Positions 1-32,000 of a DNA stretch of 32,000 nucleotides are shown here, piece after piece. The notes below the pieces were generated by a model that was not told the DNA's origin, ran no database searches, and saw only the letters and a program-made list of their open reading frames with translations. The position numbers were made by a program, and so were the translations under genes. Each line of letters opens with the position of its first letter. Within the stretch, counting starts at the first letter, position 1. The stretch spans positions 1 through 32,000 of the forward strand of contig NC_010163.1 in the NCBI RefSeq assembly GCF_000018785.1, given 5' to 3'. This stretch comes from Acholeplasma laidlawii PG-8A (GTDB lineage: Bacteria > Bacillota_I > Bacilli_A > Acholeplasmatales > Acholeplasmataceae).

Positions 1-34
1 TATTTGATTTTTTGCTTAATTTTTATGTAATTAC

Positions 35-215
35 TTCCCCACAATTTTTGCCCACATATTGTGGATAAATTTTCCACATTTTATTCACAATGTTGATAAG
101 TTGTGTAAGTCGACTTGTTGGCTTTATAAAGCAAATGACACACTGAAAGTTATCCACAAACAAATTTTTCAAAAGTGTTTAAATCAAAAAGTTATCCACA
201 AATAATGTGGAAAAC
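35..215. promoter_or_regulatory. oriC: oriC left half: cluster of DnaA boxes upstream of dnaA
   Basis: Three perfect TTATCCACA 9-mers: 60-68 (inverted, TGTGGATAA), 150-158 and 192-200. One-mismatch boxes at 70-78 (TTTTCCACA), 81-89 (TTATTCACA) and 207-215 (TGTGGAAAA). Two-mismatch boxes at 35-43 and 48-56. All lie in AT-rich DNA directly 5' of dnaA. Confidence 0.85.
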
Positions 216-288
216 TTTTTAATAAATTTGTCGTTTCTTATGCTATCATAGTTTTACATAAATTATTAACTACTATAGGGAGGCAGTC

Positions 289-1647
289 ATGAGTCCAAAC
301 AGCACATTATGGCAGACAATATTACAGGATTTAGAAAAACTATACAACGAGGAGACTTACAACGAGCTATTTCTACCAGTGACTTCTACTTTTAAAGATC
401 AAAACGGATTACTTACAATGGTTGTAGCTAATGAGTTCTTAAAGAATCGTATCAATAAACTATACATTGCAAAAATTAACGAACTTGCTACAAAATATTC
501 AAGTACTCCAGTTAGATTGAAATTCGTATCACAAGAAGAAGTTATTGAAGAACCAGTAGCTGATCGTAAATTAACCATTGATTATCGTCAAGGGAACTTA
601 AACTCTACCTATACCTTTGACTCTTTTGTTGTTGGAAAATCTAACATGTTTGCTTTTCGTATGGCGATGAAGGTTGCTGATCAACCTGGAGCAGTAGCAA
701 ACCCTTTCTACATATTTGGTGATGTAGGTTTAGGTAAAACCCATCTTATGCAAGCAATAGGTAACTATATATTAGATAATGATGTCGAAAAACGTATCTT
801 ATATGTTAAAGCTGATAACTTTATTGAAGACTTTGTATCTTTATTATCAAGAAACAAAAATAAGACTGAAGAATTCAATGCTAAATATAAAGATATTGAC
901 GTTATATTAGTAGACGACATCCAAATTATGGCAAATGCTAGTAAAACTCAAATGGAATTCTTTAAGCTCTTTGACTACCTATATTTAAATAATAAACAAA
1001 TCGTTATAACATCTGATAAACCAGCTTCACAATTAACAAATATCATGCCACGTTTAACGACACGTTTTGAAGCTGGTCTCTCTGTAGACATACAAATACC
1101 TGAATTAGAACATAGAATAAGTATTTTAAAGAGAAAAACAGCTACATTAGATGCCAACTTAGAGGTAAGTGAGGATATTTTAACCTTTATAGCATCTCAA
1201 TTTGCAGCAAACATTAGAGAAATGGAAGGTGCACTCATTCGTTTAATTAGTTATGCACAGACCTTTAATCTAGAAATTACAATGAATGTTGTTGAAGAAG
1301 CACTTGGTGCTGTATTAAAAACTAAGAAGAAAACAAATGATTTAAACGAAAATAACTACGATAAGATCCAAAGTATTGTAGCAGATTACTTCCAAGTTTC
1401 ATTACCAGACTTAATTGGTAAGAAAAGACATGCTAAATTCACATTACCTAGACATATAGCGATGTATCTTATTAAACTTAAATACAATATTCCTTATAAA
1501 ACAATTGGATCTTTATTTAATGATAGAGACCACTCCACAGTATTATCTGCTTGTGAAAAAGTAGAACGCGATATGAGGATGGATTCGAACTTAAAGTTTG
1601 CTGTTGACTCGATTGTCAAAAAAATAGATTCACCATTATTAAAGTGA
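289..1647 (+). CDS. dnaA: Chromosomal replication initiator protein DnaA
   Basis: 452-aa ORF with a GGGAGG RBS at 278-283. Walker A GDVGLGKTHL, Walker B/AAA+ ILVDDIQ, and a C-terminal DnaA-box-binding domain (RHIAMYL...DHSTVLSACEKV). Tandem stops TGA TAA. Position next to the DnaA boxes and dnaN is canonical. Confidence 0.97.
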   Translation: MSPNSTLWQTILQDLEKLYNEETYNELFLPVTSTFKDQNGLLTMVVANEFLKNRINKLYIAKINELATKYSSTPVRLKFVSQEEVIEEPVADRKLTIDYRQGNLNSTYTFDSFVVGKSNMFAFRMAMKVADQPGAVANPFYIFGDVGLGKTHLMQAIGNYILDNDVEKRILYVKADNFIEDFVSLLSRNKNKTEEFNAKYKDIDVILVDDIQIMANASKTQMEFFKLFDYLYLNNKQIVITSDKPASQLTNIMPRLTTRFEAGLSVDIQIPELEHRISILKRKTATLDANLEVSEDILTFIASQFAANIREMEGALIRLISYAQTFNLEITMNVVEEALGAVLKTKKKTNDLNENNYDKIQSIVADYFQVSLPDLIGKKRHAKFTLPRHIAMYLIKLKYNIPYKTIGSLFNDRDHSTVLSACEKVERDMRMDSNLKFAVDSIVKKIDSPLLK

Positions 1648-1671
1648 TAAATGTTTATAAAAATGATTAAA

Positions 1672-1777
1672 TGTGGTAAAATAAATGGTAGATGAAGCGA
1701 TTATTGCTAGTTTCCCACTTTCCCACAGACACTAACAATAACAAAGAAGAAATAATAATTAATAAAAGGGGTAAAAT
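1672..1777. promoter_or_regulatory. Candidate oriC right half (dnaA-dnaN spacer): degenerate DnaA boxes plus an AT-rich unwinding region
   Basis: TGTGGTAAA at 1672-1680 (1 mismatch, inverted). Tandem GTTTCCCAC/TTTCCCACA at 1710-1727. Short GC-containing spacer GACAC. Then a triplet run TAA CAA TAA CAA AGA AGA AAT AAT AAT TAA TAA (1733-1765) in very AT-rich DNA. The layout resembles the Firmicute bipartite origin. Confidence 0.45.
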
Positions 1778-1987
1778 ATGAATTTTACAATTGAAAGAGA
1801 TATCTTACTAAACCATCTAATGCCATGTACAAAAAGGATTACCAAATAAAACACCTCTACCTATTTTATATGCTATTAAATTTGAAGTGTTTTCAGATTA
1901 TATCCAATTAACAGCTTCTAACTCTGATATAGCCATTCAAGTATTAATTGATGATCCATCATTAGTTGTTCATAAGACAGGAAAGAT

Positions 1988-1996
1988 TGCTTTACC
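1988..1996. repeat. Left copy of the 9-bp target-site duplication (TGCTTTACC)
   Basis: Identical 9-mers abut both IS10 termini (1988-1996 and 3326-3334). A 9-bp duplication is the IS10 hallmark. Confidence 0.95.
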
Positions 1997-2019
1997 CTGA
2001 GAGATCCCCTCATAATTTC
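1997..2019. repeat. IS10 inside-end terminal inverted repeat
   Basis: CTGAGAGATCCCCTCATAATTTC matches the reverse complement of 3303-3325 (CTGATGAATCCCCTAATGATTTT) at about 17 of 23 positions. It contains a GATC at 2003-2006. Confidence 0.85.
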
Positions 2020-3218
2020 CCCAAAGCGTAACCATGTGTGAATAAATTTTGAGCTAGTAGGGTTGCAGCCACGAGTAAGTCTTCCCTTGTTATTGTGTAG
2101 CCAGAATGCCGCAAAACTTCCATGCCTAAGCGAACTGTTGAGAGTACGTTTCGATTTCTGACTGTGTTAGCCTGGAAGTGCTTGTCCCAACCTTGTTTCT
2201 GAGCATGAACGCCCGCAAGCCAACATGTTAGTTGAAGCATCAGGGCGATTAGCAGCATGATATCAAAACGCTCTGAGCTGCTCGTTCGGCTATGGCGTAG
2301 GCCTAGTCCGTAGGCAGGACTTTTCAAGTCTCGGAAGGTTTCTTCAATCTGCATTCGCTTCGAATAGATATTAACAAGTTGTTTGGGTGTTCGAATTTCA
2401 ACAGGTAAGTTAGTTGCTAGAACCCATGGCTCCTTTGCCGACGCTGAGTAGATTTTAGGTGACGGGTGGTGACAATGAGTCCGTGTCGAGCGCTGATTTT
2501 TTCGGCCTTTAGAGCGAGATTTATACAATAGAATTTGGCATGAGATTGGATTGCTTTTAGTCAGCCTCTTATAGCCTAAAGTCTTTGAGTGACTAGATGA
2601 CATATCATGTAAGTTGCTGATAGGTTTCCAGTTTTCCTCTCCTAGGTCTGCATATTGTACTTTTCCTCTTACTCGACTTAACCAGTACCAACCCAGCTTC
2701 TCAACGGATTTATACCATGGCACTTTAAAGCCAGCATCACTGACAATGAGCGGTGTGGTGTTACTCGGTAGAATGCTCGCAAGGTCGGCTAGAAATTGGT
2801 CATGAGCTTTCTTTGAACATTGCTCTGAAAGCGGGAACGCTTTCTCATAAAGAGTAACAGAACGACCGTGTAGTGCGACTGAAGCTCGCAATACCATAAG
2901 TCGTTTTTGCTCACGAATATCAGACCAGTCAACAAGTACAATGGGCATCGTATTGCCCGAACAGATAAAGCTAGCATGCCAACGGTATACAGCGAGTCGC
3001 TCTTTGTGGAGGTGACGATTACCTAACAATCGGTCGATTCGTTTGATGTTATGTTTTGTTCTCGCTTTGGTTGGCAGGTTACGGCCAAGTTCGGTAAGAG
3101 TGAGAGTTTTACAGTCAAGTAATGCGTGGCAAGCCAACGTTAAGCTGTTGAGTCGTTTTAAGTGTAATTCGGGGCAGAATTGGTAAAGAGAGTCGTGTAA
3201 AATATCGAGTTCGCACAT
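2010..3218 (-). CDS. IS10 transposase (DDE, IS4 family)
   Basis: 402-aa ORF MCELDILHDSLYQFCPELHLKRLNSLTLACHALLDCKTLTLTELGRNL...YALGKL, recognised as the IS10/Tn10 transposase. It contains the IS4-family YREK-region sequence (IYSKRMQIEETFRDLK). Confidence 0.95.
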   Translation of the reverse strand: MCELDILHDSLYQFCPELHLKRLNSLTLACHALLDCKTLTLTELGRNLPTKARTKHNIKRIDRLLGNRHLHKERLAVYRWHASFICSGNTMPIVLVDWSDIREQKRLMVLRASVALHGRSVTLYEKAFPLSEQCSKKAHDQFLADLASILPSNTTPLIVSDAGFKVPWYKSVEKLGWYWLSRVRGKVQYADLGEENWKPISNLHDMSSSHSKTLGYKRLTKSNPISCQILLYKSRSKGRKNQRSTRTHCHHPSPKIYSASAKEPWVLATNLPVEIRTPKQLVNIYSKRMQIEETFRDLKSPAYGLGLRHSRTSSSERFDIMLLIALMLQLTCWLAGVHAQKQGWDKHFQANTVRNRNVLSTVRLGMEVLRHSGYTITREDLLVAATLLAQNLFTHGYALGKL

Positions 3219-3279
3219 CTTGTTGTCTGATTATTGATTTTTCGCGAAACCATTTGATCATATGACAAGATGTGTATCC
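3211..3279 (+). ncRNA. IS10 RNA-OUT antisense RNA (coordinates mapped from the known IS10 layout)
   Basis: In IS10, RNA-IN starts at element nt 81 (window 3245, minus strand). The roughly 69-nt RNA-OUT starts at nt 115 (window 3211) and runs toward the outside end. I placed it by counting from the outside end at 3325, not by independent detection. Confidence 0.5.
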
Positions 3280-3302
3280 ACCTTAACTTAATGATTTTTA
3301 CC

Positions 3303-3325
3303 AAAATCATTAGGGGATTCATCAG
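3303..3325. repeat. IS10 outside-end terminal inverted repeat
   Basis: On the minus strand it reads CTGATGAATCCCCTAATGATTTT, the imperfect inverted partner of 1997-2019. Confidence 0.85.
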
Positions 3326-3334
3326 TGCTTTACC
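3326..3334. repeat. Right copy of the 9-bp target-site duplication (TGCTTTACC)
   Basis: Identical to 1988-1996. Deleting 1997-3334 restores a continuous dnaN frame (...KIALPGRYFIDII...). Confidence 0.95.
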
Positions 3335-4266
3335 TGGCCGTTATTTTATTGATATTATTAGAAAAGTAGCTGCTAAGCGTATTGAGGTTGCTCTACAAGA
3401 AGAAAGACTATTAGTTATTAAAGCAGATCGTTCAGAATTTAAATTAAAACTTATGGATATCGATGATTATCCAGATGTTGATTTTTTAGACTTAGCAGAA
3501 CCAGTGATTCTATCATCTGATATGGTGAAAGAAATTATTAAAGAAACTAATTTCGCTACAGCTGATAACGAAAAACGCCCAATTCTTACTGGGGTAAACT
3601 TTAAATATCAAGATAACCACTTATTTGCAGTTGCAACAGACTCTTACCGTTTATCTCAAAAAAATTTAAAACTAAGAACACATTCTAAAACATTTAATAT
3701 TGTTATTCCAAATAAATCATTAGATGATCTATCAAAAATATTAGATCATGTGAATGAAGAAATTGAAGTATTTATTAATCCAAATAAAATATTATTTAAA
3801 ATGAATAAAATTTGGTTTCAAACTAGATTATTAGAAGGTACATACCCGGATACAGCAAAAATCATACCTGTTAATTTTCCTACTGTCATTACATTTAATA
3901 AAGAAGAATTATTAAATGCAGTGGACCGTGTCTCTTTATTATCTCCAAGAGATAGAGAATCAAACTACAACATTATTAAATTAACATTAAGACCTGATCA
4001 AGTTGTTGAGATATCTTCAACAAACACTGAAGTTGGGGATGCAAAAGAAGAAATTATTCCATCAGAAGATGTAGTGGGAGAATTAATTTCAATCGCATTT
4101 AGTTCTAAATACTTAAATGAAGCACTTAAAGCATTTAATTCAACTGAAGTTACACTTAACTTTGCAGGTGAAATTAAACCGTTTGTAGTAAAAGGAAATC
4201 AAGATCCTGATCTCTTACATTTAATCTTACCAGTACGTATTGACTAATAAATATAGATAAAAATAG

Positions 4267-4307
4267 ATGTCTTAAGAACCTATAAAACAGGTCTTAAGAC
4301 ATTTTTT
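4267..4307 (+). terminator. Rho-independent terminator after dnaN
   Basis: 11-bp perfect stem ATGTCTTAAGA (4267-4277) / TCTTAAGACAT (4292-4302), 14-nt loop, then TTTTT. Confidence 0.8.
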
Positions 4308-4453
4308 ATAAAAATTAAAAAAACAGGATTAAAAAGAACATAAAAATCTAAATACTTCAAAAACAGCCGAAATCACCATTTTTTATATATAGGCCATAGT
4401 AAACATTAATATAGACAAAAAGCGTTAAAAAGTGCGCTTTTTTACTTATATTA

Positions 4454-4462
4454 TGTTATAAT
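4454..4462 (+). promoter_or_regulatory. Extended -10 promoter element for the yaaA-recF-gyrBA cluster
   Basis: TGTTATAAT (TGn + TATAAT) at 4454-4462, about 15 nt upstream of the yaaA RBS. There is no good -35. Confidence 0.45.
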
Positions 4463-4477
4463 ATAATAGGTAGGTGA

Positions 4478-4689
4478 ATGAAGCGTATGAATCATTTTGA
4501 GTTAGAAGGCGAGTTTATAACCATCGCACAATTATTAAAAGCTTTAGACTACATCGGTTCCGGAGGGGAAACGAAGTATTTTTTATATGAGCATAAAGTA
4601 TTACTAAATGATGCAGAAGTTTACGAGAAGAAAAAGAAGATTAAAAAAGGTGATGTCGTTACAATTAACGGCAACAAGATTTTAATTAA

Positions 4690-4693
<4 letters not shown>
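4478..4693 (+). CDS. yaaA: S4-domain RNA-binding protein (YaaA-like)
   Basis: 71-aa ORF in the conserved slot between dnaN and recF. S4-like sequence ([23 protein letters not shown]...VLLNDAEV...[10 protein letters not shown]). Its stop overlaps the recF ATG (ATGA). The start could instead be the ATG at 4487. Confidence 0.8.
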
Positions 4694-7636
<2,943 letters not shown>

Positions 7637-7654
7637 GAAAGGATGTAAATAATA

Positions 7655-10258
7655 ATGAGTGAAAATACAGATAAACTACATGATAAGATTAAAGAAGTAA
7701 ACATTACTTCAGAGATGAAAACATCCTTCTTAAACTATGCGATGAGTGTTATTGTATCTCGTGCACTTCCAAATGCTAAAGACGGATTAAAACCAGTTCA
7801 AAGACGTATTCTTTACGGTATGCATGAAAATAACATGTATGCAAATACGGCACATAAAAAATCAGCGAGAATCGTTGGGGATGTTATGGGGAAATATCAC
7901 CCTCATGGTGACTCTTCAATTTATGATGCCATGGTGCGTATGGCACAACCATTTAGTTATAGAAAACCATTAGTTGACGGTCATGGTAACTTTGGTTCTG
8001 TTGACGGTGATGGTGCTGCTGCGATGCGTTATACCGAAGCTAGACTATCTAAGATAGCTGGTGAAATGGTTAGAGATATCGACAAAAACACAGTAAATTT
8101 TGTAGATAACTATGATGGTTCAGAACGTGAACCACAAGTACTACCATCAAGATATCCAAACTTACTAGTAAACGGTTCAACCGGTATTGCTGTTGGTATG
8201 GCTACAAATATTCCACCACATAATTTAGGTGAAGTGATTGATGCAATCTTTGCATATTTAGATAATCCTGATATTACAGTACTTGAATTAATGCAATACA
8301 TTAAGGGACCAGACTTCCCAACAGGTGGTCAAATTCTTGGTATTACAGGTCTTCGTCAAGCATATGAAACAGGTAAAGGTATTATTGCTGTTCGTGCACA
8401 ACATGAAATTGTTGAAACTAAAAATAGAACAGAATTAATCATTACTGAAATACCTTACCAAGTAAATAAAACAACATTAATTGAAAGAATCGCTGAAGTT
8501 GTTAAAAATAAGATCATCGAAGGTATTTCAGACTTAAGAGATGAATCCAATAGAAAAGGTATGCGTATCGTTATTGAACTTAGAAAAGATACTAATCCAT
8601 CTGTTACCTTAAATAACTTATATAAACATACTCAACTTCAAACATCCTTTGGTATTAATATGATTGCTTTAGTCGATGGACAACCAAGACTACTTAGTTT
8701 AAAAGATGCATTAACACATTATATTGCACACCAAATTGAAATTATTACACGTCGTACACAATTTGATTTAGAAAAAGCTGAAGCTAGAATGCATATATTA
8801 GAAGCACTTGTTAAAGCTTTAAATGATGTAGATAATGTCATTAAAATCATCAAAGATGCAAAAAATCCTGAAGATGCTAGAAATAATTTAATAGCAACTT
8901 ATGATTTCACAGAAATTCAAGCTCGTTCTATTTTAACGATGCAACTTCAAAGATTAACAGGTCTTGAAATCGATAAAATTCATGAAGAAGCAGATAATTT
9001 AGCACATAAAATTACTGAATACAAACAAATTTTAGGTGATGAAGATCTAAAAATCGAAATCATAAAGTCTGAACTTCAAGAAATTAAAGATAAATATGAT
9101 GATCCTCGTATGTCAGAAGTGAATTTATATGAAGATCTTGATATTGATAATGAAGATTTAATCCCTGTTGAAGATATCGTTGTAACTGTAACAAATAATG
9201 GTTACATCAAACGTATGAATTTAGATGAGTATAAATTACAAAACAGAGGTGGCGTCGGCATGAGTGGTGTTAAACTACATGACGATGACTTTGTTGAGCA
9301 TATTGCGATGACATCAACACATGACTTCCACTTATTCTTTACCAACCTAGGTCGAGTATTTAAACTTAAAGGGTATACCTTACCATCTGGATCACGTCAA
9401 TCTAAAGGGGTACCAATTGTAAACTACCTAAACTTCCAACCAGGAGAAAAATTAGCAAGCTTTACAACCATTAAAGACTTTGATGCTGAAGATCACTATC
9501 TATTCTTTGTTACAAAGAGGGGTATCGTAAAACGTACACATATTAATAACTACAAGAATATTAGACAAAACGGTATTATAGCAATCAGTTTAAGGGAAGA
9601 TGATGAACTCTTAGTGACGAAATCAACCAATGGTCATAAACATATCTTACTAGGTGCATCAAACGGTAAAGCTATCCACTTCCTTGAAACAGATATTAGA
9701 GAAATTGGACGTACAGCAACCGGTGTCCGTGGTATGGACATACCAGATGATGAAGAAATTGTTGGATTTGCAGTTGTAGACGGTATTGAAGACGATATCT
9801 TAGTCATTACCGAAAACGGCTATGGAAAGCGTACATCGATTACTGAATATAGACTTCAAAACAGAGGCGGTAAAGGTGTTAAGACATTAAATGTAACAGA
9901 TAAAAACGGTAAGTTAAAAACTTTACGTAAAGTTACAAACGATGAAGACATCATTGTAGTAAGTGATAGAGGTATTACAATACGTATGCCAATTGATCAA
10001 ATCTCACAAACAAAACGTGCAACTCAAGGTGTAAGAATTATTACATTAAAAGGTGATCAAAAAGTATCAACAATCGCGATTGTAGATCATCAGGAACCTG
10101 AAGAAGAAGTTGTATCTAATGAAGCTGTAGTAACTCAAGAACAAATGGCTCTAAGCAATCAAAAAAAGGTCTTAGAAGTTGTTGAACTTGAAGCACTAGA
10201 AGAATCAGTAGATGAAGAAGATACAAAAAACGCCAAACAAACTAAATTAGATTTATAA
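7655..10258 (+). CDS. gyrA: DNA gyrase subunit A
   Basis: 867 aa. [16 protein letters not shown] sequence [17 protein letters not shown], catalytic-Tyr region [11 protein letters not shown], a C-terminal beta-pinwheel repeat region and an acidic tail. Confidence 0.98.
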
Positions 10259-10270
10259 TCATATAAAACA

Positions 10271-10317
10271 AAAACCACAGACCAATATAATTACTTTATT
10301 TGGTCTGTGGTTTTTTT
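10271..10317 (+). terminator. Rho-independent terminator after gyrA
   Basis: 14-bp perfect stem AAAACCACAGACCA (10271-10284) / TGGTCTGTGGTTTT (10301-10314), followed by a T run. Confidence 0.85.
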
Positions 10318-10605
10318 ATATATTAAGGATGATAGTTAATTCTTAGTATTATTCTTTATTAGGAATTAAGTAGAACAACCGAAAAAAAGGCATATTTCGG
10401 CAACCTATCACAAAAAAGGGACTGTAAAGAAATGAAGAATTAATATTCTTCAGGGATTTTATAGCTCCTTTTTACATAATGTAAAATCTTTCACATATAT
10501 ATGTAATTCACAAATTTAATAGTCTAAAAATGATAAAATGTAAATAGTTTATATTGTATACATTCATTTATCTTAATGTTGTATACCGGGAAGGTAAGTA
10601 TAAAT

Positions 10606-12924
10606 ATGTTAGAAGTTAGAAAATTAACTAAGTACTATGAAATAGGTGAACAAAGATTTGATGCTGTTAAGGGTATCAATTTAACCTTTAGACAAGATGA
10701 ATTTGTCTCTATTTTGGGTGAATCAGGTTCAGGAAAAACAACCTTATTAAATTTAATTGGTGGTTTAGACAGATATAATAGTGGAGATATTATCATTGAT
10801 AATGTATCTACTAAAAATTATAAAGATAAAGACTGGGATGCATACAGAAACCATAGAGTTGGTTTTGTATTCCAAAACTATAATTTAATTGCGCATTTAG
10901 ATGTGTTATCTAATGTTGAGTTAGCTCAAACATTATCTGGTGTTTCAAGAGAAGTTAGAAGAAAAAGAGCACTTGATGTTTTAACTAGAGTTGGATTAAA
11001 AGATCATGTCAATAAGAAGCCTAATCAATTATCTGGTGGTCAACAACAGCGTGTTTCTATCGCAAGAGCACTTGTTAATAACCCAACAATTATTCTAGCG
11101 GATGAACCAACTGGTGCATTAGATAGTGAAACATCTGAAGACATTATGAATCTACTAAAAGAAATATCTAAAGATAAACTCATCATAATGGTAACCCATA
11201 ATGCTGATTTAGCAAAGAGATTTTCAAATAGAATTGTAAGATTAAAAGATGGTGAAGTCATAGGGGACACCAATCCATATGATAAGAAAGATAATAAAGC
11301 ATTAAAAAACGAAACAAGTAAGTCAAGTATGAGTTACTTTACTGCATTAAGACTATCCTTTAAAAATATGCTGACTAAAAAGACAAGAACACTTATTACA
11401 GCACTTGCAGGATCTATCGGTATTATTGGGGTAGCACTTGTAATGTCCTTACAATATGGATTTACAGAGTACTTAAATGATATGGAGCGCGGTACATTTG
11501 CTGGACTACCACTTGAGGTGAGTCGTTCTTATACCGACTTTAGTGCAATTATTAACGCTAACCGTGACCGTGTGGAACCAGAACCGGTTGAAGGCGGCAT
11601 CATTGGTTATGAACCAGAAATTAGTTTTGCTTTTGCAACTAATGATATTACACAAGATTATATTGATTACATAGAAAATAGCGAGTTAAGTGCACATGGT
11701 ACAATTGTTTATCAATATGACTATAAGACACAATACTACTATTTAGATGGCAATAAGCTTAATGCGAATCCAACATCAAATCCCCAACCTCCATTTTCAT
11801 TTGTAGGTACGGATTATATTAATCAAAGTGCCTTCTCATATGATTTTGTTACGGAATATTTTGATATTGTATCAGGTAGTTATTATAACCCTTTAAAGTA
11901 TGAGGCGGTTATTGTTGTAGATGAAGGACATAGATTACCTAATAACATCATGACTTTCTTAGGGTTAAGTCAAAATACAATTATTCCTTTTGAAAATTTA
12001 GTTGGTCAAACATTTAAAATATTTACAAATAATGCAATGTATAAAGAAAATGACGGTATCTTCACAGCGAAAAATACAAATGTAGATACAGCAGACTTGT
12101 TATCATTATATAATGATGAATCTAACCAAAACGTCATCACTGTTACAATTTCAGGTATTATTAAGGTGAATACAGATTTTGTCTCAGTAGGTGAAGGGAT
12201 TTATTATACACCTAAAGTTGCCGAAAGAATTATTGAACTCAATACCCAATCAGATGTTGTAGTTGCACAACGTGCAAGTGAAACATCTGTTGTCAACGGT
12301 GTAACCATCAGCTTAAATAATACCAAAGAAGATGTGTTGTATACCTTGGGTGGTTATGATATTCCAAGCGGTATCTTGGTTTATCCAAATAGTTTTGATG
12401 ATAAAGAGGCAATTTTAAATATATTAGATGCTTATAACATTGGTAAAGATGAAGAGGCTCAAGTAAATTATGTGGACACTGTTGCATCCGCTGTAGGTAT
12501 GATTAAAACAGTGATGGATTCAATTAGTGCTGTACTAATCGCGTTTGCTGCAATATCACTTTTTGTATCAAGTGTGATGATTGGTATTATTACTTATACC
12601 TCAGTGTTAGAACGAACTAAAGAAATTGGTGTTCTTCGTTCTATTGGAGCTAGAAAAAAAGATATTTCACGTGTATTTAATGCAGAAGCTATATTAATAG
12701 GTTTATTTGCAGGTTCTTTAGGAGTTATTATTACATATTTACTTGTACCTATTGTCAATATTTTCTTAGCTGAACCAACAGGAAATGATCAAATTGCTCA
12801 GCTATTCTACCTACATGCACTATTGCTTATTGGAATTTCTGTGTTACTTACATTTGTTGCAGGATTAATACCAGCAAAAATTGCATCCAACAAAGATCCC
12901 GTAGCCGCTTTACGTAGTGAGTAA
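10606..12924 (+). CDS. Fused ABC transporter: ATP-binding domain plus FtsX/MacB-type permease in one polypeptide
   Basis: N-terminal NBD with Walker A GESGSGKTTLLN, signature LSGGQQQRVSIARAL and Walker B ILADEPTGALD. One TM segment (LITALAGSIGIIGVALVMSL), a roughly 350-aa non-hydrophobic domain, then a C-terminal FtsX-like three-TM bundle. I prefer the ATG at 10606 (MLEVRKL, GGGAAGG RBS at 10588-10594) over the track's start at 10576. Confidence 0.88.
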   Translation: MLEVRKLTKYYEIGEQRFDAVKGINLTFRQDEFVSILGESGSGKTTLLNLIGGLDRYNSGDIIIDNVSTKNYKDKDWDAYRNHRVGFVFQNYNLIAHLDVLSNVELAQTLSGVSREVRRKRALDVLTRVGLKDHVNKKPNQLSGGQQQRVSIARALVNNPTIILADEPTGALDSETSEDIMNLLKEISKDKLIIMVTHNADLAKRFSNRIVRLKDGEVIGDTNPYDKKDNKALKNETSKSSMSYFTALRLSFKNMLTKKTRTLITALAGSIGIIGVALVMSLQYGFTEYLNDMERGTFAGLPLEVSRSYTDFSAIINANRDRVEPEPVEGGIIGYEPEISFAFATNDITQDYIDYIENSELSAHGTIVYQYDYKTQYYYLDGNKLNANPTSNPQPPFSFVGTDYINQSAFSYDFVTEYFDIVSGSYYNPLKYEAVIVVDEGHRLPNNIMTFLGLSQNTIIPFENLVGQTFKIFTNNAMYKENDGIFTAKNTNVDTADLLSLYNDESNQNVITVTISGIIKVNTDFVSVGEGIYYTPKVAERIIELNTQSDVVVAQRASETSVVNGVTISLNNTKEDVLYTLGGYDIPSGILVYPNSFDDKEAILNILDAYNIGKDEEAQVNYVDTVASAVGMIKTVMDSISAVLIAFAAISLFVSSVMIGIITYTSVLERTKEIGVLRSIGARKKDISRVFNAEAILIGLFAGSLGVIITYLLVPIVNIFLAEPTGNDQIAQLFYLHALLLIGISVLLTFVAGLIPAKIASNKDPVAALRSE

Positions 12925-12937
12925 AATAGAGTATAAT
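12909..12937 (+). promoter_or_regulatory. Candidate sigma-A promoter for the serS leader
   Basis: TTTACG (12909-12914), a 17-nt spacer, then TATAAT (12932-12937). A second TATAAT lies at 12941-12946. Confidence 0.4.
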
Positions 12938-12943
12938 ATATAT

Positions 12944-13170
12944 AATACGATGAAAGAGCTAATTTTAACGTTTATGTGGTAGAGAGTCTGTGGTAGGTGA
13001 AAACAGATCATATAGTTAGAAGTTCCACTCTGGAGTGATGCTAAAAACATCCGAGTTATTCACGTTAAGAATGTATGAGCGCTATTGTTTATATACAATA
13101 GAATTAAGGTGGCACCGCGATAATCAATGGATCGTCCTTAGACTATTTTTAGTCTAAGGACGTTTATTTT
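12944..13170 (+). promoter_or_regulatory. T-box riboswitch leader controlling serS
   Basis: AGAGAG box at 12981-12986. Distal-loop GGTGAAA at 12996-13002. Conserved T-box sequence AATTAAGGTGGCACCGCG at 13102-13119. Terminator with a 12-bp stem CGTCCTTAGACT (13133-13144) / AGTCTAAGGACG (13151-13162), then TTTATTTT. Candidate specifier UCC at 13024-13026, followed by A. Confidence 0.88.
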
Positions 13171-13186
13171 ATAAGGAGAAGGAAAA

Positions 13187-14458
13187 ATGTTAGATTTAAA
13201 ATATATAACTGAAAATATAGATGAAGTCATCTTGAAGTTAAATACTAGAGGTGGTGATTTTAGCCACTTAAGACAATTAATAGATTTACAAGAAGAGCGT
13301 AAATCTGTAATTAAAGAAGTTGAAGACTTAAAAGCAAAAAGAAACGAATACTCCAAAGAAATTGGGGAACTTAAAAGACAAAAACAAGATGCTTCTCACG
13401 TGTTATTAAAAGTAGAGTCCATTAAAAGTGACATACCAGCACTTGAGTTAAAACTTGGTGAGATTGATGAAAAAATTAATAAAGAACTCATCGTTTTACC
13501 AAATATTCCTGCTGACGATGTACCGGTTGGTAAAGATGAATCTGCAAATATTGAAATTAAAAAATGGGGTACTATTAGACATTTTGATTTTGAAGTAAAA
13601 GATCATACTCAATTAGGTGAAGCACTAAATATATTAGACTTTGAACGTGCAACTAAAATCACTGGTCCACGTTTTGTAGTAGATAAAGGGCTAGGTGCTA
13701 GACTGGAAAGAGCGCTTATAAACTTTATGATAGATACACATGCGTATACACATGGTTATACCGAAATCATTCCACCGTTTATTGTAAATGATAAATCTAT
13801 GTATGCAACAGGACAATTTCCTAAGTTTAAAGAAGATGCTTTTAAATTAGAAGGATTTGATTGGTATTTAAATCCAACAGCAGAAGTACCAACTATTAAC
13901 CTATTTAGAGATGAAATCATTGATAATGATGCATTACCAATTCAGTATGTAGCTTATACAACAGCATTTAGATCAGAGGCAGGTTCTGCTGGACGAGATA
14001 CTAAGGGTATTTTAAGACAACATCAATTCAATAAAGTTGAATTAATTAAATTTGCACGACCTGAAGATTCTGAACAAGCTCATCAAGATATGTTAGCAAA
14101 CTCAGAAAGAATACTACAACTATTAAATATTCCTTATCGAGTAGTTGTCTTATCAACAGGAGACATGGGCTTTGGTATGAGTAAGACATACGATATTGAA
14201 GTATGGTTACCAGGTCAAAATATGTACCGTGAAATTGGATCTATTTCAAATGCTAGAGACTTTCAAGCAAGAAGAGCCAACATTCGCTTTAAACGTTCAA
14301 AAGATGCTAAAACAGAATATGTGCATACATTAAACGGTTCTGGTTTAGCTGTTGGTAGAACAATGATTGCAGTACTAGAGAACTATCAAAATCAAGATGG
14401 ATCAATTACAATACCAGAAGTCTTAAAACCATATATGGGTGTAGAAGTTATTAAATAA
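13187..14458 (+). CDS. serS: Serine--tRNA ligase
   Basis: 423 aa. N-terminal coiled-coil tRNA-binding arm and class II aaRS motifs (TGPRFVV; [25 protein letters not shown]; [16 protein letters not shown]). RBS AAGGAGAAGG upstream. Confidence 0.97.
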
Positions 14459-14556
14459 TGTTATTCATTACAATAAATAACATAGTTTTTCATAAAGATT
14501 GAGAAATAAAGGTACAGACTATATACTAGAGGTACTTCATTTTTCTCTCTCGAAAC

Positions 14557-14582
14557 GCCACCTTTAAAAAGGTGGCTTTTCC
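14557..14582 (+). terminator. Rho-independent terminator downstream of serS
   Basis: GCCACC (14557-14562) / GGTGGC (14571-14576), extendable through the flanking T/A pairs, followed by TTTTCCTTT. Confidence 0.6.
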
Positions 14583-14658
14583 TTTATAAATACTAAGTTT
14601 CAAATTATGTGATAAAATTATATTAAGAAATTAATTAATCCAAGGGGGAATACAATTA

Positions 14659-15309
14659 ATGAAAATATATTTTGTTGAAGACGAAGTTAATATTTCAGAA
14701 ATTATCCGTAAATACTTAACGAGAGAAAATTATGATGTTACAGTTTTCTATGATGGTGAAACAGCCATGGAACACGTTGGTGATCCAGTTGATTTATGGA
14801 TTTTAGATATTATGTTGACTGGTGAAATTGACGGTTTTGATTTAATTAAGGCAATTTCAAAAGCAAATCCAGAAGCTGCTGTTATATTTACTTCAGCTAG
14901 AGATCAAGCTTTAGATAAAATCAAAGGTCTTGAATTAGGATCTGATGATTATATTGCTAAACCATATTCACCTAAAGAATTAATGCTTAGAGTCAAAGCT
15001 GTTTTAAAACGTAAGAATTCAAGACCAGGTCATATGACTTATAGTGACTATTCTATTCAATTAGACTCTAGAGAAATTAGACAAGGTGATAAACTAATTG
15101 AACTGACTAATAAAGAGTTTGAAATGTTACTTGTATTCTTAAAAAATAAACAAGAACCAATTGAAAGAAAACTTTTATTAGAAACTATATGGGGTAAAAA
15201 CTATGTGGGTTCTGATAGAGTTGTAGATGACTTACTACGTCGTCTGCGTTCTAAAATGCCACTATTAAGAATAGAAACTATTTACGGATTCGGCTATAGA
15301 TTATTATGA
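14659..15309 (+). CDS. OmpR/PhoB-family two-component response regulator
   Basis: 216 aa. Receiver domain (YFVEDE..., phospho-acceptor context LWILDIMLTG, conserved K in YIAKPYSPKEL) and a winged-helix output domain (LTNKEFEMLLVFL...GFGYRL). Confidence 0.92.
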   Translation: MKIYFVEDEVNISEIIRKYLTRENYDVTVFYDGETAMEHVGDPVDLWILDIMLTGEIDGFDLIKAISKANPEAAVIFTSARDQALDKIKGLELGSDDYIAKPYSPKELMLRVKAVLKRKNSRPGHMTYSDYSIQLDSREIRQGDKLIELTNKEFEMLLVFLKNKQEPIERKLLLETIWGKNYVGSDRVVDDLLRRLRSKMPLLRIETIYGFGYRLL

Positions 15310-16622
15310 CCAAACTAAAACTTGCCACACAACTCAATATCATATTTTCATTTGTCACGATATTAGGTGGTATGTTTTTTTTGTTTATCGTTAGTTTGAG
15401 TTTTACAAGAGCCTATGAAAATCAAAATAGAATTTATTTAGATAGTTATTTTAATGAGATTTTGAGAATATATGAAGAAAATCCTATGGGTTTTTCTTAT
15501 GAGAGTCTTACAAAATATAATGATTTTTTCATTATTGTAGACGATCAAGTAGTCCACTATTCAAAAAATAACGTATCACTACAAGATTTTAATCAAATAT
15601 CTAATTTCATGCTAAGGGAACACTTTAAGAGTCAAGAAACATATACCAACAGAACACTTAGATATACCATAGATGGCAACATAGCCTATATGGGACGAGT
15701 TAAAAGACCATTGAATGGTACCAAGTATGGTGTATTTGCAGTATCTAACGTGACTGAGTTTGTTGAAGATATGACAGGTAATATCCCGTTTTATACAACA
15801 CTCGCATTCTTAAATATATTAGTCCTAGGTAACATCATTGTATGGCTATGGAGTACTAGTACAGTAGGAAAATTAAAGGATCTACAATCTAGTGTGAAAC
15901 AAATGATTGAAGATGATTATCAATCAGAGGTGAAAGTAGATAGTAGTGCAGAAGAGATTGCTTCTCTTGCTGAAACTATTAATAATATGCGTATTGAAAT
16001 TAAAAATAATGAAGATACTAAAAAAGAAATGATTCAAAACTTAGGTCATGATTTGAAAACGCCGATTGCTGTCATTAGGTCTTATGCAGAAGCGATTCAA
16101 GATGGTATTGAAGGTGTGGAATCGACTGATCTTATTATTAAACAATCAGATTTACTCAATAAAAAGGTTAAGCAAATTATTGAGTATAGTAAGATTGGCT
16201 ATATTGATAACCATAATACTTATGAAAAGACATCATTTAAGACAATTGTTGAACAAGTTGTAAATAACTATAAATATATTACTAATTTAAGGTTTATTAT
16301 TGATATTGAAACAGATTGGATTCATCTCATGGATCCAGAGGGGGCCCATATTGCAATATCTAACATTGTAGATAATGCAGTGCGCTATGCACAAACAAAA
16401 ATCGTTATCCAAATAACAGAAAAAAAGCTCACCATCTTTAATGATGGAGAGCATATAGAAGAAAATGTTTTACCAAAGATTTTTAAAGCCTATGAAAAAG
16501 GTAGTAAAGGTCAATTTGGTTTAGGTCTAGCCATTGTGAAAGAAACAATGGATAGATTTGGATTAAAGGTTTCTGTTATCAATCACGCTAATGGTGTATT
16601 ATTTACGATAGAGCTGCAATAA
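15306..16622 (+). CDS. Sensor histidine kinase (two TM segments, HisKA + HATPase_c)
   Basis: 438 aa. TM segments near aa 12-33 and 162-182. H-box LGHDLKTPIAVIRSYAEAI, N-box ISNIVDNAVRYA, G-box GLGLAIVKE. ATGA overlap with the regulator gene. Confidence 0.9.
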   Translation: MTKLKLATQLNIIFSFVTILGGMFFLFIVSLSFTRAYENQNRIYLDSYFNEILRIYEENPMGFSYESLTKYNDFFIIVDDQVVHYSKNNVSLQDFNQISNFMLREHFKSQETYTNRTLRYTIDGNIAYMGRVKRPLNGTKYGVFAVSNVTEFVEDMTGNIPFYTTLAFLNILVLGNIIVWLWSTSTVGKLKDLQSSVKQMIEDDYQSEVKVDSSAEEIASLAETINNMRIEIKNNEDTKKEMIQNLGHDLKTPIAVIRSYAEAIQDGIEGVESTDLIIKQSDLLNKKVKQIIEYSKIGYIDNHNTYEKTSFKTIVEQVVNNYKYITNLRFIIDIETDWIHLMDPEGAHIAISNIVDNAVRYAQTKIVIQITEKKLTIFNDGEHIEENVLPKIFKAYEKGSKGQFGLGLAIVKETMDRFGLKVSVINHANGVLFTIELQ

Positions 16623-17019
16623 TCATTGCTGCTCTATTTTTATAATCATCAGCAGTGATTATTTTTGAAGTATCGTTGAGTTTAATTGTAATCTCTTCTT
16701 TATCATATCGTGGGATAATATGTACGTGATAATGAAATACAGTTTGACCTGCAGTGGAACCATTATTATTTAATAGGTTAATCCCTGATGGGTTAAAAGC
16801 ATGTTGAATCCCTTTAGCTAATTTTTGTACGACACCAAATAAATGTTTTAAAACATCTTCTGGAACCTCTAAAATATTTTCATAAGGCGATTTTGTAACA
16901 ACTAACGTGTGTCCTTTAGTACTTTGTGTAATATCTAAAAATGCGATGACTAAATCATCTTCATATACGATATGGCTAGGAATCTTTCTTTCCACTATTT
17001 TTGTAAATATTGTTTCCAT
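16603..17019 (-). CDS. HIT-family nucleotide hydrolase/transferase
   Basis: Histidine triad HYHVHIIP, with typical N-terminal FTKIVERKIPSHIVYEDD and AFLDI motifs. I prefer the start at 17019 (METIFTKI) with an AAGGAG RBS 9 nt upstream. The track ORF extends to 17040. Confidence 0.88.
   Translation of the reverse strand: METIFTKIVERKIPSHIVYEDDLVIAFLDITQSTKGHTLVVTKSPYENILEVPEDVLKHLFGVVQKLAKGIQHAFNPSGINLLNNNGSTAGQTVFHYHVHIIPRYDKEEITIKLNDTSKIITADDYKNRAAMIIAALS
16608..16637. terminator. Hairpin shared by the convergent kinase and HIT genes (possible bidirectional terminator)
   Basis: ATAGAGCTGCAA (16608-16619) pairs with TTGCTGCTCTAT (16626-16637) at 11 of 12 positions, followed by TTTTT on the plus strand. 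It lies within the 20-nt overlap of the two 3' ends. Confidence 0.45.
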
Positions 17020-17123
17020 AATTATCATCTCCTTATACATATTATATCAAATATCTTTTCTTGTGGATGTTTCTTATACGTGATATAATTTATATAAAGA
17101 TATAATTTGGAAGGAAAATAGTT

Positions 17124-17714
17124 ATGAAAAAAATACCTGTAGGCATCTCTGGACGCCACGCTCACGTTACAAAAGAGCATTTAGAAATATTATTTGGAGC
17201 TGGTTATGAATTAACCATTTTAAAAGAATTAAGCCAACCTGGCCAATATGCAGCAGAAGAAAAAATTGATGTTGTATCTCCAGACGGTAGAGTATTAGAA
17301 GGCGTTCGAATTCTAGGACCAACACGTAAAGGTACTCAAATTGAAATCTCACAAAGTGATGCAATCCGTTATAAATTTGTTGCACCTGTTCGTTCAAGTG
17401 GTGATACTGCTGGATCAGGAAAAGCTAAATTAGTAGGACCTAAAGGTGAAGTAGAAATCAATGAAGGTGTTATCATTGCTGATAGACATATCCATTTCTC
17501 ACCTGAGGATGCAGTAGCTTTTGGTGTCAAAGATAGAGATGTTGTCTCAATTAAAATTGATGGTATTAAAGCGGGTCTATTAGATAACGTATTATGCCGT
17601 GTACACGAAAGTTTTAGATTAGATTGCCATTTAGACACTGATGATGGTGCAGCATTTATGCTAAGAAATGGTGACACCGTATCACTTGTTAAAAAATATC
17701 AAATTTTAGACTAA
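17124..17714 (+). CDS. pduL: PduL-type phosphate acyltransferase (phosphate propanoyl/acetyl-transferase)
   Basis: 196 aa with the two PduL half-repeats, each carrying the metal-site signature: GISGRHAHV (aa 7-15) and IIADRHIHF (aa 117-125). Further family-typical sequence: GVRILGPTR...QIEIS.SDA and FRLDCHLDTDDGAA. Confidence 0.85.
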   Translation: MKKIPVGISGRHAHVTKEHLEILFGAGYELTILKELSQPGQYAAEEKIDVVSPDGRVLEGVRILGPTRKGTQIEISQSDAIRYKFVAPVRSSGDTAGSGKAKLVGPKGEVEINEGVIIADRHIHFSPEDAVAFGVKDRDVVSIKIDGIKAGLLDNVLCRVHESFRLDCHLDTDDGAAFMLRNGDTVSLVKKYQILD

Positions 17715-17723
17715 TAAATAGAT

Positions 17724-17744
17724 AAGTGGCATTTGCCACTTTTC
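17724..17744 (+). terminator. Short hairpin after pduL (weak terminator or attenuator)
   Basis: AAGTGGC (17724-17730) / GCCACTT (17735-17741), 4-nt loop, then a short T tract. It lies only 20 nt before the next start codon. Confidence 0.4.
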
Positions 17745-17763
17745 ACTTCATAAGAGGTAATAT

Positions 17764-18969
17764 ATGGTAAAACTTGAAAGACAAGAAGTTTTTAGAGATC
17801 CATTATATGGTTATATTCATGTAGATTATGAATTCATCATTGATTTAATCGACACATCTGTATTTCAAAGACTCAGACGTGTTAGACAATTATCTGGTGT
17901 TCATATGGTGTTTCACTCTGCAGAACATTCTAGATTCTCACATGCTTTAGGTGTTTATGAATTAGCCAATAGATTCTTAGATATCAAAGAAATAAAGGAA
18001 AACTTAAACGAACGTGAAAGTTTGTTGTTTTTAGTTGCAGCACTCTTACATGATATCGGACACGGTGCATACTCACATGCATTTGAGTATGTATTTAAAG
18101 TAAACCATGAAGTCATTGGTGCAACCATTATTAAAACACACCCTGAAATAAGAAATATTTTAGATAAGATAGATGCTTCATTTGCTGATGATGTTTCAAG
18201 TATCATTTTAAAGGATAAGAAATTTCCATTAATTGAGCAACTCATTTCTTCTCAACTAGACGTTGATCGGCTAGATTACTTAGAAAGAGATGCTTATTTT
18301 ACGGGGGCAGCTTATGGTCATATCGATTTAGACCGTTTAATGAGAGTCGTTAAAATACACAATAAGAAATTAGCCTTTAAAGCATCGGGTATTCACGCAA
18401 TTGAAAACTACTTAGTTGCCAGATACCATATGTACTGGCAAGTATATTACCATCCAAAAGCTAGAGCTTATGAAGTAATACTAGAAAAAATATATTTTAG
18501 AGTTAGAGATTTACTAGAAACTAATTTTAATTTTGAGCATGATGTCACATCACTTAAAACCATATTAAAAGACCCAACAAACATGTATGCCTATTTAAAG
18601 ATAGATGATTATTATATGAACGGACTTATTGCATATTTCTTAAATTCAAAAGATCCTATCTTAAAAGAATTATCAAGTGATTTTTTAAATCGAAATATTT
18701 GGTCATATATTGATGATACTAAAGAAAACCAACAACAAATCAATGACATCTTGAACTCAAGAAGCTCGGACGATATAAAATACTTTACCCTTAAAACAAG
18801 TGTTGAACAAAGTGCCTACCGTGAAACAGAAGCTAATTTGGGTGATCAAATTTATATTTACAATGAGAAAGGTAATATTGTAACTTTATCTGAGCATTCA
18901 TCTATTGTACACGCACTTGTAACATCAAGTGTAAAATCAGATCCTAAGTTCTTCTATAAAAAAAGATGA
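17764..18969 (+). CDS. HD-domain phosphohydrolase (SAMHD1/YwfO-like putative dNTP triphosphohydrolase)
   Basis: 401 aa. RLRRVRQL, RFSHALGVYELA, LLHDIGHGAYSH and DVDRLDYLERDAYFTG, the metal and allosteric motif set of the HD dNTPase-like family. Confidence 0.8.
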   Translation: MVKLERQEVFRDPLYGYIHVDYEFIIDLIDTSVFQRLRRVRQLSGVHMVFHSAEHSRFSHALGVYELANRFLDIKEIKENLNERESLLFLVAALLHDIGHGAYSHAFEYVFKVNHEVIGATIIKTHPEIRNILDKIDASFADDVSSIILKDKKFPLIEQLISSQLDVDRLDYLERDAYFTGAAYGHIDLDRLMRVVKIHNKKLAFKASGIHAIENYLVARYHMYWQVYYHPKARAYEVILEKIYFRVRDLLETNFNFEHDVTSLKTILKDPTNMYAYLKIDDYYMNGLIAYFLNSKDPILKELSSDFLNRNIWSYIDDTKENQQQINDILNSRSSDDIKYFTLKTSVEQSAYRETEANLGDQIYIYNEKGNIVTLSEHSSIVHALVTSSVKSDPKFFYKKR

Positions 18970-19505
18970 AACAAAAAATATATGTTGTTGAAGGCACACA
19001 CGATGAAACGCTACTTAAACAAATAGATCCAAATATTAGAACTGTTTCTGTTGGGGGATCACAAATCAAAGAAGATGTGATTCAGTTTTTAAAAACCTAT
19101 GAAGATAAATTTCAAATCATACTTTTATTAGATCCTGATTATACGGGTGAACAAATAAGAAAAAGGATTGCTAAACATTTAACAAATCCTACACATATCT
19201 TTGTTCAAAAACATAAAGCGATTAGTAAAAATAAAAAGAAGATAGGTGTTGAACACCTATCCTTAGAAGATTTAAAGACCATGCTTCTCCATGAGGTACA
19301 AGAACTACCTAAAGTAGAGTCTATTACATTAGATAGTTTATATAAATTGGGACTTAGCGGTCAAACAGACTCTAAAGCCAAAAGAGACTACTTAACCAGC
19401 AAATTAAACCTAACCTATAGTAACTCCAAGACACTGATACAAAGGCTTAATTGGCTAGGGTTAAGTTATAAAGATTTAGAGGATATATTATATGCATCAA
19501 GCTAA
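18966..19505 (+). CDS. rnmV: Ribonuclease M5 (5S rRNA maturase, Toprim domain)
   Basis: 179 aa. Toprim motifs IYVVEGTHDE and LLLDPDYTGEQIR. Located directly upstream of and overlapping rsmA, as in Bacillus. Confidence 0.85.
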   Translation: MKQKIYVVEGTHDETLLKQIDPNIRTVSVGGSQIKEDVIQFLKTYEDKFQIILLLDPDYTGEQIRKRIAKHLTNPTHIFVQKHKAISKNKKKIGVEHLSLEDLKTMLLHEVQELPKVESITLDSLYKLGLSGQTDSKAKRDYLTSKLNLTYSNSKTLIQRLNWLGLSYKDLEDILYASS

Positions 19506-20280
19506 AAAAAGATTTGGTCAAAACTTTTTAACAGATAAGAATTTATTGAAAAAGATTGTTGACTCAGCACAAATTCATGATAAAAACGTATTAGAAATTG
19601 GACCAGGGTTAGGTGCACTAACTCAGTTTATAGTTAAAGATGCCAAAAAGTATCTAGCCTATGAAATTGACTACTCTCTAAAAGATGTTTTAGAAAATTT
19701 CTTAAGTGAAGATAGCAACATCATATTCCAAGACTTTTTAGAATCTGATGTCACAAATGATTTAGATACATATTTTAAAGGTGAACCAATTCACTTGATT
19801 GGTAATTTACCATACTACATTACAACACCGATTATTTTTAAATTCTTAGAAATAGATCAACTTAAAACAGCAACAATCATGGTCCAAAAAGAAGTGGGTG
19901 ACCGTATGATTAGCAAGAAGAATTTAAAAAGCTATAATGCCTTTTCTGCGATTCTACAATACTTTACAGATGTAAGGTTGGTTGTTAATGTAAATAGAAA
20001 AATGTTTAACCCGGTACCTAAGGTAGATTCCATGGTTGTTCAACTAACTAAAAAAGAAACTAAACTGGATAAATCATTAGAGCTTAAGTTTATTCAAATC
20101 GTTAAGTTGAGTTTTATGCATAAAAGAAAAACCTTGTTAAATAATCTATCTACAGGTCTAAACGAAGATAAAGCTAAGATACTAGAATCTTTAAAGTCGC
20201 TTAATTTAGATGAGAAGACAAGAGCTGAATCACTAAGTGTAGATGATTTTATTACACTTACTGAAAAACTTTATAAATAA
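19492..20280 (+). CDS. rsmA: 16S rRNA (adenine1518/1519-N6)-dimethyltransferase
   Basis: 262 aa. KKRFGQNFL N-terminus, SAM motif VLEIGPGLGALT, GNLPYYITTPI. Confidence 0.95.
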   Translation: MHQAKKRFGQNFLTDKNLLKKIVDSAQIHDKNVLEIGPGLGALTQFIVKDAKKYLAYEIDYSLKDVLENFLSEDSNIIFQDFLESDVTNDLDTYFKGEPIHLIGNLPYYITTPIIFKFLEIDQLKTATIMVQKEVGDRMISKKNLKSYNAFSAILQYFTDVRLVVNVNRKMFNPVPKVDSMVVQLTKKETKLDKSLELKFIQIVKLSFMHKRKTLLNNLSTGLNEDKAKILESLKSLNLDEKTRAESLSVDDFITLTEKLYK

Positions 20281-20287
20281 AATAACT

Positions 20288-20320
20288 AAAAATATTGATC
20301 GATTGTATCAATATTTTTTT
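20288..20320 (+). terminator. Rho-independent terminator after rsmA
   Basis: AAAAATATTGAT (20288-20299) / ATCAATATTTTT (20307-20318), 7-nt loop, T run. The stem is AT-rich. Confidence 0.6.
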
Positions 20321-20432
20321 ATTTATATAAGGACAATCAAATAAAATACATAAATAATTGCATAAAAACATATTAAGGAATCTATTATTACATCAAAATT
20401 TCATAATTATTATTATTTTGTAATGTAAGCGC

Positions 20433-20459
20433 TTGAAAAGGCGGAAAATGTGCTATAAT
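20433..20459 (+). promoter_or_regulatory. Candidate promoter for spoVG
   Basis: TTGAAA (20433-20438), a 15-nt spacer, then TGcTATAAT (extended -10, hexamer at 20454-20459). The spacer is short. Confidence 0.4.
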
Positions 20460-20490
20460 ATTTTTGTATCAAACATCCGGGAGGGGCAAA

Positions 20491-20775
20491 GTGAAAATAA
20501 CAGACGTCAGAGTAAGACACGTAAGTAGTGACTCAAGATTAAAAGGTGTAGTAACAATTACATTTGAAGATGCATTCGTAGTGCATGACATACGAGTGAT
20601 TGAAGGTGAAAATGGATTATTCGTTGCAATGCCTAGCAAGAAGATGCCAAATGGCGGTTTCAGAGATATAGCACATCCAATACACGCGGATATGCGTAAA
20701 CAAATCGAAGATTCTATCATCAAAGCATATAAAGAAACACTTGATGCTGAAGCAACAGCTTCAGTTGAAGAATAA
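20491..20775 (+). CDS. spoVG: SpoVG-family nucleic-acid-binding regulator
   Basis: [11 protein letters not shown]...[33 protein letters not shown]...FRDIAHPI is the conserved SpoVG core. GTG start at 20491 with a GGGAGGGG RBS. The track's TTG start at 20464 adds nine residues not found at SpoVG N-termini. Confidence 0.9.
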
Positions 20776-20835
20776 ACTAAAGAGTTAATAGGATTTAGAG
20801 GATAATTAGTACTCGCAAAACAGCATCAATCGAAG

Positions 20836-20859
20836 ATATTGCCATCGGCAATATTTTTT
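20836..20859 (+). terminator. Rho-independent terminator after spoVG
   Basis: ATATTGCC (20836-20843) / GGCAATAT (20847-20854), 3-nt loop, then TTTTT. Confidence 0.65.
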
Positions 20860-20971
20860 GATTATAGAAAGAGACAACAATTCGCGTAAATGGTTGTTTT
20901 TTTCGCTTAGATGCTTTATTAAAACATAATTGATGATATAATGGAAATTAGAAAAGGGAGGCTTACTAACA

Positions 20972-21937
20972 ATGACTATAGATGAAAAAAAGGCTAAATT
21001 ATTTACACTTTCCGCTAATAAACCGCTAGCTGAAAAAATAGCTAAAAGTGCAGGAATTCCATTATCAAATGTTGAAGTTATTCGATTTGCTGATGGAGAG
21101 ATTACCGTTAACATTGAAGAATCTGTAAGAGGTAACCATGTTTTTGTGATTCAACCAACATCAGAACCAGCAAATGACCATTTAATGGAGGTATTGGTAT
21201 TAACGGATGCACTTAAGAGAGCATCTGCAGCATCTATTACAATCATCATGCCATATTTTGGTTATTCAAGACAAGATAGAAAAGTTAAGTCACGTCAACC
21301 AATTACCGCTAAATTAGTAGCTAACCTACTGACTGTAGCAGGTGTTGATCGTGTCGTAAGTATTGACTTACACGCGGCTCAAATTCAAGGTTTCTTTGAT
21401 ATTCCAATTGACAATTTCCCTGCTGCACCAACACTAGCTTCATATTTTAGAAGAAAAAAATTAGAAAACGTTGTTGTAGTATCTCCTGACCATGGTGGTG
21501 TGACACGTGCACGTGTATTTGCATCATTTTTTAATGCCCCACTTGCAATCATAGATAAGAGAAGACCTGAACCTAATAAGGCAGAGGTTATGAATATCAT
21601 TGGTGATGTAAAAGGTGCAACATGTATCATGATTGATGACATCATAGATACTGGTGGTACATTAATGGCTGGAGCAAATGCTTTAAAAGAAGCAGGTGCT
21701 AAAGAAGTATATGCAGCAGCAACACATGGTGTATTAACTTCTAATGCAACAGAAAGATTACAAAACTCAGTGATTAATGAGATTGTTATTACAGATACAA
21801 TCTACTTAGATCCAGCTAAAAATCAACCAAAACTTAAACAATTATCTATTGGTGCACTGTTAGGTGAAGCAATCATCCATATTTTACAAGACGAACCAAT
21901 CTCTCAAATCTTTAATAGAATTCAAGAGGATCAATAA
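20972..21937 (+). CDS. prs: Ribose-phosphate pyrophosphokinase
   Basis: 321 aa. [27 protein letters not shown], and the PRPP-binding loop [24 protein letters not shown]. Confidence 0.96.
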
Positions 21938-22512
21938 TGAAACTCATTGTCGGTTTAGGAAATCCCGGCAAACAATATGTTCAAACAAGACACAACATAG
22001 GTTTTATCGCTATAGACAAACTCTTAAGTTACCTAAATACGGAATTAAAAGTCGATTCAAAACTACAAGCAGCATACACTAAAACTAAAATTGAAGGTGA
22101 GGATGTTATCATCGCTAAACCACTGACCTACATGAATTTATCTGGTGATGCTGTTACAAAATTAATGAACTTCTATAAAATAGATGTAGAAGATATATTA
22201 GTTATCCTAGATGATACTGCATTACCTTTAGGCAAGATAAGAATACGCCAAACAGGTAGCCATGGTGGTCAAAATGGGTTAAAAGATATCATTAACAAAT
22301 TAGGAACTAAAGACTTTAAAAGATTAAGAATCGGTATTGGAGAACATGCCCATATGGACAAAGTAGACTATGTCCTTGGCAAGTTCTCAACAAATGAGTT
22401 AAATACGATACTACCTACGATTGAATATGTAAATGATGCCATCATTGAGTGGATTTCAACAAACAATTTTAATAACATCATGACCAAATACAACACCCCC
22501 CAGACTCTTTAG
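21937..22512 (+). CDS. pth: Peptidyl-tRNA hydrolase
   Basis: 191 aa. [49 protein letters not shown]. The ATG shares one nt with the prs stop. Confidence 0.96.
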
Positions 22513-22518
22513 TCTGGG
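22499..22518 (+). other. Hairpin spanning the pth stop codon
   Basis: CCCAGACT (22499-22506) / AGTCTGGG (22511-22518), 4-nt loop. The pth TAG sits at 22510-22512. The following T tract is poor, so this is not a confident terminator. Confidence 0.35.
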
Positions 22519-22547
22519 CTTTATCACGTGCAAAAAGGAAGCATTTT

Positions 22548-25500
22548 ATGACTAAAAATTTATTAAACTCCATATATAAAGATGCCGCCATTTTAAACGC
22601 CAGAACAGGTGATTTTAAAGGTGTATCCCATAGCTATCTACAGACAATGCTTTCGCTTAGATATGATATTTCTAATAAAAATATTTTTGTAGTTTTACCA
22701 AATCTATATGAGGCACAAAAATACTATGATACGTTATCTTCTATTATTGATGAAAGTAAAGTATTGTTTTATCCAATGGATCAAACACTAACCTCCATGA
22801 TGGCGTTAGGGTCTCCTGAGTTTAAAAACGAGCGTCTATTTACTTTAAGAAAACTTTTACAAGCAGATGATAAGTATATCATCATCACCACTCAAGAAGG
22901 TATTTTACACAGACAATTAAAGCCTGAAGATTATGAGCGTAGTGTTAAAAAAATAAGTGTTAATCAAGATTACGATCTTACTGACCTTACAAAAAAACTA
23001 ATATATGATGGCTATCAGTTTAACTATACAGTAGAACGACCAGGCGAGTTTTCTATTAGAGGTTCTATATTAGATATCTATACACATGATTATAAAGATC
23101 CTTACCGTCTAGACTTTTTTGGTGATACCTTAGAATCAATAAAGACATTTGATGTACAAACTCAAAAAAGTATGAATCATATTACATCCATAGACATTGC
23201 CCCATTAAATGAATTATTTTATACGGATGAATTAAAAGAACAGGCACTTGAAAAAATAAGTAAATATTTTAGTGGCTTTAAATTATCTGAAAAAGAAGAT
23301 AAAAAGTTAGAAACTGATCTTATGCATATTGAAGAACGTAAACGTATGGATAGTCTATCTATGTATATAGAGTTCTTTAATGATGAAGTGACAACCATTT
23401 TAGATTTTAGTAACCCATATGACTTAATACTTGTTGATAGTTATAAGATGGAACTGAATGAAGAAACAACGTATCAAGATTTATTAACCTATAGTCATAC
23501 CATGCAAGGAGAGGCATTCATAGGTTTAAACTTTAAAGTAAAATTAAAAGAACTACTGAAGAAAAATCATTTATCATTTCAAATATATTCAGTATCTGAT
23601 AAACCATCTACTGATTTAGGTGTTTTAGATGTGGATCCATTTGTAGGACATTTAGAACAACTGATCTTATTTATAAATGAATATAACGGATTTAATATAC
23701 TCATATCTACTAAGACTATGGTATCTTTTGAACGTATTAAAGAGCATTTAACGAATCACAAGATAAGTTATAGTGTCAACCAGTTTAAAGACGCAATGGT
23801 TGTATTAGTGGAAGAAGATTTACCGGGATCATTTATTGATCTAAATCATAAATTTATCATCTTAACTGAAGATACTATCTTAGATACTAAGAAAAAAGCT
23901 AAGGTCAGATACCGCTCAGTTATTAACCAAGCCGTAAAAATTAGAGATATCTCAGAACTACAAAATGGTGATTATGTTGTGCACTATGATTTTGGTATTG
24001 GTCAATACATTGGTCTAAAGACAATGACTTTATCTGGAGATAAAAGAGATTATCTACATATTGTTTATGATAAAGATGAGGCACTTTATGTACCAACAGA
24101 TCAAATTGATTTAGTTTTAAAATATAAAAGTTATGATCAAGTTAAACCTAAACTATCTAAGTTAAACGCTAAACAATGGAGTAAAACCAAAGCTCAAGTC
24201 AAACAAAAGATTAAAGACTTATCGGATAGACTACTCAATCTTTATGCCAAAAGACATCAAGCAGAAGGATATCAGTTTAGTCCTAGAACAGATATGTTAA
24301 CTTCTTTTGAAAAAGACTTTAATTATGATGAAACCATTGACCAACAAAAAGCGATTGATGCCGTATTTGAAGATATGGAAAGTTCTAAACCTATGGATAG
24401 ACTTATTGCTGGGGATGTTGGTTATGGTAAAACAGAAGTGGCACTTCGTGCAGCCTTTAAAGCTGTTGTAGATGCCAAACAAGTTGCTTACCTAGTACCG
24501 ACTACGGTACTGGCTAGACAACACTATTTAACCTTTAAAGACAGGTTTGAAAAGTATGGTGGAAGTGTTGCACTACTTTCTAGATATGTTAGTAAAAGGG
24601 AACAAAAAGAAGTGCTAGAAAAAATAGCTAAGGGTTATATTGATGTCGTTATCGGAACACACAGATTATTAAGTGATGACATTGTCTTTAAAGATTTAGG
24701 TTTATTTATTATCGATGAGGAACAACGCTTTGGGGTTCAACATAAAGAAAAAATTAAAGAAATTAAAGTGAATGTGGATACCCTAACTTTATCTGCAACA
24801 CCTATTCCAAGAACGCTTCAAATGGCCATGTACGGGCTTAAGGACCTATCTATGATTGATACACCGCCTTTAAATAGATATCCCGTACAAACCTATGTTG
24901 TTGAAAGACAACCTGCATTAATTAAAGAAGCTATTGATAGAGAACTATCACGAGGTGGACAAGTATTTTATTTATTTAATAATACAGAGCGCATGGAAGC
25001 TCAAGTATTAAAACTACAACAACTTGTACCAAATGCAAGAATTACATATGCACATGGTAAGATGACGAAAAATAGAATTGAAGATACACTGTCTAGATTC
25101 GTTGAAAAAGAATTTGATATTTTAGTTTCAACGACTATTATAGAAACAGGTGTAGATATACCAAACACCAATACACTTATTATCCATGATGCCGATCACT
25201 TAGGTCTTGCACAACTCTATCAATTACGTGGACGTGTAGGTAGATCAGATAGAATTGCTTATGCGTATTTAATGTTTGATGGCTATAAAGATGTAAATGA
25301 TGAAGCCAAGAAACGTTTATCTGTTATTGAAGACTTTACCGATTTAGGTTCAGGGTTTAAAATTGCACTAAGAGATTTAGGTATTCGTGGTGCAGGTGAT
25401 ATTTTAGGTGAAGAACAATCAGGGTTTATTGATTCAGTAGGTATGGACCTGTATATGAAACTTCTTGATGAAGTTATGACGGGTAAAGCATATGAATCTC

Positions 25501-25979
25501 CTAAGACAGATACGGTTGATCAAGTATTTTCAAAAAGACACATACCGCCTACATATATTAATCATGACCCGGTCAGAATTGAAATACATAAAAGAATTGC
25601 TTCTTTAAATAAGATGCAAGATTTAGAAGATTTAAAACAAGAATTACTAGATAGATTCGGTCCAATTGATATAGATTTGATGACCTATATGTATGAGAAA
25701 CTTTATAAGAAGTTAGGACATCAAGTCGGTATTGAAAAAACTGTGCATGAAAAAGATTTCGTTAAAATGGTCATATCCTTAGAAAAAAGTGAACTTATAG
25801 ATGGTATGAGACTACTTTATGTAGCCTCCAAATCTAAGATGAATATCAGACTTGGACAATCCAGAGGACATGTTGAAATCAACATGTCTACTAAACATGA
25901 AACAAAACACTGGCTATATTTAGCATGTGAATTATTAGAAATGTATATTGACTCAAAGGAGATAACAATTAATGAGTGA
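22548..25979 (+). CDS. mfd: Transcription-repair coupling factor
   Basis: 1143 aa. UvrB-homology N-terminus, RNAP-interaction domain (GDYVVHYDFGIGQY), SF2 helicase motifs (GDVGYGKTEVALRAAF, IIDEEQRFGV, TLSATPIPRTL, QLRGRVGRS), TRG motif and C-terminal domain. Confidence 0.97.
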   Translation: MTKNLLNSIYKDAAILNARTGDFKGVSHSYLQTMLSLRYDISNKNIFVVLPNLYEAQKYYDTLSSIIDESKVLFYPMDQTLTSMMALGSPEFKNERLFTLRKLLQADDKYIIITTQEGILHRQLKPEDYERSVKKISVNQDYDLTDLTKKLIYDGYQFNYTVERPGEFSIRGSILDIYTHDYKDPYRLDFFGDTLESIKTFDVQTQKSMNHITSIDIAPLNELFYTDELKEQALEKISKYFSGFKLSEKEDKKLETDLMHIEERKRMDSLSMYIEFFNDEVTTILDFSNPYDLILVDSYKMELNEETTYQDLLTYSHTMQGEAFIGLNFKVKLKELLKKNHLSFQIYSVSDKPSTDLGVLDVDPFVGHLEQLILFINEYNGFNILISTKTMVSFERIKEHLTNHKISYSVNQFKDAMVVLVEEDLPGSFIDLNHKFIILTEDTILDTKKKAKVRYRSVINQAVKIRDISELQNGDYVVHYDFGIGQYIGLKTMTLSGDKRDYLHIVYDKDEALYVPTDQIDLVLKYKSYDQVKPKLSKLNAKQWSKTKAQVKQKIKDLSDRLLNLYAKRHQAEGYQFSPRTDMLTSFEKDFNYDETIDQQKAIDAVFEDMESSKPMDRLIAGDVGYGKTEVALRAAFKAVVDAKQVAYLVPTTVLARQHYLTFKDRFEKYGGSVALLSRYVSKREQKEVLEKIAKGYIDVVIGTHRLLSDDIVFKDLGLFIIDEEQRFGVQHKEKIKEIKVNVDTLTLSATPIPRTLQMAMYGLKDLSMIDTPPLNRYPVQTYVVERQPALIKEAIDRELSRGGQVFYLFNNTERMEAQVLKLQQLVPNARITYAHGKMTKNRIEDTLSRFVEKEFDILVSTTIIETGVDIPNTNTLIIHDADHLGLAQLYQLRGRVGRSDRIAYAYLMFDGYKDVNDEAKKRLSVIEDFTDLGSGFKIALRDLGIRGAGDILGEEQSGFIDSVGMDLYMKLLDEVMTGKAYESPKTDTVDQVFSKRHIPPTYINHDPVRIEIHKRIASLNKMQDLEDLKQELLDRFGPIDIDLMTYMYEKLYKKLGHQVGIEKTVHEKDFVKMVISLEKSELIDGMRLLYVASKSKMNIRLGQSRGHVEINMSTKHETKHWLYLACELLEMYIDSKEITINE

Positions 25980-27159
25980 TGTAGGTGTTGTAGCACGAGG
26001 TATACGTACCCCGATTATTCGTAGTGGTAATGATGTAAGTCAAATTGTAGTAGATTCAATTATGAAGGCTTCAAAAACAGATAACTTTAACTTTGATGAT
26101 AAGGACATTATCGCTGTGACAGAAGCTGTTGTAAGTATTGCACAAGGAAATTATGCAACACTTGATCAAATAGCTTATGATGTGAAAGAAAAGTTTCATA
26201 CAAAACATATAGGATTAGTGTTTCCAATTTTATCTAGAAACCGTTTTGCAAGTCCGCTTCGTGCTATTGCACGTGCAATGGACAAATTAACCATTTTATT
26301 AAGCTATCCTAAAGATGAAGTAGGTAATAGTATATTATATGAGAAAGACCTAGAAAGACTTGGCATCAATCCATATGATACTATCATCGATGAAGCAACC
26401 TATCAAAAAGAATTTAGCCATTTTAAACACCCGTTTACGGGTGTCAATATGGTTCAATATTATAAAGACATTATAGAAAAAGAAAACTGTGAAGTTAGCT
26501 TTGTATTTTCAAATAATCCAGAAGATATTTTGAAGTATACAAGCGAAGTATTAGTATGTGATATCCATACTAGAATAGCTACAAAAGAAAGACTAAAAAG
26601 CCATCAAGCAAGTAAAGTCTTAGGGCTAGATGATTTATTAAATAAACCAGTATTGAACTCAGGGTTTAATGAAGTCTATGGTCTATATGGATCAAATGCT
26701 GCTGGAAGTGAAAGTGTCAAGTTATTTCCTCATCATAATGATCTAATAGTTTATGATATTCAAAAGAAATTTAAAGCGTTAACTGGGAAACATGTAGAAG
26801 TATTAATTTACGGAGACGGGGCCTTTAAAGACCCGGTTGGTGGTATTTGGGAGTTGGCAGACCCTGTTGTGAGTCCTTCTTATACAAAAGGCTTAGAAGG
26901 TACACCAAACGAAATTAAACTTAAATATATGTCAGATGATAAATATAAAGATTTATCTGGTGATGCACTTAAAAGTGCAATCATTAGTGAAATTAGTCAA
27001 AAATCAAATACGTTAACGGATGATGCCAAATTAGGTACTACACCAAGAAGATATGTGGATTTAATTGGATCACTTTGTGATTTAGTAACCGGTAGTGGCG
27101 ATAAGGGTACACCGGTCGTATATATCAAAAACTATTTTAAAAACATTTCTGATAAATAA
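25972..27159 (+). CDS. CofE-family (F420-0:gamma-glutamyl ligase-like, COG1478) protein with a large internal insertion
   Basis: 395 aa. N-terminal PIIRSGNDVSQIVVDSI...DKDIIAVTEAVVSIAQGN, central GKHVEVLIYGDGAFKDPVGGIWELA, and C-terminal VDLIGSLCDLVTGSGDKGTPVVYIKNY. These parallel the three conserved CofE blocks as I recall them from archaeal CofE. About 150 extra residues lie between blocks 1 and 2. The start overlaps the mfd stop by 8 nt. Confidence 0.6.
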   Translation: MSDVGVVARGIRTPIIRSGNDVSQIVVDSIMKASKTDNFNFDDKDIIAVTEAVVSIAQGNYATLDQIAYDVKEKFHTKHIGLVFPILSRNRFASPLRAIARAMDKLTILLSYPKDEVGNSILYEKDLERLGINPYDTIIDEATYQKEFSHFKHPFTGVNMVQYYKDIIEKENCEVSFVFSNNPEDILKYTSEVLVCDIHTRIATKERLKSHQASKVLGLDDLLNKPVLNSGFNEVYGLYGSNAAGSESVKLFPHHNDLIVYDIQKKFKALTGKHVEVLIYGDGAFKDPVGGIWELADPVVSPSYTKGLEGTPNEIKLKYMSDDKYKDLSGDALKSAIISEISQKSNTLTDDAKLGTTPRRYVDLIGSLCDLVTGSGDKGTPVVYIKNYFKNISDK

Positions 27160-27231
27160 CCACAAAAGTTACGTAATCATAATACATGCTAAAATGATAT
27201 ATATAAATATGTTTTAGCGAAGGAGAATCTA

Positions 27232-28413
27232 ATGTCTAAAATTGATATATTAAAAATTGCTAAATCAGCACAAATAGCAAAGTCTAAAAATGAGCATGTC
27301 ATTGATGCTACAATCGGCATGTTTTATAATGATGACTCTAAACTCATCATACCAGCAGTAGAAAAAGCATATTATGATCTAGATTTACTAGATGCATTTA
27401 AATATGGTGCTACCGATGGTGGGCCTATGTTTGTAGAAAACGTCATAGATTGGGTATTAGATGATAAAAGAAAATCAGTGGAAGAAAAGTTTTTAATAGG
27501 AGCACTATCTACACCGGGTGGTAGTGGTGCAATTTCACTTATTTTTAATACCTATGGTCATGTCGGTGATAAAGTCTTAGTACCGAATTTAAGATGGCGT
27601 TATGAATACTTTTTGAATGCAGCTAAGCTTAAAGTGCATGAGCATAATATGTTTAAGGGTGACGGATTTGATTTGGAAGATTTTAAAACACAATTAAACT
27701 ATTTAACCAGTATTCAAAAGCGTGTGATTGTTGTTATTAACGATCCATGTCATAATCCAACAGGTTTTAGCTTATCAGATAAAGAGTGGCAAAGTATCAT
27801 TGAAATACTAAATAGTTTTGATAAGAATGAACTTATTTTAGTCTACGATATAGCCTACTTTGATTATGATCCTAAAGGTTTTAAAAATGCTAGAAATAAC
27901 TTCTTAGCATTTAAACAACTGAAACCACACGTTCAAGTATTAACCGCCTTTAGTGCATCTAAATCATTTGCAATGTATGGCGTAAGACTAGGTGGTTTAT
28001 TAGGTTTATTTCATACAAAGGAACAACAAGCATTCTTTAAAGTTCACGTTCTTGAAGATGCACTTGGTAAATGGTCAACAGCACCATCTGTAGGTGTAGG
28101 TATCTTTAATAAACTTGCTACTAAAAAAGATGAATATGTTCAGTACTTAATTACACTCACATCAACACTTAAACAAAGAGGTGAGATATTCATTAAAGAA
28201 GCCTTAGAAAATAATTTAGATATCTATCCTTATAGAGGCGGATTCTTTGTTTTAGTAAAATCAAATAATCCAGAAAAAGATTATGAAAAACTAATAGATG
28301 ATAACATCTACCTTATTCCTATGGAAAAAGGGCTTAGAGTGGCGCTTTGCGGGATAACTACTAAAGAAGTTATAGGTCTTGCAAAACGTATTAAAAATGT
28401 TGTAGGAGCGTAA
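27232..28413 (+). CDS. Class I/II PLP-dependent aminotransferase (aspartate/aromatic type)
   Basis: 393 aa. CHNPTGFS motif and the PLP-lysine context FSASKSFAMYGVRLGG, typical of AspC/TyrB-like enzymes. RBS AAGGAG. Confidence 0.85.
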   Translation: MSKIDILKIAKSAQIAKSKNEHVIDATIGMFYNDDSKLIIPAVEKAYYDLDLLDAFKYGATDGGPMFVENVIDWVLDDKRKSVEEKFLIGALSTPGGSGAISLIFNTYGHVGDKVLVPNLRWRYEYFLNAAKLKVHEHNMFKGDGFDLEDFKTQLNYLTSIQKRVIVVINDPCHNPTGFSLSDKEWQSIIEILNSFDKNELILVYDIAYFDYDPKGFKNARNNFLAFKQLKPHVQVLTAFSASKSFAMYGVRLGGLLGLFHTKEQQAFFKVHVLEDALGKWSTAPSVGVGIFNKLATKKDEYVQYLITLTSTLKQRGEIFIKEALENNLDIYPYRGGFFVLVKSNNPEKDYEKLIDDNIYLIPMEKGLRVALCGITTKEVIGLAKRIKNVVGA

Positions 28414-28418
28414 CAAGT

Positions 28419-29027
28419 ATGAGCCAATTAAAACGTATGCTAAGTGGTGAACTCTATATGGCTGAAGGCGAAGAGTTAGGCAAAATAAGAGATAATATGC
28501 TTGATAAACTTTATCAGTATAACCATGCACACTATAACAATCACAAACTAAGAGATGAACTTATTAAAGAGATTCTTGGCGGTTATAAAGATAAATTAAA
28601 AATTACACCACCGGTTTATTTTGATTATGGTAAACATACTTTTGTAGGAAAGAATTTCTATGCTAATTTTGATTGTATTTTCTTAGATGTAAATACAATC
28701 ACCATTGGAGACAATGTCATGTTTGGTCCACGTGTTGGATTATATACTGCAGGACATCCAATTGATAAAGATGTAAGAATTACAGGTTTAGAATATGGTC
28801 TACCAATCACCATCGGTAACAACGTATGGATTGGTGGTAATGTAGTTGTAATGCCTGGTGTACATATTGGAGATAATACCATCATTGGAAGTGGTAGTGT
28901 TGTAACTAAAGATATACCAAGTGATGTGATTGCTGCTGGAAACCCATGTAAAGTTATAAGAAAAATCACAACAGAAGATAAGATCTATTGGGAAGGTAAG
29001 AAGAAAATATATGAAGAAAGTTTTTAA
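28419..29027 (+). CDS. Maltose/galactoside O-acetyltransferase family (left-handed beta-helix)
   Basis: 202 aa. N-terminal Mac domain (MLSGELYMAEGEELGKIRDNMLDKLYQYN) and hexapeptide repeats (IGDNVMFGPRVGL, IGNNVWIGGNVVVMPGVHIGDNTIIGSGSVV). Confidence 0.88.
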   Translation: MSQLKRMLSGELYMAEGEELGKIRDNMLDKLYQYNHAHYNNHKLRDELIKEILGGYKDKLKITPPVYFDYGKHTFVGKNFYANFDCIFLDVNTITIGDNVMFGPRVGLYTAGHPIDKDVRITGLEYGLPITIGNNVWIGGNVVVMPGVHIGDNTIIGSGSVVTKDIPSDVIAAGNPCKVIRKITTEDKIYWEGKKKIYEESF

Positions 29028-29313
29028 TATCTTAAGATATGTTCACATCATCTTAACTGTAGTTACGATACTTAGTTTTTTCTTATATTTAATTTACTTT
29101 AAAACAGATTATAAAAATGTGACTGCAATCCTTGTTGCTACAACATACCTTAATTTTGTCGTATCTTTAATATTTTTTATACCGGTTATAACGTTCATGA
29201 TTAAATTTAGAGATGAAAGAGAAAATTCACCTTATTTAATGAGTTATGTGATTTATGTTGTAAGTACCATCGCATCTATTATGTTAATGCCCCTGATTCA
29301 AAGTTTCTTTTAA
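29011..29313 (+). CDS. Small hypothetical membrane protein (about three TM segments)
   Basis: 100-aa ORF with hydrophobic stretches IILTVVTILSFFLYLIYF, VTAILVATTYLNFVVSLIFFIPVITFMI and VIYVVSTIASIMLMPLI. Overlaps the upstream gene by 17 nt. No family recognised. Confidence 0.5.
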   Translation: MKKVFNILRYVHIILTVVTILSFFLYLIYFKTDYKNVTAILVATTYLNFVVSLIFFIPVITFMIKFRDERENSPYLMSYVIYVVSTIASIMLMPLIQSFF

Positions 29314-29332
29314 TTATTAAAAGGAGTTTAAA

Positions 29333-30841
29333 ATGAGAAGGTTTATAAATTTACTAACGAATAGACTTACAATCATTGGACTAATTTTGTTACTTCAAAT
29401 TGGTATTTTATGGTGGTTTGTCTATGAGTTTGCAGCAACCTGGTATTACCTTCATCTTGTATCTATGATACTTGGTGTGATATTAAGTTTATATATTATT
29501 ACAACCGATGAAAATCCGATGTTTAAATTGATGTGGGTGGTATTTATGATTGTGCTACCTGTGTTTGGTGTACTCTTTTACTTATACGCCAAAACAGAAA
29601 GACTATCTATCTCTTCTTCATCAACCATGAGGCGGATGCAAAAGGTAAGAGAAAATGAGATGCGAAAAATTAAATCCGTTTTTGACCCTAAGTACTTAAA
29701 ACAACAAAAATACCTAACCAATTTAAATTTCCCATCTTTTAAAAACACATCTTCCATTTTTTTAGGTAGTGGTGAAGAAAAACAAACTGAACTTTTAAGA
29801 GAACTTAAAAAAGCAAAACACTTCATCTTCATGGAATACTTTATTATCACGATTTCTAAGATGTGGGATGAAATATTACAGGTTCTTATAGAAAAACAAA
29901 AACAAGGTGTGGAAATCAGAATCATGTATGATGATTTTGGTTCTGCAACCAAACTTCCATTTTATTATCATAAAAAGTTAACTAAAATGGGAATTAAAGT
30001 TGTTCGTTTTAACCCGATGAAACTACACGTGAACTTTGCTATGAATTTTAGAGATCATAGAAAAATTGTAGTTATAGATAATAGAGTAGCCTTTACTGGT
30101 GGATTTAATATAGGAGATGAATATACAAATAAGAAAAAAGTATTTGGTCACTGGAATGATGCTGGTATCATGATTGAAGGTGAAGCTGTTTGGAGTATGA
30201 CAATGCTCTTTTTAGAAAACTGGTCGTTTTCTAAAAAAGATGATACAACTGATTTTTCAAAATATAACATCAAATATCCACCAATTATAAATGATGCAAT
30301 CTATATTCCGTTTGGAGATATCCCGGTAGATAATAATCTAACAGCTAAAAATATATATCTACACTTAATTAATGATGCACAGCAGACAATTTATATTACT
30401 GCACCGTACTTAATTTTAGATAATGAAATCGCAACCGCACTTAAACTAGCCGCTCAAAGTGGTGTCGATGTACACATCATTATGCCAAGTATACCGGATA
30501 AGAGATTTGTATATATGGTGTCAAAATCATATGCGGAAGAACTTGTTCATAGCGGAGTTAAAATTTATAGATATAAACCAGGGTTTATCCACTCTAAGAT
30601 GATTATTTGTGATAAAGAAGCAGCGATGATTGGATCAAGTAATTTAGACTTTAGAAGCTTATACATGCACTTAGAAAACAACTTATGGTTGAATGATATA
30701 AAAACTATTTCTAATATGGTTAATTATTATGAATACACACTCAAAGAAAGTGAACGTATTACAATCAAAGACTTCACTAAGAGAAATATTATCTATAGAG
30801 TAGTACAGGCAGTATTAAAGGGTTTCTCGCCATTATTATAA
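29333..30841 (+). CDS. cls: Cardiolipin synthase (PLD superfamily, two HKD motifs)
   Basis: 502 aa. Two N-terminal TM segments, HKD-1 HRKIVVIDNRVAFTGGFNIGDEY and HKD-2 HSKMIICDKEAAMIGSSNLDFRS. RBS AAAGGAG. Confidence 0.9.
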   Translation: MRRFINLLTNRLTIIGLILLLQIGILWWFVYEFAATWYYLHLVSMILGVILSLYIITTDENPMFKLMWVVFMIVLPVFGVLFYLYAKTERLSISSSSTMRRMQKVRENEMRKIKSVFDPKYLKQQKYLTNLNFPSFKNTSSIFLGSGEEKQTELLRELKKAKHFIFMEYFIITISKMWDEILQVLIEKQKQGVEIRIMYDDFGSATKLPFYYHKKLTKMGIKVVRFNPMKLHVNFAMNFRDHRKIVVIDNRVAFTGGFNIGDEYTNKKKVFGHWNDAGIMIEGEAVWSMTMLFLENWSFSKKDDTTDFSKYNIKYPPIINDAIYIPFGDIPVDNNLTAKNIYLHLINDAQQTIYITAPYLILDNEIATALKLAAQSGVDVHIIMPSIPDKRFVYMVSKSYAEELVHSGVKIYRYKPGFIHSKMIICDKEAAMIGSSNLDFRSLYMHLENNLWLNDIKTISNMVNYYEYTLKESERITIKDFTKRNIIYRVVQAVLKGFSPLL

Positions 30842-30895
30842 AATGAATATATTAAGCTATTATAAAGAAATAACCTTATACGAGGGGATTTAAGA

Positions 30896-31135
30896 ATGGG
30901 AAAAGATTACAAATTTATTAAAAACGGAATAAAGGTTGCACAAATACGTGCTATAGGCTCAGTGATTTTGGGATTAATGGTATTATTTGGTGGAATATAT
31001 ATTGTTAATTTGTATGAGACAGAAGATGAAAAAATAACGGTAATTATTGCTACAATTGCACTGTTTTTCTTGTTTATTATTGCTTTCTACTCAAACATAA
31101 GGGCAATCAAAAAGTATAAAAGTTTTTTAGAATAG
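30896..31135 (+). CDS. Small hypothetical membrane protein (two TM segments)
   Basis: 79-aa ORF with a GAGGGG RBS and TM stretches IGSVILGLMVLFGGIYIV and VIIATIALFFLFIIAFY. No family recognised. Confidence 0.5.
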   Translation: MGKDYKFIKNGIKVAQIRAIGSVILGLMVLFGGIYIVNLYETEDEKITVIIATIALFFLFIIAFYSNIRAIKKYKSFLE

Positions 31136-31156
31136 AAGACAAACAAATAATAAAAT

Positions 31157-31190
31157 AACGGTTTGATACCTAAGCATCAAACCGTTTTTA
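31157..31190. terminator. Bidirectional rho-independent terminator between convergent genes
   Basis: 11-bp stem AACGGTTTGAT (31157-31167) / ATCAAACCGTT (31176-31186), 8-nt loop. TTTT follows on the plus strand and an A-rich run precedes it, giving a T run on the minus strand. Confidence 0.8.
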
Positions 31191-32000
31191 CTATTTATTA
31201 CTATGTATTTTTTCATTTCTTGGCATATTTGTAATACGACTTACTTCATCAATTTCATTGAATTGTTCAATGTAACCTACTACATGCGGTTCTAATTTGT
31301 TTTTTTCAATAACACTTAGTGATATACCGTGGTGAGCTGTCATATGTTGAAGCACAGTTTCTATAATATCTCTTGGGATTATATCTTTTGGTTTGTTTTT
31401 AACTTCATCGAAGAATCGTAATGCATAGATACTAGAAATTGTTTCATGACCTTTGTAGTGTCCATTGTACTTAGCTTGAGATTTACCAAGATCATGTAAT
31501 GCGGAAACAATGTGCATAACTGGATCATGTGAATTTTTAATACACATATCGATATGTGTGTCAATATCTTCTAAATGATAAGGAGTTTCATGATTCTCGT
31601 TTAAACGTTCAAACTCTGGCATATATGCAGCGGAAATGTATCTTCTAACAGTCTCATAGATTCCATCTTTTAAAGCACTATTAATAAAGTCATTATATTC
31701 CGTATTGGAATTTAAGAATGTAGACTGACTAATAATCTTATAGTTATCACAATCTACTCCAACTCTAGGTGGTGCCATAAATTTATACATGTGCTCAATA
31801 ATATGAAAAGGTACTACCTTTTCAAAAGAACGCTTCTCATTTTGATATTTTGCAAACATAAGTGGTTCTAGGACCATATGAATTTCTACAGTATATCCAC
31901 GTGCCTTGAATTTTTCATAAAGCGATGTACGAAGGGCTCTTGAAATATTGGTTGCATCAAAAATTAAGGAGTCATCATAAGAAAAGACACGATCGTGTAA
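31191..32000 (-). CDS. Partial CDS (5' end outside the window): P-loop polynucleotide-kinase-like domain fused to a C-terminal HD phosphohydrolase domain
   Basis: The frame stays open upstream of the track's ATG at 31877 to the window edge (LHDRVFSYDDSLIFDATNISRALRTSLYEKFKARGYTVEIHMVLEPL...). This resembles the C-terminal part of AAA_33/PNK-type kinases (DATN...R). The downstream part carries HD-domain signatures (HLEDIDTHIDMCIKN, SALHDLGKSQAKYNGHYKGHE). Confidence 0.6.
   Translation of the reverse strand, partial: LHDRVFSYDDSLIFDATNISRALRTSLYEKFKARGYTVEIHMVLEPLMFAKYQNEKRSFEKVVPFHIIEHMYKFMAPPRVGVDCDNYKIISQSTFLNSNTEYNDFINSALKDGIYETVRRYISAAYMPEFERLNENHETPYHLEDIDTHIDMCIKNSHDPVMHIVSALHDLGKSQAKYNGHYKGHETISSIYALRFFDEVKNKPKDIIPRDIIETVLQHMTAHHGISLSVIEKNKLEPHVVGYIEQFNEIDEVSRITNMPRNEKIHSNK

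What the first reader, a model, noticed from the sequence alone, without database searches (positions are those of the whole stretch)
1988..3334. Complete E. coli-type IS10 with a perfect 9-bp target duplication splits the essential beta-clamp gene dnaN
Seen directly:
- A 1329-bp block (1997-3325) has imperfect terminal inverted repeats, CTGAGAGATCCCC... and ...GGGGATTCATCAG.
- It carries one 402-aa transposase ORF on the minus strand, with its ATG 108 nt from the 3325 end.
- It is bracketed by identical 9-mers TGCTTTACC (1988-1996 and 3326-3334).
- Removing the block plus one 9-mer rejoins ...HKTGKIALP|GRYFIDIIRKV..., a continuous DnaN frame.

Established knowledge, from memory: these ends, the 108-nt leader and the protein MCELDILHDSLYQFCPELHLKRLNSL... 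are those of IS10 from Tn10 and E. coli K-12 laboratory strains. IS10 is 1329 bp, makes 9-bp duplications and prefers NGCTNAGCN. The GCT half-site is present here.

Inference: dnaN is essential, and the element is compositionally foreign. G+C is 27/60 in 2221-2280 against 16/60 in 421-480. The most likely explanation is transposition from an E. coli cloning host, since DH10B-type strains carry active IS10. It would have been selected because a foreign oriC-dnaA-dnaN fragment is deleterious in E. coli. That makes it a cloning or assembly artefact deposited as genome sequence. The alternative is a genuine inter-phylum IS10 acquisition that knocks out the sole beta clamp, which would be remarkable and would require a second dnaN.
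Basis: partly seen in the sequence, partly recalled or inferred. Interest (0 to 1): 0.85.

Follow-up and report, generated by a model that had tools for sequence, protein, structure and literature searches.

The report
E. coli IS10 cloning artefact in dnaN
A jumping gene from laboratory E. coli (IS10) sits inside the essential DNA-clamp gene dnaN in the published reference genome of Acholeplasma laidlawii PG-8A, but every other assembly of that bacterium has the gene intact, so it is almost certainly a cloning artefact rather than biology.

Summary
Window 1997-3325 is a complete 1329-bp IS10-Right. It is 1328/1329 identical to E. coli copies and has imperfect terminal repeats, a 402-aa DDE transposase and RNA-OUT. 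It is flanked by an exact 9-bp duplication, TGCTTTACC, and sits inside dnaN.

The host DNA is Acholeplasma laidlawii, PG-8 lineage. The exact transposase variant is on record only as ABX80646.1 / WP_012241977.1 / UniProt A9NE66, "IS-10 transposase, A. laidlawii PG-8A", on a 1,496,992-bp contig. That is the size of the reference genome CP000896.

Seven other PG-8-lineage assemblies (99.9% identical) and strain 8195 all show the empty site, with one TGCTTTACC and an intact 376-aa DnaN.

An extra G at 1822 shifts the dnaN frame at codon 15, so excising IS10 alone does not restore the gene. Across about 30 kb of host DNA, the only two differences private to this record both lie in dnaN. IS10 itself carries one private base change.

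Best reading: IS10R hopped from the E. coli cloning host into cloned DNA, probably in a poorly covered or counter-selected region. This is a well-documented class of artefact. Biological interest is low. The practical value is curation of a reference genome and of RefSeq and UniProt entries.

The parts
1997..3325 (-). Complete IS10-Right (1329 bp). The strand given is that of the transposase. The inside end is at 1997 and the outside end at 3325.
   Evidence: 1328/1329 identical to E. coli copies. Two differences from the tetD-proximal IS10 of Tn10/R100 against 17 from the gltS-proximal copy. G+C 43.9% against 31.6% for the host DNA.
1988..1996 (.). Left copy of the 9-bp target-site duplication, TGCTTTACC.
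   Evidence: Exact repeat. Present once in the empty site of 8 other assemblies. Matches 4 of the 6 specified positions of NGCTNAGCN, which places it in the top 1.9% of host 9-mers.
3326..3334 (.). Right copy of the 9-bp target-site duplication, TGCTTTACC.
1997..2019 (+). Inside-end terminal inverted repeat, CTGAGAGATCCCC..., containing a GATC at 2003.
3303..3325 (-). Outside-end terminal inverted repeat, ...GGGGATTCATCAG.
   Evidence: 17/23 matches with the inside end
2010..3218 (-). IS10 transposase, 402 aa, DDE_Tnp_1 (IS4 family). It differs from the common E. coli protein WP_001339197.1 only by A194E.
   Evidence: The exact sequence equals ABX80646.1 / WP_012241977.1 / A9NE66, 'IS-10 transposase, A. 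laidlawii PG-8A'.
2638..2638 (+). The single base private to this IS10 copy: T here, G in E. coli. It causes A194E.
   Evidence: None of 5464 E. coli places carries T. A 39-mer containing it is absent from 185,579 species-representative genomes.
3211..3280 (+). RNA-OUT, the IS10 antisense regulator. It is transcribed towards the outside end and therefore towards the 3' part of dnaN.
   Evidence: Rfam RF00240, 98.8 bits against a gathering score of 41, full length 1-70.
1778..1996 (+). 5' fragment of dnaN (codons 1-73), itself frameshifted.
   Evidence: Pfam DNA_pol3_beta on the repaired protein.
1822..1822 (+). Extra G private to this record. It shifts the dnaN frame at codon 15 and gives a stop at codon 24.
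   Evidence: Absent from all 7 PG-8-lineage assemblies compared. Removing it together with IS10 and one duplication copy gives a 376-aa DnaN 100% identical to that of LS483439.1.
3326..4247 (+). 3' fragment of dnaN (rest of codon 73 to the stop). It carries a record-private synonymous A>G at 4010.
289..1647 (+). dnaA (452 aa), the intact upstream neighbour. It is ABX80645.1, the accession immediately before the IS10 transposase.
60..214 (.). Cluster of DnaA boxes (oriC-type region) upstream of dnaA.
   Evidence: 3 perfect and 4 one-mismatch TTATCCACA sites

Best explanation
The block is IS10-Right from an E. coli K-12 cloning host. It is not a component of the Acholeplasma laidlawii chromosome.

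Mechanism:
1. While the DNA used to build the PG-8A reference genome (CP000896) was carried in E. coli, as a shotgun or gap-closing clone, a resident IS10R cut itself out.
2. It inserted into the cloned dnaN at TGCTTTACC by its normal cut-and-paste mechanism, creating the 9-bp duplication.
3. The clone was sequenced and its sequence entered the consensus.

Secondary claim, about 60% likely. Clones with an intact dnaN/oriC-proximal region were under-represented or counter-selected in E. coli, so only damaged clones or thin coverage were available here. That would explain why the same gene also carries a private frameshift and a private silent change, and why the IS carries a private base change.

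Shown here: the identity of the element, the duplication, the empty site in all other assemblies, the source record, and the clustering of anomalies.

Inferred: that the hop took place in E. coli, and that selection was involved.
For: 1. **Identity of the element.** It is IS10R at 99.92% identity to E. coli. It has intact ends, a DDE transposase and RNA-OUT. Its G+C is foreign, 43.9% against 31.6%.
2. **The insertion site.** An exact 9-bp duplication flanks the element, and a single copy is present in the empty site.
3. **Other assemblies.** Seven PG-8-lineage assemblies, 99.9-99.98% identical to the window's flanks, and strain 8195 (95.4%) lack the insertion and encode an intact 376-aa DnaN. 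That exact DnaN is on 26 contigs. Four of the assemblies are 454 data made without cloning (PMC5668537).
4. **The source record.** The transposase variant exists only as ABX80646.1 / WP_012241977.1 / A9NE66 of A. laidlawii PG-8A, on a 1,496,992-bp contig. That is the size of CP000896.
5. **State of dnaN.** It is doubly broken.
6. **Clustering of private differences.** The only two host-DNA differences private to this record in about 30.3 kb both lie in the 1.13-kb dnaN. The chance of that is roughly (1131/30312)^2, about 0.0014.
7. **Literature.** IS10 is the most frequent E. coli IS found in Sanger shotgun reads of other bacteria, and such insertions are enriched in harmful inserts (PMC2891674). 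DH10B, XL1-Blue and JM109 carry IS10R, and the paper's reference list cites Kovarik et al. [quoted passage not shown]
Against: - I could not read the genome paper (Lazarev et al. 2011, PMC3165704 not held), so use of E. coli clone libraries for CP000896 is not documented here.
- No raw reads or traces of the original project were available.
- Two inactivating lesions in one gene are more than selection needs, since either alone would do. The frameshift may therefore be a base-calling error rather than a selected mutation.
- The private G>T in IS10 is found in no E. coli genome. It is unexplained, and could be an error or a clone mutation.
- The rest of CP000896 could not be scanned for further IS10 copies.
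Confidence: 0.93

Rival explanations
1. This is a variant of the artefact reading without selection. IS10 hopped into a clone in E. coli purely by chance. The frameshift at 1822, the silent change at 4010 and the base change in IS10 are base-calling errors from thin coverage, with no counter-selection of dnaN.
For: Either lesion alone would inactivate dnaN, so two are not needed. The extra G is not a selected type of event in itself. IS10 is highly active in cloning strains.
Against: Umenhoffer et al. calculate about one unselected host-IS hit per 100 sequencing projects. They attribute higher rates to selection. All record-private anomalies lie in one gene out of about 30 kb, so that region was special in some way.
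Confidence: 0.3
2. The insertion is genuine. The PG-8A culture that was sequenced had acquired IS10 from an enterobacterium, and it transposed into the chromosomal dnaN.
For: The insertion has all the marks of a real transposition event, with complete ends and a 9-bp duplication. The copy has one private substitution.
Against: - dnaN encodes the sliding clamp, which established knowledge holds to be essential, and here it is broken twice.
- Only one DnaN locus was found in the species representative, although that search sees close paralogues only.
- All eight other assemblies have the empty site.
- The element is 99.9% identical to E. coli IS10R and shows no adaptation to a 32% G+C host.
Confidence: 0.02
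3. The block is a misassembly. Reads from contaminating E. coli DNA were joined into the Acholeplasma contig by the assembler, with no transposition event.
For: The block is E. coli-type DNA inside a Mollicute contig.
Against: A chimeric join would not stop exactly at both IS10 termini. Nor would it create a perfect 9-bp direct duplication of a sequence that is single-copy in the empty site. No E. coli DNA lies beyond the IS ends.
Confidence: 0.02
4. The insertion is a deliberate transposon mutagenesis or engineering product, a Tn10 derivative introduced into A. laidlawii.
For: Transposons are used in A. laidlawii. A Tn5 transposome is described in PMC10805103.
Against: The element is a bare wild-type IS10R with its own transposase and no marker. 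The tool described for this species is Tn5, not Tn10. An essential gene would not be recovered as a knockout.
Confidence: 0.01

Closest known systems
IS10-Right of Tn10 (IS4 family; labelled 'ISVsa5 family' by NCBI's annotation pipeline)
   Same: It is 1329 bp with the same ends. The 402-aa DDE transposase starts 108 nt from the outside end. RNA-OUT is present, the duplication is 9 bp, and there are GATC sites at the inside end and at the transposase promoter region. It is 1328/1329 identical to dispersed E. coli copies and differs at 2 positions from the tetD-proximal copy on R100.
   Different: One private base, G>T at 2638, giving A194E. The target matches only 4 of the 6 consensus positions. 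It resides in a Mollicute genome record.
E. coli host-IS contamination of cloned and shotgun sequences (Umenhoffer et al. 2010, PMC2891674, read here. Kovarik et al. 2001, Astua-Monge et al. 2002 and Binns 1993 are known here only from its reference list)
   Same: IS10 from a K-12 cloning strain lands in a cloned foreign fragment and is carried into a deposited sequence. Enrichment occurs where the insert harms the host.
   Different: Here the artefact survived into a finished 'complete genome' that serves as the species reference. It was annotated as an Acholeplasma protein in GenBank, RefSeq and UniProt, and it removes an essential gene from the protein set.
IS10-Left of Tn10
   Same: Same length and organisation.
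   Different: 17 differences from the window copy. PMC11148124 reports it as inactive.

Membership tests
IS10 / IS10-Right (IS4 family) | Length of 1329 bp with near-identical sequence to reference IS10R | tested here: met
   1329 bp. 1328/1329 identical to E. coli copies. Two differences from the tetD-proximal IS10 of Tn10/R100 and 17 from the other copy. Calling the tetD-proximal copy 'Right' rests on the standard Tn10 map, recalled from memory. PMC11148124 states that IS10R is the 1329-bp active copy.
IS10 / IS10-Right (IS4 family) | Imperfect terminal inverted repeats of about 23 bp (CTGA...) | tested here: met
   1997-2019 against 3303-3325, 17/23 matches
IS10 / IS10-Right (IS4 family) | Single DDE transposase of 402 aa, IS4-type | tested here: met
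   ORF 2010-3218 on the minus strand. Pfam DDE_Tnp_1, E = 1.5e-24. One residue different from WP_001339197.1.
IS10 / IS10-Right (IS4 family) | Antisense RNA-OUT overlapping the transposase start | tested here: met
   Rfam RF00240 at 3211-3280 on the plus strand, 98.8 bits
IS10 / IS10-Right (IS4 family) | 9-bp target-site duplication | tested here: met
   TGCTTTACC occurs twice here and once in the empty sites
IS10 / IS10-Right (IS4 family) | Target preference NGCTNAGCN | tested here: inconclusive
   4 of 6 specified positions match, with the left GCT half-site perfect. That places the site in the top 1.9% of host 9-mers. However, dnaN also holds an unused 6/6 site.
IS10 / IS10-Right (IS4 family) | Transposition activity of this copy (A194E variant) | not testable with these tools
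   This needs a transposition assay.
Cloning-host IS artefact | The element is identical or nearly identical to a resident IS of the cloning strain | tested here: met
   99.92% identical to E. coli IS10R. DH10B, XL1-Blue and JM109 carry IS10R.
Cloning-host IS artefact | The insertion is absent from independent, uncloned sequence of the same organism | tested here: met
   Seven PG-8-lineage assemblies and strain 8195 have the empty site. Four of them are 454 whole-genome data.
Cloning-host IS artefact | The deposited sequence was derived from DNA propagated in E. coli | not tested
   The genome paper was not available, and neither traces nor methods could be read.
Beta sliding clamp DnaN (the interrupted gene) | Three DNA_pol3_beta domains and the dnaA-dnaN-recF-gyrB context | tested here: met
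   Pfam PF00712, PF02767 and PF02768 on the repaired 376-aa protein. Gene order.

The most novel reading that the evidence does not exclude
The stock of A. laidlawii PG-8A that was sequenced really carried an enterobacterial IS10R in its chromosome. That would be an inter-phylum transfer. It would have disrupted the only annotated beta-clamp gene, so the cells must have survived on a second clamp gene, on a duplicated origin region, or as a mixed population.
Probability: 0.015. Interest if true: 0.8.

Novelty: already known. Interest (0 to 1): 0.15.

Why it matters
It does not reveal new biology. It matters for data quality.

[quoted passage not shown] It has been used as the mapping reference in later genome announcements.
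- In this record the essential dnaN cannot be translated as one product. An E. coli transposase is catalogued as an Acholeplasma protein in GenBank, RefSeq and UniProt.
- This can mislead core-genome, essential-gene and minimal-genome comparisons. It can also mislead surveys of horizontal transfer and IS distribution, and any design work based on the reference sequence.
- The case is a clean, fully documented example of a host-IS artefact that survived into a finished genome.

Tried and rejected
- **Exact look-up of gene positions.** Searching for the E194 transposase and for the IS10-DnaN fusion ORF found nothing. The protein-cluster look-up later did find the transposase.
- **Scan of species-representative genomes.** A 39-mer carrying the private T was searched in 185,579 genomes and gave no hit. 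The GTDB representative of the species is strain 8195, not PG-8A, so the full source record could not be read and further IS10 copies in it could not be sought.
- **Papers not held.** The genome paper PMC3165704 and the Tn10 sequence paper PMC102010 were unavailable.
- **Literature search for a prior note.** Searches for IS10 with Acholeplasma, for dnaN with A. laidlawii, and for ACL_0002/ACL_0003/A9NE66/WP_012241977 found no paper that mentions this insertion. The 'IS10' hits in the A. oculi paper are IS1001/IS1096.
- **Rejected readings.** A chimeric misassembly does not fit the exact ends plus a duplication. Engineered Tn10 does not fit a bare wild-type IS with no marker. A natural polymorphism of the species does not fit eight empty sites.
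- **DH10B comparison not done.** I did not compare against a DH10B IS10 copy directly, for lack of coordinates. Tn10 on R100 and dispersed E. coli copies were used instead.

Full report
**1. What is in the sequence**

Window 1997-3325 is a 1329-bp block. It has imperfect terminal inverted repeats, CTGAGAGATCCCC... and ...GGGGATTCATCAG, matching at 22 nt and 77% or 17/23 positions.

It carries one 402-aa ORF on the minus strand at 2010-3218. The ATG of that ORF is the 108th base from the 3325 end.

The block is flanked by identical 9-mers, TGCTTTACC, at 1988-1996 and 3326-3334.

Its G+C is 43.9%, against 31.6% for the rest of the window. It is the only stretch of raised G+C in 32 kb.

**2. Identity of the element**

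A megablast against 5,426 complete E. coli genomes gives full-length matches at 99.9% in more than a thousand genomes. The same is true in enterobacterial plasmids.

Base-by-base comparison shows a single difference from a full E. coli copy. Position 2638 is T here and G there, which changes transposase residue 194 from Ala to Glu.

None of 5,464 E. coli places carries that T. A 39-mer containing it is absent from 185,579 species-representative genomes.

Against Tn10 on plasmid R100, the window copy differs at 2 positions from the tetD-proximal IS10 and at 17 from the gltS-proximal IS10. The tetD-proximal transposase is WP_001339197.1, the same protein as in dispersed E. coli copies. By the standard Tn10 map, recalled from memory, the tetD-proximal copy is IS10-Right, the active one. 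PMC11148124 states that IS10R is the 1329-bp active copy.

The transposase matches Pfam DDE_Tnp_1. Rfam finds a full-length RNA-OUT at 3211-3280 on the plus strand, at 98.8 bits against a gathering score of 41. GATC sites lie at the inside end (2003) and in the promoter region (3256).

All testable defining features of IS10R are met. The exception is target preference, which is only partly matched: 4 of 6 consensus positions, placing the site in the top 1.9% of host 9-mers.

**3. Host and source record**

The surrounding genes are dnaA, dnaN, an S4-like gene, recF, gyrB and gyrA.

The exact DnaA sequence is carried by 14 contigs from NCBI assemblies:
- LS483439.1, a complete genome of 1,497,557 bp
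- NELO02
- LZGF01, LZGE01 and LVCP01
- QRDS01
- VKID01

PMC5668537 names LVCP, LZGF and LZGE as Acholeplasma laidlawii PG8 derivatives sequenced on the 454 platform. It names NELO as a further A. laidlawii strain, tetracycline-resistant.

A scan of species representatives returns 'Acholeplasma laidlawii strain 8195 chromosome' with a DnaN 100% identical to that of LS483439.1.

The exact A194E transposase exists in the 15-billion-protein collection under ABX80646.1, WP_012241977.1 and UniRef100_A9NE66, named 'IS-10 transposase, Acholeplasma laidlawii (strain PG-8A)'. It is on a single contig of 1,496,992 bp. That is the published size of CP000896.

DnaA is ABX80645.1, the accession immediately before the transposase. 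In the deposit, therefore, the IS10 transposase directly follows dnaA and no DnaN protein lies between them.

The window is thus the start of the PG-8A reference genome.

**4. The insertion is private to this record**

In seven PG-8-lineage assemblies the window's flanks align at 99.9-99.98% identity. Window 1-1996 and 3326 onward overlap by exactly 9 bases in the subject, which is an empty site with one TGCTTTACC. A 40-mer spanning the empty site is present in all seven.

Strain 8195, at 95.4% DNA identity, shows the same 9-bp overlap.

All of these assemblies encode a 376-aa DnaN. The exception is LVCP01, where a T-run length error splits the gene. The exact 376-aa DnaN sequence is on 26 contigs.

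Other Acholeplasma species also have uninterrupted DnaN matches over residues 1-376.

**5. A second lesion, and clustering of anomalies**

All seven PG-8-lineage assemblies lack it.

It shifts the frame at codon 15 and produces a stop at codon 24. Removing IS10 plus one duplication copy therefore does not restore the gene. Removing the G as well yields a protein 100% identical to the LS483439.1 DnaN.

I built composite sequences of three independent assemblies covering the whole window and aligned them. In about 30.3 kb of host DNA, only two differences are private to the window: the G at 1822 and a synonymous A>G at 4010. Both lie inside the 1.13-kb dnaN. By chance this would happen with probability of about (1131/30312)^2, or 0.0014.

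Together with the IS10 insertion and the private base inside IS10, four record-specific anomalies fall within 2.5 kb and none falls elsewhere. The template for this stretch was evidently different from the rest. It may have been one or a few damaged clones, or it may have had thin coverage.

**6. Mechanism**

The perfect duplication and exact ends show a real transposition event (established IS10 biology). This rules out a chimeric assembly.

There are three reasons to doubt that the event took place in A. laidlawii:
- The sliding clamp is essential (established knowledge), and here it is broken twice.
- The element is essentially E. coli IS10R in both sequence and composition.
- No other assembly of the strain lineage has it.

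The event fits a documented artefact. Umenhoffer et al. found IS10 to be the dominant E. coli IS in Sanger shotgun reads of other bacteria, with 68 of 109 IS-containing reads. They calculated that unselected events should occur in about 1 of 100 projects, and they showed selection of IS hits in harmful inserts (PMC2891674). DH10B, XL1-Blue and JM109 carry IS10R (PMC11148124).

Whether this particular hit was selected remains an inference. Candidate causes, from my own knowledge and not tested here, are clamp toxicity or titration of DnaA by the nearby box cluster at 60-214. I put it at about 60%. The alternative is a chance hop combined with low-coverage base-calling errors.

**7. Limits**

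- The genome paper and the original traces were not available.
- The full CP000896 record could not be scanned for other IS10 copies or a second dnaN. Only one DnaN locus was seen in strain 8195, by a search that detects close relatives only.
- No paper in the held library mentions this insertion.

**8. Verdict**

Nothing here is new as a kind of system: the element is IS10R itself, and host-IS contamination is a known phenomenon. Biological interest is low.

The practical consequence is that a reference genome lacks a translatable dnaN, and that an E. coli transposase is listed as an Acholeplasma protein in RefSeq and UniProt.

Noticed in passing
window 1822: An extra G inside dnaN codon 15 is private to this record. 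It is a frameshift independent of the IS10 insertion. It is not in a homopolymer run, so it could be a clone mutation or a Sanger base-calling error.
   Followed up: yes
window 3270-4247 (+): An in-frame fusion ORF of 325 aa joins 20 codons read out of the IS10 outside end to DnaN residues 73-376. It lies in the direction of RNA-OUT/pOUT transcription, so a truncated clamp could be expressed in E. coli. The exact product is not in the protein collection.
   Followed up: partly
window 12941-13142 (+): A T-box leader (Rfam RF00230, 103 bits) lies directly upstream of the seryl-tRNA synthetase gene at 13187-14458.
   Followed up: no
window 60-214: A cluster of DnaA boxes lies upstream of dnaA, with 3 perfect TTATCCACA and 4 one-mismatch sites. 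This is the oriC-type region.
   Followed up: partly
L006 (LVCP01000004.1) 7490-8621, matching window ~3481: The 454-based PG8B draft also shows dnaN split into 134 and 257 aa, caused by an extra T in a T-run. This is a homopolymer-length error unrelated to IS10.
   Followed up: partly
window 6894, 7103, 7370 (gyrB): Three G/T differences separate the window, LS483439 and QRDS01 from the Kazan laboratory strains (NELO02, LZGF01, LZGE01, LVCP01, VKID01). They are lineage markers within PG-8 stocks, lying in a gyrase gene of strains selected on fluoroquinolone and other drugs.
   Followed up: no
window 31191-31877 (-), L024-L031 15220-16362: The called length of the AAA_33/zeta-toxin-like gene varies between assemblies (324, 339 or 380 aa). 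The window ORF is 228 aa from its first in-frame start. This may reflect start-site or frameshift variation.
   Followed up: no
IS10 position 1127 (window 3123): Both IS10 copies of Tn10 on R100 have G here. The window and the dispersed E. coli copy have T. The window copy therefore matches the dispersed chromosomal IS10R variant rather than the R100 Tn10 sequence.
   Followed up: partly
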